The notes under the pieces: generated by a model
What the model was told of the DNA's origin: nothing
Database searches by the model: none
Seen by the model: only the letters and a program-made list of their open reading frames with translations
Translations under genes and position numbers: made by a program
From: Paramoeba atlantica
Lineage: Eukaryota; Protista; Discosea
Assembly: GCA_977017575.1 (NCBI GenBank)
Contig: CDRNVI010000052.1
Span: 62,001-126,000 of the forward strand
Reading direction: 5' to 3'
Length of the DNA stretch: 64,000 nucleotides
Part shown: one piece after another, positions 1-64,000 of the stretch
Numbering within the stretch: position 1 is the stretch's first letter
Layout: each line of letters begins with the position of its first letter

Positions 1-1
1 C

Positions 2-277
2 GTCCGTCGTCACTTCAAAGGGGTCCCGCTGACCCCTCGGATTGGGTACGGCAGTGCGAAGGCCACCCGACACGTGTGCCCGGATGGATTTCGCCGGTTT
101 GTGATTCGCAACGTAGGGGAGCTGAACATGTTGACGATGCAGAATCGAAAATACTCGTGTGAGGTAGCGGCATGCATTGGGGCAAAGAAGCGCAAACAGA
201 TTGTGCAGCGCGCGAAAGAGTTGGATATTAAAGTAACCCGACCGAAGGCTCGTCTGAGAGAGGAGGAGAAGAACTAA
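2..277 (+). CDS. RPL32: 60S ribosomal protein L32, 5'-truncated by window edge
   Basis: Frame 2 is open from the edge: VRRHFKGVPLTPRIGYGSAKATRHVCPDGFRRFVIRNVGELNMLTMQNRKYSCEVAACIGAKKRKQIVQRAKELDIKV, the eL32 C-terminal half. Confidence 0.95.
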   Translation, partial: VRRHFKGVPLTPRIGYGSAKATRHVCPDGFRRFVIRNVGELNMLTMQNRKYSCEVAACIGAKKRKQIVQRAKELDIKVTRPKARLREEEKN

Positions 278-535
278 GGCAAGGGAGTGTTGTAAAACGA
301 AAGAAGCTAAGGAAAATCTCATGTATGCTACGTGATACAAGGGAAATTTAAAAAACAGATTTGAAGTCGATAAGTAACAATACATGTACGTTTTGTAAAT
401 TATTCGTTGTTCCATTTCTTTGCGTGGTTTCCTTTCTTTAAGTAGTAAAAAAATCCCCTTTATCTCATCTTTCACACCTTATTTCCCTTCATAAAATTAT
501 ATTTCCTTTCTCTCCCCTCCCCTCCTCCTCCTCTT

Positions 536-1876
536 ATGTCCACCGCTAAACTCGTCGACCTTGAAGACTTCGAGGACGACCAGCAGATCGTCCCCCCCTC
601 CCTCCCCCTCTCCTCCGACGGCCCCTCCGTCCCTGCCCCCTCCTACGCCGTCGCGCTCGGCGGGTTCAAGGACTTTTGTTTAAAGCCCGAACTCACCCGG
701 GCCATCGCCGAGAACGGTTTCGAGCACCCCAGTGAGGTCCAGCACAAGGCCTTGCCTCAGGCTCTCCTCGGGAATGACATTTTAGCCCAGGCGAAATCCG
801 GGATGGGCAAAACCGCAGTGTTTGTATTTGCGCTGTTAGAACACATTGAAAAGCCCCCGGCGGATTCCGACAAGTACGTGCAAGCCCTGGTGCTGGTCCA
901 CACCCGGGAGTTGGCGTACCAAATCGATCATGAGTTTACGCGGTTTAACCGAGCCCTGCCGCACTGTACCACCTGTGTGGTGTTTGGGGGGGTACCGGAG
1001 GAGGAGAACGCGAAGCTGTTTAAGGACAAGAAGAAGACCCCGTTGATTGTGGTCGGGACTCCGGGACGGACCCTGGCGCTCGCGACGAGGCTGAAAGTGA
1101 TGGATTTGAATCATGTGAAGTATTTTGTGTTGGATGAGTTTGATCGGTGTTTGGAGGATCTTTCGATGCGTGCGGATGTGCAGGCGATTTTTATGAAGAC
1201 TCCAAAGACGAAACAGGTGATGATGTTCTCGGCGACAATGTCGGAGGAGATGCGTAACCTCGCAAAAAAGTTTATGAACAACCCGTTGGAGATTTATGTC
1301 GATCAGCAGAGTAAACTCACGTTGCATGGTTTGCTGCAGTATTATGTGAGTTTGGAGGAGAAGGTCAAGGCACGGAAGCTTCTGGATATTCTCGATGCCG
1401 TCGACTTCCATCAGTGTATTATCTTTGTCAACAGCGTGATGCGCTGCGAGGCTCTAAGCACGCTGTTGAAAAAATGCGCTTTTCCCTGTGTCGCGGTGCA
1501 CGGCCAAATGGAGCAAAGCGAGCGATTGAAGACTTACGATCAGTGTAAGGCGCAGAGCTCTAAAATTGTCGTCGCAACGGATCTGTTCGGCCGTGGAATT
1601 GATATTAATCGGGTGAACTTGGTGATTCAATATGACATGGCGCACGATGCGGATACATATCTGCACCGCGTGGGGCGTGCCGGTCGGTTTGGGAACAAGG
1701 GTTTGACGATTTGTTTCATTACTGACACAATGCACCGCACGAAGGTGGACTCCGGGGAGTGGAAGTCTGTGGAGGATAAGGATGTGTTGAAGGATGTACA
1801 GTCCCGGTTTGAGATTCAGATGGCGGAGCTTACCGATCTCGCGACCTTGGACAAAGGGAAGTACATGTTGTCTTAG
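536..1876 (+). CDS. SUB2: DEAD/DECD-box RNA helicase UAP56/Sub2
   Basis: Q motif GFEHPSEVQ, AKSGMGKT, motif II DEFD, SAT, YLHRVGRAGRFG; N-terminal AVALGGFKDFCLKPEL resembles trypanosomatid Sub2. Confidence 0.93.
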   Translation: MSTAKLVDLEDFEDDQQIVPPSLPLSSDGPSVPAPSYAVALGGFKDFCLKPELTRAIAENGFEHPSEVQHKALPQALLGNDILAQAKSGMGKTAVFVFALLEHIEKPPADSDKYVQALVLVHTRELAYQIDHEFTRFNRALPHCTTCVVFGGVPEEENAKLFKDKKKTPLIVVGTPGRTLALATRLKVMDLNHVKYFVLDEFDRCLEDLSMRADVQAIFMKTPKTKQVMMFSATMSEEMRNLAKKFMNNPLEIYVDQQSKLTLHGLLQYYVSLEEKVKARKLLDILDAVDFHQCIIFVNSVMRCEALSTLLKKCAFPCVAVHGQMEQSERLKTYDQCKAQSSKIVVATDLFGRGIDINRVNLVIQYDMAHDADTYLHRVGRAGRFGNKGLTICFITDTMHRTKVDSGEWKSVEDKDVLKDVQSRFEIQMAELTDLATLDKGKYMLS

Positions 1877-2277
1877 TTAAAGCAAAAAGCGGGTCTGCGG
1901 TATTTTTAAAAGTGGGTCTTTAATTTGCATATGAGTTGTAAGGTCAAATTAGGAACGATAGAAAAGCTTTAGCCATACGATTTCAAGCCACACGGTGTTC
2001 AAATTTTACAACGTAAAATCTACATCACTTCGAAAACATTGGCTGTCTCATTTTTTTATGTCTTTGATTTTGAAAAAGATTATTCACTCAAATCAAATCA
2101 AGGTTGGATAGCCGTTAGTAGAGGAATCTTGATTGTATTAAAAGTGGAAAGCATCTTCATACACTGAACTTTGTTTTCGCTAGTTGTAACTGCTTGAAAC
2201 AAAATCATATGCACTAATTTTGTTTTTCAAACCTATCCTATATTTTTTCTAGAACGCCTATCGTTTCGCAAACACCA

Positions 2278-2730
2278 ATGAAACACGAACAACTTGGACC
2301 CCTGAAGCCGAACACACAACTCCTAACCATATCTGCAACCCAGTTAAAACAGCGAGCTGCCGAACTTGAACGAAAATATGGCACCAATAAAGAAACATTT
2401 TCGGCCTGTACCCCTTTTCGCCTACGAGTCTACGCCGCCTGCACGTACATCCCCCGCGGTAAGGTCTCCACGTATGCCAGTCTGGCAACTCTTCTCGGGG
2501 TCGCCAACGGGTCGCGTGCGGTCGGTCAAGCATTGCGTCATAACCCCTTTGCCCCTTTTGTGCCTTGCCACCGTGTGGTGAACAGTACCGGAGCCCTCCA
2601 TGGGTTTGGCGGCCAAACAACCCAAGAGGCATTGTTGCGTAAAATGAAGCTGCTGCAAAACGAGGGGGTGGTATTTGATGCAGCAGGAAAGAAGCGTGTA
2701 CATCCCACATCGCGAGTTACTTTTGTGTAG
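2278..2730 (+). CDS. MGMT: O6-methylguanine-DNA methyltransferase (DNA-binding/catalytic domain)
   Basis: IPRGKVSTYASLA, SRAVGQAL and active-site PCHRVV motifs. Confidence 0.9.
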   Translation: MKHEQLGPLKPNTQLLTISATQLKQRAAELERKYGTNKETFSACTPFRLRVYAACTYIPRGKVSTYASLATLLGVANGSRAVGQALRHNPFAPFVPCHRVVNSTGALHGFGGQTTQEALLRKMKLLQNEGVVFDAAGKKRVHPTSRVTFV

Positions 2731-3945
2731 AGGAGAATAGAATTTTCATATGTACTCGGAAAGGAGCTAGCAACGGCTTTGTGAAATAGTTCATGTAACA
2801 GCAAGGCCGAACAATATCATGGCGAGTACTTCAGAATTCAGATTTATAAAATGTTTTTTGCATCAAATATTCATATGCATTGAATTTTTCATAACCTGTT
2901 TTGGGCCATACAGGTCTGTGCATGTCAGGACCCAGATCTATGGATGCAATCGCATATTTCTCGAAGTTCTCGCTCCGTATCCTTTGTAGCTTGAATTCAC
3001 ATACATGCACTGCAGCTTTGTTCGGGTGCAGCACCCGAAGTTGTTATTTCCCGGGGCGCCTGGGCACCGGTCCCCTCGGACGCGGAAATCGCCTCTGGTA
3101 GTTCCGGCGAACCCGCGCTCTCCGACGCTTTTTGCGACGCTTGAGGGTGCCCCGCCCGCTATCCAACAGTTTTGAAAATTTGAAAATACTACAGGGTCAT
3201 GGCGTCTGCATGAGCGTACTTCTCGTCTGCCGGTGCGTTGCGAGCTGTCTCGATACGTCCATATTCCCGGCCAAACTTGTAGTTGAAACGCAGGTAGTGG
3301 GGGTTCTCCAATGCCGGCTCGATAGCTCCCATGGCGAAGGATCGTTCCGCACGCGTGTGTTCTGCACAATTTTCCAAATGACGCGTACTCGTGTCCAGAC
3401 AAAGTCCCTGCAAAAGTGGCGATGCTCCCACTCGCGCGGCTTAAACAAATGTTTTTGAGGAAAATTGTGTGCACTCGGATCGGAACCTCCAGCCTCCGGC
3501 GCCGCGGTACTCGCCATTCGCTCGATGGTACTTTCTAGAGAGCTTCTCTCAGACTCTGGAGAGAAACACTACCGGAAGATTCAACATCATCGACAATTGT
3601 TTCGCACTCAGAAGCAGAATCCCATGTTGCCATGTAATCTTCTATATTAGAGCGGTGTCTTTTCACTCCTAGAAAGATTTGATTCATCGGGAAAAAGTCA
3701 CTATTCATACCGCCTACATTTTCCTCAACAAAAAATCTCCTCAAATATTTGTGCAACAAAAATTTGTGAAATTTTTACGTGCAACAATTTCATAAGTTGC
3801 ACAATAAAAAAATGACAAATTTTTGCGAACGCTGTATAAATAATTAATGTATAATCAAAGGGTGGTATGTTGTTCGTTTCCGGGCGTTCGTTTCCCCAAG
3901 GTCCTTAATAGGTGCAGTGTGCAGCGGGGTTTCCTGGAGACTGGA

Positions 3946-4234
3946 TACACCCCCTTTCATTAATAATGATAATTGAAAAACGATTTTCACCTCGGATTGT
4001 GAAAATTACTCAAAAATTATCAAAACCAATTATATCGTAACTCCTCCGTGTCAGCTCGAGGTTTTTTCCGCTATCTCTTTAATCTTGACTTGCTTTTTCC
4101 CTTCGTAGACAAAGTATCATACTACAGAGATGTACATTTGTTTCTGATATCCCCTTATTACCTTCATAAATAATGATAATGATAATCTCAGAAAAATCAT
4201 TATTATCATTATCATTATTATGAGAGGGGGTGTA
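3946..4234. repeat. AT-rich foldback / MITE-like inverted repeat
   Basis: 3946-3973 tacaccccctttcattaataatgataat is the near reverse complement of 4208-4234; an inner (TAATGA)n/(TCATTA)n hairpin pairs 4171-4186 with 4202-4217. Confidence 0.55.
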
Positions 4235-4615
4235 GTTTGAGCTGGATAGACCTTTGTACCATGCGCTGATTATAATTATTAAAGAGAGGGGGGATGAATA
4301 GACTAAGACATAGTGTGTAGAACAGACCTCTAGTCTTACATAAACTTCTTTACATAAACTACTTTATATGTATGTATCTTTCTGTAAGCTTTTTTCATGA
4401 AATATTTACTCAGATCATAGGGAATATCTTTCTGTGCGATATATGGCGGCAATAGGTAAAAATTATCGCATATTATTCACCAGGGTGTGAACAAGTGTCA
4501 TTGAACAATAAAAAAAGTGGCTAATAAATGTCGGGAGTTTTATTTTGATTCAAGTTAGCTGTAGAACTTCCGTTACACCTTAAACAAATACCCATAATAT
4601 AGTTTTCATCAGTAC

Positions 4616-5440
4616 ATGTTAAGCGCAGTCGCACCGGATATTGCACCGACACGGCGTGGTCGTGTACGTGCAGTTACACTGACGCCTGAAGCGGAATTAA
4701 CTCGTTTCATTAAAAACATTTCAACAATTGATCCCGAGTGGAAATGGAATTCATTTACTCCCATTGAATCTTGGAAAGGTGTGACACACAACGGGAGTTG
4801 TATTTCCTGGGCAAAAATGTCTCTGCGCGGCACTCTTCAATGGTCATTTTTCCCGCAGATTGTGGAAAAGTGTGAGGTACTTCTGAATTTTCTAGAAGGA
4901 CAAATCGATATCACTGAACTAAATTCGGTTATTACGGTATTGAATCTGGGTCAAAATTGCTTTTCTGGTCCCGTAGATCTTACCCAATTGCCCCTATCAC
5001 TTGGAAGACTCTGGCTCACAGAAAATTTTCTTTCTGGGAAAGTCGATTTGACTGCTTTAGCCCCGCAGCTACAGCGCTTGAGTTTGTCTACAAATAAACT
5101 GGAGGGGGAAATCAGTCTCGCCGAGCTTCCAAGTAGCTTACTTTCCCTTCGACTTGATAAAAACATGTTTACAGGTAGGTTGGACTTAGCCCATCTACCA
5201 CTGTTTTTGAATTCTCTAGACGTTTCTGAAAATCAATTCGATGGAGAAATATCTTTGGATTTTCTGCCTCCTGGGCTGCGTCTATTGGATTTGAGGTCCA
5301 ACAGTCTTTCAGGAATAGTAGATGTTACCTCACTGACAAACAAGAGTGGCTACCAGGGGCAACGCATTGATTTACGGGACAATAATTTTTCTGATATTCT
5401 ACCTTCCAAAGAGTATTTACCACGTTCCATAAAAATATAG
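4616..5440 (+). CDS. Leucine-rich repeat protein (plant-like N-cap, no signal peptide)
   Basis: W..TPIESWKGVTH cap followed by repeated LP..L..L.L..N.(F/L).G.(I/V)DL units. Confidence 0.9.
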   Translation: MLSAVAPDIAPTRRGRVRAVTLTPEAELTRFIKNISTIDPEWKWNSFTPIESWKGVTHNGSCISWAKMSLRGTLQWSFFPQIVEKCEVLLNFLEGQIDITELNSVITVLNLGQNCFSGPVDLTQLPLSLGRLWLTENFLSGKVDLTALAPQLQRLSLSTNKLEGEISLAELPSSLLSLRLDKNMFTGRLDLAHLPLFLNSLDVSENQFDGEISLDFLPPGLRLLDLRSNSLSGIVDVTSLTNKSGYQGQRIDLRDNNFSDILPSKEYLPRSIKI

Positions 5441-5806
5441 ATCAGGCTTGTTCTTTACTACACGTGTTATAAACTTTATAACGATTATCTTGTGCATTCT
5501 TATTTGCTTGTTATTTAGTTTGCTTTTTGTTTAACGGCAATTTTTTGCAAACCAACTTTGAACTTTATACATGTATGCTCGGTAATTTTATGTGCTTGGT
5601 TCATTTGCTAGGTCCTTCGCATACAAGACTCCTACAATTTCTTGTTTTCGCAGAGTATATAAATTAGTCAATAGAATTTACAGTAGTGGTCAAGAACACT
5701 TGATATTTCGAAGTGACGGAGTTGTTGCTGTATTCGACATCGTTAATTTTTTCTAATCCTATTTTACCCCTAAAAGTGTGAATCTCTTACTCTGCTTCTT
5801 TTTGTT

Positions 5807-6733
5807 ATGACTTCTGTGCCTATGACACGAGCAGCTGGTCCCAAAGAAGTGAGCGAGAAATATCAAACCATGGACGTCCTTGGAGAAGGTACTTATGGTG
5901 TTGTTTATCGAGCAATGGATCGCCGAACATCGGAAATTGTGGCCCTAAAAAAGATTCGCCTTGATCACGGCGATGAGGGGATACCGCAAACTGCCTTGCG
6001 TGAGGTAAGCATTCTTCAAGAACTGCACCATCCCAATGTAGTGAATCTGAAGGATGTCATTTGTGTGCAGGACTCTAAGCTGTACCTTGTTTTTGAATAC
6101 GTTCAGCAAGACTTAAAGCAAGCGCTTGAGAAGAGACTATCTACCCTCTCCCCACTTCTTCTTAAGCAATTGCTGTGGCAAATGCTTCAAGGTATATATT
6201 TTTGCCATTCCCACCGCATCATTCACCGAGACTTGAAGCCGGCAAATATTCTTATTAATGCAGAGAATTTCTTAAAAATCGCCGATTTTGGGTTGGCTCG
6301 TGCTTTTCACGTTCCGTCGAATACTTTTACGCACGAAGTTGTGACATTGTGGTACAGAGCACCAGAAATATTGTTAGGCATAAAGCACTACTGCTCTGCT
6401 GTAGACATCTGGTCTGTGGGATGTATTTTTGCCGAACTTGCACGTCATAAGGTGCTTTTCAGGGGTGACAGTGAGGTGGGACAACTTTTTGAGATGTTTC
6501 AGGTACTAGGTACACCTACCGAAGAAGAGTGGATTGGGGTATCATCTCTTCCCGACTTCAAAGATATTTTTCCCAAGTGGGCCAGAACTCCACTGGAGAA
6601 GTTAGTACCTTCTTTAGAGCCTGCAGGTGTCGATCTTCTCTCCAAAATGCTTCTGTATGAGCCTTCTTCACGCATAAGTGCTAAAATGGCACTACAGCAC
6701 TCGTATTTTGATGAAGTGCGGGTTGAATCATAA
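5807..6733 (+). CDS. CRK3: Cdc2-related kinase 3 (CDK1-like)
   Basis: [15 protein letters not shown] in place of PSTAIRE (typical of trypanosomatid CRK3), [24 protein letters not shown]. Confidence 0.9.
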
Positions 6734-7120
6734 AATATTGGGTATGTATTCGTCTGTACATTTGAACTCACTCACGTGCTAAGGTAGAAAGTATGTGATA
6801 TACTTTAATATGAATGCAAACGGTTTGAGTACAACTTTTTGTAAAAGACCATTAGTTTTCCAACAGGTTCGGTGTGGCGTTTTCTACTAGTAGTTTTGTC
6901 AATACTGTTTACTTATAGTTTCAAGTTTTAATGCGTGTAAAAATCTAAGACTAATATTTTTGAACGTTGTCTTTTAAACTTCCGTTCCATACTTTTGATG
7001 TCGCTATTTCGCAAAAAAACGACACTGTGATACTAAAGTGTTATATAGTTGATGGATGTTCTCTTTTCTGATCTTGACACTTTATTTGTTCCTACCACTC
7101 AGTTTTAACAACTGCTTTGA

Positions 7121-9307
7121 ATGAAAACATTCAAGGTGGCTGCGACTCCGACTGATGCGATGACCCTTACCAACATTGTCTACGTTCCCCCTGGCGTCAT
7201 TTCTGGTTTGAAAAGCCCCATGATCGAGGTATCTGGCTATGTGTTTCGTATTGCAGAAGACGCTCTAGTATCTCCCGGCCACGTAGCGTTTAACGCGCGA
7301 CAACGAAATACCGCAAAACTCTCCACGGCAGGCGATTCCATTTCCCTCACCCCGTTTGATTCCTCACGTCTCTCACGCCTTAGTTTGGTGAAACTCGAGC
7401 TTGAGCTCTCGACGCGCCCGACCAGTATGACATCTCGTTTTGTGGTCGATGCCACGGCATTAACAAACACACTGCATGAGCTACTTACCGGTCACCCCCT
7501 TACGGTGGGCCAGTGTCTTGTCACGGCCTTTGAGAATCGAAAGCTTGTGGCCACAGTTCGCTCATTGGAAGGAGAGAAATCTTCTACTGAATTCGCGGAA
7601 AGGCCCACACAGGGACTTGTGAAATCCGACACGGTTTTGCTGCTGACTCGAAATCAAAATCACCCAATCGCTCTGGAGAATTTCCCACAGGGATTGGAGC
7701 CGGAGAATGCCTCGGGACTTTTTCCAGATGGGTTCAGTTTTGATAAAACGGAAATCGGGGGGCTTGCGCATGAGTTGGAAGAGATTTTTCGACGCGCATT
7801 CGAGTCCCGTCTCTATCCACAGACTGTCATACGAAAGTTAAAGACTCGCCACGTGAAGGGGTTGCTGCTACACGGTCCCCCAGGGACTGGAAAAACTTTG
7901 ATCGCTCGTCGACTGGCCTCCATGCTCGGTTGTACTAATCTTACTATCGTAAATGGTCCTGAACTGTTTGACAAATACGTCGGACAAACTGAATCGAACA
8001 TCCGTTCGTTATTTTCTGCCGCGGAAGCGGAGCAAAAACAGCACGGCGAGGACTCCTCGCTCCATATTATTGTGTTTGACGAATTCGATGCTATGGTCAA
8101 AACCCGTGGTTCAACCAGAGATGGCACTGGCGTACATGACAGTGCGGTCAACCAGCTGCTGTCCAAAATTGATGGCCCCGAAGAACTTAACAACGTTCTT
8201 CTTATTGCAATGACAAATCGTAAAGACTTAATTGATGAAGCGATTTTACGTCCCGGACGATTTGAAGTTCATATTGAGATTGGCATTCCAGACGAGTCCG
8301 GACGTCTGGAAATTTTTCAAATTAAGACCAAGAGCATGGCTCGGAATGGGGTATTGCACTCGGATGTAGATCTTTCCTATCTTGCTAGCATCACAAAGAA
8401 TTATACAGGGGCTGAAATCGAGGGTATCGTCAATAATGCTGCCTCCTTTGCCACGCACAGACACGTTGACATGGCTAATCCAACAAAATTCAAAAATCCT
8501 GATGACCTTCGTGTGACACAACGTGACTTTGAAAATGCCATTGAAACGTACATACCTGCTCTAGGCGTGGCCGTAAATGAGTTGGATAATATCATTCGTC
8601 ACGGGTTTTTAGACTACGGTGTACGATGGGAACGATTACTGGAGTCCTGCATGTCATACGTACGGACATTAGAGCATGCCACTCGCTTACATTCTCTTTC
8701 AATACTCCTCGAGGGAGAAAATGGGACTGGAAAATCTTCTCTCGCAGCGTACATCTCAAAGCTCTCTCATTTTCCTTGTATCAAGTTACTATCACCTATA
8801 AACTTTGTGGGATACAGTGAGCTAGCCAAGTGCAACGCTATTCGACAAACTTTTGAAGATGCGGATCGTTCCCCATTGAGCGTCATTATATTGGACGACC
8901 TGGAAAGAATCATTGAATTTGTGCCTGTCGGAATGCGATTCTCTCATGCTGTGCTACAAACCCTTCTTGTTCTCCTGAAGCGCTCCCCTTCAAAGGATCA
9001 CAAGCTCCTAATTATTGGTACCACTTCACACCGTGACTTACTGCATCAACTGGAACTTGCTCAAAGTTTTGATGCCACATGCGATGTAGAGCCACTACAA
9101 AAAGAAGAAGTGAAAACCTTATGGTCTCAGCTCAATGTGCGATTCTTGTCCCAAGCAGAAAGAGAGCACGCGGAGCAACTCCTGCCCGCAGAAATTCCTC
9201 TCAAAAAACTTTTGCTACTTGTCGAACGAGCGCGCTCCTTAGTAAAAGATGGCACATCAGACACTCTTCTATTGAAAGCCGAAAATTTCGCGGCCGCGCT
9301 GAGGTGA
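7121..9307 (+). CDS. NSF: Vesicle-fusing ATPase NSF/Sec18
   Basis: N-domain, D1 Walker A GPPGTGKT, VNGPELFDKYVGQTE, IIVFDEFDA, GVHDSAVNQLLSKIDG, RPGRFEV; D2 Walker A GENGTGKS. Confidence 0.95.
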   Translation: MKTFKVAATPTDAMTLTNIVYVPPGVISGLKSPMIEVSGYVFRIAEDALVSPGHVAFNARQRNTAKLSTAGDSISLTPFDSSRLSRLSLVKLELELSTRPTSMTSRFVVDATALTNTLHELLTGHPLTVGQCLVTAFENRKLVATVRSLEGEKSSTEFAERPTQGLVKSDTVLLLTRNQNHPIALENFPQGLEPENASGLFPDGFSFDKTEIGGLAHELEEIFRRAFESRLYPQTVIRKLKTRHVKGLLLHGPPGTGKTLIARRLASMLGCTNLTIVNGPELFDKYVGQTESNIRSLFSAAEAEQKQHGEDSSLHIIVFDEFDAMVKTRGSTRDGTGVHDSAVNQLLSKIDGPEELNNVLLIAMTNRKDLIDEAILRPGRFEVHIEIGIPDESGRLEIFQIKTKSMARNGVLHSDVDLSYLASITKNYTGAEIEGIVNNAASFATHRHVDMANPTKFKNPDDLRVTQRDFENAIETYIPALGVAVNELDNIIRHGFLDYGVRWERLLESCMSYVRTLEHATRLHSLSILLEGENGTGKSSLAAYISKLSHFPCIKLLSPINFVGYSELAKCNAIRQTFEDADRSPLSVIILDDLERIIEFVPVGMRFSHAVLQTLLVLLKRSPSKDHKLLIIGTTSHRDLLHQLELAQSFDATCDVEPLQKEEVKTLWSQLNVRFLSQAEREHAEQLLPAEIPLKKLLLLVERARSLVKDGTSDTLLLKAENFAAALR

Positions 9308-9537
9308 TTGCTTGCTATAACTTTATTGCAGAATATTATGTACAAAGAGACCAGAAGCTAATCTACTTGATTAGGTTCCAAGGTGTTCTTTCTTTTTTTG
9401 CTTTCTTTGCTTAACTAGTTTGTTTTTATACTTCAAACCCGACGAGATGATACTGTAAAGCATAATCGAAGTGACAATGGATTAATACAAACCTCTTTAG
9501 TAAATGAACTTTTAAATAGCCTCTCACTTCTCACATA

Positions 9538-9702
9538 ATGTTTGGAAAGCCTCCTGAAGTACTTCCTGAACATATTTCAGAACGCAAATTTTGGCACCAT
9601 TTGCATCGATTTCTTACGTTTGTTGCGGTTACATCAGCTCTTGGATCCTTCGTTACTCATGCAAATCGTCAAGCGAGTACGGTGCTTCTCGCCAAAAAAT
9701 AA
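9538..9702 (+). CDS. Putative 54-aa single-pass membrane microprotein (below ORF-track threshold)
   Basis: Hand translation MFGKPPEVLPEHISERKFWHHLHRFLTFVAVTSALGSFVTHANRQASTVLLAKK*; same strand as neighbours, AG acceptors upstream, one hydrophobic segment. Confidence 0.45.
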   Translation: MFGKPPEVLPEHISERKFWHHLHRFLTFVAVTSALGSFVTHANRQASTVLLAKK

Positions 9703-10161
9703 TTTTGGGTCTTTTTGTTAATCACTCATAAACATTATGCTCAAAATCGAGTTTTTATCTTGTGTTTTTCGATTTTAATTTGTGGGGGAGGCATATTGGG
9801 CAAAAACTATTCTTGAACGAAAGGATTTCGGTGTTGAGGCGTTTGGTGAATTCATATCAGTTACAAAAATCTTTTTATCTTTTTCATGGCAATATCTTAA
9901 TCGGTTAGTAATATCTGTATTCCTTTGAATGTCTGTATTCCTCGATGAAATAAAAATATCATCTTTAATGCGTAACATATTACGAAACCTACATTATAAG
10001 CTTTCTTTATTCTAAATAAATTTCCAAATAAATCTTCAAGGTGCGCTTAAAATGAAAATATTATTCTGCACAACTCAACTTTCGCGTGTCTTTTTAATGA
10101 GGTCTAGGGACAAATACAAACAGGTTACCGCTCAGCAATCAACGTATCATGTTCATGCGGT

Positions 10162-10902
10162 ATGAATTTAACGATTAGTAGATGTGACACGGCTCTTTTA
10201 GAGAAAAATAAAAAGGCTCTAAAATGCATGTGGTTAAAAATGTTTCAAGAATTGGGTGGCGCTCTTTCTAATAATAATCCTACTTCAAAAAGTGCGCTAG
10301 CAAAACTCAACAGTACGACCAATAAGGAATCGCCTGCAGAAATTTGGGAAGAATTTCTACGGATGGTTCGTGACCCGTTCTATCACATTTTTGTTGTTTC
10401 ATCAGTAAATCCTTTTCGACACAAATCATCTCAGAAGTCAAGCAGTAGGGTCGCCCACGGCTTGGAAATCGTACGAAACGTCAAAGAAACTCATGATTTT
10501 GTTGCTTGCTGCATGACTACAGAGCTAGAAACAGCATATCCCATTATAGCGATTTCGCGACATTCGCAAGATTTCAGACGTGAAAATAAAATTGAAAATG
10601 TAGTGGCCTCAGATTCAAAAAAGGGAAATTTGAATGTAAAGGAATGGGCATTCGGGATGCACGAAATGGATGTATCTCGTCCAGTTAGTACGTCTTTTCT
10701 TGTTGGAATTGAGCAAATTTGGGTAGATAAGAATCATCGTAGAAATGGAATCGCATCGCAACTTCTGGACTACGTAAGATACCATAGGATATATGGATTT
10801 CCTCTTCCCAAGGGCAAGCTTTGCTTTCATCAACCGTCTACAACAGGAAGACTACTGGCACAGTCTTATTTCGGATGTTGCGACTTTTTAGTTTATAGCT
10901 GA
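10162..10902 (+). CDS. ECO1: Cohesion-establishment acetyltransferase Eco1/ESCO (acetyltransferase domain)
   Basis: C-terminal GIEQIWVDKNHRRNGIASQLLD...IYG...CFHQPSTTGRLLAQSYFG...FLVY matches the Eco1 GNAT signature. Confidence 0.8.
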   Translation: MNLTISRCDTALLEKNKKALKCMWLKMFQELGGALSNNNPTSKSALAKLNSTTNKESPAEIWEEFLRMVRDPFYHIFVVSSVNPFRHKSSQKSSSRVAHGLEIVRNVKETHDFVACCMTTELETAYPIIAISRHSQDFRRENKIENVVASDSKKGNLNVKEWAFGMHEMDVSRPVSTSFLVGIEQIWVDKNHRRNGIASQLLDYVRYHRIYGFPLPKGKLCFHQPSTTGRLLAQSYFGCCDFLVYS

Positions 10903-11028
10903 ACGAAGAAACAGTTTAGATAAAGCTTAAATTCGTTTGGATGTTCCTTAGTTGTCTCTGTTGACAACAGAGAGCACAACAGTTGTGTTGTTACCTAAAT
11001 ATATTTTTTGAATATTCATAAGGTTCAT

Positions 11029-11114
11029 GGACAGTGAAGACCTACTTTTAGTGTTAGACAGTGAACTTGGACAGTGTTGGACAGTGACTTTTACACCTGT
11101 AGTGTTGGACAGTG
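11029..11114. repeat. Short irregular tandem repeat of (G)GACAGTG
   Basis: Five gacagtg cores within about 85 bp. Confidence 0.7.
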
Positions 11115-12061
11115 ACGTCCAACTTTTACACTGCGACCCCCTTTTAATATGGGCACCGAATATGCCTCCCTTTAAGTCATCATAATATGATGGACAAATC
11201 CAACCCGGCGCCTACGCCACATGTAGGAACCCAACATCAATCAATTAATATACCCCTGCGGGGTCGATGGGTAATTACCCATTAGCGGGTCTGTGCGGGT
11301 AAATTACCCGGGTCTGTGACCCAGTTACCCGCACCGACCCGGTCAAAAAATATTAAAGGCGCAAAGAACACACCCTGGAGTAAGTGGCTTGTAAGTTACA
11401 ATAGCATCTTTGCTTTTGCGTCTGTGTGTTGTATTTCAAAGTCTCTGCATATTCCACCGCATAATTCCTTCCAGCACGGTAATTGCATGTGATACAATTT
11501 ACGCAGACTAGGTCGTCTAATCAGTGTTGTGTATGTTTCCCACAGGCCTTGTATTTCGTGGAGTTGACGAGGCGGAAGATTTGTCGTATTACACAGTTTC
11601 TGTGAGATATGCGATTCCGATTGAACCTCTTTGGTTGAACAATTCGAATATTCCTCCAGCCGTCTTCTCCAGTATGGTCCCACGTGGGACTGCTTCTGAG
11701 GCCCCAGATGTACAAGGGCTTCCTGGGTGAACTTCTTCCAGATTCAACACTCCCTTAACTCTTGTTTTGCTTCCCTTAGGCCGGCCGCGTGAGCGCTTCG
11801 GGCCTGGGTTTTCCTCTATAACCAGCTCGGATTAATTCAACTTGTAGGGTATGCTTCGTCCAACCAAATTTTACATTGCGATCGCAAAAGGGAAGGAGAC
11901 TACGGGTCGGGTAATCTTTATCAGATTCAAATCCGTGTTGTCGCTTGTTACCTCTGACCATGGGACAGAAGAGTAATTAAGTGATTATTAAGAGGGGTGG
12001 ACCGCCAAAATTACGATTACTTGGCGCACCCGGCCGCCCCCGACCGCACCCGCTAAAGCTA

Positions 12062-12490
12062 AGCTATTTCAATGGACGAAAACACTTGGCGAATTTTTCG
12101 ACACCTGGGCGTCCGCTTTGAGTCCATATGGTCTGAACTTTTTTTAAAATTTTGACATATTGCTTTCCTCCCAAACTCCTGAAGAACCTTCAGTGCCCTG
12201 GCTGCAACATCGTTCTCGACTCAAACAACATACTAATTCTCATTCCAGGATGTGTGCGATGCACCGGACTAAATGCATCCTCCAAACATAATGCAATGTT
12301 ACGGTTCCTTTACAATCTATGCATCAAAGCGGTAATTCCGTGTGAGAAAGAGCCGCGCTCGGTCAGCTCATGGACATGCTTATCCTGTCAAAACGTTGTT
12401 GATCAGCACAATCAACAATGACACCACAAGGTCTGCGGCGGGAAACATCTCCATCGTTCAGGCCCCGATCTGATAGTTTATTGGAACACG
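12062..12490 (+). pseudogene. Degenerate C-terminal fragment of an RLE non-LTR retrotransposon (CRE/SLACS-like)
   Basis: MDENTWRIFRHLG, then CPGC..GC..KHNAMLRFL..EPR..GPDLIVYW: zinc knuckle, RHN-like motif and PD endonuclease motif, with a stop and probable frameshift. Confidence 0.6.
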
Positions 12491-12513
12491 ATAAGATAAG
12501 ATAAGATAAGATA
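12490..12513 (+). repeat. (GATAA)n microsatellite
   Basis: gataagataagataagataagata immediately after the PDLIVYW codons. Confidence 0.85.
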
Positions 12514-13919
12514 TCCCGTTTGGCCAACTAGGGCTATGGGATCGTAGCAGGATTTTCCGTTACAGAGAAACCTCTACGTCGGTCTGAGTCTCTTTTTAAG
12601 TGGGGCTGAGCAACCCCTCCGTTTCCTGAAGAGTACGGGCGTCAGAATCTCACCACCGAGAATTCATCAAGGGACGTAGAGTGAGGACGCACTCATTCAC
12701 TAGCGATCCCGGAGTGACGACCAGTGCCCTGAACGGGCCTAGTTATTTAGCGCTTTGTTTTTCTAGCGCCGGCCTTAGCTCGGGAGGCTGGGATCGCTGT
12801 TCCATTATCCGATGTGAATCGGACGCCGTGACCTATATCGCGGACATAGCCCTTCATATGGTAAAAAAGTAAACCGTTCAGCCATTTCATCACACTGGGA
12901 GGTCCCGATCGCCAGTGCGTCAACCAGGAAACAACGTTTTTGTTATCCGAAATCAGAGTACTACCAATACGATCCAAAACACAGATGTACTTTATTTCCC
13001 AATGAAACGGTCCAAAAAACAGATGTTTATGTATCTTTATAAGACGACGAGTCAGTGCGGGTCGGTGCGGGTAACTGGGTCGCCGACCCGGGTAATTACC
13101 CATTTACCCGGCAGGGGTATGAATTAATCAACACCGGAAAAGTTTTTCAGAGGGGTGACTCCTGCCCGGGCGCTCCCAGGCGCTCCCAGTAAACTTCTAC
13201 GGAGATCCGACTTGGTGAAATAATTTTCGCAAAGAGGTCCGGAATCCTCAATGTCCCTTGAATGGAACATGCTGGACTAGCATGACAAAGAGTTAGAAAG
13301 GGACACCGGCGTTGGGCTGTCGTCGGTGATGAGGCGTGGCGACCCCAGCCTTCCGAAATAAGGAATTCCAGCTAGCTGCAGGGATTCGTCCATTCCTATT
13401 CCTGTTTAACCCTTATTCACGGAATCGTTAACCGCGTTCCGGGGTTGTAAGGCGGCGTGGTAAGTACATCGCCGGGAATACGTTATTAGCACCACCTTTT
13501 CCCGTGTGCTAACCTATATCCTCGGTGGAGGTGGAACTACACTCGTGCAAGCTGTGGTCCAATCCCACTCCATCTCCGGAGAGGCGGAGCCGTAAAACAC
13601 TTCGTTTCTCCAGCCAGGACCGTCCCAAATCTTTTGACAAGGTTTACAAATTTTACCCCCCCCACTCTTATTTTTGTGCACCCCCCTGTATAGGGTTGAT
13701 CATGCGTTTTTGGAACGGTTCTCCAGTCTATTATGAAATATACATTATCACAGCTCCATAAACACGCTAGATACCGATCACAAGCCCGGCGTTCTCGTGA
13801 AAACGAGAAAGTGTGAGGGAAGAGTGCAAAAAAAACGCAATATTAAACCAATAATTATCACCACCTACGTAAACACGCTAGATACCGGTTACAGAGAGGG
13901 AGAGAGAGGAGAAGCAAGG

Positions 13920-13924
<5 letters not shown>

Positions 13925-13954
<30 letters not shown>
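13925..13954 (+). repeat. (AG)n microsatellite
   Basis: Pure AG dinucleotide run within a purine tract at 13893-13960. Confidence 0.9.
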
Positions 13955-13960
<6 letters not shown>

Positions 13961-14063
13961 TCAACAGCCCCAAAGGCATGCCTGTCACCCACCGGCCTGG
14001 AACCAGTATCTAGGTGCATACGTAGGTGGTGATAATGTGAGGGTTGGTAGTCCTAATCTGGGC

Positions 14064-14410
14064 TTACCCAGAGAGGGTCCACCAACCCGTCATTATCACG
14101 GCGCAGTAGACACGCCATGGCAGGCCTTTCAATTCAACTGATTCTACCCGGGAGAGAAACTCGTTTGTCCGGTCCTTTAGCTCTGGCTTCGTTTTTCCGA
14201 GTAGAATATAGTTATCCACCCATGCCATGCCTAAATCTCTCACGATGCGATTTGAAACTCTTTGTGCTATCGCCGGCGCCCATGACCATCCCATGGGCAT
14301 AGACGTAAACTGTACAGTGTCCGTTTTTCCCCTTGCATTACCCAGAACAGCACCAAAGTAAGGCCGTATCTTTGCGGCCAATGGAAATTGATAAAAAAAG
14401 CTTTTTGCTC
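14064..14410 (-). pseudogene. Reverse-transcriptase remnant of a tyrosine-recombinase-type retroelement (DIRS/VIPER/TATE-like)
   Basis: AKSFFYQFPL (motif A, preceded by a stop), QFTSMPMGWSWAPAIAQ (motif B), AWVDNYILLG (motif C, xDN variant). Confidence 0.65.
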
Positions 14411-14705
14411 AACGAGTAACTACGACTCAATGTCACTGGTCATTTAGGGTTCCACTAATTTACGCATCATCTAAGATGCAGGGATACCACACTTACAAAA
14501 GGTATGGCGGATCTAAAACGTAATAATAAAAGCGAGTCAGAGTCCACACGTGGAACTGTGGTCATCCAGACCGACACTGTATCCAACTACCGTCACACGC
14601 TCCATGGCAATTCCACGAGAGGCAGTACCCTTGATGGGAGCGGTCATATTCTGTATCAAACGACATATTCTCTACCAAATCAACGTGACTGATTCAACGC
14701 TACAT

Positions 14706-15085
14706 GCGGATCTACACTCCATGCGAGCGGTTCGACGCCGTATCAAACAGCGGATCTACGCTCCATCAAATCAGCATGAGTGACTCCACGCTGCTAAAAC
14801 AGCGGATCTACACTACATGCGAGCGGTTCGACGCTGTATCAAACAGCGGATCTACGCTCCTGTAAATTGGCATGAGTGGCTCGACGCTGCTAGAACAGCG
14901 GCTCCACACTCCATGCGAGCGGTTCGACGCTGTATCAAACAGCGGATCTACACTCTATGCGAGCGGCTCCACGCTGTATCAAACAGCGGATCTACGCTCC
15001 TATAAATCAGCATGAGTGGCTCGAAGCTGCAGGAGCAGCGGATCTACACTCCATGCGAGCGGTTCGACGCCGTATCAAACAGCGG
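14706..15085. repeat. Higher-order minisatellite of about 43-bp (A) and about 52-bp (B) units, order ABABAABA
   Basis: Units start with cagcggatctac(a/g)ctcc; A continues atgcgagcggttcgacgc(c/t)gtatcaaa; B continues ...aaat..gcatgagtg.ctc.acgctgct. Confidence 0.85.
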
Positions 15086-15215
15086 GGCTCGCGCGACCAG
15101 GAGGGGAAGCTAAGTAGGAGGGGAAGGTGGTAGTTGTGGGGTATGGAGGCCTCTCGCAACTCCGGGGCCTCACCGGGTGCAGGACAGAAGTGCGAGGGCT
15201 TTAATTTCAATGGTT

Positions 15216-15314
15216 CCTGACTTATGCAATATTTCCTGACCTATGCAATATTCCTTGACTTATGCAATATTCCTTGACTTATGCAATATTCCTTGACTAA
15301 TGCAATAAGTCAGG
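15216..15314. repeat. 19-bp tandem array (5 copies, gacttatgcaatattcctt) bracketed by cctgacttat / ataagtcagg
   Basis: Direct reading; the ends are mutually inverted. Confidence 0.85.
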
Positions 15315-16304
15315 TCGGTCGGGAAGTGGAATGCAAGTTTCTAGCTCCGGAGCTTCCATTCGAAGTCTTTCTACATGTCTTTCTGTATGTAGTGTGGCCC
15401 CGATTCCCTCGACGTTCTAAGGATACCCCGTAAGGACCCGTAGACCACTAACGTCTTGTCCTCGCCACACCCATCGTCGGAAAGTGAATGTTCCGAAGAT
15501 TTATTTCTATTATAGCAACCATGGTACCCCCTGGAAAACCGTTCTATTTTTTACGATCAACCCTATAGACTATAGGGTAAGTAAATAAAGTACTATAATA
15601 GTACTTTAATTACTTTATTTTACTATAAAACTTTAAACAACTTTATTTCTCTTCAAAAGAAACGGAATACCGCTCCCCAGTAGAACAGTGGACCTTACTG
15701 ACGGGTGGCGTGGTGAGGAAGATCAGAAAACTAGGAGACTTCATCAAACGTTTCTGGAAAAGCCTGCTGAAAATTGAAGAAGGTGAAGTGTGTGAAGCAG
15801 AAGACGGCGGAGAATGTGGAGTAAGGACTGGGTGGAGGAGACAGCACCGTAAACATCACAGGAAGAAGATAGACATGATCGAAATTTTCTTTGCTCTTTA
15901 GAAAGTTCAAATTGGAAAGATAATGAAATTTGGGGTGTCATAGCCTGTTTAAGATATTGTTCGTTCAATATACAGATATATATTCCTATTCACTCATTCC
16001 ATTCTACAATACGTCCGAGATGAATTTGTCAATCGGAAATGTATCAACATAGTACGTGTAAAGGATGAAATGATGTTCGTGAAGTCTGATGCCCCGTATA
16101 GAATAAAAATGTTAAAATTAAAAACGTATTTGTATGAATGAATCTAGATGAGAGTGTGGAAAACTCATCGCGAAGCAATACTAAAAGCCGCCCGCACATA
16201 CATCAAGCGACCTGCCACCGAATATCCTTGGGTGGAGCATCCAAATACACGGCCCCAATCTGAACTACATTCCCAGGAAGATCATGGAGCGTTACTAAAC
16301 TCCC

Positions 16305-17096
16305 ATGAAGACACATGTGAATCCAAGAATACGTGTGAAACCAAGAAACCGGAATATAAGTGTGCCAGATTCTCCGAGCTCTACTGCAGACCTGGACACA
16401 GAGTGGCGAAAGTATCGGCGACCGAAATGTTGTCTTCCAACACATGCTGTTGATCAAATATGCGAAAATGTCATGAGGACATATCGCATGTTACCCGATG
16501 CCGACAAAAACATGCCGTTTCTCGATACAGGCAAAACACGGCTCTTACTTGGTCAAGGTCGCCAGCCCAAGAAATACATTACATCAGTGCGCCGTGTGGT
16601 TTCTATTTTACTGTTTAATGGTCACTACGTCCTTGTAGATTATCACCGTTGTGGTATGACTGTTTACGATAGTTACCAAACGTATTCCCCTCATGCTCGC
16701 GGAGATTTCCTCAATAGTTTCGCTTCACACCTTCGGCAGATTGTAGGGACATCTGCAATCATAGAACGCACTAAATATGCCTCCGTTCCACAGCAGTCAC
16801 CCATGTCCAACGAATGTGCCCTCCACGTCATTAACAACTTATGTGCTCTACTTTTTTTAGGCAAAGTAGAGAACACACTGACCAGGAAGAATCTTTCAAA
16901 AAGTTGGACCCCTCATCACTCCGGCTTTCCAAACTCATCTCCTGAAAGTATCTCTGTTCTTGAAGACGCAGAGGAAGAAGAAGAAGACGAAGACTACAAC
17001 ATCGTTCTTAAGCTGCTGAAAGATGGCGACTTAGGAGATACCACAGCGAAAGGGTGGGAAAAGATGGAAATTTTCCCCGATAATGTTGAACTGTAA
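16305..17096 (+). CDS. Ulp1/C48-like cysteine protease domain, probably transposon-borne and possibly frameshifted at its 5' end
   Basis: NGHYVLVD (His), VYDS (Asp), PQQSPMSNECALHV (Gln, Cys) in C48 order and spacing; overlapping upstream ORF at 16148-16453; acidic tail. Confidence 0.65.
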   Translation: MKTHVNPRIRVKPRNRNISVPDSPSSTADLDTEWRKYRRPKCCLPTHAVDQICENVMRTYRMLPDADKNMPFLDTGKTRLLLGQGRQPKKYITSVRRVVSILLFNGHYVLVDYHRCGMTVYDSYQTYSPHARGDFLNSFASHLRQIVGTSAIIERTKYASVPQQSPMSNECALHVINNLCALLFLGKVENTLTRKNLSKSWTPHHSGFPNSSPESISVLEDAEEEEEDEDYNIVLKLLKDGDLGDTTAKGWEKMEIFPDNVEL

Positions 17097-17776
17097 ATCT
17101 TTATGGGCAGGTTAAATACATGTATTTCCTATTCGAGTTATATAGTTACTTCTAGTATACGTCCACAGCTCCGTTTTTTTGCTGTTTCTGTTGTCTACGT
17201 ATCTGAGAGTTTCTGTGGTTTTTCTCAGTGTCGATTCAAGTACGCGGAACTAATTCACAGATATTGCATTTATGACCGCCCATGATAAAATACGATTTTC
17301 AGCTAAGATAGTGAAAATATCATAGTATGATATACATATATTTTATTTAATAATCGTACTTAACTAGACAATTAACTCTTTGACATTGTATCATCTTTCA
17401 TAATGTTTTTCTTTTAATTGCTCTGCTACTTAAATGCCTTTATGTCAGTCACCCAACCCAGCCCCCCCCCCTGTCAGACCTTCACTCCTCAACATCTCAT
17501 CATCGCATTATTCTCCAGGGGGTCTACTTTTTCTTCTGTTCCAGAGATTCCTTTTGTTCGCCTTTCTCGAGAAAGAGGGCCGCCGCGAAGCGGCGCAATT
17601 TTTTTTTTTTAATTGTATTTTATCGGATAAGAAATAGCGTCATTTTCTGCGCCATGGGCACCCCCCCTTTAATACGGAGAAAGTCCAAAAATCTGTCCGT
17701 ATTAAAGGGGGGGTCACAGTACATCGGAACAGCACATTCACATGCATAAAAAGTTGGTGCGGGGTGCTATGGGAGC

Positions 17777-18242
17777 TCACCTTTGCTCCCGGTGAGGCCC
17801 CGGAGTTGCGAGAGGCCTCCATACCCCACAACTACCACCTCCCCCCCTTTTTTAGCGGGGGTCGCGCCAGCGACCCCTGATAAATGGGGGGAAGGTGGTA
17901 GTTGTTTTGGGTGAAATGAGAGGCCGAACGCACGGAGGGGACGGCCGGGCCACTGAGTCATGTGAAAGTGTGACATCCAAAAACTAAACCTAGATTTTGC
18001 TTACCCGTCTGCACAACAGAACCGTAAATAGCACATAAAGATGGTTGGCCGAGGTACCCAATAAATTCACCTTTGCTCCAGGTAAGGCCCCGGAGTTGCG
18101 AGAGGCCTCCATACCCCACAACTACCACCTTCCCCCCCTATTTAGCGGGGGTCGCGCCAGCGATCCCTGATAAATGGGGGGAACGTTCTAGTTGTTTTGG
18201 GGGAAATGAGAGGCCGAACGCACGGAGGGGCCGGCCGGGCCC
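17777..18242. repeat. Direct repeat pair of about 176 bp (17777-17952, 18067-18242), each with an internal hairpin
   Basis: Period 290 bp; acaactaccacctcccccc pairs with ggggggaaggtggtagttgt in copy 1. Confidence 0.85.
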
Positions 18243-18320
18243 ATGAGCCTGTGCGGGCGGCTTGTGTATTTATTTTCCTATGCATTGCCACCTTGTTTAC
18301 CTTTCTATGAAATATTCCGA

Positions 18321-18453
18321 TACTTGTGCAATATTCGCATACTTATGCAATTTTCCTATACTTATGCAATATTCGCATACTTATGCAATATCCCTATACT
18401 TATGCAATATTCCTATACTTATGCAATATTCCTATCCTTATGCAATATTCCTA
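18321..18453. repeat. 19-bp tandem array (7 copies, tacttatgcaatattccta)
   Basis: Direct reading; shares the cttatgcaatatt core with 15216-15314. Confidence 0.9.
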
Positions 18454-18533
18454 TACTTCCACCATTATAAACGGGGGCGTAAATATGTGCGCTTAAACGG
18501 GGGTGTCTGCCTGGGTGTGCTTAAGGAGGGGAG

Positions 18534-18749
18534 CAGTATTGCTTTGTGCTCCAATCAACCCGCGGCGATAACAATGCGACAAGTAGATGTTTGGGTCGCA
18601 ATGTTCGTATCATTCAAAAGGGTTATGTGCGCTTTAAAAAAGGGAGGGGGTGGGGGCTGACCGGGTGCGCTTAAAGGGGGACAGTATTGCTTTGTGCTCC
18701 AATCAACCACCGCGATAACAATGTGACAAGTAGATGTTTGGGTCGCAAT
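18534..18749. repeat. Direct repeat pair of about 69 bp (18534-18602, 18682-18749)
   Basis: cagtattgctttgtgctccaatcaacc...gataacaatg.gacaagtagatgtttgggtcgcaat occurs twice. Confidence 0.85.
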
Positions 18750-19239
18750 ATGTGTGATCAATCAAGATCAAGCCATGCGACTTTGGTGCCTTATCAATGA
18801 GAAGCATCCACACTTGCATCACCGCGAGGACAGTCGCATCGTCGCGTTCCACTAACTTGCCAACAATACGATTGATTAGTACAGCGATAGACTAGCACAG
18901 TGTAGCGATTAAAGCCACGCAAATATTCTAGCCTTCGTAGTAAACGATTCCCGTAGTAGTAGCGATACGCTTCTTAGTAAACGATGTGGGGTCGTTCAGA
19001 GCTCGATCCACGGATCCGATTTCGATCACCAGTGTGTCGGGCAAGGGGCTCGCCATTTTGCGTCGGCTTTCCCAAGCTCTAGAACTTATTGGATGCCAAC
19101 GGCGCAATCAATTTTTTGTGTACCAAAAAATATGGCCCAAATATGGGTTTAAATTTGGCATTTTCAGCTGGTATTTTCACCCCAAAAAACTGAAATATTC
19201 TTGACTTTTTAGATACTTTTGGTATACTTTTAGTATTTA

Positions 19240-19358
19240 TTTTCTTTTTTAGGCTCTTCGTTAAACGCGAAGGTAATTTTCAATGCGAAGCGCGCAGCAT
19301 TGGCGCTTTCTAAGTTGAAAGCAACCACTGCGTTCAACGAAGAGCCTAAAAAGAAAAA
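19240..19358. mobile_element. About 120-bp hairpin MITE, copy 1
   Basis: Arms ttttctttttt-aggctcttcgttaaacgc... / ...gcgttcaacgaagagcctaaaaagaaaa; homologous to 37070-37194. Confidence 0.75.
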
Positions 19359-19656
19359 ATTCAATACTTCATGCTTTTCTTCCTGATTTCAATGAGTCCC
19401 CATTCCATGATGAAATTCACATCACTAATCACACAGATCGAGTCTTTCACTCACATGATTGCTTAACGTCATAGTTACACTGATATGGTATACCAAGAGC
19501 GACTGTTAGATCTTTTGATAATCATTTTTTCATATCAGCTGAGGATCTTAGATTTTCACACATGCTAATTTATCATCCTTCAACACTTTTTCGCAAAACC
19601 TTTGGAATTCTCCATATTAATAATTTACATCGACAACTAAATTTTTAGTATCATCC

Positions 19657-20583
19657 ATGACGTCTCGATCGCAAAACCAAACATACGTTCAAGATCGAAC
19701 GTTTCTCAACGCTGACCACAGCATGCGAGAGCCAACAGATACCCGAACTAGCAGTTCTAGACAGAGCACTGTAACTCCTACTAGCTCTCTTCTTTCCTCC
19801 AAACTTACCGACGCAATCCAAACCCTCGTCAACGCAACACCTGACTCTACCACAACCAGCTCCTCTGAGCATGTCAACCGACTTTCTACCCTTATCGAAG
19901 CCCAACTGAACACCATTACCCCTGAACTCTCCATCGGACGTGGAAGCTGTGTCACAGACGCAACGAACAACGACAATGACAACGTTGGGTTGGATTCCAC
20001 CTCCTTGGCTGCTTCCTCCTTCTCCTCTACCACCCCAATTCCTGGAGTTTCCGTTCTTCCCTGGCGTGATCCGTTTGAGGGGGAGGACACCTCTGGCCCT
20101 ACCCCCCATGGCGAGAGTCTTCCCTCCCACCCACGTTACGCCTACGACCCGAGCACCATGTGGCCTTCGGGCTCCGACGTCCATCTCTTCACGACTACAG
20201 GGGGAACTCGTAACACCCATCGTGTTCCCGAGCCCCTTGATAAAAGGGAGGAGGCGGGGGAACGGGAGACAAGGCACGAGGGGGGAGAAAACTCTCCCCC
20301 AGGTCGTGAGTTCTCTGTGTCTGCACGGCAGAAATCGACACAAGGTCGTACGGTGTACTCCGCACGGTCCCATTCCCGTTCCCACCCCCGGGAGGGGGAG
20401 TATGGGCTCACGCCCGGGGAGGGGGGAGGGGGGGTAACAGCAGCCATGGAGGGGGAGAGTCCTCCCGGGGACCTCCTTTCTACGCTGTCTAGCCCCCCAG
20501 AGGAGTTTCTTTCTCCACTTGGGGTGTCTCCGATTATGGTGCATACCGCGGAGAAAATTGCAAGGAGGGAGGGAAGGGGGTAG
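19657..20583 (+). CDS. Hypothetical Ser/Thr-rich, probably disordered protein
   Basis: 308-aa ORF on the gene strand; no recognisable domain. Confidence 0.55.
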   Translation: MTSRSQNQTYVQDRTFLNADHSMREPTDTRTSSSRQSTVTPTSSLLSSKLTDAIQTLVNATPDSTTTSSSEHVNRLSTLIEAQLNTITPELSIGRGSCVTDATNNDNDNVGLDSTSLAASSFSSTTPIPGVSVLPWRDPFEGEDTSGPTPHGESLPSHPRYAYDPSTMWPSGSDVHLFTTTGGTRNTHRVPEPLDKREEAGERETRHEGGENSPPGREFSVSARQKSTQGRTVYSARSHSRSHPREGEYGLTPGEGGGGVTAAMEGESPPGDLLSTLSSPPEEFLSPLGVSPIMVHTAEKIARREGRG

Positions 20584-20815
20584 GAAATTGGTGTGGGAGG
20601 GGTTTGCCCGCCCATTCGGGGAAGTTTGATAAAAGTGCACAACACATGTTTTGGTTTTTTTTAGTTTTTAAAAGAGAGTGGAAATATGTCGTTTCGTGTG
20701 TTTTCACACGGTTTGTGAACGTGTAGAAATGATTTAAGGGTTGACGTTATTCATGTATGAAACTGGCTTTAACGGATGAGGAATTTGATATTTTTCATAT
20801 CGAATACGTAAATAA

Positions 20816-23069
20816 ATGTTGCAGCGCACAATTAAACATGTGGCTCGACACATGCGAAAATTGAATTTCTCGGAGAGGCCGAATCGTCCTCGAGAGGATC
20901 GGTCTCATACGTCAAACAGAGAATTCTCTCGTTCAAAGCAAAACGCTGGCACCGGAAAGGCAAGGTCGCCCAACAAAAACCAAGCCGATCATGAGTTCAT
21001 GTCTCGTCCTCTTTCATCCACTTACCTTAAACGCGCTTCTCCTTACACCAGAACGGAGGATGGAGGAGCCATACGAGACATTCCACTAACCTACGAGCCG
21101 TACGAAAAGGAAAAGTACATGCGATTCGACCATCCACTGCGTCGATGTCCCTCCGAGGAGTCACGCAATGTGCCACTGGACATCGAAGAGGACAACGTTT
21201 TCTCCAACGAAAAAGCGGAGGATTTTCGTGAGCCGGACCCCCAAGTCAAGCCTCTTCAGGCGAAATCCAGTCGCCGTAAAGCCCGACAGCAACATAGCAC
21301 AGAGCAACGAGACTCGGCTAAAAAACGACTACAGGACTTAGTTCAAAAACCAGCGTACGCATCCCAGGCAGTGGAGCGCAGAGCGCAATCGCAAAAGCTT
21401 GCGGAGGACGTGATGTGGCCCGGCACCGTACTCCGTGACCCCTACGGTCATGTCATTCAGCACCTCGCCACCCTCAACGGAAACCCTGGATACCGCAACC
21501 GGCGGCGTACCTTTGTAGTCACCGGGAGGAGAGTGATTGAGGATATTGCCAACCGCATGAAAATCTTTCCGGAATTACTTGTGGTGGATGCCAAGAAGCC
21601 GCTTCCGGCGATTTCAAAAAAGGAAATGAATGGGGAAATCGTGAAGGCAACGGCCCGAGCGATGAGAGCCATAGACCCCGGCCACGATGGCTACATTGGG
21701 GAATACAATATCCCACCCTGCGCTCCAAAGGAGCTTTTGTTTGCCTCCCCTCGACAAATGACCAACTGGATAGTCCTGGATAACATTGCGGATCCCGGCA
21801 CCCTTGGAAATCTACTCCGTACTGCTACTGCATTTGCTTACGATGCGGTTGTGATGACGAATCACTGTGCTGACTTTTTCGATAACCGGACGGTACGTGC
21901 CGCCCGTGGGGTTCATTTTCAGAAACTCACCCAATTTATAGTTCTCAAAGAAGAGGATGGGGATGACACCAGTGAGTTATTCAACCAAATGCTGGAGCAC
22001 CACCATGCACAGCCTTGGGTATACAGCCCCACATTTGACTCGAAAACTGCAGAATTGCTTCGTGCATCCTCTTTACCGGATGACCCAACAAAATCACACT
22101 CCCCACCTTCTTCCTCTGACATCCTGCAACCCCCCACGCGTCCTCTTCCCGTCGCCACACTCTCCGAGGTTCGTCAAACCATGGTCCAGCGCGACCTCCT
22201 TCTCTCCAACCCCAACCCCCCCTCCCCCCTGCATCACCCCCACCCCTCCCCCCTCCACCCCACCCGACACATCCCCTGTCTCGCCTCCAGCAACGCCCTC
22301 TTCCTCGGCGACGACAAAGCCCAAACCCTCCTCCCTAAACTCTCCACCCGACTACGCACCCCACCCACACGCATCACCCTGCTCGAGGAACCCCTCCCTT
22401 TTACTTTTACCTCTTCTTATTCTTCTACTCCTTCTTCCCCCCACCATGACCCACCCCCCCTCGAGCCCCTCCCCCTCCTCCCCGCCGCCGCCATCCTCCT
22501 CTACAACATGCGGCACACCCACAAGTGGGAACGGCTCAACCCCACCGAGGCCGCTGCCCTGTCCCCCACGACCCCGTCGGCGGCTGAGGCCCAGCGTGCC
22601 TTCATGCCCCCCGGCCCGCTGGGGACCCCGGAGCCCAACCTCGTGGGGGGGGGTCGAGGTGCGGGGGCTGTATGAGGGGATCCAGGCCGCGCGGGTGGGG
22701 CGGCGGCTGGGGCGGTGGGCGCGTGGGGATGAGGAGAGGTGGGAGGACGGGGAGGTGGCACGGATACGGCAGGGGGCGGTGCGGCATAGGGCGTGGATGG
22801 AGGGGGCGGTGGGGGGGGAGGGGATGCAGAGGGGGGAGGGGGGAGGAGAGGATGCAGAGGGGGGAAAGGAGGGGGAGGGGGGAGGGGATCCGTATGGGTA
22901 TGAGGTTGAGGGGAAACGATCGGGTGGGGATAAGGTGGGGTATCCGGATTATGTAAAGGATACGTTGCCACGACCGTATAGTCGGGAGGATGTACGAGAG
23001 GATGCGATGAAAAGGATGACGTACCGCAGGCCTTCGGTCTATGGGAAACTTGTGGGAAATCGGAGGTGA
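20816..23069 (+). CDS. SpoU/TrmH-family RNA methyltransferase-like protein (likely mitochondrial), apparent frameshift at the G9 run 22645-22653
   Basis: VLDNIADPGTLGNLLRTA..DNRTVRAARG (SPOUT motif 1) and LPAAAILLYNM (motif 3 region); removing one G joins the ORF to VEVRGLYEG...YPDYVKDTLPRPYSREDVREDAMKRMTYRRPSVYGKLVGNRR*. Confidence 0.75.
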
Positions 23070-23216
23070 GGAAACTTGGTTGGGTGATTTTGTTGTTGTT
23101 TTCTTTTGCAAAATTGTGTCTTGTACAAGGTAATAGATTTTAAAACGATGCTGGTTTACTCCTATCTTCTGCAAAATTATACACGTGTTACATTTTTTTT
23201 CTTTTTTTATTAACGT

Positions 23217-24281
23217 ATGGGCGAGGTACCTCGACCTAGCCTAGAAGGACTTCTAGATGCGAAGGCTCCGAAATGGATTTTCGTCGGAGGCAAAGGAGGG
23301 GTTGGGAAGACAACGACAAGCTGTGCGCTCTCATGCCTCCTTGCGTGGACGCCGTTGCGCAACGAGGAAAGCAAAGAGTCGAGAAAACGGCGGGTTCTCA
23401 TTATTTCCACCGATCCCGCTCACAACTTAAGCGATGCTTTTGGGCAGCCCTTTTCAAAGACTCCCACGGCTGTCAAGGGGTTGGAAAATTTACACGCGAT
23501 TGAAATTGACCCCAGCGCACTTACGAAAGACAAGGATTACTTTGCGGATTGGCACTCCAAGGAGAACGACTCGGTGGATTCCACCCAAGGTACTTTTCGT
23601 AATCTTTTCGGGGTTCTGCAAAATGCAGCCGCGTCGTTTCCTGGAATTGATGAGGTCACTGTTTTTGCGGAGTTAATGCGAGAAGTCCAGCAGTTGAACT
23701 ACGACACAGTTGTGTTTGACACGGCGCCTACCGGACACACCCTTCGTCTATTGGCGTTGCCCCATACATTAGCCGACGCGCTAGACCGCCTGCTGGATTT
23801 GCAAGGCATGACTACATTATTAAATGCTGCTTCTCAGTTCATGGGAAATGCCACCGATATGAGCGCAGGCACTTTTACGGAAAAGGTCCAGCACTGGCGG
23901 GGGCAAATCAAGGAGATCCAACAGCGGTTCACGAACCATGAGGAGACCACATTCGTGTGTGTTTGTATTCCGGAATTTTTGTCTGTGTACGAGACAGAGC
24001 GATTGATTCAAGAATTGGCAAAGTATGACATTGCGTGTGACCACGTGGTCGTGAACCAGCTTGTGCGAAGACCAAAAAACGAGTCACCGTGTCGTATGTG
24101 CGATGCGCGGGTACGCATACAGAGTAAGTACTTGGAAGAAATTACGGAATTGTATGAAGATTTTCACATAGTGCAAATGCCGCTTATGTGTGATGAAGTT
24201 CGCGGAGTCGAGAGCTTAAGTCTTTTTGGCAAATACCTTCTCACTCCATACAACCCTGACCGTGACGGCTATCTTATGTAG
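23217..24281 (+). CDS. GET3: ArsA/GET3 (TRC40) tail-anchored protein targeting ATPase
   Basis: GGKGGVGKTT, STDPAHNLSDAF, PGIDE, DTAPTGHTLRLL, PEFLSVYETERL, CRMC. Confidence 0.95.
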   Translation: MGEVPRPSLEGLLDAKAPKWIFVGGKGGVGKTTTSCALSCLLAWTPLRNEESKESRKRRVLIISTDPAHNLSDAFGQPFSKTPTAVKGLENLHAIEIDPSALTKDKDYFADWHSKENDSVDSTQGTFRNLFGVLQNAAASFPGIDEVTVFAELMREVQQLNYDTVVFDTAPTGHTLRLLALPHTLADALDRLLDLQGMTTLLNAASQFMGNATDMSAGTFTEKVQHWRGQIKEIQQRFTNHEETTFVCVCIPEFLSVYETERLIQELAKYDIACDHVVVNQLVRRPKNESPCRMCDARVRIQSKYLEEITELYEDFHIVQMPLMCDEVRGVESLSLFGKYLLTPYNPDRDGYLM

Positions 24282-24493
24282 AAGTTACTTGTGTATTAGT
24301 GTCACAATAGCGTTTTTCAGTGGAATGAACTGTCTTGGATTGTGTTTTTGCTAGCTTTCATTCTTAACTCTGGAGGCATTAAGTAAACATAAGAATTGAT
24401 AGAAAATTGCTATTCCATCAACGCTAAACTTATTTCTAATTTATCACCAGAAATGTTCAACATTTATTTAAATCTCGACCAACGAACAAAGAA

Positions 24494-25063
24494 ATGCTTG
24501 GGAGTCATGGGGGGTGGCATCCCATGAGCATGGCCGACTTAGCTGGGATTCTACTACAGTATATTTTAGCATTGTTTTCTTGTGCCGTTATTTTTAAAAT
24601 GTCTTCTTTTACATTTAGTCCGCAACTAACACTGCGATCATTCAGCCGGCGCGTGTCGGCACAACGTCTTGCTGCAGAGGACGCTCCACCGATTGTTCGC
24701 CCTGGCAAAGTACGAGCGAACTTGCCCCAAGAGTACGATCTTTCCAGATTTGTTGAGCTCATTTCTAGTCCACATTCTTCTTGGAACGTTTCTTTGCCAG
24801 CGTGTGATTGGTATGGTGTTATTTGTGACAAGGCACGATACGTTACGGAGATGCAGTGGCGTAATTACAAACTTCTGGGATCACTCCGTTGGGATTTTTT
24901 ACCCAGAACGGTACTACATTTCAATGTGTGGGATAACAAGCTCAAAGGGACAATTCCATTCGACGCGATGCCACCACACCTTCGTAGTCTTCGTGTACAG
25001 TGTAACCTTTTTACAGGCCAGCCGGATTTAAGTCATTTGCTACGCAAATTGATCATACTTGAT
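24494..25063 (+). pseudogene. LRR protein gene, 5' part, interrupted by retrotransposon (likely start 24599)
   Basis: SWNVSLPACDWYGVICD cap and LRRs ending ...LSHLLRKLIILD at 25063. Confidence 0.85.
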
Positions 25064-25089
25064 AAAGATACAGTTTCTGTACCTTGTTG
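25062..25089 (+). other. Spliced-leader (mini-exon) remnant, about nt 12/14-39
   Basis: GATACAGTTTCTGTAC (25067-25082) is identical to nt 17-32 of the Trypanosoma cruzi SL; TTG falls at SL positions 37-39; not followed by a GT donor. Confidence 0.8.
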
Positions 25090-28000
25090 ATTTGTACTAA
25101 CTGTTATCCTCCCCTACTGGGGCATGGCACTTCCCCCCTCCACCTCTGCCCCCCAAGCGCAAAGCGACGTCCCTCGAGGATCTGCTGGCGCAAAATCATC
25201 GCGTAAGCACAGCTTCCACTTCACTCAGCAGCGCGCAATACCGATTAAAATCAGACACTCGACTTCCTCGCTTTGGATATACTTCTCCGATATTCACGCG
25301 GCGGCCTCCTTCCTTACTGAAAAGAAACACTTTAATACAGAAATCACAGCGGAGCTTTCCTTGGCACGCACTTTGGATACTGGAGCGAAGAGAACCGATG
25401 GTATTCTAATCGAGAAATGTACCTTACAAGAAGTGATGGACGAAGAAGCTTGTGAACACTTTGTGTTCAAAGAAACTGCGCCGCCCCACCGCATTTTTCG
25501 ACACGCCAGCTGGACCGCGGCGCACGCAGACGAAGTCCTGAATCTCAGCCAACAATACTCTTGCCCTGGCACACTCGGTAGGGCGATTAAGAAGAAACTG
25601 GCTGGTCACGATATCCCAGGATTGGCATCCTTCGACATAACCCACGTATCGCAGAGGGAACAGACGTCCGACGAAATCCCTTGGGAAAATCCCAAGATCT
25701 CGTATGATGAGCCACTCGCAATTCGCGCGCCGAGGCAACCGAATGATTCTCGAGGAACACGGTCGTTACGTACGCAGCCGTGCGCGCACCGATGCCTAAA
25801 CAAACTAACATGTCTCCATCCATGCTGTAAAGTGGGCATTGAATCCGAACCCATTCCCGACCCTGCCTCCGATCCGAACGCGCTCCAGCTCGGTGAAGCA
25901 GGTTCCATGGTTGACGCTTCGCCACATTCAACAGCGTCCAGACGACCTGAGTCCACGCGTTCGCAGCCGTGCGCACACCGATGCCTAAGCAAACGAACAT
26001 GTCTACATCCGTGCTGTAAAGTGGGCATTGAACCCGAGCCTATTACCGACCCTGCCTCCGATCTGAATGCTCGTCAGCTCGTTGAAGCGGCTCCTACTGC
26101 TCTAGTAGCAGTGCAGCAAACAGCCTCCAGACCTGGGTATACGCTCTCACAGCCCTGCGCGTATCGATGTCTAAACAAACTAACATGCCTTCACCCATGT
26201 TGCAAAATAGGCGGTGAATGTGATCCGGCCTCTCAAGCAGGCACGCACCGACCCACGGGAACGATTCAGAGTCCCCACACCGACTCGACACAACTACGAG
26301 ATGAGCCACACCAGACTATGTACAGCACAACAAGGCGGCCATGCAAGCATGTCTGTCGGGACAAACAGAATTGCAAACATGGATGTTGCAAAGTTGGCGT
26401 GCTGGTCGATAGTTCTACACCCACCGACCCCAGTAGACCTGGAATTCCACATAATGAAACCTATGTTGCCTCCACTCGTGATCTGCACGCGCAGCACATA
26501 CAGCCAACATCTGCAAGGAAAATTTCTGACACATCTACGGTACCGGAGGGGGAAGAATCCTCGCACAGACCCTGCAAACACCTGTGCCACAACAAGGAAG
26601 AATGTAAGCACAAGTGTTGTAAGGAAGGTGTCCAAAGCCCAGTTAAAGATACCCGATCGGGCTCGAGTCGCTGGAGCCTGCGCAATCTTCTTTCATGGGG
26701 CTTCACCACAGGGAGCACGCGTACCAACGAAAACACAGCCCCTGCACGCACAAGGGATGGCCATGCAACCGGATCCGCAGCGCAACGTTACCCCGAGACG
26801 CACAGGAACATGCCACAGGACCAACAGCAAGCCGAAACGACCGCACATCACACACAGGCCCGAATAGATGTGATTGAAGAAACCGAGACACAGGTGCAGG
26901 ATACAACACAGCAGGATTTACCACATCATGACACGCAACCAAATAGTATACCGAATGTACGCACGATTCTGCAATCACAACGGATGAGAACGCGCAACGA
27001 TCGTTCAGGAAGCCCAGAAACTGCGGAAGACTTGCTGAGTACCTTGCGTACGATTGAAGGAGGGCGAGTAATGGCTAGTCTTTCTCATGAGCAATGGCAA
27101 CGCGCAATCAAGAAGTCGTTCGAACGATGTGAGAAATACCTTAAACCAGCTGCAACCCCAACTGAAGTACTGCGACATGCCGATTTGTTAACTGCCTGCA
27201 TAGCAGTCTCGGCTTATGAAATCGCGCGGGAGGCTGACCCAACGAAAGGATTCAAGCTACGCTCGACGACTGGCCACACCAAACGTGCTTCACGACCTCT
27301 CAGCTACGATCGCTCAGCAAAGGAACTTTCTGGACATATCCGCCAATTAAAACGTACCCTCTCTTACACACACGGCCGCTCGGAAAGAGATCGCCTGATA
27401 CGCAACATAAAAGAAGCCACGAAAGCCCGCAACCTCTACACAGAAGAAGCAAATCTCCTGCGACGTGAAAGGGAGAAAAGATGGGTGACGGACAGATTTC
27501 AACGGAACCCCTGGACGGCAGGAGGGGAATGCCTCGACAATAACGAGAAGATGCGAAAACAGCCAACGATTTTCCCGAATTGTCCACAGGCAGTTATTGA
27601 AACGTTCTTCAAGGACACACTAAGCATTGGCAACGAAACCCACACTCTACCCCCCACTGATCTTCTTGGCGCTGGAAACGAAAGCGAAATGAAGTGGGAA
27701 GATATTGACGTGCAAACCATAGCCGCGGCTATCTCCTCCAAGCGACCGTCCGCTGCACCAGGTCCTGACACCATAAGTAACGCCTTCCTCCGACGCTGCA
27801 CTGAGCTGTACCCCTTCATCGCCCAAGTATTCAACGACCTACTCAAACACCCCGTAGGTCCAACCCACTGGAAACAAGCGGTGACTCGACTCATCCACAA
27901 AGGGGGGGCTACGGATAAACTGTCGAACTGGCGCCCTATCAGCCTGACCAGCTGTCTGGGGAAGCTACTCCACTCAATCATAGGACACAAACTTCTGAGT

Positions 28001-30076
28001 CACGCTGTCAGCACAGGGATCATCGACACGACCATACAAAAAGGCTTTCTCCCCAATGTCAATGGAACCATCGAACACACGCAAGCGCTTTGTGAACTGC
28101 TGGATTTTCAGAGGCAGCACAAACGGCAATACTGCTTGGGTCAATTCGACCTGAAAAACGCCTTTGGTTCTCTTCCACACTCGATCCTCTTCCAAGTATT
28201 ACAATGGGCAAAGGTGTCGCCGATTATCATCGAATATGTTCACTCCCTCTATACCAGTGCTTCTCTCCGAGTCAAGTGTGCTGAGGGGTTGACTAACCAC
28301 ATTCCCGTTGAACGAGGCGTTCTTCAAGGCGACACCCTATCTCCTGTGCTATTCAACCTTGCGATGGAGGTAGTTTTAAGGTACCTTCGATCCAGCTTTC
28401 CAGGATATGGCATCACATGGGGCGGGCAAGAATCATTCCTTAAGGCGTTTGCGGACGACCTTGCCGTCATTACCAAATCACCCGAAGAAATGCAGCATGT
28501 TACTAACGCCCTGGTAAAGGTGCTCGCCAGATTAGGCATGCGGCTAAATGTACAGAAATGTCGGCTTCAGTATATGGCTGTAGCGGATGGAGGATACAAA
28601 ACCCACAGACCGCGCATCCGTGCCGGCGGCGAAAGCATACCCCACGTTTGCGACAAAGGCAGTCAGTTTCTGGGCATGACGCTAGCGCCTGGAGCCCAAC
28701 AAGGGAAAGTGTTGTTCAAGAGTCTCCGTACACAACTACGCCACTGGCTTACCAACGTATCTGAAAGTGCCATGGATACGCCCGCCCGCCTCTGGGTCTA
28801 CAATAACGTCATTATTTCCCGTCTACGCTACGTTCTGACGGTAAATCCGGGAATCACACTGAATTTCATCCTGCGGCTGCAAAAGCTTGCGACTACACAC
28901 ATTCGGAAATGGGTGAATATGGCCAAAACTGCAACCAGCGAACTTCTCTATTCTGAGCGGGGGTGGGCCTTAACTAGTTTCTCAAAGCTGTGGATACTCT
29001 GCACGAGTACACTGGTCGAGCAAATGCAGAAATCACGTGACCCGGCTGTGCAACAGGCTTTAAGACACCGCATCCGCAGGGAACTGCACAAGCGCTCAAC
29101 GGGACACGTCCAACCAGTAGTTGAACTGTACGACCGACGAGAAGACCGTGTGGCGACACGGCGGTTCATTGAGAGTGAATACGAGCGACACCTTTCCGAA
29201 TCCGTGCAACGACGGGCTCCCATAGCGGCACAGTGGTTCCGTATGGCCACTGAGGACGAACTTGCGAAAGACTTTGCTGCTGCGGTATGTAACATCAACA
29301 GTGAGGCACTCTCCCGGTTTACTGCATCTGTGTTGACCCAAACACCACTACCTACTCGTTCAGCACTGCGTCGTTGGGGTCTAAGTACGCACACGGACAC
29401 AAAGTGTCCCATTTGCAAAGAGGAGGTGCAGACAGTTCGACATGTCCTCACAGGGTGCAAGGTGGCCCTTGAACAGGGCCGCTACACGTTCCGCCATGAT
29501 CTTATACTCCACGCTATCGCAGATGCCGTAAGAGCATCCCCAGAAACAGCGCAGTACCACTTTGATCTTTCTCTTTACCGAAACCCCCCAACATGGCTAA
29601 GTCAACAGGACACGGCCCTTAGACCTGATGGGTGGATCAAGCTACATAATGGTACTGAGTTCATACTTGAGCTCACTTCTCCGTGGGAGGAAAACTTTTT
29701 ATCCTCACATGAGCGGAAAGTGCGGAAGTACGGGAATCTGTTTCTCGAAAGGAAAATGACTAACCCGGCAACCTTTCTTCTTGTCATCGAAGTGGGGGCC
29801 AGAGGGAAGCTCAACTCCTCTACGCGAGCGCTCAACTCACTTTTCGGAGGTAACAAGGCCACCGCCTCGCAATGTCGACAGAAGCTTGTCAAAAGAGCAA
29901 TACGAGGAAGTTTCGCGATTTTTCAAAACCGCGATAACCCGAGCTGGACGGAAGCCAGCATATAGCGATGATGAAAAGCTTAAGGGAAACCCGTTTTGTG
30001 CGGGGTTTATGCATGATCTACGTGTATTTCTCTTAGGTGACAATCTCTGCAGTCATACTGCATGATAAACAAAATA
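25064..30076 (+). mobile_element. Full-length RLE-type non-LTR retrotransposon (R2 group, HERO/NeSL/R4-like)
   Basis: Single intact ORF, about 110-nt 3' UTR ending tgataaacaaaata; the flanks rejoin into an in-frame LRR; no clear TSD. Confidence 0.9.
25124..29965 (+). CDS. Retrotransposon ORF: 5 Cys/His zinc fingers + RT + CCHC knuckle + restriction-like endonuclease
   Basis: SAAPGPDTI, NWRPISLTS, QKGFLP, FDLKNAFGS, GVLQGDTLSPVLFNL, AFADDL, FLG; CPICKEEVQTVRHVLTGC; GRYTFRHD; RPDG..ELTSPWE..KVRKY. Confidence 0.95.
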   Translation: MALPPSTSAPQAQSDVPRGSAGAKSSRKHSFHFTQQRAIPIKIRHSTSSLWIYFSDIHAAASFLTEKKHFNTEITAELSLARTLDTGAKRTDGILIEKCTLQEVMDEEACEHFVFKETAPPHRIFRHASWTAAHADEVLNLSQQYSCPGTLGRAIKKKLAGHDIPGLASFDITHVSQREQTSDEIPWENPKISYDEPLAIRAPRQPNDSRGTRSLRTQPCAHRCLNKLTCLHPCCKVGIESEPIPDPASDPNALQLGEAGSMVDASPHSTASRRPESTRSQPCAHRCLSKRTCLHPCCKVGIEPEPITDPASDLNARQLVEAAPTALVAVQQTASRPGYTLSQPCAYRCLNKLTCLHPCCKIGGECDPASQAGTHRPTGTIQSPHTDSTQLRDEPHQTMYSTTRRPCKHVCRDKQNCKHGCCKVGVLVDSSTPTDPSRPGIPHNETYVASTRDLHAQHIQPTSARKISDTSTVPEGEESSHRPCKHLCHNKEECKHKCCKEGVQSPVKDTRSGSSRWSLRNLLSWGFTTGSTRTNENTAPARTRDGHATGSAAQRYPETHRNMPQDQQQAETTAHHTQARIDVIEETETQVQDTTQQDLPHHDTQPNSIPNVRTILQSQRMRTRNDRSGSPETAEDLLSTLRTIEGGRVMASLSHEQWQRAIKKSFERCEKYLKPAATPTEVLRHADLLTACIAVSAYEIAREADPTKGFKLRSTTGHTKRASRPLSYDRSAKELSGHIRQLKRTLSYTHGRSERDRLIRNIKEATKARNLYTEEANLLRREREKRWVTDRFQRNPWTAGGECLDNNEKMRKQPTIFPNCPQAVIETFFKDTLSIGNETHTLPPTDLLGAGNESEMKWEDIDVQTIAAAISSKRPSAAPGPDTISNAFLRRCTELYPFIAQVFNDLLKHPVGPTHWKQAVTRLIHKGGATDKLSNWRPISLTSCLGKLLHSIIGHKLLSHAVSTGIIDTTIQKGFLPNVNGTIEHTQALCELLDFQRQHKRQYCLGQFDLKNAFGSLPHSILFQVLQWAKVSPIIIEYVHSLYTSASLRVKCAEGLTNHIPVERGVLQGDTLSPVLFNLAMEVVLRYLRSSFPGYGITWGGQESFLKAFADDLAVITKSPEEMQHVTNALVKVLARLGMRLNVQKCRLQYMAVADGGYKTHRPRIRAGGESIPHVCDKGSQFLGMTLAPGAQQGKVLFKSLRTQLRHWLTNVSESAMDTPARLWVYNNVIISRLRYVLTVNPGITLNFILRLQKLATTHIRKWVNMAKTATSELLYSERGWALTSFSKLWILCTSTLVEQMQKSRDPAVQQALRHRIRRELHKRSTGHVQPVVELYDRREDRVATRRFIESEYERHLSESVQRRAPIAAQWFRMATEDELAKDFAAAVCNINSEALSRFTASVLTQTPLPTRSALRRWGLSTHTDTKCPICKEEVQTVRHVLTGCKVALEQGRYTFRHDLILHAIADAVRASPETAQYHFDLSLYRNPPTWLSQQDTALRPDGWIKLHNGTEFILELTSPWEENFLSSHERKVRKYGNLFLERKMTNPATFLLVIEVGARGKLNSSTRALNSLFGGNKATASQCRQKLVKRAIRGSFAIFQNRDNPSWTEASI

Positions 30077-30460
30077 CTACATACCAACCGATTTGATGGT
30101 ACTGTAAATATTTCTCATCTGCCACCTAACTTGCGGGATTTAGACATTCATGGCAATAATTTTTCTGGTAAGCTCGACATCACACGGTTGCCACGAAAGA
30201 TGACTTACGTAAATTTCTCGCACAATCGATTCACAGGCCCGCTTCACCTACATCAACTGCCCACATCACTTTTAGTGCTTGACGCAAAAAATAATCTATT
30301 CTCTGGGTTAGTGAAGTTTGACGGTCTTCCTGTTTCATTGCGCTCGTTAAGCCTAGAAAACAATAAGAAGCTTTCCGGTGAATTTAACAAGTCTGATCTT
30401 TCGGAGGATTATAATTTTATTAGTGTAGGTGGTACTGGGATTATAGAATTGGGTCGCTAA
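30077..30460 (+). pseudogene. LRR protein gene, 3' part (continuation of 24494-25063)
   Basis: LHTNRFDGTVNISHLPPNLRDLDIHGNNFSG...; joining 25063 to 30077 restores LIILD-LHTN (LxxLxLxxN). Confidence 0.85.
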
Positions 30461-30758
30461 GTAGTTATTGTATTCCTCTATTTAAGATTTTTTTGATATC
30501 GGGTCGTTTTATTTCGGATCTCAGAACCTTCGCAACTTGACCTCCTATTCACTGTACGAGTATTTCCTCTATTTAAGGGTCAAAATGTCTAAAATATGTA
30601 CCTAAAGTAGTCAGACAGTAAGTTTGTCGCAAATACACGAGTAATAAAATTAGTCCTGAGGTTGAAAGTTATGTCAAGGCACAGGCGCGATCATTATTTT
30701 AATTAATACATACCACTCTTAGGCTTCTCTTGTGAGTAATGAATAACTTTTATTCCTA

Positions 30759-31151
30759 ATGCACTTTAATCCATATGGTGGTTGGTCTCAACAACCTTCT
30801 GGTGGATCCAACAAGCCCCCACGGTCTCGGTCAGGTGTACCACCCCCGTACTCCAGCACTCGTGCTGCACAGACTCCCTTTCGAAAATCTTCCAACGTTG
30901 CGGATTTACACTCTTCTGAATTAGAACATCTTGAGCGATATTGTGAAAAAAGGCTTCTCAGCAATACGTGGAAAGTTGAAATGCAAGAATGGGTAAGGGA
31001 TCGAGTCACTGAGCGTCTCTCTGAAGGCAAACCGATTATAGAAGACGAGCTTGTCGAGGAACTGATGCCCATAGCACGTAGTCGAGTCCCTCCAGAAATT
31101 GTTAATGATGTTTTGGGGCGAATTCAGCTTCATACCCGCGGTAACTCGTAG
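30759..31151 (+). CDS. ENY2: ENY2/Sus1-like protein
   Basis: LLSNTWKVEMQEWVR...IEDELVEELMPIARSRVPPEIVNDVLGRIQ aligns by eye with the ENY2 pattern W....K......T...LV.EI.P..R..VP..VK.ELL.RI. Confidence 0.7.
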   Translation: MHFNPYGGWSQQPSGGSNKPPRSRSGVPPPYSSTRAAQTPFRKSSNVADLHSSELEHLERYCEKRLLSNTWKVEMQEWVRDRVTERLSEGKPIIEDELVEELMPIARSRVPPEIVNDVLGRIQLHTRGNS

Positions 31152-31589
31152 GAAGAGTATTAAATCCGGGGATCTTGTATATTAATCTTAACCGTTTTTC
31201 TAAATCCAAAAAACGACCGATCAATTTCTCTAAATTTTATTTCTTACGATGAATCAAGAAACAACTAAGAAGAAACGAAAGCACTGCAGGCATTTTTTTC
31301 ACAAGGTTGTATAACTGGAAACTCATTTGAACCAAGAAAAATAATTAAAAATAAAATGTAAAATTTAGAGATTTTCCACGTTTATTTATTAAACGTCTAA
31401 ATTTGTAAATTTTATTGTCGCATACCGCTTCTTGTGGGATCATTCGTTCATGCAAACAGGTCAGAGGGAAGACTAACGTATAGAGAGGTCATGATTCAAA
31501 CAAGGAAGAGTGGGAGATGAATTTCATTGCAAACTTTGCGCATGCTGAATCTCAATGGTTACTTTGTAAGTGACCAAAATTGATAGTTC

Positions 31590-34500
31590 ATGCACGTCAA
31601 AGTAACTAACCACATCACTTATTTAGCGCGACGTAGCTACACTACCGCTGAAAACGCTTCTGCTAGAACATCGCTTGTCTTTGTCGAGCCTCCTGACCGC
31701 GAGACACGCCTTCTCAGTGCGATACGTGGCCAGTGGTCGAGTCTATCATGGGACGATGGATTGAAGGTGATAAAACATCTTTCCCTAATCAATCTTTCTC
31801 GTAGCATCTTGCTTCACGCCTGGTCTGAGAAAAGGTCGTGGCTTGAGGTTCTTAGAGCATTTTCTGCCGCGAACGACCATCTAGTGACAGCGCCCCTACT
31901 ATCGCACTTGGGTCTCTTAATAGCCCGGAAAGCTCCGCTGTCCTTTCTTATGCACTTGTGCGCAACTGATAAAATTCTTAAAAGTAATAACGGTGCTTCT
32001 GTTTGTGTTACTACTAGGTGTGGTTTCCAAGTCAATTTTTGTCTAGAGCGAAGACTCCAAAGCTGTCCACACCTCTTGTTAGAAATGGTATCAGTCCGGT
32101 ACTTGAGGCTTAAGGACGTAAGGTGCAAAGAGCTGACGAATACAGCAAGACCAGAACTTGATCTTCTCGATCAATCATGTGCCATGGTGAATAACATGGA
32201 CTTTTTTGAACAACCGAAATCCCTCTCAATCGCTATTCAACTTCTATTAGAACATCGCTTCTTGTGGGTAAAAGGGATACAAATGGCGTCTGATAATCGG
32301 ACCCCCGAACGAAGCGCCTTAGCATGTACAAAAGTTCCTTCCTCACTGTGGCTTGCCGCAATGAAAATATTTGGACCCTTTCCTGGATTCCTTGCTACTT
32401 CGTGGAATACTTGTCTGAATTTCCTTTTAAAGAACCATAATTTTATCCGTGCGTTACGCGCTACACGATGCAGCGTTGATGAAACTTCCAAGGATATAAA
32501 GCACGTTGAACATGATTCTGAAAACAGTATGCTATCGAATTCTACAACAGGAATTAGTTTTCTTATGAAACGTATAGCGATTCATGTTGTCACATCGCAC
32601 AATCGTTTGCCTACACGCAGCTATTGGGATAAATCACTAGGTTGGGTCCTTCAAAACATTCCTGGATGCGTACCAGAGTCGCCCACCTATTTTTCTTTTT
32701 CCGATGCCAATTTCCTGCTCAAAACTTGGCCAGACCTTGTAAAAGGCATAACTTTAGAGCTATCTAAAAAATCATTTTGGCTTTCGGCTCTTGCCCCTCT
32801 GAGCGTCTCCCTTTGTCAAAGTGCTCGTTGGGATGTTCTTCTTCGTACTTTAGCCAACCACCACCTTTTGTATGGACGAAGAACGGAAGCTTGGGTAGCC
32901 TTTGGAAATGATATTGAGGCGAAGGACCCTACAAACATAGAAATTACAAAGTCACCTCAAGAACAAGTTCAGCATGACAAATGGCTTCGGAGCTTGGCTC
33001 AGGTTTCCTTGCAAGCTTTAAAACTATCTTTGACACGAGGAAAGCACATCACAGACGCGTTATTGATTCCTCAGTGCGCACTTTTTTTGCTACGTTCTTG
33101 TCGCAAACAGTCAATATATTGGATGCCTCATTTACTTGAAGGAATGTTTCCTTTAATACTTAACAGTCATTGGAAGTTTGTTTTGCGTTTTATGTCCGGT
33201 GCAAACATACCGAAACCTGTTCATCTCTCTGCGTCGCGTGTATTGGCAAAAACATGTCTCCGCCACGGACAATGGTTTGTTGCCGCGCAACTTGTGCTAC
33301 ATAAAAATCATTTCACCGCTGCAGAGCAACTTAAGAATTATCCGCAGCAACGAACTTTAGACACAGAAGATCACCCTCTTTGTGTCTTGCTTAATCAAAT
33401 TTCATCACCAGAGCGAATAGGGTTCACGGAACAGCACATTTTGCGTTCCACTGGAGGGCAACTTCTGGAACATTGGTTCAAATATCGGTCGAATCCTCGT
33501 CGATGGCACGAATCCTTGGAAATTGTAGGCACGTGGCTGAAAAAGTTATCGGCCCCTCCACCGTTTCTTCCTCGATCTGTAATTCAATGGATGATGATTC
33601 ACCTTCCTCAAACGTTCACATTTATTAAATTACTTGATGTGGCTGCAGACAAGAATCATCGCCTATGGTACAAAGTAAGGAGACTTTTACACCACCCTAC
33701 TTTATGGAAACCCGCAGTAGAAGTCATTTTGGCGCAAGAAAAGCTGGAAGAAGAAAAGCGAAAAAGTATATACAAAGAGGAGCCGAAAGACATGTTCTTT
33801 GACGCAGATTTATTAACTGATATTTGTCGTCTTGAATACAATGAGCTAAGTTACTTAGTTTGTGAAAAGCTTATCAGATATCTTCCACCACATCCTCTTA
33901 CTACCACAACGCAGATTGCTGACTTGCTTTTGGCTATAATACAACATGCAGCAAGAGCTCCGAAGTTCCCTTGCTTGGGACAGAAAGCGCTACACCTCTC
34001 GTTGGAATATTTTCCTTCCTGTTTTCCTTTTGTATGTCCCCCCTATGTTAATCAAGCATTGGAAGTAATGGTACAGGCACTGGGGTGGAGATCAGTCGAA
34101 AAAGCCATTAAAAAAATGGAACATGCTTCTGACTCACCTCGTGTCTCTGAATCTGGGGGGCACAGTATCCCGGTTCCAGCACCAGTGGAGTGCCACAAAT
34201 CGGGTGAAACGGTGTATCTGAGGAGGAAGACACTAAACACTTCGTGGGAATTTGCAGTGAAAGTATTTTTAGGTAAGCTCAAGGAATCAAAGGAAAACAT
34301 ACACAATCAAATCTTCGACCAAATATTTCGCGATTTAATTCAGGCAGAAAATCTTCCCGCGCGATTCTGCTTTTTGGCGTTGATGGTTCACTTTAAGATT
34401 ACCAGGAAGCTTCATGAGGGAATTCTTACAGAAGTTATTCTTTCAACAATGAATGTCTCAAGTCCTGACGAATTACAACAATGTAGTCATATCCTGGAGA

Positions 34501-35309
34501 AAATGAGTCGGGCTGTCGTGGATCAACAAACACTGGTTCGCATAAAAACTGTTCTAGAAACCATGGGGTCTCATTCCTGTGCAGAAAATGTCTTAGAAAG
34601 CAAGGAGGAATCCAAGAGTTTTCTTTCTAAACCACCAAGTGCACATTCACTTATTGATTCCACCTCTTCCGAAGTCGGCATGAAGACTGACTCTCCCTTT
34701 CGGCGTCCTCGACGACCACGATACCTCTCACCTGAGATAATTCGTGATTTGCGGTACGTTGCAAAATCTGACTCTCAAACAGCAGAGGGCTGGGCCAAAC
34801 CTGATGAAGAGCACGGTGCAACTGTGGCCCAGTGGCTGCGGGGCTTTCCTGTGGATCGTAAGGCAGTAACCACCGACGACATTTCCCGTCTCCACCATGA
34901 GTTGATTCATCGCACAGAGGTCTCCACAGCGTTATACGCTAAGCACAACGTGGATGCACTTCACTTAGTTCACTGTCTCTGCGACGATGGATCAGGCAGG
35001 TTTGCGCATAAAAATCGCATGGCTATCTTTCGTCCTCAGTACGGCAGCTCTGCGGCCTCCAACAAGCCCGCAAGGTCAGTCATACCTTCTCCCGAGCCTT
35101 CAACTACAAGAGCCCTCGAAGTGCTTTGCCGTAATGTGATTGGACGGGACGGCACCGTTCCGGGTCCAAGGCAGCAAGCTGCACTATTGGGTGCCCAGTT
35201 GCGTGGGCAGATTACCTGGATAACGGCACTGCGCTACGCCTGTGGTGGGGACGTCGCGGCCTGGCGACGGGCCTTTAACCGAGCTCAACTAGGTGTTTGG
35301 AATAGCTAA
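31590..35309 (+). CDS. Hypothetical 1239-aa protein
   Basis: Long ORF on the gene strand; Leu/Trp-rich, apparently helical; no recognised domain. Confidence 0.75.
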   Translation: MHVKVTNHITYLARRSYTTAENASARTSLVFVEPPDRETRLLSAIRGQWSSLSWDDGLKVIKHLSLINLSRSILLHAWSEKRSWLEVLRAFSAANDHLVTAPLLSHLGLLIARKAPLSFLMHLCATDKILKSNNGASVCVTTRCGFQVNFCLERRLQSCPHLLLEMVSVRYLRLKDVRCKELTNTARPELDLLDQSCAMVNNMDFFEQPKSLSIAIQLLLEHRFLWVKGIQMASDNRTPERSALACTKVPSSLWLAAMKIFGPFPGFLATSWNTCLNFLLKNHNFIRALRATRCSVDETSKDIKHVEHDSENSMLSNSTTGISFLMKRIAIHVVTSHNRLPTRSYWDKSLGWVLQNIPGCVPESPTYFSFSDANFLLKTWPDLVKGITLELSKKSFWLSALAPLSVSLCQSARWDVLLRTLANHHLLYGRRTEAWVAFGNDIEAKDPTNIEITKSPQEQVQHDKWLRSLAQVSLQALKLSLTRGKHITDALLIPQCALFLLRSCRKQSIYWMPHLLEGMFPLILNSHWKFVLRFMSGANIPKPVHLSASRVLAKTCLRHGQWFVAAQLVLHKNHFTAAEQLKNYPQQRTLDTEDHPLCVLLNQISSPERIGFTEQHILRSTGGQLLEHWFKYRSNPRRWHESLEIVGTWLKKLSAPPPFLPRSVIQWMMIHLPQTFTFIKLLDVAADKNHRLWYKVRRLLHHPTLWKPAVEVILAQEKLEEEKRKSIYKEEPKDMFFDADLLTDICRLEYNELSYLVCEKLIRYLPPHPLTTTTQIADLLLAIIQHAARAPKFPCLGQKALHLSLEYFPSCFPFVCPPYVNQALEVMVQALGWRSVEKAIKKMEHASDSPRVSESGGHSIPVPAPVECHKSGETVYLRRKTLNTSWEFAVKVFLGKLKESKENIHNQIFDQIFRDLIQAENLPARFCFLALMVHFKITRKLHEGILTEVILSTMNVSSPDELQQCSHILEKMSRAVVDQQTLVRIKTVLETMGSHSCAENVLESKEESKSFLSKPPSAHSLIDSTSSEVGMKTDSPFRRPRRPRYLSPEIIRDLRYVAKSDSQTAEGWAKPDEEHGATVAQWLRGFPVDRKAVTTDDISRLHHELIHRTEVSTALYAKHNVDALHLVHCLCDDGSGRFAHKNRMAIFRPQYGSSAASNKPARSVIPSPEPSTTRALEVLCRNVIGRDGTVPGPRQQAALLGAQLRGQITWITALRYACGGDVAAWRRAFNRAQLGVWNS

Positions 35310-35576
35310 GACTGGTACCGCCGCGGGGTTAGGGGCTAGATTTCGTTGGGCTATAAATAAAAAAAATAGCTAAACGTCACACTCCTGTTTTTCGTACTAC
35401 TATAGATCCCCCCAGTAAGATGTCCCCCAGTAGGAGAGATTTGGTCCTTTTTGTGCTGACCCCCAGTAAGAGAGATCCGCGCTTTTGTTTTCTACAGTTC
35501 CCACCGCCCACACTTTTGTTTTCCAGAAATTTTCTTTCATCAGGCAAACCGCAGATGTTTTAGTGCATGTACGTTG

Positions 35577-35687
35577 GGCTTCGCAAATTGTTTCCCACTA
35601 ACAACGCCGCGTATGGCTCGGGCCATCGACATACCACCCCGTCCGGCTTCGCAAATTATTTCCCGCTAACAACGCAGCGTATGGCTC
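35577..35687. repeat. 43-bp direct repeat pair (35577-35619, 35645-35687)
   Basis: ggcttcgcaaatt.tttccc.ctaacaacgc.gcgtatggctc occurs twice. Confidence 0.8.
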
Positions 35688-35868
35688 TCCTCTTTACTGA
35701 GTCTTCTTTTTCCCATGTAAAATTGTAGAACTTCGGCCACTCGTGCGCCATAGAAAACACTTGTGGAAGAAAACAACTTTTCTTGTCAAAAAATTGCTAT
35801 TTTTAAATACTGATTTTAAATACCGCGCGTATCCCGAATGGTAAAATAATATTGTAAGATATTGCGGC

Positions 35869-36927
35869 GGTTGTAAAACTACCGCTCTACCCTCGATTAT
35901 TGAAAACAAAGTGAACAAAAACAGTGAAAATATTAAGAGGAACACAGTAATATAATAGAAGAAAATTGAGAAAATTTAATTGATTAATTTAAATAATTGA
36001 GAAAATTGAGGGAGATACTACTCCCTCGCTACCGTAGGTTAATTCGTCGTGCCCGATTTGTGGACCGATTTCGTTTCAGGTGAGTTTTCGGAAAAAATGT
36101 TTACAAAGACGTATGAATCGAATTTAGTGACAGGATTACTAGTTTTTCAACAATTCCGATGGGTATCCCCTGCCCCCCCACTCCCCACCAGGGTGATCAT
36201 AGCAATTTTTGAAATTTTGAAAAAAAAACTGAAAAATTATGGGTGAAAGTCAAAAAATATATTTTTCCCAAATCAACTCCTAGACCGTTTTTTGAGAGTT
36301 TGGGGCCTGATATACCTGTATACGGTTTGGTTTCATTCGATATTTCTCCACCCTGTTCCGGTAATACACCTACAAAGGCCAAACTTTACCTGGAAGTGTG
36401 TGACACGCAAGGCCTTAGAGGAAGGAGGAGGCGCAAGGCAAAAAGGCAGAAGGCGGAGTCTTCTGTATTTTTGCCGCGGCGACGACGACTTCCTCGCGTG
36501 GGAAGCTGTAACGCGCCCTAGGGAGCATGTTCGGATGGCTATGTAATCCAGGATAAAGTGGACGAGGAAGATACTAATGGCACCTTTGAAAAACCACCTC
36601 GAAACTGGAACGGTATCTCCCGGTTTGTAGAGCATTCTGATGTGGCAAAAGGGCCTTTAACGGGTGATACCGTTCTAATTTCGAGGTGGTTTTCCAAAGG
36701 TGCTTTTAGTATCTCCTTCGTCCACTTTAGCCTGGTTATATTACTGTATTCCTGTTTATATTTTCACTGTTTTTGTTCACTTTTTTTCAATAATCGAGGG
36801 TAGAGCGGTAGTTATACAACCACTGCAATTTTTCTTCTATTATATTACTGTGTTCCTTTTTATATTTTCACTGTTTTTCTTCACTTTGTTTTGCAATAAT
36901 CGAGGGTAGAGCGGTAGTTATACAACC
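35869..36927. mobile_element. Foldback element with about 100-bp inverted arms (right arm tandemly duplicated)
   Basis: 35869-35968 is the reverse complement of 36826-36927 and of the partial copy 36736-36821. Confidence 0.75.
36556..36727. repeat. 67-bp-stem hairpin nested in the foldback element
   Basis: 36556-36622 versus 36661-36727, about 59/67 complementary by hand count. Confidence 0.85.
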
Positions 36928-37069
36928 ACTATCTTGGAGCCAACTATATCAGACGCAAATATCAGATTTAGTGCTCTGAGAGCTAAAGTACGCAAAAATG
37001 GCCCCATTTTCACCCAAAAATCGGCTATTTTTGGCTATAATCTTTCCGTTTTCTTCAGCTTTCCTGGCC

Positions 37070-37194
37070 AAATTTTCTTTTTTAGGCTCTTCGTTAAACG
37101 CGGTGGTAGTTTTCAACGCGAAGCGCGCAGCATGAGTGACTTCTAAGTGGAAAACGACCACCGCGTTTAACGAAGAGCCTAAAAAAGAAAATTT
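37070..37194. mobile_element. About 125-bp hairpin MITE, copy 2
   Basis: 45-bp arms (37070-37114, 37150-37194), 44/45 complementary; loop resembles that of copy 1 (gcgaagcgcgcagcat). Confidence 0.8.
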
Positions 37195-37655
37195 CACGCC
37201 ATTAATCGTCTTCAGAGGGCGCGTTGCCTAGGATTCCTAATGAAGTTCAATCGGCACTTTCTCCCATCAGCCTTTTTCCTCAGTAATGCAAGCACTGACT
37301 TCCCAAAATAAGACGCGCAAACCTGATACAACCCAGGCAATCCATTTTAGCTGCAATTCCAATAAAACAGCGGATAAATTACAGATCTTTTCTCCCAAAA
37401 GAATTTAACCTCCTCCCTTATTTTCCTTAATAGAATGTACCAAAGAGGAAAAATTATGATCTTTATCATAGTTTTTCTTGTTTGGGGAACATTTTCATGT
37501 CTTTCATCCCAAAATCGGACCTCAACTCCCAATACCTTCTTTATCTCACAAAACCAAACACTGCTTTTTTTGAAAAGCAATTGTTTGAAAAAATTCATTT
37601 GAAAACATTTGTTTGTAAAAACACATTTCTTTGACCTCCCTTTTTTCTCTCCTCC

Positions 37656-38951
37656 ATGACCTTCTCCCGCACCCTCCTCCGCGCCCTCCCCTCCTCCCTC
37701 CCCTCCTCCCTCCCCCTCCGCACCCCCCACCCCACCTCCACGCGCCACCTCTACTTCGACATGCAATCCACCACCCCCCTCGACCCCCGGGTCCTTGACG
37801 CCATGCTCCCCTACCTCACCGAGGCCTACGGTAACCCCCACAGCCGTACCCACAGCTACGGCTGGGAGGCCGAAGAAGCGGTCGAAAAATCCCGCTCCCA
37901 GGTCGCGTCTCTCCTCGGGGCCTCCCCGAAGGAAATCTTCTTCACCTCCGGGGCCACCGAGGCCAACAACATTGCGCTCAAAGGGGTGGCCCAGTTCTAC
38001 AAAGTCAAAAACAAGAACCACCTCGTGACGCTGCAGACCGAGCACAAGTGCGTGCTGGACTCCTGCCGCGCCCTGGAGCTCTCCGGGGGGTTCGAGGTGA
38101 GTTACCTCCCGGTGCAGCCCAACGGGCTGGTGGATTTAAAACTCCTTGAGGGCGCGCTACGGGAGAGCACCGCGCTGGTCTCGGTGATGACCGTGAACAA
38201 TGAGATCGGGGTGATTCAACCCGTGGAGGCCATTGGGGCGCTGTGCCGGGCGAGAGGGGTGTTCTTTCACACCGATGCGGCCCAGGCGGTGGGGAAGGTC
38301 CCCGTGGGGGTGGAGCGGATGCAGTGTGATCTGCTGTCGCTGTCCGGGCATAAGGTGTATGGACCGAAAGGGGTGGGGGCGTTGTATTTGAGAAGGCGAC
38401 CACGGGTACGGGTACGGTCACCGATCTCGGGAGGGGGACAGGAACGGGGGATACGGTCCGGGACGCTTCCTACGCCGTTGATTGTGGGGCTAGGGGCGGC
38501 GTGTGAGGTAGCGGCGCAGGAGATGGGAAGGGATAAGGACCATATTGAGGGACTGGCGTCGTATCTGTGGGAGGAGCTGCAGAAAAGGGTGCCGAAGGTT
38601 ACGTTGAATGGGGATGCGGTCTCAAGGTATTGGGGAAATGTGAATGTGAGTTTTGCCGGGGTCGAGGGGGAGAGTCTGTTGATGGGCCTGGGGAATGTCG
38701 CGATCTCGTCTGGTAGTGCGTGCACGAGTGCGTCGCTGGAGCCGAGTTATGTGTTGCGGGCACTGGGGATTTCCTCCGAGAATGCGCACACCTCGCTACG
38801 GTTTGGGATTGGCCGTTTTACTACGAAGGCGGAGGTTGATTTCGTGTTGGATAGGTGCACGGAGGAGGTTCGACGGTTGCGGTCGATGTCCCCGTTGTGG
38901 GACTTGATTGAGTCAGGGGTAGATTTGTCTGCCATCCAGTGGCGGAGGTAA
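37656..38951 (+). CDS. NFS1: Mitochondrial cysteine desulfurase
   Basis: YFDMQSTTP, YGNPHSRTH, FTSGATEANN, HTDAAQAVGK, SGHKVYGPKG (PLP lysine), SSGSACTSASLEPSYVL. Confidence 0.97.
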   Translation: MTFSRTLLRALPSSLPSSLPLRTPHPTSTRHLYFDMQSTTPLDPRVLDAMLPYLTEAYGNPHSRTHSYGWEAEEAVEKSRSQVASLLGASPKEIFFTSGATEANNIALKGVAQFYKVKNKNHLVTLQTEHKCVLDSCRALELSGGFEVSYLPVQPNGLVDLKLLEGALRESTALVSVMTVNNEIGVIQPVEAIGALCRARGVFFHTDAAQAVGKVPVGVERMQCDLLSLSGHKVYGPKGVGALYLRRRPRVRVRSPISGGGQERGIRSGTLPTPLIVGLGAACEVAAQEMGRDKDHIEGLASYLWEELQKRVPKVTLNGDAVSRYWGNVNVSFAGVEGESLLMGLGNVAISSGSACTSASLEPSYVLRALGISSENAHTSLRFGIGRFTTKAEVDFVLDRCTEEVRRLRSMSPLWDLIESGVDLSAIQWRR

Positions 38952-39342
38952 AAAGGGGGAAAAGAGGACGTACATGTTGCTGGTTAGTTTTCTTTTTGGG
39001 CAAGTTTATTTTGGTTAAAACATTTTTTTTTCTGGAATTCTCTATGTACATACATAACGCACCATGTGTGATTTCTAGGCCGAACGATAATTTATCGTTC
39101 GGCCTAGAAATCTTCCTTCAAGGAAGATAGACCCTATTATCATAATAGGGTAAATGTTGGATTGTGTAGCAGTGAGAGCGCGGGATTGATAGTGATGTGT
39201 TATACTGATTTGTTATACAGATGTACGTTCGCGAGTTCTTCATTTGCATATCATGAAGACGTTATTTTTTATCTGCTTTCAACCAGTACGAGCTTCTTTG
39301 TTGCTTCCTATACCTGATCTCTCTTTTATTCCTCACTTTCTA

Positions 39343-39663
39343 ATGCGAGCCTTTTCTCTGCTCTCTCTCCTTGTCGTCGCCATGCTTGGCTTTCAGTCGA
39401 CTCGCGTCCAAGCGTTTGACAAATCCATTCGTCGTATCTTTGGGGGTTCCTCCACGGAGGAGACCAAGGAACCGGCTACCACAAAGCCCGAGCCCGAAAC
39501 AAAGCCCGAGCCCCCGAAAGAGAAACCCGCGGCACCCACCACGGAGCCCACAGAGGGTGACGGTGAGAAGTCGGCCGAGTCCTCCGCCCTCTCGATGCAA
39601 TGGGGAACGGCCAGCGCGCTGGCTAGCGTAGTTTCGCTCTCTTTGGTCATTCTGGCGGCGTAA
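39343..39663 (+). CDS. Small secreted, probably GPI-anchored E/P/T/K-rich surface protein, copy 1
   Basis: Signal peptide MRAFSLLSLLVVAMLGFQSTRVQA, KPEPETKPEPPKEKP stalk, small-residue omega region (ESSA) and hydrophobic C-terminus. Confidence 0.8.
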   Translation: MRAFSLLSLLVVAMLGFQSTRVQAFDKSIRRIFGGSSTEETKEPATTKPEPETKPEPPKEKPAAPTTEPTEGDGEKSAESSALSMQWGTASALASVVSLSLVILAA

Positions 39664-40006
39664 GTTATGCAAACTAGGAAAGGAATAGAAAATCTGGACG
39701 TCTGCTTCATACTGATTACTATAAAGAAGATAATATACTAAAATGATTCGGTCTTATTTGCAAAGCGATTTTAGCCATCTAAAAAAATCGGGTGCGCATA
39801 GTTTCCTGTTCTCTAGTGTAGTACATGAACATTAATTACCTTATTGTGCACGACCACACCTATTCTTTAATATCAATCAAGTTAATCAAATATATTTTTC
39901 GTATTTTGGTATAAGAATAAGAAAGAAATTCGGTTTTGTTTTTTAACGTAAACTTAGAATAGGAGCTTTGTTATTTACATTTGTATCATAATTAAAAATT
40001 CTCTTA

Positions 40007-41140
40007 TTGATCATACCAACATCATTTTCATCTTTCCCATATAAAGACCTAACGCGCCGAGGGAAAATAAGGAATGGGGAAGAATTCGAAGAAAGAATAA
40101 TGTCTGTTGTAATAAAATCTGCACATGCTTTTCACAAGCACTATCACATCTTACTGTTTTTATTACTTTTCTATGCAACGGAATTTCGAATGATAGTCTG
40201 CAATAAAGCGAAGGATGTTCCTCAGAGACGCACGGGTAAACTACGCGCTGCCATGTTAGCTCCAGATATTCAGTTTCGTCGATTTGTGGAAACCTTGCAG
40301 AAACGCCCACGCAATTGGAGAGAGAGAACGCCGGTGTGTCAATGGCGTGGTGTGATCTGCGGATCACAAGAAGAGATCGTTCTGCTACAGGGCGATAATA
40401 AAGGACTCCAAGGGAATCTCTCCTGGGCACATTTTCCTCACACAATGCACAGTCTGATTGTTTCAGAGAACATGCTATCGGGGACAGTAGATTTCTCATC
40501 AACTCCATTCACAAGGATCCGACGCCCGACGCAAGGAGAGGAGGAGGAAGAGGACTTAAATGCGCCTCTTTTGCGTCTGTCTTTGGGAAATAATCAGTTT
40601 CATTCCATTCTCTTTTCTGACCTTCCTCAACATTTGTTTTTGTTAGATGCGTCTAAAAATAACCTACACGGTAATCTCACGCTGAACGCTTTGCCCTCTG
40701 ATCTGAACGGCCTTTTGCTATCAGGCAATAAGTATTCGGGAAGTTTGAATCTGGAACACTTACCACGTTCACTGTGTGAGTTAGATGTTTCTTTCAATAA
40801 ACTTGAAGGGCCTATTTTGCTTAATACATTACCCTCTTCTCTTGAGAGACTCGAACTACAGGGAAACCAGCTTGGCGGAACTTTGTATTTTACTCTTCTC
40901 CCAAACTCCCTTAGTGTTTTGAAGGTTCATCATAATCTTTTTGATGGAGAATTATTCCTTTCAAATCTTCCTTCTGGAATGCGAAGTCTCAGTTTCTTAG
41001 GATTAAATATTTATCGTGTCAGCACTGATGTAATGTTGGAAAGACTTACGGAGAGTACCTACAGAATGCGAAGAGAAGCTATGTGGCCCCTAAGAATTGA
41101 ATTCGACATGGGTCATATTCCAGAAATTTCTCTAATGTAA
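40007..41140 (+). CDS. Leucine-rich repeat protein (true start probably downstream, near MIVCNKAKD)
   Basis: NWRERTPVCQWRGVIC cap and about 8 LP..L..L.L..N...G repeats. Confidence 0.88.
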   Translation: MIIPTSFSSFPYKDLTRRGKIRNGEEFEERIMSVVIKSAHAFHKHYHILLFLLLFYATEFRMIVCNKAKDVPQRRTGKLRAAMLAPDIQFRRFVETLQKRPRNWRERTPVCQWRGVICGSQEEIVLLQGDNKGLQGNLSWAHFPHTMHSLIVSENMLSGTVDFSSTPFTRIRRPTQGEEEEEDLNAPLLRLSLGNNQFHSILFSDLPQHLFLLDASKNNLHGNLTLNALPSDLNGLLLSGNKYSGSLNLEHLPRSLCELDVSFNKLEGPILLNTLPSSLERLELQGNQLGGTLYFTLLPNSLSVLKVHHNLFDGELFLSNLPSGMRSLSFLGLNIYRVSTDVMLERLTESTYRMRREAMWPLRIEFDMGHIPEISLM

Positions 41141-41260
41141 GACGGAATAAGATTTTGTACTCATCAAGGCTTGCACGCTTTGTACATAAGAATGACGTGC
41201 ACAGATAATCATCGTCTGGACACAACGAGTTTTGATACAAGTTTTGATACTGATTTATAG

Positions 41261-42258
41261 CAGAGGTCCATAAAACTACAAAAACTATTTTATAGTACTA
41301 TTATAGTACTATAAACTTTGAAACACTATACATTGTATATTAAAACTATATTTTTTTACTATTTTTCGTAGTACGTTTTTTCTGAAAGTATTGCTTGAAA
41401 TGCCGACTCGACGCAATTTATTTTTATCACTCCCGTTTTCTTGAAAGATTTCTCACTATTTTTCTCATCATTATGCCCAACAAGCGTCGTGGTCAAATCG
41501 TTTTTTCACACTTCGTTGAAGTCGATGGGGAAGTCGACCTACTTTAATTTTAGATGTGTTCCAGCCCAGACGCCTTGTCTTCTTAGGTCGCCTTTCCTGC
41601 CGAAGTATAATGTGAGGGGCTGCGGGTACTTCGACCGAGACCGCACCGAGACCGCGCCGAGACCGCACCGAATCCCCACCCGCAGCCCCTCATGTGTAGA
41701 TGTGAAATAGCGGGTAAGTGATTCTTCAAATTGCTTCAAAAGATTATGAATTTTGTAGATATTGAATCTTGCAGGCTCTGCGATGTGTTTTTGTGTGTTA
41801 TCTTGCCATTGAATACGCCACGTCTAGGATCCAACGAGTGATCTAACGGGAACTCGTCGATGGACAACTGTAATGCGGTTTGCACGGTACAAGGAAAGAG
41901 CATTATGGGAAGAACTTGTGAGCTATAGGATTCCGTCTTTTTCCATTTCTGCACAAAAACTACAACTCTTTTCACTTCTTTCTACGCGTCAGCGTATCCA
42001 CACCACTTGCTCCACCTGACATCACGTGACCCCTCTAAGCCTCTACACCTCCATCGGCTCTCTCCTGCCCCGCAAAATTCCTCCAGGTCCATGGATCGAT
42101 CTGTCTACTGCTCGCCTTTCTGGACATGAAACACTGATAAACACCATATAGTTTTTATAGTACTATATAGTGTTAATAGTACTATAAACGAGGTTTATAG
42201 TACTATAAATTTTCTTAAAACACTATAAACTATCTATAAATAGCTTTAGGGACCTCTG
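41261..42258. mobile_element. Non-autonomous hAT-type element (998 bp) with perfect 8-bp TSD
   Basis: Termini cagaggtcc / ggacctctg; atttatag at 41253-41260 and 42259-42266; subterminal TATAGTACTATA-type palindromes at both ends. Confidence 0.9.
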
Positions 42259-42344
42259 ATTTATAGGTTACCTCTGAGATAGTGTATTTCTCACCACATA
42301 AGTGTAATACGTGAACGGTAATTTTCATATGATTTTCATTTTTT

Positions 42345-43115
42345 ATGCCACTGCAGTTTATTCAGCTTTTGAGGCGTTCTCGCTTCGCCATTTTGATTTC
42401 GTCGCCTGATTCTGGCCCACCGTGTAAGCGAAGACGTCGCTCCAGTAAAGTGCATAGTTCGTTACTTGCCGTAGAGCTTGAACTTTTGCTATTTATCCGT
42501 CATGTTGAGCGTCCTCGTGATTCATGGGTGTCTTCGAATACTGTTTGTTCCTGGGAAGGGGTAATTTGTTCTTCAACAAGTCCTCCAGTTGTACGGGGCC
42601 TTAAGTGGAATTACAAGGACATGGGAGGTAACCTTTCGTGGACCTACTTGCCTCAGACGGTCGAGAATCTGGAAATATCTTTCAATCGACTGAGAGGAGC
42701 GCTAGATTTTTCAAGTCTGGGCAAAAATATTACTACCTTGATGGCCCAAAATAATTATCTTACGGGTGTACTTCCAACGGATATATTTCCGGCCGTAGTA
42801 CAAAATATGAAATTATCCTTTAATTCGTTTGAGAAGGATCTTGATCTTCGAAGTCTACCTGCGACTTTGAAAAGCTTACATGTCGATTCAAACAATTTGC
42901 GAGGTCGACTTGATTTTACGTGTTTGCCAAGCGGCCTTACTGAATTGCTGCTAAGTTTTAACAATTTTACTCATGCCACGGGTCTCGAAAATATTTCACC
43001 TAATGTGTATGTAGACTTAACTTTTAACCTTATACAGAACTTGCCACCAGTATGGCAAACCAACATTCAGCTATATGGGCAGTCACAAGCACACATTGCG
43101 ACGGAAGAGATATAA
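42345..43115 (+). CDS. Leucine-rich repeat protein
   Basis: SWVSSNTVCSWEGVIC cap followed by LP..L..L....N...G repeats. Confidence 0.88.
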   Translation: MPLQFIQLLRRSRFAILISSPDSGPPCKRRRRSSKVHSSLLAVELELLLFIRHVERPRDSWVSSNTVCSWEGVICSSTSPPVVRGLKWNYKDMGGNLSWTYLPQTVENLEISFNRLRGALDFSSLGKNITTLMAQNNYLTGVLPTDIFPAVVQNMKLSFNSFEKDLDLRSLPATLKSLHVDSNNLRGRLDFTCLPSGLTELLLSFNNFTHATGLENISPNVYVDLTFNLIQNLPPVWQTNIQLYGQSQAHIATEEI

Positions 43116-43458
43116 ATTCATAACGCATAGAACGATTCATAGTGCGCAGAAATCCATGTGCTGTAAAACAAGTCCAATACTGTATAAACAATACAATCAC
43201 GTATTCTCGAAGTGGCGTGTAGGGGGGGGCAATTTCATCGGATCAACAAATTTATGCATTTTTTTGCTTACTCAAAAACATTTGACAAAAAACATTTTCA
43301 CTGCACGAATGCGTCCATACTATACGCGTTCAATACTGTACCAAATTCGTTCACACAACAAAAAAAATACTGACCACATCCACCCAACCCACCAAAGGAT
43401 CATCACATTACGTCGTAGGTGAAATATAGTTTCCCACCCAAGGATGAGAAACCTACAC

Positions 43459-44100
43459 TTCACATACCTGACTTATGTGACTTCCATAATTCTGCATAGC
43501 AAGTCCCAAGTCACCCGTTTCATTTAGAGGATTCGCCCAATTAGATACAAGCGCTACTTAGTCCAATTAGATACTACCTCCCCAATCATACTGATACCCC
43601 TCGTAGTAAGTAAGTAGTAAGTAGTATCTTCCCCGGGCACACGTCCCGATATCTTCCCGGGCACACGTCCCGATATCTTCCCCGGTCACACGTCCCGATA
43701 TCTTCCCCGGATACAAATCCCGATATCTTCCCCGGGCACAAGTCCCGATGTCTTCTCCAGGCACAAGTCCCGATGTCTTCCCCGGGCACACGTCCCGATA
43801 TCTTCCCCGGGCACAAGTCCCGATATCTTCTCCGGGCATAAGTCCCGATATTTTCTCCGGGCACAAGTCCCGATGTCTTCCCCGGGCACACGTCCCGATA
43901 TCTTCCCCGGGCACAACTCCCGGTATATTTATTTTCCCGGGGCAAAAATCCCCACAACGTCCCGGGGCATATGCCCCGATAATTTCTTCCACCCTCCTCC
44001 CCAGGACCCCGTGCATACGCTTTAGTACGCACGGGGTCCTTCCCCAGGCTTGGGACTTGCTATGCAGAATTATGGAAGTTACATAAGTCAGGTATGTGAA
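43459..44100. mobile_element. 642-bp element with 52-bp TIRs enclosing a 25-bp minisatellite
   Basis: 43459-43510 versus 44049-44100, 51/52 complementary; no TSD found. Confidence 0.8.
43631..43930. repeat. 25-bp tandem array (about 12 copies, ccccgggcaca(a/c)gtcccgat(a/g)tctt)
   Basis: Direct reading; two further degenerate units run to about 43980. Confidence 0.95.
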
Positions 44101-44424
44101 ATGGGGATTACGCATCCGGATCTCTGCATCTGCACATGACAACCGAGCTCTCTGCACCTGGGACCCCAGCTCTCTGCACTCGCACACCTCCGGCGAGGGC
44201 GAACCCTCACTTGATCCACCCGTCGTATGCGGGAACGGACTTTGTGAGCATAATCTGTGCACTATAAGTGCATGAACAAACGTTTCAAGGAAATATAATT
44301 TGCCGTAGATCATTCTCACTTGCCGAACAATTTATGGCTCTTGTATTTGTCGAGGAACAGATTTACCTTATTCTTATTTTTATTTTTATTCGGATCTACC
44401 TTATTTTGACAGCGCACTATTTTT

Positions 44425-47400
44425 ATGACTGATTCTGTGTCACGTGGAGTTCTTTTGGACTCGATTCACAAAACTATCCAACAGCAAGGCCACCAACCAA
44501 CACCGACTAACGTCTTCGCTTGCGTTATAACTCTTTTGAGATCAAATTGCTTCGACTCCGCAACGTTAAACGTTCTTGTTCCTGTATTTCGTGGTATCAT
44601 AAGGCATGTCTCTGATAACCTTCTAAGTTCACAATCCGCAGATTTATTTTTGCTTCTGGGACAACTCGTGCGAAAGGAGTCCCACATGAATGTGCGTAAC
44701 CTATGGAGCCTGCTTCACGACTTGGTGGATCGTTTAAGTGAATTTAGAGATGATTCAATGGTTCTACTAGAACCTGAAGTAAATGCTGCTGAAGGAATCA
44801 TCGTATCGTATATGCAACTACTCAATCATTTTTTTATTACTGTCAAAAACAGAAACATTGCTGAAAAAATCAAACTTACGCAACGTTCCTGGAACTATCT
44901 TTTTGAAACATTGCTTCATACTCATTCTCACACTGTAGTGTCAAAAGCTGTTGGTGTAATTGCAGTATACTTTGACAACATTTTGAGTTCTGCCACTATT
45001 GAAAATACTCCCTTCTTGCAGGAACTCGTTTCCGCTTTTTGTGACGCTCTTTCCCCAGACTACTCCAATCGTTGGAAGGAATTGCTTGAAGTCTTGGCCT
45101 CTTTGCTATGTAGCGTTTCTATCATAAAACAAGAACGAAATGTTTCCCAGTCATTAAAAGACGGTATTGAGCTTTGCTTGGCTAAAGCAGTTCAACTTCG
45201 TGATGTGAGTTCGCAATTGAGTACAGAAGCGGAAAACTTAATAAAGAGTTGTGCGTTATGCTTACCAGCCTTGGAAATCTTAAAGGTAATTAGGGTTGAT
45301 ATCGTCCCAATGAAAAGCACGGAATTACTCCCTGGTCCCGTACCTTCGAAATCTGAAGTCTTGCGGAGGAAATATGTACTAGATATCTTGAAGAAGAGTG
45401 TATCTTTCGATTCATTGTCATACTTCGCCAACGATTTAGTGCCTCTTGCCTCCGTTTACATGGAACTTGCAGATGAGCAGGCTTCACAGGGGTTGACAGC
45501 ACAGAGTCGACAGTGGCGGGCGATGCATGAGAAGATCTGGGAACTTGCGCCTTCTTTCTTCATTTCTCCTATTGAATTTACGGAAGAAAATGTTCGCTCG
45601 GTTGTCAAAAAACTCGTTTTATTTCTAGAAAATTCGGAAATGCGGCACATTGCATGTAGAGCATTCTGTCGCATGTCAGCTGATACATATAAAATTTCAA
45701 ATCATACCAGACCTATTATTCCTATATTGCACCGCCTTTCGCATTTTGTGCTTCCGAGGCTGTGCAACTTATACGAAGAATTCTCTCTTGATTATGTTGC
45801 TGAGGCAGTGCGTTCGGTGGCAACAGTGAGTCATGCGAATACAATATCGCAGATATGCGCGACTCTTCGGCCACACATTTTTCCTTTTAAGGAAACGCCT
45901 TGCTTGACAAAGGCTAGCGATGTTATTCGCACTGCTCTATGTATCGCACCAGTCACAAATGATGAAGTAAGAAGAACTTGGGCCGAACTTACTCTAAACA
46001 TTCTAGAGAGTCATTTGAAATGTTCAATGAGCGAGCATTGCAAGAATTTAAAACTAGAAAATTCCGTGCGCACAAGCGTGAATATTTGCTTAAGTCCGCT
46101 TCTGGAGAAACAGTATTATCGTCTCTTAGCTGAACTTCTTTCTGATAAAAAACTACCTCAGAGTTTCATACTGCGTGTTGTCGCTCACTTCAGCGAGACT
46201 GTTCCCCTACCTTTTCATGCTCCAACACGAAAGTATCGACTGCTGGGAGTCGATAGTTTATTGCAATATCTGTCTGATAATGACTGTCGGTCCGAATTAC
46301 CTGACTTCTGCGAAAGCGTCACACCGGAATTGGTTCTTTCCACACAAGAAATATGTACCAAGACACGTGAGCGCGCGCTTTCACTGATCGCAGCTATTTC
46401 AAAAATAGTCGGCCCACAGTCCTATCTTGAATGCTTACAGTTGGGATTTTCTCTTCCCTTATCTCCCGTACTATGTGGAACGCTAACAGCATGCGCCAAA
46501 ACATATTGGTCTCATCATCGGGAACTTCCACAACGCACACACGAGAGTATGTGGGTTATGGTACTCACATGTTTGGAGCTCCCAACAGGGGCAAGTCCAA
46601 CCATCCAAGACCTACCGTTAGCTACCCGAAATTCTGCATTCGCGTTTCTACGAATGCTTATCAAGCTGTCGTATCATCACGACCCCACCCATAGCTTACT
46701 TCAAGCACACTTACGTCGCGTAGTACAAGCGGTCTACCATTGGGTGGATCGAACAGACCCACTGATCAATCAGCGCTCTGCTAGCGTTACCACTCCCTCT
46801 GCTACGAGACAGATTGTACGTGTGCTTCTTGAAAAACTTTTAAAACGACTGGGGGCTGAGCCAGTATTGTCATGCCTGCCGCTAAGTGGCCAGCGCTTGG
46901 GAAGATACATTGCGAAACAGTTGGAGAGAAAACACCGAATACAAGCAAGAGGGTCAGCTTCCACTCTTTCGGGTGTGGATCGTGTGAGCATGAAAGCGCA
47001 GGAGGGCTACACGTTGCGAGACACAAACGAGGATGGAGATATCGCGTTAGACATGTCTATGGGAGATGGAGTTCTACGTCACATGAAAACAGGGGGTGGG
47101 AGGACTCGTGACAATGCTTTGAAGGGCGAACAGAGCATTCCACTTGGTAACAGTGATGACGAGGAGTTCAATGTACGTGTGAACGAACAGGGACAAATAG
47201 TAGTTAAAGAGATTACACGCAATCACAAGGATAGTTTTAGAACTCTGAAGCGTGAAAGAGATGCCGAAGAGGAGTTTCATCATGAAAGTGTGTCTGATTT
47301 GGATGCGGACAGCGGCAGACAACGAAAGCGTAGTAAACGATATCCCTCTACTGGTATCGCTAATGACGAGCTGAGTGGTGGAAATCACAATAAAGAATAT

Positions 47401-47685
47401 ATGAGTGAAACTGCGCGGGATAAGCCAAAGGCAATATTGTTAGCAGAATTTCGGCAAAGATACAATACGAAAAATACGAAGTCAATCCGTGACAGTACCA
47501 AGAGAATTCATTCTGGGAAAAATTATGCTTCCAAAAATGCCGGTGGAGATGTAAAGCGAAAGGGCCAACTCGATCCGTACGCCTACGTACCACTAGATCG
47601 TCGATTGCTTAACAAACGCTTGCAAGGAGCAAATAAGAAGCATTTTCTCGAAAATTCTCGCTTTCCTCAAAAATACAAAAAATGA
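44425..47685 (+). CDS. RRP12: Ribosome biogenesis protein RRP12-like
   Basis: Long HEAT-like body, WELAPSF region, C-terminal AGGDVKRKGQLDPYAYVPLD motif. Confidence 0.8.
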   Translation: MTDSVSRGVLLDSIHKTIQQQGHQPTPTNVFACVITLLRSNCFDSATLNVLVPVFRGIIRHVSDNLLSSQSADLFLLLGQLVRKESHMNVRNLWSLLHDLVDRLSEFRDDSMVLLEPEVNAAEGIIVSYMQLLNHFFITVKNRNIAEKIKLTQRSWNYLFETLLHTHSHTVVSKAVGVIAVYFDNILSSATIENTPFLQELVSAFCDALSPDYSNRWKELLEVLASLLCSVSIIKQERNVSQSLKDGIELCLAKAVQLRDVSSQLSTEAENLIKSCALCLPALEILKVIRVDIVPMKSTELLPGPVPSKSEVLRRKYVLDILKKSVSFDSLSYFANDLVPLASVYMELADEQASQGLTAQSRQWRAMHEKIWELAPSFFISPIEFTEENVRSVVKKLVLFLENSEMRHIACRAFCRMSADTYKISNHTRPIIPILHRLSHFVLPRLCNLYEEFSLDYVAEAVRSVATVSHANTISQICATLRPHIFPFKETPCLTKASDVIRTALCIAPVTNDEVRRTWAELTLNILESHLKCSMSEHCKNLKLENSVRTSVNICLSPLLEKQYYRLLAELLSDKKLPQSFILRVVAHFSETVPLPFHAPTRKYRLLGVDSLLQYLSDNDCRSELPDFCESVTPELVLSTQEICTKTRERALSLIAAISKIVGPQSYLECLQLGFSLPLSPVLCGTLTACAKTYWSHHRELPQRTHESMWVMVLTCLELPTGASPTIQDLPLATRNSAFAFLRMLIKLSYHHDPTHSLLQAHLRRVVQAVYHWVDRTDPLINQRSASVTTPSATRQIVRVLLEKLLKRLGAEPVLSCLPLSGQRLGRYIAKQLERKHRIQARGSASTLSGVDRVSMKAQEGYTLRDTNEDGDIALDMSMGDGVLRHMKTGGGRTRDNALKGEQSIPLGNSDDEEFNVRVNEQGQIVVKEITRNHKDSFRTLKRERDAEEEFHHESVSDLDADSGRQRKRSKRYPSTGIANDELSGGNHNKEYMSETARDKPKAILLAEFRQRYNTKNTKSIRDSTKRIHSGKNYASKNAGGDVKRKGQLDPYAYVPLDRRLLNKRLQGANKKHFLENSRFPQKYKK

Positions 47686-48027
47686 TTTAATTCATATCGA
47701 ATGAATACGTTATATTTGAAATGTCGTTTTTCCTACGGGAACAAGTTCAGCAAACACGTAAATATTGCCAGTTTTATCAAAACATGTGTGCCTAAATAAA
47801 CAATTTAATAGGTTGTCGACTATTCCATTGACTATCTATTTCGAATTTTTTCACTCATAATCTATTTTCCACTCATTTTTTTTGCTCATAATCTCGCAAC
47901 ATTACCTCTTCAAAAGTCGATCACTCTTTTCGAATTTCTGTTAACCTCTCTTTGTATGCAATTGTTTTCCCACATTTTTAGATACATTCTAGCCTATTTT
48001 CTTCATCTGCTTTTTATTTTCCGTTCT

Positions 48028-48348
48028 ATGCGAGCCTTTTCTCTGCTTTCTCTCCTTGTCGTCGCCATGCTTGGCTTTCAGTCTACTCGCGTCCAAGCGT
48101 TTGACAAATCCATTCGTCGTATCTTTGGGGGTTCCTCCACGGAGGAGACCAAGGAACCGGCTACCACAAAGCCCGAGCCCGAAACAAAGCCCGAGCCCCC
48201 GAAAGAGAAACCCGCGGCACCCACCGCGGAGCCCACAGAGGGTGACGGTGAGAAGTCGGCCGAGTCCTCCGCCCTCTCGATGCAATGGGGAACGGCCAGC
48301 GCGCTGGCTAGCGTAGTTTCGCTCTCTTTGGTCATGCTAGCGGCTTAG
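48028..48348 (+). CDS. Small GPI-type surface protein, copy 2 (near-identical to 39343-39663)
   Basis: Same 106-aa protein apart from T>A and I>M. Confidence 0.8.
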   Translation: MRAFSLLSLLVVAMLGFQSTRVQAFDKSIRRIFGGSSTEETKEPATTKPEPETKPEPPKEKPAAPTAEPTEGDGEKSAESSALSMQWGTASALASVVSLSLVMLAA

Positions 48349-48882
48349 ATAGGGTATGGATGCGAAATGGATTGGTCTGCTGTTCGAAATATTTTCTTCT
48401 TTTACGTCGTGGAATTCATAATTTATGGTACAATAATGGTAGGGCAAAATTTCTTACGAGGCAAGGTTAAATGTACATACTGCTACGTATATTCGGGTAC
48501 GATTAGGTCTGTAGTTGGAAATCATCTTGAGCGCTGCGAAAAATTGGGTCGTCCCAATTTTATATTTTTGTTGACAGTCGAAAACGCTAATTTACGTCGA
48601 CCATGTGTAATGTTTCTCTTCTTTATTTCGTACTGTTTTATTTCAGTCTAGAGCATTGTCTTTCATTCAAATATTTTTTAAAATATGTAAATCCGCCCAA
48701 TAGTACCTGAGATAAAGGACTTTCTACGTGATACACAGCAAAAATTGCCTAGTAAGCAGAAAGTTGTGTTTTTATGTATGTGTTTTTTTGTTCGCGCTTC
48801 TGTTTATTTCATTTTCTGAATCAGAAGATGCTAGCTATGTCTTTGGTATTAGAACACTAAATCTTTTTCTCATCTTCTTTTC

Positions 48883-49155
48883 ATGGAAGAACGTTTCTTA
48901 CGCGCTACAGAATACGTCCGCCAGATACCTCATGGAGTTGATGAACCAAATCAAGAAACTAAGCTTATCTTCTATGGATTGTACAAACAAGCTACTGAAG
49001 GTGATTGTCAGTCAGTTGAGCCATGGGTTATACAAGTAACGGCCCATGCAAAGTGGGAAGCCTGGATGTCTAAAAAAGGCATGAAATCGTCTGAAGCAAA
49101 ACAAGAATATGTGAATCTTCTCAAAACAATTGCACCTAAGTTTGAAATAAGATGA
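48883..49155 (+). CDS. ACBP: Acyl-CoA-binding protein
   Basis: KLIFYGLYKQATEGD...AKWEAW...GMKSSEAKQEYV. Confidence 0.95.
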   Translation: MEERFLRATEYVRQIPHGVDEPNQETKLIFYGLYKQATEGDCQSVEPWVIQVTAHAKWEAWMSKKGMKSSEAKQEYVNLLKTIAPKFEIR

Positions 49156-49485
49156 ATAGTGAATTCTTCCTCTCGATAAAGTTTCTCTTTTGTCCTCGTG
49201 TCGCAAATAGTGCCCTGCTATTGTATAAACGTTATAAACCGCTGGCCACTAATATTTTCGTCGAATAAAATATTTTTGCCAAGGGTTTTTATGAGCACCA
49301 TAACTAACCGGAGCCTTATCATTGCCTACTTCTACGCTTCTGACTATTCATGGCCCTTGATAGAACTGAAAATATGAATTCTTCTTGAAAAAACGCATAT
49401 TCATTGTGTTATCACTTTAGATAATACATTGCTGTAAGTTCAGTGTTGTATTTTGTTTTTGAGTTTTCTACAGTTTAACTTGTAA

Positions 49486-51843
49486 ATGGGCATAAAGCCT
49501 GGACAGATCAATCTCCCAGCCGGTCTTCTAGCGAGCGGTGTAACGTGTGAAAGGCATCCAACCTGGTATCCACTGGCAGAGAACACGGCTGCTCAGCTGT
49601 TTGTGGTTAATTCATTAACGGAAACAAAAGTCCCTTTTTCAACTCGAACAGGCCGAGTTGTGAAGTGGTATACTTGTGGACCAACAGTGTATGATAGTGC
49701 CCACATGGGTCATGCTCGGGCATACATTACGTTTGACATCCTTCGACGAATCATGGAAGATCACTTTGGATACCACGTCAATTATCAAATGAACATCACG
49801 GATATAGACGATAAAATTATTAAACGTGCAAGAACAAATTTTCTGCTTTCACAATACTTGGATAAGGTCAAAACTTGTGCAAAAGGAGACATTATCAAAG
49901 ATCTAAAGGATGCCCTAACGTTTAAAGAAACCGCTTTGCACAGTGCAAGAGATGCGCATCTTGCTTCACTTTCGAAGCTTGCTACTGCGCGCCAGAAGGA
50001 TGAACACGAGGAAAAAGGTAAAGAAATCGTTCTAAAAATTGATACTTTTTTATTAGTGAAAAAGGAACTGGAAGACTGTTTTGCTAAAACAGCGAATCAA
50101 GAATTGGAAAATGGTGTTTTGGAAAGAATTTTGCAAAAGTGCAAGGATGTACTTGGCGATTGGCTGGATCATCAATTAGGATCTACCGTAAATGAGCATT
50201 CTATATTCGAAGACCATGGACGAAAATACGAGAGGGAGTTTATGGAGGATCTTGCGTCCTTGCATGTGCGCATGCCTGATTACATTTCTCGTGTGACTGA
50301 ATACGTTCCTCAAATAGTTTCTTTTATCCAAAGGCTAATGAGAAAAGGTTTTGCTTACGTGGGTAATACCTCGGTCTTTTTCGATCTTGAGGCTTACGAG
50401 CAAGCAGGACACGCTTATCCAAAACTGAAGCCCGTATGCGGAACCTCTGATAGAAAAACTTCTAAATACGAAATGAATGAAAGTGAAGGAGTTATAACTG
50501 ATATAGTTGAAGGCGAAAAGAAAAATCCCAATGACTTTGCACTATGGAAATTTAGTAAACCTGGGGAACCCTATTGGGATAGTCCTTGGGGTCTTGGTCG
50601 TCCAGGCTGGCATATCGAATGTTCTGCTATGGCATCGGACCTTTTCGGTGAAAATTTTGATATTCACGCCGGAGGCTCGGATTTAAAATTTCCTCATCAT
50701 GATAATGAGATTGCTCAATCTGAAGCTTACTGGGGGCATCATCAATGGGTGAATTATTTTCTACATGCTGGACACTTGCACATCAAAGGATTAAAAATGG
50801 CGAAAAGTCTGAAGAATTTTGTTACTATCAAGCAAGCCTTACAGGAACATACCCCCGCAGAGTTACGTATGATGTTTCTTCTGCAGACTTGGAATCATCC
50901 TATGAATTTCAGTGATCAAACAGTCGCTGAGTCTCGCGAAAAGCTTAGAGTATTGAACAACTTTCTTCGTACAGTAGCTGCACTGCAAAGAGAGGATGTA
51001 TTAAGCCGTATTCAAATTCACGGGGCGGAAGAGCGAGAACTTTATCAAGTAATAACTGAAGCGTCTGAGGCAATACACAAAGCCCTTTGTAACAACTTTG
51101 ACACACCAGAAACTATATCCATTTTAATAGCACTTGTTGCGCGCATGCATACCTATCTGGAAACGAACAAAGACGAATTGGTAAATCCACTTTTGTTGCA
51201 AAAGGCTTCCCGCACCGTGAGCCGCACTCTTCGGCTGTTTGGTATTCCGCTGGGAGATGAGTTTTTGAATGCTCCGTCGAAAGGTTATAGTAATAAAGTC
51301 GTTGATACTTTAGTTGAGTTTCGTGATCGCATACGTACTGCATGCCTTGGCACAGAGTTGTCGGATAAGATTCTCGCCGAATGTGACCAACTCAGAGATA
51401 ATGTTTTGCCTCCACTGGGCATTCGTCTTGATGATAACCCTCATGGGAAAACACAGTGGAAGGAACAGGATCCAGCAGAGCTAGTATTTGAAATAGAACG
51501 TCGCAAAATTGCAGTTCGTGAAACTGCTCTTACAAAATTGCAAAATCGTATTCGAGGCAGAAAAGACGAATTACAAAAGTGGCAAAAAGTACTTCTTGAG
51601 GATCCTAAGGTCGTCATTAGCGATGAAAAATATGCAACATGGAATGCTGAAGGGATTCCGATATCTACGAAAGACGGTATAGAACTTAGCAAGTCAGCTA
51701 TTAAATCATTAAAGAAGGAGCACATGCGTCGAAAAATAGCTCACGAGGAACTGCATCAAAAAGGGGGTGAAGCATATATTGAAATTTTGAAAAATGATAT
51801 CGAAAAGCTCGAAGCAAATATTCGAAATCTTGTTCCTATATAG
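49486..51843 (+). CDS. CARS: Cysteinyl-tRNA synthetase
   Basis: WYTCGPTVYDSAHMGHAR, NITDIDDKII, DFALWK, GRPGWHIECSAM, DLKFPHHDNEIAQ, KMAKSLKNF. Confidence 0.97.
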   Translation: MGIKPGQINLPAGLLASGVTCERHPTWYPLAENTAAQLFVVNSLTETKVPFSTRTGRVVKWYTCGPTVYDSAHMGHARAYITFDILRRIMEDHFGYHVNYQMNITDIDDKIIKRARTNFLLSQYLDKVKTCAKGDIIKDLKDALTFKETALHSARDAHLASLSKLATARQKDEHEEKGKEIVLKIDTFLLVKKELEDCFAKTANQELENGVLERILQKCKDVLGDWLDHQLGSTVNEHSIFEDHGRKYEREFMEDLASLHVRMPDYISRVTEYVPQIVSFIQRLMRKGFAYVGNTSVFFDLEAYEQAGHAYPKLKPVCGTSDRKTSKYEMNESEGVITDIVEGEKKNPNDFALWKFSKPGEPYWDSPWGLGRPGWHIECSAMASDLFGENFDIHAGGSDLKFPHHDNEIAQSEAYWGHHQWVNYFLHAGHLHIKGLKMAKSLKNFVTIKQALQEHTPAELRMMFLLQTWNHPMNFSDQTVAESREKLRVLNNFLRTVAALQREDVLSRIQIHGAEERELYQVITEASEAIHKALCNNFDTPETISILIALVARMHTYLETNKDELVNPLLLQKASRTVSRTLRLFGIPLGDEFLNAPSKGYSNKVVDTLVEFRDRIRTACLGTELSDKILAECDQLRDNVLPPLGIRLDDNPHGKTQWKEQDPAELVFEIERRKIAVRETALTKLQNRIRGRKDELQKWQKVLLEDPKVVISDEKYATWNAEGIPISTKDGIELSKSAIKSLKKEHMRRKIAHEELHQKGGEAYIEILKNDIEKLEANIRNLVPI

Positions 51844-52312
51844 CTTTTGCATATGACCAATTACGTCATGGAGGAATGAGAAAGAGCTACTGAAACTTGT
51901 CTACTGAACTGAGAAAATATTTATCATTTCAATAGTTCGTTGACTCTCTTTTTTGTCGAATTGCTTTGCTGCATATTTACGCTTTTTTTGCTAAAATGTG
52001 GCCGTTGCCTTGTCTTGTTACACCCTTTCAATTTGTTATGCGCTTTAAATTATCGCTACTTTTGTTTTTATTAAGAATTAGAATTGTTCGGATTTAGCGT
52101 GTTCTTTTCGTTTACCTATCGGGTAAGAATATCTTGAAACTACTATAACTTTTCGAGTTTTTCTTGCGGTCGTGAAGGTGAAATTTCTATCTCACTTACT
52201 GAGTTTCCAAGTGACTGCGTGTTTGCGTTCTACGTCAAATACAAATTTAGGTTTTCGTTGAAAGTACATCGTACATACATTTTATGTTTAGAAGCGTACT
52301 TACTACTTTAGT

Positions 52313-52993
52313 ATGAACAATGCCATCAAAGTTGCAAGACAAAGTATACTTTGCTACCCTCATGCGCGTCTTCTTGCTCCAGCCCGTGTTGTCGGATGCG
52401 ACGAGTTTCCTAAAAGTTTATTCGTCTCTCGACTTCGAAAGCTTCGCGAAAATCTAGAAATTCTGCAAGGCTTTTCAATTGCTGGTCCTCAGATGAATGT
52501 AGATGCTCGTATCATTCTTTTGCGTAAGTTTTCTGGAGTTTTGAAAGGCGGTACGTACACCTACGATGTACTTGTAAACCCTGAAATAAAATATGCTAGC
52601 GACGAGAAAGTTGGTATGTGGGAGGCATGTATGAGTCTTGATGCGCTTCTGTTCTGGGTACTACGTTCTCGTTGCGTTGAAGTTTCTTGTTTAAACGAAT
52701 ACGGGGAACAAGCACACCACTCCCTACAAGGCTTTCGTTCTATACTCTTTCAACATGAGTATTCGCACCTACAGGGAAAGAGCACCATGGATGAAATAGA
52801 AAACCGTGATTACGCGACAACTCGGCTAGCCTCACTACAAAAAAAAGCATGGCCCCGAAATTTTCCTTCATTTGAAGCTTTTACCACACCACTGTATGCC
52901 TTGTTTGATTTTACGTTACATGAAGTCGTCCCGATACCAGAATTGGAGAATGTACGATGTGCTTTTAAACAGCTTGAAAAGCACGATTTTTAA
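52313..52993 (+). CDS. PDF: Peptide deformylase-like protein (probably mitochondrial)
   Basis: Motif 1 GFSIAGPQ, LVNPEI, motif 2 EACMS, motif 3 QHEYSHLQG. Confidence 0.85.
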   Translation: MNNAIKVARQSILCYPHARLLAPARVVGCDEFPKSLFVSRLRKLRENLEILQGFSIAGPQMNVDARIILLRKFSGVLKGGTYTYDVLVNPEIKYASDEKVGMWEACMSLDALLFWVLRSRCVEVSCLNEYGEQAHHSLQGFRSILFQHEYSHLQGKSTMDEIENRDYATTRLASLQKKAWPRNFPSFEAFTTPLYALFDFTLHEVVPIPELENVRCAFKQLEKHDF

Positions 52994-53153
52994 AAATAGT
53001 TTTGAGTCTATTCTCCCCTTGAATTCATCATGCGCACGACTGTTTATGGTACATAGATTATAGTACATAAGGATTGTACATACAATCCTTGGATTGTACA
53101 ATCCAGCTTGTGGCTTCCCATCAGGCTCCAGTGCACTGTAAGAGCTTTTGACC

Positions 53154-53212
53154 CAGAGGTCCGCAAAACTACAAAAACTATTTTATAGTACTATTATAGA
53201 ACTGTAAACTTT
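53154..53212 (+). mobile_element. Solo left end of the 41261 hAT family
   Basis: cagaggtccgcaaaactacaaaaactattttatagtactattatagaactgtaaacttt is near-identical to the sequence starting at 41261. Confidence 0.8.
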
Positions 53213-53602
53213 GAAGAAGTTAGTTTTTACAGTGCCTTAAACTTTGAAGCGCTATAAGGACTTCTCCACTAGAGAACGGTTTACATCCGGTCCAGACATT
53301 TATTCTATATCTAGGAAGAGATTCTTCTAATCGTGAGCTTCGAGCGGCACAAAAACCCACCGCATTCAGTTCGCAAGGTAGGAAAGGCAATAAACAAGTA
53401 CTAACAAATTTAAGAAAACAAGGTTGAAATATAAAATTAATGAGCAGAAATAGAATTCATAACAGAAAAATGAATAAACAAAAGTTCAGATAAAAGTTCT
53501 ATCAGAAATGAGAAAAGTACGAATATTAGTTCAGTTTCACCAAATTATTTTATAATTGATTTCAATATTCACTTCCTCACTTTAACAAATTGCAATCAGC
53601 CA

Positions 53603-54901
53603 ATGTTACGGGTACTGCCTAGTCTCTTTCACCGAAAGTCGCATTCAATTTCCTTCAAGACAGCATTGCGCACTACCAATCAAAGAATAGTTGAATCGAA
53701 CTTTGTAACTGGTCGCACAAACTTATTGACTAATGTGCTTGCTCTTTGGAACGTAAAAGCAGATAAAAACACGAACACGGAAGGCGGAATCTCGAATACT
53801 GAAACCGGGGAAAAAGATGAAAATGAGTCAACTGCAATTATGAAGAGTCAGAAAAAAAGATTATATATCTTAGCGACGACTAAATCAAAAGCGAATTTTG
53901 AAACCTCGCCACCACCCCAACATCTAAACCCATTCTATCAACGTATATTGTCAGAATATCAGACGAATTCGCATTGCCGTATTTTGGGTTTTCCTTACGT
54001 GCACGCTAGGTCCTACCGTAAATGGATTTATGTTCGTACTCCAAAAGGACTTTGCATGATGCTGCGCTTTCGTATGACCGGTTGTCGTAAGGACTTCGTA
54101 TGGACTAGCCAAAAATACTGGAAATATGTTCCTCCTACGCGGCGGAATGCTTTTCACAAGTTATTTCGACGGTTTCAGGAGCTGAAAAAATCGAACAAAT
54201 CAGCGGAAGAATCTTTGCACGAGCTCCTTCAGCACAAATACGATTATTTTCCTGATGCGGAAATCAACAGCATGAGAAAAGTAATTTGTAACTCCCCGAA
54301 AATGCGAGGAACAAATGAGATGCTAAAAGATCTTTCGACGCAGAAATCACAAGGCAATGGACCTACAGTTTCTTTAAAACCATCGACAATGTACGCTTAT
54401 CTATCACGTATTCGCTGCACTCCTGCCTTGCATTATGGCAGAGCACTTCGGGCAATTGTTCGTACCTGTTATCGAGACATTTTTCCTGCCAGCTACGATG
54501 CGTTGCTTCAAACACTTGAAGACCCGCTCATGGAAAATCGATGCGGAAAAGGTACTCTGACGACAAAATCTCTCAACTCAACAAGCAATAGCACGAAAAA
54601 GAATCTAGTTAAAGAAGTACCAAAGATACCTTTACCAAACCTTTCCAGAAAACATGCATTTTTTCATGTAAAATTTTCACATTTTACTCCAGAATTCGTA
54701 CGTGACATTGCTGTTTGGCTCATTAAAAATAACGACACCACGCACCCACCCGATGAGAAAAACATGCCATATGGGTTAACTTACAGCTCGTTAGCGAAAA
54801 GTGGGAAAGACGAAGTGCATCGCTCGTTTATTCGTGAGCGCAATTTTGCTCTAGAAACTTTGTATTGCATAAAACTCCAGAACTTAGAAAATAAAGCGTA
54901 G
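53603..54901 (+). CDS. Hypothetical basic protein (possible mitochondrial presequence)
   Basis: 432-aa ORF starting MLRVLPSLFHRKS; no recognised domain. Confidence 0.7.
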   Translation: MLRVLPSLFHRKSHSISFKTALRTTNQRIVESNFVTGRTNLLTNVLALWNVKADKNTNTEGGISNTETGEKDENESTAIMKSQKKRLYILATTKSKANFETSPPPQHLNPFYQRILSEYQTNSHCRILGFPYVHARSYRKWIYVRTPKGLCMMLRFRMTGCRKDFVWTSQKYWKYVPPTRRNAFHKLFRRFQELKKSNKSAEESLHELLQHKYDYFPDAEINSMRKVICNSPKMRGTNEMLKDLSTQKSQGNGPTVSLKPSTMYAYLSRIRCTPALHYGRALRAIVRTCYRDIFPASYDALLQTLEDPLMENRCGKGTLTTKSLNSTSNSTKKNLVKEVPKIPLPNLSRKHAFFHVKFSHFTPEFVRDIAVWLIKNNDTTHPPDEKNMPYGLTYSSLAKSGKDEVHRSFIRERNFALETLYCIKLQNLENKA

Positions 54902-55570
54902 TGTGTGTATGTGTGTGTGTCTTCCACGCTGAGAAAAGTATGAGACGTTTAGAAAAGATCGGAATACAAAGTATAGCACACAGCTAAAGATTCAGAATTA
55001 TTTTATGAGATCCTATTATGGAAAAGACAGTTGCTACACATACTTGAATTCAAAAACTGGTTTTTTACGAATTATCTTTTTGATGGGCCTGATATTTCTA
55101 GTCATTTTTAGAGACAGATATTGCAATTTTCTGGTTATTTGTTTGTAATTTGGTCTATTGATATTTTTGTTACATTGTTATAACAATTTTATAATAAAGC
55201 ATCTGCTAAATTCCTTATTCAACTCCCATACACAAGGCAAACTACGTTTCATAAAATTGATCTTTGAGAAGTGTTTCGAACATTCATCCAATCGCTTTGG
55301 TACACCTTTTTTATATCTCTTTCTTCACACCAGGCTCCTAACAACAACAGCAAACTCAACTCTACCCTTCCTTATACAACCTTCATTCTCCTCTTTTCTT
55401 CCCTTTTCCCTTCCTCACCCCCTCCCCTCTTTCCCCCCCCCACTCCCCCTACCCCTCCCCCTACCCTCCTTTCTTTATTTTCCTCTACCAAAACCAAAAA
55501 AAAATTTCACAAACCCTATCCCCCTTTACTCCTCTATCTCCCCTCTATCTCTTCCCCCCCCCTCCCCCAT

Positions 55571-56856
55571 ATGAACACCGTAAAATCCCTCTCCCATCTC
55601 CTCGGCCTGGTCGCCCCCCCTACCCCTACCAACACGACCCCCACCCCCCACACCCTCCCCCCCTCCCCCCCCTCCTCCCCCCCTCCCCCCTCTCCCGTCT
55701 CCTCTCCCCCCACACCCCCCTCCCCCTCCGTCACCACATCACCGTCGCGCGGTGGCACACCGACACCCGACCCCCGCTCCATCTCGTGCTCCTCCCCCCG
55801 CTGTACGCCACAGGGGGGGGGTTCTACGGGGGGGTGGGCGCAGCGGCGTGTGGGATGCCCGCAGCGGGGGGAGGGGGGGGAGGGGGGATAGGGGGGGTCG
55901 TGAGCCCGCGGTACCCTCTCCATCTCCACGCGGTGGATGTGCGGGATCATGGGATGACGGGGGATGGGGGGGTAAAGGGGGTGGGGGAGGAAACGGGGGT
56001 TTCGTCGTCTTCGTCTTCGTCTTCGTCTTGTTCTACTTCTGGTTTTAGTGTCGCAGCGGCGTGTGTGGATGTGTTGGGTTTTCTGTCGGGTCCAGTGTTT
56101 GGGGGTTCGCCGGTGTATTTGGTGGGGTATGGTGTGGGTGGGGTGATTGCGTCGGCGGTGGCGATGGCTGCTCCGCATGGGGTGCGAGGGGTGACGGTGA
56201 TCAATGCGAATGTGGTGCGCCCGGGGAGTGTGGGGCTCTCGCCGGCGGCGAAATATTTTCTGAGGTTGGGGAGAAAGGAGGGGGAGGTGGCGGAAATGCT
56301 GGCCGGGGGAAGCGTTCCTTCGTCAGATGAGTTGAATGCTCAAGCGGATAAAAGATTGAAAGAGTGTGGGAGTTTTGATAAAATGAATGAGGAATTGCGT
56401 GAAGTATTTCCGGATCGGAAAGAGCGTATGGTAATGTTGTCCAATATTAAGGAAACAAACGGGGAGTTGGCGTGGAAGATGAATGTTGGAAATATTACAA
56501 GATTCGCCGTAACAGACTTTTTAGCTAATGAAAAGTCGGGAGAGGGGACACGTACTACAGAAAATGGCAAGAAAATTGATGATGAACTATCGGTGGGATC
56601 ATTGCTACTGAACGCTTCAAAAAAGAGCAATGTGCCTTTCCATTGGATACGAGATCAAGATGGGGGCTTTGAGTCTCGCAATGCGCTGCAAAACTTTTTT
56701 TCTGATGCAAAAGCTGAAGATTGGACCAATTTTGGAGGTGCTGACGCAACGCATCGTCTTTTACTCCCACGCGCAGCCGATGTTTTGCATTCTGTCCTGA
56801 ACCGCTTTGATTTGCTGAGTGTAGAGGAAAAGGATGACGATGTCGTAGACAAATAG
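55571..56856 (+). CDS. Alpha/beta-hydrolase-fold (ABHD11-like) protein lacking the nucleophile; apparent frameshift at the C7 run 55614-55620
   Basis: Adding one C joins MNTVKSLSHLLGLVAPP to YPYQHDPH...PPLHLVLLPPLYATG...VYLVGYGVGGVIA..A.AAP..VRGVTVIN...NIKETNGELAWKMNV. Confidence 0.65.
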
Positions 56857-57085
56857 TAATTTCCATCACCAAGTGAGGGTGTATATTCTTTGGATAGAAA
56901 TATGGCTAACATTCTATGGGATAGACTTTCTACGGATAAGTCTCAAAGGATTTTCTATTCGGAATTATAGACTACGTACATGTATATTTGTACGTTCTCT
57001 GAGTCCTGAAATATAATTTACACAATGTATGCACTGCGTTCTCTTCTTGTTTATCTTATCTTTTGAAGATCTTTGTTTCACTAAA

Positions 57086-60000
57086 ATGGCCGCGTCTCCA
57101 AACGAAGTGGAAGAATTAAGTCATTGTATTTCGAATTGGAAAGAACGGTATCTTACACAGCTGAGAGAATTTGCCAGCGGGGCCGCGCTTAGTTCCTTGG
57201 TTGAAACAGATTATGAAGAGAGCTTGCCCCAGCACATTCGAGTCTACTGGCCCATCATTCCTTTTGAAAAGAATCCGGTGGTTCAAAGCGCGGTTGAGCT
57301 GTGTCTGCGCACCACTCCAAGAGTGCAGCAAGTGTCCTTCGGCGTGGCCTTTGCCTCAGGGACTTTGTTGACTGAGATAAGCTCACCTAAGGCCATGCAG
57401 TTTGTCTCAGAAGATGCCGCAGGTTCTTTATTTTCTTCTCTTGCTGGCATAACGAAGGCTCGGCAACGTATTTTTCGCTCTCAAGTTTGGTCTGCCGTTC
57501 TTCTACGAGTCATGGCCGAACAGTCATCTGCAGCGGACGAATTCCTTGGCACTATTTTTCAGAACACTCTTTTAGGACTTCCTTTCAAAATCAACGAGAG
57601 TTCTCCCTCCTCTGGAAACAGAGCCAACTCAATGGATGAATTTTTGACTTCAAATCTGACGATTTCGGATGGGGCTGCGGACAGAGGGGAGCACTTTCTC
57701 GTTCGACTACAGTCCAACGTTGCCTTTGATGCCACATTACACCTTTTAAAGGTGATGCACAGCACCGCCCCCAAAAATATCCGCCTTAACCTTTTGTTTT
57801 CTCGTCTTGAGGAATCCTTAGTTGAGTTGTACAACAAGCACTCCCCTACGGGGAATAAAATTCCCATCGTTCAACTAAAAAGGCTGCTTACCGTAAAAAC
57901 ACACTTACTCCCTTCGCTACGTCTTCCTACATTACAGCGCGTCGTAGAAGAGGACCTCCAAAAATCACTACGAAAACTGCGCCGTCTGCATCCGCAAGAG
58001 AGTCGCCATGCCCATCGTACACCTCACTTTTACGAATCCGAGCTCCAATCCTGTGTCTTAGCATTAGGCCAGCACACGTTGGATCACGACTCTATTCTAT
58101 TGCTTTCACCCCTCTTTCTTAAACATCGTGTAAAGGCTCACATCGCACGAAGCTTTCTCCAAGGTGCTCTGTTTGAGGCGATTCACGCTCGGGCGTCACG
58201 GATGACCACTACGGAGGCCAAGTGGTTGGGTTCCATGCTCCTCTACCATGCATGTCAGGGTGGAAGTAGTCTCCGAGAGACAGCCTACGTATGCTTACGC
58301 GATCTGGCCTGTCTGATCTCATCACGCGATTCTACCCTCGAGGATGGCGCCGCACTTGATACTTCCACTTCCTCGCACTTGTTTCATTTTCTAGGACCAC
58401 GGCTGTTTAAAACACCTGAAGGAGTGGCGTTGCTGACACGAGCCCTGGCTGATGGTTCCGTGGATGGACGTATGCTCTCTTCAGTGACTCAAGCGCTAAC
58501 CGCAAAAGAGTGGAGAGCGCTCATTTGGGATGCAATTTATGAAGGGAAAGGGCGGTCGCTGCATTTCTTGCAAAAATTTTATCGATCTACCGCTTGTCCT
58601 CAAGACGTTATTCCACTCTTAGAATCAGAAGATGGCGATTTTGTCTCAAATTGGGTGAATGAAATCAAGGAACGATTGTTTGACGAGGATGTTGAGTTGT
58701 CGCGAGGTGTAGAATCAGCTCATAGCATTCTTCTCGGATGTGTCCACAGTGTCTCTTTTGCATCCGCAGCACTAGGCACTTTGTTTACTGTACAAAACTC
58801 TGATCTGATGAAAACCTACCTGAGCAATCTCTCTGACTTTATGCTGAACGGAATACGTCAGTGTCGCTCTGCAGGTATTGTTCAAATATTTTTGGACCTT
58901 GTTTTCGCTTCTATATTTCGCACAACTCTGCAAAAGCAGATTACGTGGACGCGGTTCTTAACCAATATAATAATAAACAGCGAATGTGCTACTGAGCAGT
59001 GCGTTGCGGCAATAGGAACCTTGATGAGCGAGCAGGCACTGAGCAGCGAAGTATGTTCTTCGCTGGATGTGTATCAATGTGTGCTTCAGCTTTTGAGTAC
59101 GCCATCAGTCGGTCCACATGTGCAGCTTTTCCACGCTCTACGTGGTAGCACACAAGACGCAGACATGCGCCCTCTTCTTGGTCTCGCGTTCACCTACTGC
59201 GTTCCACGGATGGGAATGGATTATTTATCCGTGTACGCAGATAAAATCTTTGAAGGCTTGTCTCTTCCCACTATCACGCGGGTCTCCAAGGCTCAAGACA
59301 CTTTGAATAGTTTAGGTTCTTATGGTATGGACCCCAATGCCATGGGAACCTTCTTTGTTTGGTTTGAAAAACACTTGGCAAAAATTAATGAAAGGGAATC
59401 AACTGCATCCAATGCGTGGATCGTGTCAATTCGTGATGCCAGCAATGCATGGGCGCAGTGTTGCATTGCCGCTTCAATATATCGCCCTAATTTGCGTACT
59501 TCTCTTGTACAATTGATGCGACGGGAGCTTACGGAAGCCCACAGCCACATTGATCAAAAACCTGATGCATACGCCTGTATGGCCTACGTGACATGCCAAA
59601 TATTTATCCAGCTTTTTCTATTCGTACGCAGGAGCCAGCCCGCACGCCTCGATTTACCCCTGCAGGAAGACATACAGGAAATTCTTTACATTTTGCACAA
59701 TCATCAAGGTTCATTAGAGCAACTCCCCACTCCGCATAGTGCACGCAGCGCACTTCTTTCTCGAGGAACTCTGTCCATTCTGGAGAGCCTTATAGATACG
59801 GATGACACGGTGGACGTGGCCGATTCCGTGTCCAGCGCTTCGATCATTGCAACGGAAATTTTAGCCAACGTCGAGAGAGGCACTCATTCTGACTATTGGA
59901 TGGTTGAGCACTACGGGTCCATGGCTGAACGAATTAAGAGCAAACAGTATTCAATTGAGACCGAAAAAGAAACAGATGCTTCTTTATCAGGCGAGAAACG

Positions 60001-61663
60001 GAGTCTCTCCACGAATGCGCAAGAGCTGTTTCAATTTGATCCCAGAGCCACACGTGTGTTTCCCTCCCCCCGCGACACGCAAGAGATGGAGGAGATGGAC
60101 GTCCTGTCTCGTATTCTACAAGAGCAAGATTTGGATCTCCGTGACAACAGCTCCGAGGACGAGTCTCAAGGAGGCGCAATGGAAAGTTCCACCATCGAAA
60201 GTGCACTCGACACCGCTACCTTTTCTCACTCAAGCAGCATCGGCTCGGAGAGGTCACATTCCGCTCACCTTGGTTCCACCACCGAGGCCGCCACCTCGGA
60301 ACAAAACCGATCCAAATCCGTATCCCCCGAAATCGTATCAACCCTCCCCCCGCAACCCTACCCCCCCGGACCCGCTCGCGACCCCTCCTGGCCCACCACC
60401 GCACCCAACAGCCACGGCTCCACCTCCCACCTCCGTCCCTCCTCCTCATCCTCTGCCGGAAGCAGCCCCGTGATCCCCGCGCTTACCCAGCCCCCCTCCC
60501 ACCGTACCCCCTCCCCTGCGCTCTCCCCCTCCCCGGCCTCCACAGCCTCCTCTCTTCGCCACCTCCTGCTTCGTCACGTGCGGTACCAAAATGCAGCCAC
60601 GATACTGAAAGAGATTGCAGAGGAGACCCCCTGGCGGGGAAGCGAATTTCACGCAATCCAACACAATCCACGAAATCGCACAGAGGAAAAGACGACCATG
60701 ACGAGACCTCCAACCCGGTCGTGTTCAAATACGGAAGAGACCAATTTGGTTTTGTCTCCTGGATTCGCCCAGCATCCGTTTACCCCTACCCTTGAGGTTT
60801 TACGCTCCCGTAACGCGTTAAAGCCCTACATGGTGTTACTACAAAAAGCGACGGCACGGCAGGACATGTCCTCCGCGGTGAAGGATCTGATCCCTGCGCT
60901 ACGAAGGCTACGGACCGCAGCGACGCGTGAGGATTTAACCCCCGCGACCCCACGGAAAGGGCGGGAGCCTCACCCGGGGGAGTTGGCCACACAATCTCCA
61001 CAAAGTGCGTATGATGGAAAGGATTATGGGGGGGGAAGGCTTTCAAGAAGAGATTGCGGTCGTGTGGAGAACTCACCACGTTCGCGAAGTACAACACGGG
61101 TCCGGTTTCACTCTCCCAGTCCGGTGAAGGGGAGTTGGGTTGCCGCTGAGTTAGCCTCCCGTCGTCCAGTCTCGAGGATACGGTCAACCAGTTTAATGCG
61201 CGGACCGGGGTCAAATGATGTCATACGGCAAGCCTGTGCGGTGCAACATGTAGACACAACGCTACGGGAACTCTCCCCAAGTGGGAAAATGGTTTCTTCG
61301 GTAGCTCGGGAGGTAGACTCGAAGGGGTTGTCTCATCCGTATTCTGTTCTGGCACAGTCGGGACGACACAGGTCTGTGTCCAGTCCCCCACGCGTGCGAC
61401 ATCGTAGCGCACAGGAGATGAGAGAAGCACAGGACCAACTAGAAGGGGAGGAGGTGGCAATGAATGCACCACTGACACAACCCAGTCCTAGCCGATTGCC
61501 CCGGATGGTCCCGAAGGAGCCTCATGAGTTGTTAGGTCCTACAGCGTTTCCCGCGCGTCCTCCGGTGCTGCAGGGAAGTGGGCCGAAATCGGTGTTACCG
61601 GGTGGCACACGTGAGACGTTTCCGAATCCCGTGCGCCAGATGCGGTTTAGTGACGTATTGTAG
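57086..61663 (+). CDS. Hypothetical protein of about 1525 aa: helical N-terminal two-thirds, Ser/Pro/Arg-rich disordered tail
   Basis: Long ORF (open from 57029; likely ATG at 57086); no recognised domain. Confidence 0.8.
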   Translation: MAASPNEVEELSHCISNWKERYLTQLREFASGAALSSLVETDYEESLPQHIRVYWPIIPFEKNPVVQSAVELCLRTTPRVQQVSFGVAFASGTLLTEISSPKAMQFVSEDAAGSLFSSLAGITKARQRIFRSQVWSAVLLRVMAEQSSAADEFLGTIFQNTLLGLPFKINESSPSSGNRANSMDEFLTSNLTISDGAADRGEHFLVRLQSNVAFDATLHLLKVMHSTAPKNIRLNLLFSRLEESLVELYNKHSPTGNKIPIVQLKRLLTVKTHLLPSLRLPTLQRVVEEDLQKSLRKLRRLHPQESRHAHRTPHFYESELQSCVLALGQHTLDHDSILLLSPLFLKHRVKAHIARSFLQGALFEAIHARASRMTTTEAKWLGSMLLYHACQGGSSLRETAYVCLRDLACLISSRDSTLEDGAALDTSTSSHLFHFLGPRLFKTPEGVALLTRALADGSVDGRMLSSVTQALTAKEWRALIWDAIYEGKGRSLHFLQKFYRSTACPQDVIPLLESEDGDFVSNWVNEIKERLFDEDVELSRGVESAHSILLGCVHSVSFASAALGTLFTVQNSDLMKTYLSNLSDFMLNGIRQCRSAGIVQIFLDLVFASIFRTTLQKQITWTRFLTNIIINSECATEQCVAAIGTLMSEQALSSEVCSSLDVYQCVLQLLSTPSVGPHVQLFHALRGSTQDADMRPLLGLAFTYCVPRMGMDYLSVYADKIFEGLSLPTITRVSKAQDTLNSLGSYGMDPNAMGTFFVWFEKHLAKINERESTASNAWIVSIRDASNAWAQCCIAASIYRPNLRTSLVQLMRRELTEAHSHIDQKPDAYACMAYVTCQIFIQLFLFVRRSQPARLDLPLQEDIQEILYILHNHQGSLEQLPTPHSARSALLSRGTLSILESLIDTDDTVDVADSVSSASIIATEILANVERGTHSDYWMVEHYGSMAERIKSKQYSIETEKETDASLSGEKRSLSTNAQELFQFDPRATRVFPSPRDTQEMEEMDVLSRILQEQDLDLRDNSSEDESQGGAMESSTIESALDTATFSHSSSIGSERSHSAHLGSTTEAATSEQNRSKSVSPEIVSTLPPQPYPPGPARDPSWPTTAPNSHGSTSHLRPSSSSSAGSSPVIPALTQPPSHRTPSPALSPSPASTASSLRHLLLRHVRYQNAATILKEIAEETPWRGSEFHAIQHNPRNRTEEKTTMTRPPTRSCSNTEETNLVLSPGFAQHPFTPTLEVLRSRNALKPYMVLLQKATARQDMSSAVKDLIPALRRLRTAATREDLTPATPRKGREPHPGELATQSPQSAYDGKDYGGGRLSRRDCGRVENSPRSRSTTRVRFHSPSPVKGSWVAAELASRRPVSRIRSTSLMRGPGSNDVIRQACAVQHVDTTLRELSPSGKMVSSVAREVDSKGLSHPYSVLAQSGRHRSVSSPPRVRHRSAQEMREAQDQLEGEEVAMNAPLTQPSPSRLPRMVPKEPHELLGPTAFPARPPVLQGSGPKSVLPGGTRETFPNPVRQMRFSDVL

Positions 61664-62097
61664 TAGAGTGTACTTTTTTTGTGCACATTTTTTATTCCGT
61701 TTAAATTGTTGATATTTCGGTGGATAGGTACTATCTTGTGGGTATACACCATGCGTTTTGATAGTTTCAATGTAGATTTTGCAATAAATTCTCTTCTGGT
61801 TTTAGTACAGTGTTGTACAATGTAGCAGGTATTTCGTTTCTTACAAATTGAGAAAACGAAATGTCACGGAAGTTTAGACAATTTAGTATGCGCCATACGC
61901 TTTGTTCATAACGTACTAGAAGTTTCACTCGAAACTTTTTAGATTTCAACAACTTTAACATCTTCGCAATTTTAACATCTGGTATCATACACGTATTTCT
62001 TATTTTCTATACATATTAATCTATCCTTGTTAAAACCTTCTGTTCTCCTGTTATATCACATTTCTATTATCCAATCTTTACTCAACTGCTACACCCC

Positions 62098-62883
62098 ATG
62101 TTTTGTCTACCACTTTCTCTTGCTCCTCGTTCCATATCCAAAGTAGCAGGAAAAATCCCGATAGCTACCGAGAAAGTCAAAGCGTTGTCTAAAACACCGA
62201 AAACATCCCCTAGCTCCAATAACCCAAGCTCGACCCCGATGCCCCATCCAGTAGATTTACGACGACGACATCAAAACCTCTACGTCCCCGGGATGCACTC
62301 GTTTCTTCTCTCCGAGCACCATCTCACGCAAGAGGTAGCGCGGCAAGAGGAGGCATGGCGCCGCAGACTAAACATGGTCTACGATAAGGAGAATTTTCCA
62401 CGCCCCACATGGAGTAAGTCCAGCACATATGATATCGAATTCTGCAAGCCCGCAACCATAGAAAAGGGCAATACCCCATTGGATGAAGCTCATCAAATCG
62501 AGTCGAATGTACGCACCAAAAAAGGTAAGAAGTCATCCCGAAATACCCAGCAGGTTTTGGAGAAAAAATCTCCATCTCCTCATGCAGGTTCGTTGAACAC
62601 ACAATTTTCAGCATCATCAAAACAAGATAAAAAAGAGTTTTGGGATCCACAAAGTGACTACTGGGGTATGCTGACCTCAGCCATCGCGGGTACCGTGGTG
62701 GGGTTCTACTTAGTCGACTGTGTTTTGGAGGGGAAGGAGGGGGTGCGGCTCCCCTATGACCCCGTTGTGGGGTTTCATCCCACGATACAGGAGCATGAGG
62801 GGAGGAGTGAGGCATACAACCAATTGGTGGAGCAGGATATAAGGGAGGGGATTGAAAAGTCGAAGGCAAAGGTGCTGTCATAG
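62098..62883 (+). CDS. Hypothetical protein with one predicted TM segment
   Basis: YWGMLTSAIAGTVVGFYLVDCVL hydrophobic segment; 261 aa. Confidence 0.7.
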   Translation: MFCLPLSLAPRSISKVAGKIPIATEKVKALSKTPKTSPSSNNPSSTPMPHPVDLRRRHQNLYVPGMHSFLLSEHHLTQEVARQEEAWRRRLNMVYDKENFPRPTWSKSSTYDIEFCKPATIEKGNTPLDEAHQIESNVRTKKGKKSSRNTQQVLEKKSPSPHAGSLNTQFSASSKQDKKEFWDPQSDYWGMLTSAIAGTVVGFYLVDCVLEGKEGVRLPYDPVVGFHPTIQEHEGRSEAYNQLVEQDIREGIEKSKAKVLS

Positions 62884-63084
62884 AAATCAGATACATGTAG
62901 TCCATGCATTTTTATGGCACATAAACAGGTCGTGATCTTGAGTGCTTTGTGATGTACGCCCAATGAAGCAACTTTGACATACATGTGCAATTTGTAATTG
63001 TGCCAAAGATTATTCGCTGAGATAAATTAAAGTTCATGGCTTAAATCTTGTTTTCCATGTTTTTCCTATGAAATCGGACACACT

Positions 63085-63372
63085 ATGTCCACTATAAAAT
63101 GTCGATGTGGTACCGATTCCGAAGAGGCTCACAGAAAATGGGTGGCATGCGATACATGCGGAGTATGGATGCACGCAGACTGCATGGGAATTGTAACTGA
63201 AGAAGGATTTGAAACGATCAAGCATCGTCCATTTTATTGCGATCCATGTCGGTCATCTTTCGTAAAAGACAGAGAGGATGTCTCTGAAACTGTACGGATA
63301 ATTTCTGAGGAATGCATACGATTTCGAAACTACTTGCTGAGGCAGAAATCAGTGTCCTCCAAATCCGTTTAG
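63085..63372 (+). CDS. Small PHD-finger protein
   Basis: CRC...WVACDTCGVWMHADC...FYCDPC (C4HC3). Confidence 0.88.
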   Translation: MSTIKCRCGTDSEEAHRKWVACDTCGVWMHADCMGIVTEEGFETIKHRPFYCDPCRSSFVKDREDVSETVRIISEECIRFRNYLLRQKSVSSKSV

Positions 63373-63583
63373 TGATACAATGTACATGTATAGTGTCGTT
63401 AAACTCCTTGCAGTTATATTAGAGAAACATTAAATGTTTATTGGGCATACGGAAGCCGCGTATGGTACACTAATTGGTATGGTACATTATTGATTAGGAA
63501 CAATATTGGTTAGGAAGCTTTTGAATTATCACAGTCAGAACAAATTAGTGCTCTTTATTTCTTTTCAAAAAATCTTTTTCTTT

Positions 63584-64000
63584 ATGAACCCACATCGCAC
63601 CTCCACAGCACAAAGACTTGCGCTGGGCGTAGGCGCAGCATTGGGGGCACTATGCTTTCCTCAGCAAGGACATTTCATCGCTACGCTTAGTGAGGTTCTG
63701 TTTCCCGTTCCTGCGCTTTCAGCGATGCGCAATAAGATGAGGCAAGACTTTCACGGCCGACATTTGCTACTGCAACGTCCCCGAATCACAAACGCGGATC
63801 TTCAACGCTGGGAATCCTCTCCCTGTGGGACGGACAGAGATACTCTTACTGGAGCCTATGTCCACTACATGCGATCGCACGGTTTTGAACCGGAGGGTCG
63901 CACGAGTACTCGTTTCATCACGGACCCCGAGCTATGCTACGTGATGCAACGCTACCGTGAAGTACATGACATGTTGCACGCCACGCTCGGATTAGAACCC
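63584..64000 (+). CDS. COQ4: Ubiquinone biosynthesis protein COQ4, 3'-truncated by window edge
   Basis: Hand translation ...GRHLLLQRPRIT...TLTGAYVHYMRSHG...YVMQRYREVHDMLHATLGL (HDxxH). Confidence 0.92.
   Translation, partial: MNPHRTSTAQRLALGVGAALGALCFPQQGHFIATLSEVLFPVPALSAMRNKMRQDFHGRHLLLQRPRITNADLQRWESSPCGTDRDTLTGAYVHYMRSHGFEPEGRTSTRFITDPELCYVMQRYREVHDMLHATLGLEP

Follow-up and report, generated by a model that had tools for sequence, protein, structure and literature searches.

How does a retrotransposon come to begin with a spliced leader (SL)? The question is raised by a leucine-rich-repeat (LRR) gene in the window (the whole stretch of DNA analysed here, 64,000 nucleotides long), the coding sequence of which is interrupted by an element whose first bases resemble such a leader.

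The insertion site and the organism's spliced leader

An empty allele on another contig, together with public reads, sets the insert at 25064-30076 (5013 bp), and the read joint from 25063 to 30077 matches the empty site. Comparison with the empty allele indicates a blunt insertion, with neither duplication nor deletion of the target (duplication being tested for the window copy only) and with an overlap of 3 nt, GAT. The earlier note was therefore right that the element splits the LRR gene but placed its start slightly too early, at 25062: the insert begins at 25064, and 25061-25063 is the GAT of the target. The features at the two ends are as follows.

24494..25063, + strand: 5' part of the interrupted LRR gene (open reading frame list; LRRNT_2 match; intact allele of 307 aa)
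25061..25063, + strand: GAT, last 3 target bases, equal to SL nt 10-12, microhomology of the 5' junction (empty-site alignment; read joint)
30077..30460, + strand: 3' part of the interrupted LRR gene (domain search and empty-allele alignment)

The filled and the empty allele were both found in two DNA runs. The uninterrupted allele (C8, L084) reads ...CATACTTGAT up to the insertion point and CTACATACC... after it, and encodes an intact LRR protein of 307 aa (L084:1325-2248). An SL-like sequence already present in this allele had been named beforehand as a finding that would refute the copied-leader reading; it was looked for at the joint and is absent. In the window, the 5' joint reads ...CTTGAT followed by AAAGATACAGTTTCTGTACCTTGTTG, a 34-nt leader segment (25090-25123) and an ATG at 25124, and the reading frame of the LRR 5' part continues into the element as far as a stop at 25088-25090. 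Upstream of ATAAAG, the genome has CTTGAT in the window, the counterpart in the SL being AACTTTAACG. The insertion is recent and still polymorphic, and the element is young and intact. We also considered a homology between the upstream flank of the target and the 3' end of the element, as TCATACT..TGAT occurs in both (p = 0.007 here). It is not general over 27 insertions and was put down to chance.

The SL RNA genes of the organism were located and are arranged as tandem arrays. Their exon is 38 nt long (L066:1479-1516), and GTATGAGAAGC comes after it. The exon and the start of the intron recur unchanged in an environmental contig that differs upstream, for which reason the 5' end of the exon was set at AAC. 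Window positions 25061-25089 are identical to nt 10-38 of this exon. The earlier note had taken the sequence for SL, and a leader of the organism lacking it had been fixed in advance as the refuting outcome; the organism's own SL contains it, and the test failed to refute the claim. The 19-mer CAGTTTCTGTACCTTGTTG is present once in the window (0.03 expected), and the 45.7-Mb genome contains 846 occurrences of a 12-mer of the SL core, compared with 9 of a reversed control. A short SL variant starting with AACGAT, met in read contigs and proposed as a source of heads that start at nt 11, was rejected: it occurs at 1 locus (2 haplotigs), which is not an SL gene.

Anatomy and class of the element

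From its 5' to its 3' end, the element comprises the following features.

25064..25089, + strand: SL-derived head, SL exon nt 13-38 (nt 10-38 including the overlap), by identity to the exon at L066:1479-1516
25090..25093, + strand: linker ATTT, a suffix of the 17-19-nt linker of sister copies (alignment of heads)
25094..25108, + strand: conserved 5' UTR box GTACTAACTGTTATC, a partial complement of SL nt 16-31 (kept across subfamilies; predicted hairpin)
25111..25122, + strand: small predicted hairpin CCCC-TACT-GGGG directly before the start codon (head alignment)
25124..29965, + strand: single intact open reading frame of 1613 aa (open reading frame list, translation)
25778..26628, + strand: five Cys-rich repeats of the type C-x3-C-x5-C-x3-CC, a putative nucleic-acid-binding module (translation)
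27896..28678, + strand: reverse transcriptase (RT) domain, aa 925-1185 (Pfam RVT_1, E 5e-31)
29405..29806, + strand: CCHC knuckle and restriction-like PD-(D/E)XK endonuclease (RLE), from motifs, an AF2 model and Foldseek
30054..30066, + strand: conserved 3' terminal motif CATACTGCATGAT (comparison of copies)
30067..30076, + strand: A-rich tail AAACAAAATA (3' end comparison)

The RT domain matches R2 and L1 ORF2 in the PDB (E 1e-27 to 3e-31). In the C-terminal region, 13 homologues share the CCHC, RHD, RPD, ELT and K..KY motifs; the AF2 model of the endonuclease has a pLDDT of 81, and its top 7 Foldseek matches are all R2 proteins (E 5e-7 to 5e-4). A Pfam search gave no exo_endo_phos match of the kind expected of an APE endonuclease, and none for the Cys-rich repeats. 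To judge by its RT domain and the modelled C-terminal RLE, the element is an autonomous non-LTR retrotransposon of the R2/CRE type. The hallmarks of target-primed reverse transcription (TPRT) are present, namely A-rich 3' ends, 5'-truncated copies and variable 5' junctions. The tails of other copies consist of AAACAAAA or of pure A runs of 10-26, and the GCATGAT of the 3' motif, with the start of the A-rich tail, is common to a SINE-like partner.

The remnant of the leader contains AG at 25066-67 and at 25072-73, and there is none in 25090-25123, exactly as the earlier note had read it. The hairpin before the ATG is kept in subfamilies with differing sequences (CTC/GAG in one). Pairing between the SL and the 5' UTR box is a suggestion at most, the energy of the predicted duplex being weakly better than that of shuffled sequences (p 0.03-0.27).

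Origin of the SL-derived 5' end

The 5' end is a copy of the organism's SL exon that stops exactly at the last exon base, with no intron after the relic, as the earlier note had proposed. There are at least 12 copies of the element of 96-100% identity, besides 5'-truncated ones, and the SL head is common to all sampled subfamilies (70-99% identical) and to the SINE-like partner of ~700 nt, whose 3' end is the same as that of the element. In essentially all sampled subfamilies the SL part is identical to that of the host, next to adjoining sequence that is only 70-78% identical; the one shared substitution in the SL part belongs to three duplicate loci of a single insertion. Sequences headed by the SL, where classified, are retrotransposons and a SINE.

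The presence of an SL copy in DNA at the 5' end of the element indicates copying from an RNA that carried the leader, and on this sequence evidence we consider it rather probable that the RNA intermediate of the retrotransposon bore the host SL. The element would be transcribed as part of polycistronic units of the host, and its RNA would undergo trans-splicing in the manner of an mRNA. The encoded protein would then nick the target, and the RNA would be reverse-transcribed from its A-rich 3' end up into the leader, where the upstream DNA end would be joined at a short homology, as for this endonuclease class. Within the leader, AT first occurs at nt 11-12, so that about 10 first leader bases would have been lost. 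Re-transcribed genomic copies would, though rarely, re-splice at the AGs of their own relic.

The earlier note had suggested that these AGs could serve as the next acceptor. This was borne out elsewhere in the genome: of 23 hits in a genome-wide search for SL joined to a relic, 14 lie directly after AG22 (SL nt 38 joined to relic nt 23) and 2 directly after AG16 (SL nt 38 joined to relic nt 17). One of the AG-specific junctions is in a CRE-like subfamily copy and one in a copy of the SINE partner, and the nested AG22 junctions in the family and the SINE suggest that trans-spliced RNAs serve at least sometimes. Recycling as the usual route is not supported, because nested relics make up ~2% of SL sites and the window copy has only one. 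Of the models in the earlier note and those added here, the one in which the RT copies an SL-bearing RNA fits best, with recycling as a rare event. As re-splicing is rare, a small number of source copies probably gave rise to most of the others, or else the head is passed on with the element as well.

Several observations count against this reading. The SL/linker junction is not preceded by AG in any existing copy, so that canonical splicing cannot restore the junction of a copy that already has the SL head. Such copies have nevertheless outlasted a long diversification, and their linkers are homologous. Nesting is rare, the heads of the family and its SINE often start at about nt 11 and never at nt 1-7, and none of the sampled copies attests nt 1-10 of the RNA. 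The sole SL-less copy behind a T-run and AG (L028, behind T7-AG), tried as a source copy, was rejected, as its predicted daughters are absent. In X1, the only possibly-RNA run among the assembled contigs of four, the element body had no coverage.

We considered the possibility that a cis-acting 5' terminal module, made up of SL nt 11-38, linker and anti-SL box, is inherited within the lineage. This module would have been acquired a single time, with a trans-spliced RNA or an SL-gene target as its source, its DNA copy would be transcribed in each cycle, and the element protein rather than fresh trans-splicing would set the 5' end; this protein could stop cDNA synthesis, or cut, in the leader near the entry position of SLACS/CZAR/CRE. 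Of 27 heads of the element family and the SINE, 12 begin at about nt 11 and none at nt 1-7, compared with 21 of 23 heads beginning at nt 1-7 in other families (p = 4e-12), so that the nt-11 start is specific to these two. The SL head and the 3' terminal motif recur together in the SINE, as though recognition extended to both ends. Copies normally have one relic only, the linkers of the subfamilies are homologous to one another, the junction lacks an AG, and the box complementary to SL nt 16-31 is conserved, with a hairpin predicted in nearly all subfamilies. Furthermore, SLACS and CZAR enter between SL nt 11 and 12 (PMC5814959).

Yet the SL part has no subfamily-specific substitutions, even at unpaired positions, which is better explained by renewal from host RNA; the nested AG22 junctions in the family and the SINE again speak for the occasional use of trans-spliced RNA, and SL heads are also found in unrelated retroelement families of the genome, where the leader is almost complete, starting at nt 1-5, and mostly follows A runs. 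The hairpin energies are no significant improvement on those of shuffled sequences, and an Rfam search of 24900-25600 gave no ribozyme match at E <= 10. Such an inherited module is rather unlikely in our estimation. When the leaders are aligned from their 3' ends, the SLACS/CZAR site presumably corresponds to nt 10/11 of this SL. In the metagenome contigs of relatives (L089, L090) a kinetoplastid leader was not found, and a scan of metagenome contigs for the leader and box gave no match.

A broader proposition, doubtful but possible, is that the host SL serves as the 5' terminal module of the whole R2/CRE-type lineage and its SINE: it would come from trans-spliced RNA, be paired to the anti-leader box and be trimmed by the machinery to nt 11, approximately where the SL-gene-specific relatives cut.

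The junctions can also be read as template jumps, in which the RT, on reaching the 5' end of an element RNA that had not been spliced, would switch to the end of an SL-exon RNA, as in mammalian U6/L1 chimeras. Template jumping is known for R2-type enzymes. In two sub-lineages every linker variant corresponds to a longer 5' UTR that was shortened from its 5' end and joined exactly at SL nt 38 with no AG before, and upstream partial SL duplications (in L007, L010, L037, L040 and L055) resemble repeated jumps. A jump onto SL RNA should, however, bring in intron sequence, none of which was seen; the free SL exon is a scarce splicing intermediate, and real splicing explains the AG-specific nested junctions better. 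There is only a slim chance that the heads arose in this manner.

Even less probable is the second model of the earlier note, in which the family targets SL genes, with sources inside SL RNA genes that are co-transcribed with the SL exon, and the window copy is an off-target insertion. The protein is indeed of the same endonuclease class as SLACS/CZAR/CRE, and one SL array (C74) has a spacing of 7.3 kb instead of ~2.6 kb and must therefore hold inserts. However, this region is absent from the matches to the 5' or 3' ends of the family, and no SL gene is interrupted before nt 11. SL-promoter sequence lies upstream of none of ~27 heads, none of which is inside an SL gene, and SL gene sequence adjoins 0/12 sampled subfamily 3' ends and 0/5 SINE 3' ends. 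After the relic comes element sequence and no intron, and SLACS-type transcripts begin at SL +1 and carry nt 1-11 (PMC3447711), whereas the heads here carry nt 11-38. Co-transcription with an SL gene is thus disfavoured by the missing intron, the lack of an interrupted SL gene and the complementary part of the leader.

Significance and comparison with known systems

A search of the full-text literature found no published report of SL-headed retrotransposons in kinetoplastids. The known solutions for the 5' end of kinetoplastid retrotransposons are an internal promoter/ribozyme (ingi/L1Tc) or residence in SL genes (SLACS/CZAR/CRE). If the SL-bearing RNA was the template, a dispersed, endonuclease-bearing family using the ordinary trans-spliced mRNA form would represent a third. 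Each insertion would then preserve, as an inbuilt DNA label, a record of RNA processing (splice junctions, re-splicing at relic AGs), and the SL-gene-specific CRE elements would be linked to non-specific relatives. If the head is indeed a lineage-wide module, a kinetoplastid-type genome would be the second place, after dinoflagellates, of RNA-mediated relic recycling, and the first case in which mobile elements depend on it. Since the insertion is polymorphic and the reading frame intact, the family may be active even now and amenable to experiment. Its disruption of LRR gene family members bears on gene-family turnover in a free-living relative of trypanosomes.

The element resembles SLACS/CZAR/CRE1/CRE2 in its one large open reading frame with RT and C-terminal RLE, its Cys-rich/zinc-finger motifs, internal repeats, A-rich or poly(A) 3' end and association with the SL (PMC12278014). 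Those elements are found only in SL RNA genes, between nt 11 and 12, with target duplications and the SL promoter (PMC5814959, PMC3447711, PMC12278014), and have SL nt 1-11 at the 5' terminus (PMC3447711, PMC5814959). In contrast, the present family, whose likeness to CRE lies in its domains, is dispersed (LRR genes, other sites), and its window copy has no target duplication and carries SL nt 11-38, joined at the 3' end of the exon.

By sequence and by fold, the RT and the CCHC/RLE region match animal R2 best, and near-blunt cleavage of the two strands and a 5' junction formed via short homology are further points of likeness. R2 inserts specifically into 28S rDNA, is transcribed along with rRNA and is freed by an HDV-like ribozyme. 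In the window element, Rfam gave no match to a ribozyme, and the N-terminal module differs.

Complete or truncated leader DNA at the 5' ends of retrocopies, and nested relics arising by re-splicing at an AG within the old leader, are known from dinoflagellates (PMC11453091, PMC5585692). The window element has the corresponding marks, a leader copy up to the last exon base and an A-rich 3' end. In dinoflagellates, though, host genes are tagged and recycling is common, whereas here, in a kinetoplastid-type genome, it is retrotransposons and a SINE that are headed by the leader, and nesting is rare.

Finally, ingi/L1Tc elements likewise have a conserved 5' module, Pr77, common to autonomous and non-autonomous partners. 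Pr77 is an internal promoter and ribozyme yielding unspliced RNAs without leader (PMC1874656, PMC5814959), while the 5' module of the window element is the leader itself.

The spliced leader and the inserted element

Across the 45.7-Mb assembly, the core CAGTTTCTGTAC of the spliced leader (SL) was counted 846 times and its reversed control 9 times; the majority of the 846 are sites other than SL genes. Genuine SL RNA genes were distinguished by having the conserved start of the intron, GTATGAGAAGC, immediately behind ...CCTTGTTG; 41 copies match exactly, chiefly in tandem arrays of ~2.56 kb on contigs C97 and C107. Since the same exon and start of the intron recur on an environmental contig, where the upstream sequence is unrelated, the first base of the exon was placed at AAC.

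L066:1479-1516 (a piece of the genome): SL exon, 38 nt, of an SL RNA gene

Exon nt 10-38 correspond to window positions 25061-25089, and this relic ends precisely on the last exon base, followed by ATTTG and no intron. The sequence of 25060-25130 is as the earlier note described it, and its claim that the element begins with a copied SL was borne out: judged by this match, the leader is the organism's own.

24494-25090: 5' part of the LRR reading frame, running into the element
25124-29965: single ORF of the element, 1613 aa
30062-30460: second LRR frame, in which the 3' part resumes

The ORF comprises five Cys-rich repeats, an RT domain (RVT_1, E 5e-31) and a C-terminal region with CCHC, RHD, RPD, ELT and K..KY motifs, kept in 13 homologues. 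R2 proteins aligned best over the whole stretch from the RT to the C-terminus. The final 254 residues were modelled with AlphaFold (pLDDT 81); the best seven PDB matches of this model were R2 proteins, followed by PD-(D/E)XK nucleases, and no APE domain was found in the ORF. Together, these features mark the element as a non-LTR retrotransposon of R2/CRE type that encodes an endonuclease. It ends with ...CATACTGCATGAT and then AAACAAAA (TA being added in the window copy), where sister copies have 10-26 A instead of AAACAAAA.

On contig C8, the same LRR gene (99-100% identity) lacks the element; the site there is ...CATACTTGAT|CTACATACC..., and the gene codes for an intact protein of 307 aa. 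This empty allele delimits the insert to 25064-30076 (5013 bp), with neither target duplication nor deletion; GAT, the final three target bases, overlaps SL nt 10-12. Public runs contained the same joint (25063->30077, 5013 skipped), and contigs in two public runs spanned the filled junctions. As both forms are present, the insertion is polymorphic or heterozygous, hence young. The oldest run, X1, which is possibly RNA, contained only the empty form, the element body having no coverage.

The upstream flank TCATACTTGAT (25051-25063) resembles the element's 3' end TCATACTGCATGAT at 30053-30066 (p 0.007 vs background). This likeness was absent at 26 other insertions and is probably due to chance. 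A copy of the same young subfamily (L076, G000:C20:445471) has LRR coding sequence downstream (L-A-N-N-S-F-S-G-A-L-D-L-S-Q-L-P), in the same repeat phase as at window 30077 (L-H-T-N-R-F-D-G), and one copy of the SINE-like family described below (L052/L061) has an LRR-like 5' flank. On these flanks, LRR genes may be a preferred target of the element family.

Related copies and a probable SINE-like partner

At least 12 copies of the element are 96-100% identical; in further subfamilies, identity across the initial 400 bases is 68-78%. Every full-length head examined has the leader and, between it and the ATG, first a linker (0-19 nt), then the conserved box GTACTAACTGTTATC and lastly a small hairpin. 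Pairing between the box and SL nt 16-31 is possible, and for almost all subfamilies an SL/box hairpin is predicted, some of its pairs differing from one subfamily to another. The duplex energies are only marginally better than those of shuffles (p 0.03-0.27); we consider this predicted anti-leader pairing as a lead only.

L061-L070 (e.g. G000:C2:38803, C3:18111, C3:71398): ~700-nt SINE-like family

In this non-coding family, of about 200 copies genome-wide, SL nt 11-38 are directly followed by GTACATTTT (GTAC start), and a strong hairpin (CCCGGAAACGGGC...) follows the SL head. It shares the 3' terminus GCATGATAAACAAA(A) with the autonomous element and, by sequence, is probably its non-autonomous partner. 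Separately, four element 3' parts, each with a 23-25-A tail, recur every 5370 bp inside a larger tandem repeat (G000:C44:23237-39656; L078-L081).

The source of the leader

The earlier note had offered two origins for the head: a trans-spliced, SL-bearing RNA serving as template, or an element that targets SL genes, is co-transcribed with the SL exon and left an off-target copy here. The evidence points to a leader-bearing RNA as template: the junction lies exactly at the exon end, the tail is A-rich, diverged subfamilies have a leader identical to that of the host, and unrelated families carry near-complete leaders. An SL-gene source would be very improbable. One SL array (G000:C74:104195-121538) has spacings of 2.7, 7.3 and 7.3 kb vs the usual ~2.56 kb, indicating inserts of ~4.7 kb in or between SL genes, yet this array was absent from the hits to the 5' and 3' ends of the element family. 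Furthermore, SL-promoter sequence was seen upstream of no head, SL sequence adjoins 0/12 3' ends of the window subfamily and 0/5 SINE 3' ends, and no SL gene interrupted before nt 11 was found. Transcription of SLACS begins at SL +1, so that its 5' end consists of nt 1-11 (PMC3447711), whereas the heads found here are the other part of the leader.

The earlier note predicted that an AG within a relic could serve as acceptor for a further leader. A search for relic nt 23-32 no more than 8 bases behind a leader end gave 23 sites, 14 joined directly at nt 23 (after the AG ending at nt 22) and 2 at nt 17 (after the AG ending at nt 16), in keeping with that prediction. Among the sequences downstream of these sites are a CRE-like subfamily (C34) and the SINE (C37). 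Such junctions indicate that SL-headed copies undergo transcription, receive a new leader by trans-splicing at the relic and are then reinserted; found at ~2% of sites, re-splicing is, on these counts, not the main route. Three sites are triply nested (G000:C20:57439, C35:33556, C63:378806), in the order leader end, relic nt 23-38, relic nt 29-38, with no AG in front of the innermost joint, which TACC follows. At one locus (G000:C42:50244/C77:21501), leader nt 7-38 occur mid-sequence. In X1, an 825-nt contig of this sequence had a depth of ~1180, where single-copy flanks had 3-5; should X1 be RNA, the sequence would represent a highly abundant transcript that contains a leader relic internally.

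Start and upkeep of the head

Head starts were compared at 50 independent SL sites among the sampled loci. Element and SINE heads (n = 27) start at nt 8-23, with a mode at nt 11 (12 cases) and 0/27 at nt 1-7, whereas 21/23 heads belonging to other families of retroelements, most of which follow A runs, start at nt 1-7, 20 of them at nt 1-5 (Fisher p = 4e-12). This contrast indicates that loss of the first ~10 SL bases is a property of the element's machinery. The leader's first AT is at nt 11-12, and the GAT overlap is seen at the sole junction resolved by an empty site. In the simplest reading, a target end ending in AT would join the cDNA at the first matching site in the leader. Alternatively, a protein-defined stop or cut could set the nt-11 start, or the RNA itself could begin there. 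By 3'-end alignment with the trypanosome leader, the SLACS/CZAR entry site corresponds to nt 10/11 of this 38-nt leader; its agreement with the nt-11 start may or may not be a coincidence. In SL genes, SLACS and CZAR enter between nt 11 and 12 (PMC5814959).

Among the other families, near-complete leaders lie directly behind A runs at sites on C1 and C2 (L035-L058). In 8/11 heads starting at nt 3, T precedes instead of the leader's A (binomial p 0.009), which could reflect misreading of modified cap-proximal bases by reverse transcriptase. At six loci (L007, L010, L026, L037, L040, L055), short pieces copied from the leader's 5' part recur immediately before the full head (ATAAAGAT x3, nt 16-30 x3, nt 3-14 x2); the pattern resembles that of repeated jumps between templates, or of slippage, where the 5' junction forms.

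None of the existing SL/linker junctions has an AG before it, and canonical splicing of a headed copy therefore cannot recreate that copy's junction. Nonetheless, the head and a homologous linker were kept as the family diversified. Linker length varies in two sub-lineages, where every shorter linker is a suffix of the long one and the left edge is always SL nt 38; the sequences suggest that the leader was joined repeatedly as a unit. The head could possibly be kept by a few source copies, by its inheritance with protein-defined trimming, or by template jumps. The predicted daughters of the sole SL-less copy behind a T-run and AG were absent.

We found no report in the literature of SL-headed elements in kinetoplastids. 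Of the earlier note, the observation of an SL head stands, and its interpretation is partly supported. Dinoflagellate leader relics are the known parallel (PMC11453091).

What the first reader, a model, noticed from the sequence alone, without database searches (positions are those of the whole stretch)
25778..26628. Five Mer3/HFM1-type zinc fingers as the N-terminal module of an RLE retrotransposon
Seen: five copies of C-x-(H/Y)-x-C-x2-K-x2-C-x-H-x-C-C-K-x-G (PCAHRCLNKLTCLHPCCKVG, PCAHRCLSKRTCLHPCCKVG, PCAYRCLNKLTCLHPCCKIG, PCKHVCRDKQNCKHGCCKVG, PCKHLCHNKEECKHKCCKEG), separated by 40-60-aa low-complexity linkers. Copies 1-3 are recent DNA-level duplications. Established: this spacing matches the C-terminal finger of the meiotic helicase Mer3/HFM1 (yeast CFHSCKDKTQCRHLCCKEG), whereas R2-group elements normally use C2H2/CCHC fingers and Myb domains. 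Inference: a captured, amplified finger acting as a new target-recognition or host-protein-docking module.
Basis: partly seen in the sequence, partly recalled or inferred. Interest (0 to 1): 0.8.

Follow-up and report, generated by a model that had tools for sequence, protein, structure and literature searches.

The report
Mer3/HFM1-type zinc fingers in a retrotransposon
An intact jumping gene of a kinetoplastid-like protist carries five copies of a small cysteine/histidine motif in front of its reverse transcriptase; this is the same little-studied "zinc finger" found in the meiotic helicase Mer3/HFM1, and it sits where related elements keep their DNA-binding fingers.

Summary
Five fingers of the form C-x-H/Y-x-C-x2-K-x2-C-x-H-x-CC-K-x-G lie at residues 220, 283, 345, 407 and 484 of one 1613-aa ORF (window 25124-29965). 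This ORF is a single-ORF R2-type retrotransposon with RT, a CCHC knuckle and a restriction-like endonuclease.

The Mer3/HFM1 link also holds. A profile built only from the element's fingers was searched against 1.84 billion proteins. It recovered single-Sec63 DEAD-box helicases named MER3 or HFM1 in animals, yeasts and chytrids, with the finger just after the Sec63 domain.

- **Not yet described:** the module has no Pfam model and no solved structure.
- **Conserved across the superfamily:** all divergent families of this retrotransposon superfamily in the genome carry 2-5 fingers. The ligand positions are invariant, the linkers are free to vary, and changes between duplicated copies are mostly synonymous.
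- **Absent from distant relatives:** more distant RLE relatives (25-32% identity) lack it.
- **Absent from the host helicase:** the host's own Mer3 orthologue also lacks it, so capture from the host Mer3 is not shown.
- **Function:** this is inferred, not tested. The most likely role is a multivalent zinc-dependent nucleic-acid-binding module in the slot where R2 has C2H2/Myb.

The scan already reached the same reading on other pieces of this genome (s1-403593, s1-377425).

The parts
25064..30074 (+). Whole retrotransposon copy: spliced-leader-like 5' end, one ORF, short 3' UTR ending in an A-rich tail
   Evidence: The ends were defined by comparing six 99%-identical copies that have different flanks.
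25124..29965 (+). Single 1613-aa ORF with no stops
   Evidence: five further full-length copies at 99% identity in the genome, four of them without stops
25226..25693 (+). Conserved globular N-terminal domain (about aa 35-190) of unknown fold, directly upstream of finger 1
   Evidence: Conserved across families. The AF2 model has pLDDT about 90 over residues 31-170 of the model, which starts at ORF residue 6. Only weak structural matches were found.
25778..26629 (+). Array of five Mer3/HFM1-type fingers with low-complexity linkers (aa 219-502)
25769..26226 (+). Tandem DNA duplication (units of about 189 nt) that produced fingers 1-3
   Evidence: Between finger cores 1 and 3, six differing codons are synonymous and two are non-synonymous.
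26666..26698 (+). Conserved R-W-S-L-R-N-L motif after the last finger
   Evidence: alignment of families
27896..28678 (+). Reverse transcriptase domain
   Evidence: Pfam RVT_1, E 4.9e-31; aligns to solved R2 and L1 RTs
29405..29458 (+). C-terminal CCHC knuckle (CPICKEEVQTVRHVLTGC)
   Evidence: zf-RVT
29459..29923 (+). Restriction-like endonuclease region (RPD ... ELT ... KVRKY)
   Evidence: Read directly from the sequence. RT-linker-RLE aligns end to end with solved R2 proteins 9nl3/9dou, E about 1e-31.

Best explanation
The region is the N-terminal nucleic-acid-binding arm of an intact, recently active, single-ORF R2-type (RT plus restriction-like endonuclease) non-LTR retrotransposon. Instead of the C2H2 fingers and Myb motif of R2-group elements, this arm is a globular domain followed by a string of small Cys/His modules on flexible linkers. 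Five modules are present here: one ancestral finger was triplicated in tandem, and two more follow. The module is the same one that forms the 'Zn finger' after the Sec63 domain of the meiotic helicase Mer3/HFM1. It has six invariant potential metal ligands (C, C, C, H, C, C) plus an invariant Lys. Shown: the motif, its conservation under purifying selection, its position in the ORF, its identity with the Mer3/HFM1 module, and its amplification by tandem duplication. Inferred: each module folds around zinc. Also inferred: the array binds nucleic acid multivalently with low sequence specificity, holding the element's protein on target DNA and/or its own RNA during target-primed reverse transcription.
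For: - **Motif is real and non-random:**
- **Conserved across families:** all families down to 37-50% ORF identity keep 2-5 fingers. C7, C11, K14, C17, H19, C21 and C22 are invariant, while the linkers diverge in length and sequence.
- **Purifying selection:** changes between duplicated fingers are mostly synonymous.
- **Abundance:** 483 first-look finger candidates in the genome. All top-150 loci that I opened lie in this retroelement superfamily.
- **R2-type architecture:**
- **Mer3/HFM1 link:** the profile of retrotransposon fingers recovers MER3/HFM1 helicases. hhalign of retrotransposon versus Mer3 finger profiles gives 99.2% probability.
- **Literature:** a Zn finger in Mer3/HFM1 is reported in PMC13003030 and PMC8383409 (C1157Y lies in it).
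- **Positional analogy:** the ZF/Myb N-terminal region is the DNA-binding domain of RLE LINEs (PMC5678591).
- **Other nucleic-acid contexts:** the finger occurs at the C-terminus of a different metagenomic LINE and next to CCHC knuckles (P0240, P0308).
Against: - No binding or metal data exist for this finger in any protein, and no solved structure contains it.
- The AF2 model of one finger is only moderately confident (pLDDT 72.8) and found no structural neighbour.
- The first His is replaced by Tyr in finger 3 of all six copies, so the ligand set is uncertain.
- The copies of this family sit at different, unrelated sites, so the array does not impose strict site specificity.
- For a 20-residue motif, convergence cannot be formally excluded.
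- The hhalign test is partly circular, because the Mer3 fingers were picked using the retrotransposon profile.
Confidence: 0.6

Rival explanations
1. The array is mainly an RNA-binding or nucleic-acid-chaperone module. It would act as a built-in substitute for the ORF1/Gag protein that this single-ORF element lacks, rather than as a target-DNA reader.
For: - The layout is many small fingers on long disordered linkers, and their number varies between families.
- Insertions are dispersed, without a shared target sequence.
- The same finger occurs with Gag-type CCHC knuckles in P0240 and P0308.
- It also occurs at the C-terminus of another LINE. That is the position where the L1Tc C2H2 motifs with chaperone activity sit (abstract of PMC2805920, as listed).
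Against: In R2-type proteins the N-terminal ZF/Myb region binds target DNA, while RNA is bound by the region just upstream of the RT and by the RT itself (PMC5678591). Nothing here separates DNA binding from RNA binding.
Confidence: 0.25
2. The fingers are a protein-docking module that recruits a host factor, for example a partner that also binds the Mer3/HFM1 finger at recombination or replication intermediates.
For: In Mer3/HFM1 the finger lies in the C-terminal region that also carries the RPA-binding motif (PMC13003030). The shared non-ligand residues (K14, K-x-G-V) could form a conserved surface.
Against: No partner of the Mer3 finger is known. The RPA motif is a separate segment beside the finger (PMC13003030). 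The host's Mer3 has no finger, so no host pathway visibly uses this module.
Confidence: 0.08
3. The resemblance to Mer3/HFM1 is convergent: two unrelated short Cys/His knuckles that happen to share spacing.
For: The module is only about 20 residues long, and Cys-rich profiles score easily. The host lineage's Mer3 lacks it.
Against: Agreement goes beyond the ligands: P before C1, D/N-K in the middle and K-x-G-V/I after CC are shared. Single fingers reach E 2e-6 to 8e-4 against 1.84 billion proteins, and in the helicases they fall at one constant position after the Sec63 domain.
Confidence: 0.07

Closest known systems
R2 and other R2-group RLE non-LTR retrotransposons (R2Bm, R2Tg)
   Same: Single ORF. 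RT, linker, CCHC knuckle and PD-(D/E)xK-type endonuclease align end to end with solved R2 proteins. An N-terminal arm made of zinc fingers precedes the RT.
   Different: The N-terminal fingers are not C2H2, and no Myb motif is detected. An extra globular N-terminal domain of about 155 aa is present. Insertions are dispersed, not in rDNA.
CRE-clade elements of trypanosomatids (CRE1/2, SLACS, CZAR)
   Same: Kinetoplastid hosts and RLE-type single-polyprotein architecture.
   Different: These elements insert in spliced-leader RNA genes, whereas this element is dispersed. No named SLACS/CZAR/CRE protein appeared among the RT-RLE relatives or among the finger hits that I looked up by name (the profile search itself returns no names). 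RT phylogeny against Repbase references could not be done.
Zn finger of the meiotic helicase Mer3/HFM1
   Same: Same signature, C-x-H-x-C-x-(D/N)-K-x2-C-x-H-x-C-C-K-x-G-(V/I). Found by profile search in MER3/HFM1 of animals, yeasts and chytrids.
   Different: In the helicase there is one copy (two in some yeasts), placed 40-60 aa after the Sec63 domain. Here there are five copies at the N-terminus of an RT protein. Kinetoplastid Mer3 orthologues lack it.
C-terminal C2H2 motifs of L1Tc (C2-L1Tc nucleic-acid chaperone) and Cys-rich C-termini of other LINEs
   Same: Short zinc motifs flanked by basic or disordered sequence in a LINE protein. A metagenomic LINE (L043) has two Mer3-type fingers at exactly that C-terminal position.
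   Different: Different finger type. In the window's element the fingers are N-terminal.

Membership tests
R2-group (RLE-type) non-LTR retrotransposon | Reverse transcriptase domain of the non-LTR type | tested here: met
   Pfam RVT_1, E 4.9e-31, aa 925-1185. Best PDB matches are R2 and L1 ORF2 RTs.
R2-group (RLE-type) non-LTR retrotransposon | C-terminal CCHC knuckle followed by a PD-(D/E)xK restriction-like endonuclease, with no APE domain | tested here: met
   CPICKEEVQTVRHVLTGC at aa 1428. RPD...ELT...KVRKY downstream. Alignment through the RLE of R2Tg 9dou/9nl3. No Exo_endo_phos hit.
R2-group (RLE-type) non-LTR retrotransposon | N-terminal C2H2 (CCHH) zinc finger(s) and Myb motif | tested here: not met
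   No Pfam zf-C2H2 or Myb at E<=10 on aa 1-506. Only the C-x3-C-x5-C-x3-CC fingers are present.
R2-group (RLE-type) non-LTR retrotransposon | Site-specific insertion (typical of the group, not universal) | tested here: not met
   The six near-identical copies occupy five independent sites with unrelated flanks. Two of the five sites are in paralogous LRR genes.
CRE clade (SLACS/CZAR/CRE) | Insertion in spliced-leader RNA genes | tested here: not met
   Flanks are an LRR gene and other unique DNA.
CRE clade (SLACS/CZAR/CRE) | RT groups with CRE-clade references in a phylogeny | not testable with these tools
   No Repbase or named CRE-clade sequences could be fetched. None appeared.
Mer3/HFM1-type zinc finger module | Signature C-x-H-x-C-x-(D/N)-K-x2-C-x-H-x-CC-K-x-G | tested here: met
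   All five fingers fit (His to Tyr in finger 3). The retrotransposon and Mer3 alignments give the same consensus.
Mer3/HFM1-type zinc finger module | Statistically significant profile match between retrotransposon fingers and helicase fingers | tested here: met
   The retrotransposon-only profile hits MER3/HFM1 helicases at E 2.4e-6 to 8e-4 in 1.84 billion proteins. hhalign gives 99.2% (partly circular).
Mer3/HFM1-type zinc finger module | Binds zinc | not testable with these tools
   No structure or metal data exist. No PDB chain has the motif.
Mer3/HFM1 helicase (the protein family) | DEAD/Helicase_C/wHTH/Sec63 helicase core | tested here: not met
   The ORF has no helicase domains. Only the finger module is shared.

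The most novel reading that the evidence does not exclude
The finger is a mobile eukaryotic nucleic-acid-binding module that has moved between retroelements and the meiotic crossover helicase. Either the Zn finger of opisthokont Mer3/HFM1 was acquired from a retroelement, or an ancient retroelement took it from a helicase. On this reading it recognises DNA structure (single-stranded or branched intermediates) rather than sequence. That would let this retrotransposon family integrate at recombination or replication intermediates, and it would assign a first function to the unexplained Mer3/HFM1 finger, in which infertility mutations lie.
Probability: 0.15. Interest if true: 0.8.

Novelty: new variant of a known kind. 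Interest (0 to 1): 0.55.

Why it matters
RLE-type LINEs are being developed as gene-insertion tools, and their N-terminal fingers decide where they land. A whole superfamily that uses a different, unmodelled finger type widens the known set of such targeting arms.

The retrotransposon also supplies hundreds of natural sequence variants of a module whose only well-known home is Mer3/HFM1. There its function is unknown, and human infertility variants map to it (PMC8383409). This gives a practical route to defining the module as a family and to testing what it binds.

Tried and rejected
- **Pfam** on the finger region, on single fingers and on Mer3 proteins: no family covers the finger.
- **PDB sequence searches** with the array and with the finger profile: no hits, even at E<=10.
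- **ESM Atlas feature search** of the array: no usable hit.
- **AF2 model of one finger** (pLDDT 72.8) searched with Foldseek against the PDB: no match.
- **Word-based search of 5.8 billion proteins** with the array: only one hit, a paralogous element whose family is present in this genome.
- **Host Mer3 as donor:** the host orthologue has no finger (two allelic copies, 1515 aa, on contigs C3 and C30). None of 120 related helicases has one either.
- **N-terminal domain fold:** Foldseek found nothing. VIA-align gave only Z 5-6.2 to the DNA-binding domains of I-HmuI and I-TevI, below the level the tool advises trusting.
- **Sequencing-run search:** only DNA-type holders from one study and no RNA run, so expression was not tested and read laying was not used.
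- **Literature:** no paper holds HFM1 + retrotransposon + zinc finger + reverse transcriptase.
- **Could not be done:** Repbase/Dfam could not be searched.

Full report
**Observation.** The window holds one long ORF, 25124-29965 on the + strand, 1613 aa. A pattern scan finds exactly five C-x-(H/Y)-x-C-x2-K-x2-C-x-H-x-CC-K-x-G motifs, at residues 220, 283, 345, 407 and 484 (nt 25781-26629). The linkers are 43-58 aa long and of low complexity. None of 20,000 shuffles of the ORF produced a single C-x3-C-x5-C-x3-CC match. Fingers 1-3 lie in tandem DNA units of about 189 nt, and the 77-nt cores are 91% and 79% identical to the first.

**What the ORF is.** Pfam finds RVT_1 at aa 925-1185 (E 4.9e-31) and the C-terminal zf-RVT/CCHC motif. 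The part from upstream of the RT to near the end aligns in one piece with solved R2 proteins (9nl3 and 9dou, E about 1e-31, through their endonuclease). An RPD...ELT...KVRKY arrangement follows the CCHC knuckle. No APE domain, C2H2 finger or Myb motif is detected. This is therefore an R2-type, single-ORF, restriction-like-endonuclease (RLE) non-LTR retrotransposon.

**Copies and boundaries.** The genome (45.7 Mb, 248 contigs) holds six copies at 99% identity, four of the other five without stops. It also holds many further families at 73, 59, 55, 50 and 47% identity, and one at about 39%. Comparing the six copies sets the element at about 25064-30074. It has a spliced-leader-like 5' end and a short A-rich tail, and the flanks differ between copies. 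Here it interrupts a leucine-rich-repeat gene.

**The finger across the superfamily.** Every family that I fetched carries 2-5 fingers in the same part of the ORF. In an alignment of 22 fingers, C7, C11, K14, C17, H19, C21 and C22 are invariant and P6 and H9 nearly so. The linkers differ freely in length and sequence.
- The family alignment shows a conserved globular N-terminal domain, then one finger at a fixed position. That finger is single in most families, doubled in the 73% family and tripled here. Further fingers follow, then a conserved R-W-S-L-R-N-L motif.
- Between finger cores 1 and 3 there are six synonymous and two non-synonymous codon differences, including TGC/TGT changes at the cysteines.
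- A profile search of the genome gave 483 first-look candidates. The 150 that were scored all have E < 3e-9. All those I opened, including ones in short frames, are intact or decayed members of this superfamily.

The module is thus under purifying selection and has been amplified by tandem duplication.

**Relation to Mer3/HFM1.** I built the profile from retrotransposon fingers only (A1) and ran it against 1.84 billion representative proteins with no word filter. It found 121 proteins at E <= 0.001.
- The long proteins with one match are DEAD + Helicase_C + winged-helix + single-Sec63 helicases, with the finger 40-60 residues after the Sec63 domain.
- Their source names are ATP-dependent DNA helicase MER3 (Mactra, Branchiostoma, Chamberlinius) and HFM1 (Sardina, Convolutriloba). 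Others are Pichia, Spizellomyces and Synchytrium helicases and a JGI HFM1/MER3 fragment.
- An alignment of 15 helicase fingers has the same consensus as the retrotransposon fingers, including the non-ligand D/N-K and K-x-G-V/I positions.
- hhalign gives 99.2% probability. That test is partly circular, because the helicase fingers were selected with the retrotransposon profile.

The literature recognises a Zn finger in Mer3/HFM1. It lies next to the RPA-binding motif (PMC13003030), and the infertility variant C1157Y falls in it (PMC8383409). I found no statement of its function. No Pfam model covers it in either context, and no PDB chain contains it. I could not check the exact yeast string it quoted.

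**Origin.** The host has a clear Mer3/HFM1 orthologue (two allelic copies, 1515 aa). Its closest named relatives are annotated HFM1/MER3. It has no such finger, and neither do any of the 120 best related helicases, which include trypanosomatid orthologues.
- The RT-RLE relatives at 25-32% identity from other sources have the C-terminal CCHC but no Mer3-type finger.
- The finger-bearing RT proteins in the databases belong at least partly to this same organism: P0123 matches the genome at 100%, and P0001 carries the same fingers as a family fetched from it.
- The acquisition therefore happened at the base of this superfamily. Donor and direction are unknown, and 'captured from Mer3' is not shown.

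The module is not confined to these two contexts.
- A GC-rich metagenomic LINE (L043) ends its ORF with two such fingers just before an A-rich tail.
- Two proteins combine the finger with Gag-type CCHC knuckles.
- Many short metagenomic proteins carry 2-5 fingers with no other recognisable domain.

**Mechanism.** What is shown is the position and the conservation. In RLE LINEs the N-terminal ZF/Myb region is the DNA-binding arm (PMC5678591), and here the Mer3-type array occupies that slot. Six invariant potential ligands (five Cys, one His) and an invariant Lys suggest a zinc knuckle. The first His is dispensable, since it is Tyr in finger 3 of all six copies. An AF2 model of one finger is only moderately confident and matched nothing.
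- **Main reading:** I infer a multivalent, zinc-dependent nucleic-acid-binding arm with low sequence specificity. This fits the dispersed insertions, the variable finger number, and the module's other homes on proteins that act on nucleic acids.
- **Rivals:** whether it reads target DNA or acts as a built-in RNA chaperone cannot be decided here. A protein-docking role is less likely, and convergence with Mer3 is unlikely.

**Comparison and novelty.** The element works like R2-group elements and meets their RT, CCHC and RLE features. It fails the C2H2/Myb feature and is not site-specific. It is not a spliced-leader-gene-specific CRE-type insertion, and its clade could not be placed without Repbase references. 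I found no paper linking HFM1 with retrotransposons. I rate it a new variant of a known kind: an R2-type LINE superfamily with a different, unmodelled finger type shared with Mer3/HFM1.

The same reading was already reached by this scan's follow-up agents on other pieces of the same genome (s1-403593, s1-377425). My searches reproduce it independently on this copy.

Noticed in passing
L043:927-3521 (JGI metagenome contig, 4463 bp): A different, GC-rich non-LTR retrotransposon whose RT is 27% identical to the window's. Its ORF ends with two Mer3-type fingers (…CCKRHL subtype) directly before an A-rich tail. So the same finger is used at the C-terminus of another LINE.
   Followed up: partly
L029:2678-7222 (-) = G000:C3 about 440.7-445.2 kb; allelic copy L030: The host's Mer3/HFM1 orthologue (1515 aa, DEAD + one Sec63) has a long low-complexity C-terminal half and no Zn finger. 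The trypanosomatid orthologues in the hit list lack it too.
   Followed up: yes
window 25226-25693: The conserved N-terminal domain of the element folds confidently in AF2 (pLDDT about 90). It has no clear structural relative. The best VIA-align rows (Z 5-6.2) are the DNA-binding domains of the homing endonucleases I-HmuI and I-TevI, too weak to trust.
   Followed up: partly
window 24494-25063 and 30075-30460; L002 upstream flank: Two of the five independent insertion sites of this 99% family lie in paralogous LRR genes at a similar position in the repeat region. The other three sites are unrelated. This may reflect a weak target preference or simply a large gene family.
   Followed up: partly
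P0240 and P0308 (metagenomic proteins): One Mer3-type finger near the N-terminus is combined with Gag-type CCHC zinc knuckles near the C-terminus.
   Followed up: no
G000: C15/C53, C3/C30, C65/C7: Several loci appear twice with near-identical sequence and flanks (Sec63 helicases; element copies L004/L006). The assembly seems to keep both haplotypes in places, so copy counts overstate independent insertions.
   Followed up: no
window 23217-24281: An ORF of 354 aa with a GGKGGVGKTT P-loop lies just upstream of the LRR gene. It looks like a Get3/ArsA-type ATPase by eye and was not tested.
   Followed up: no
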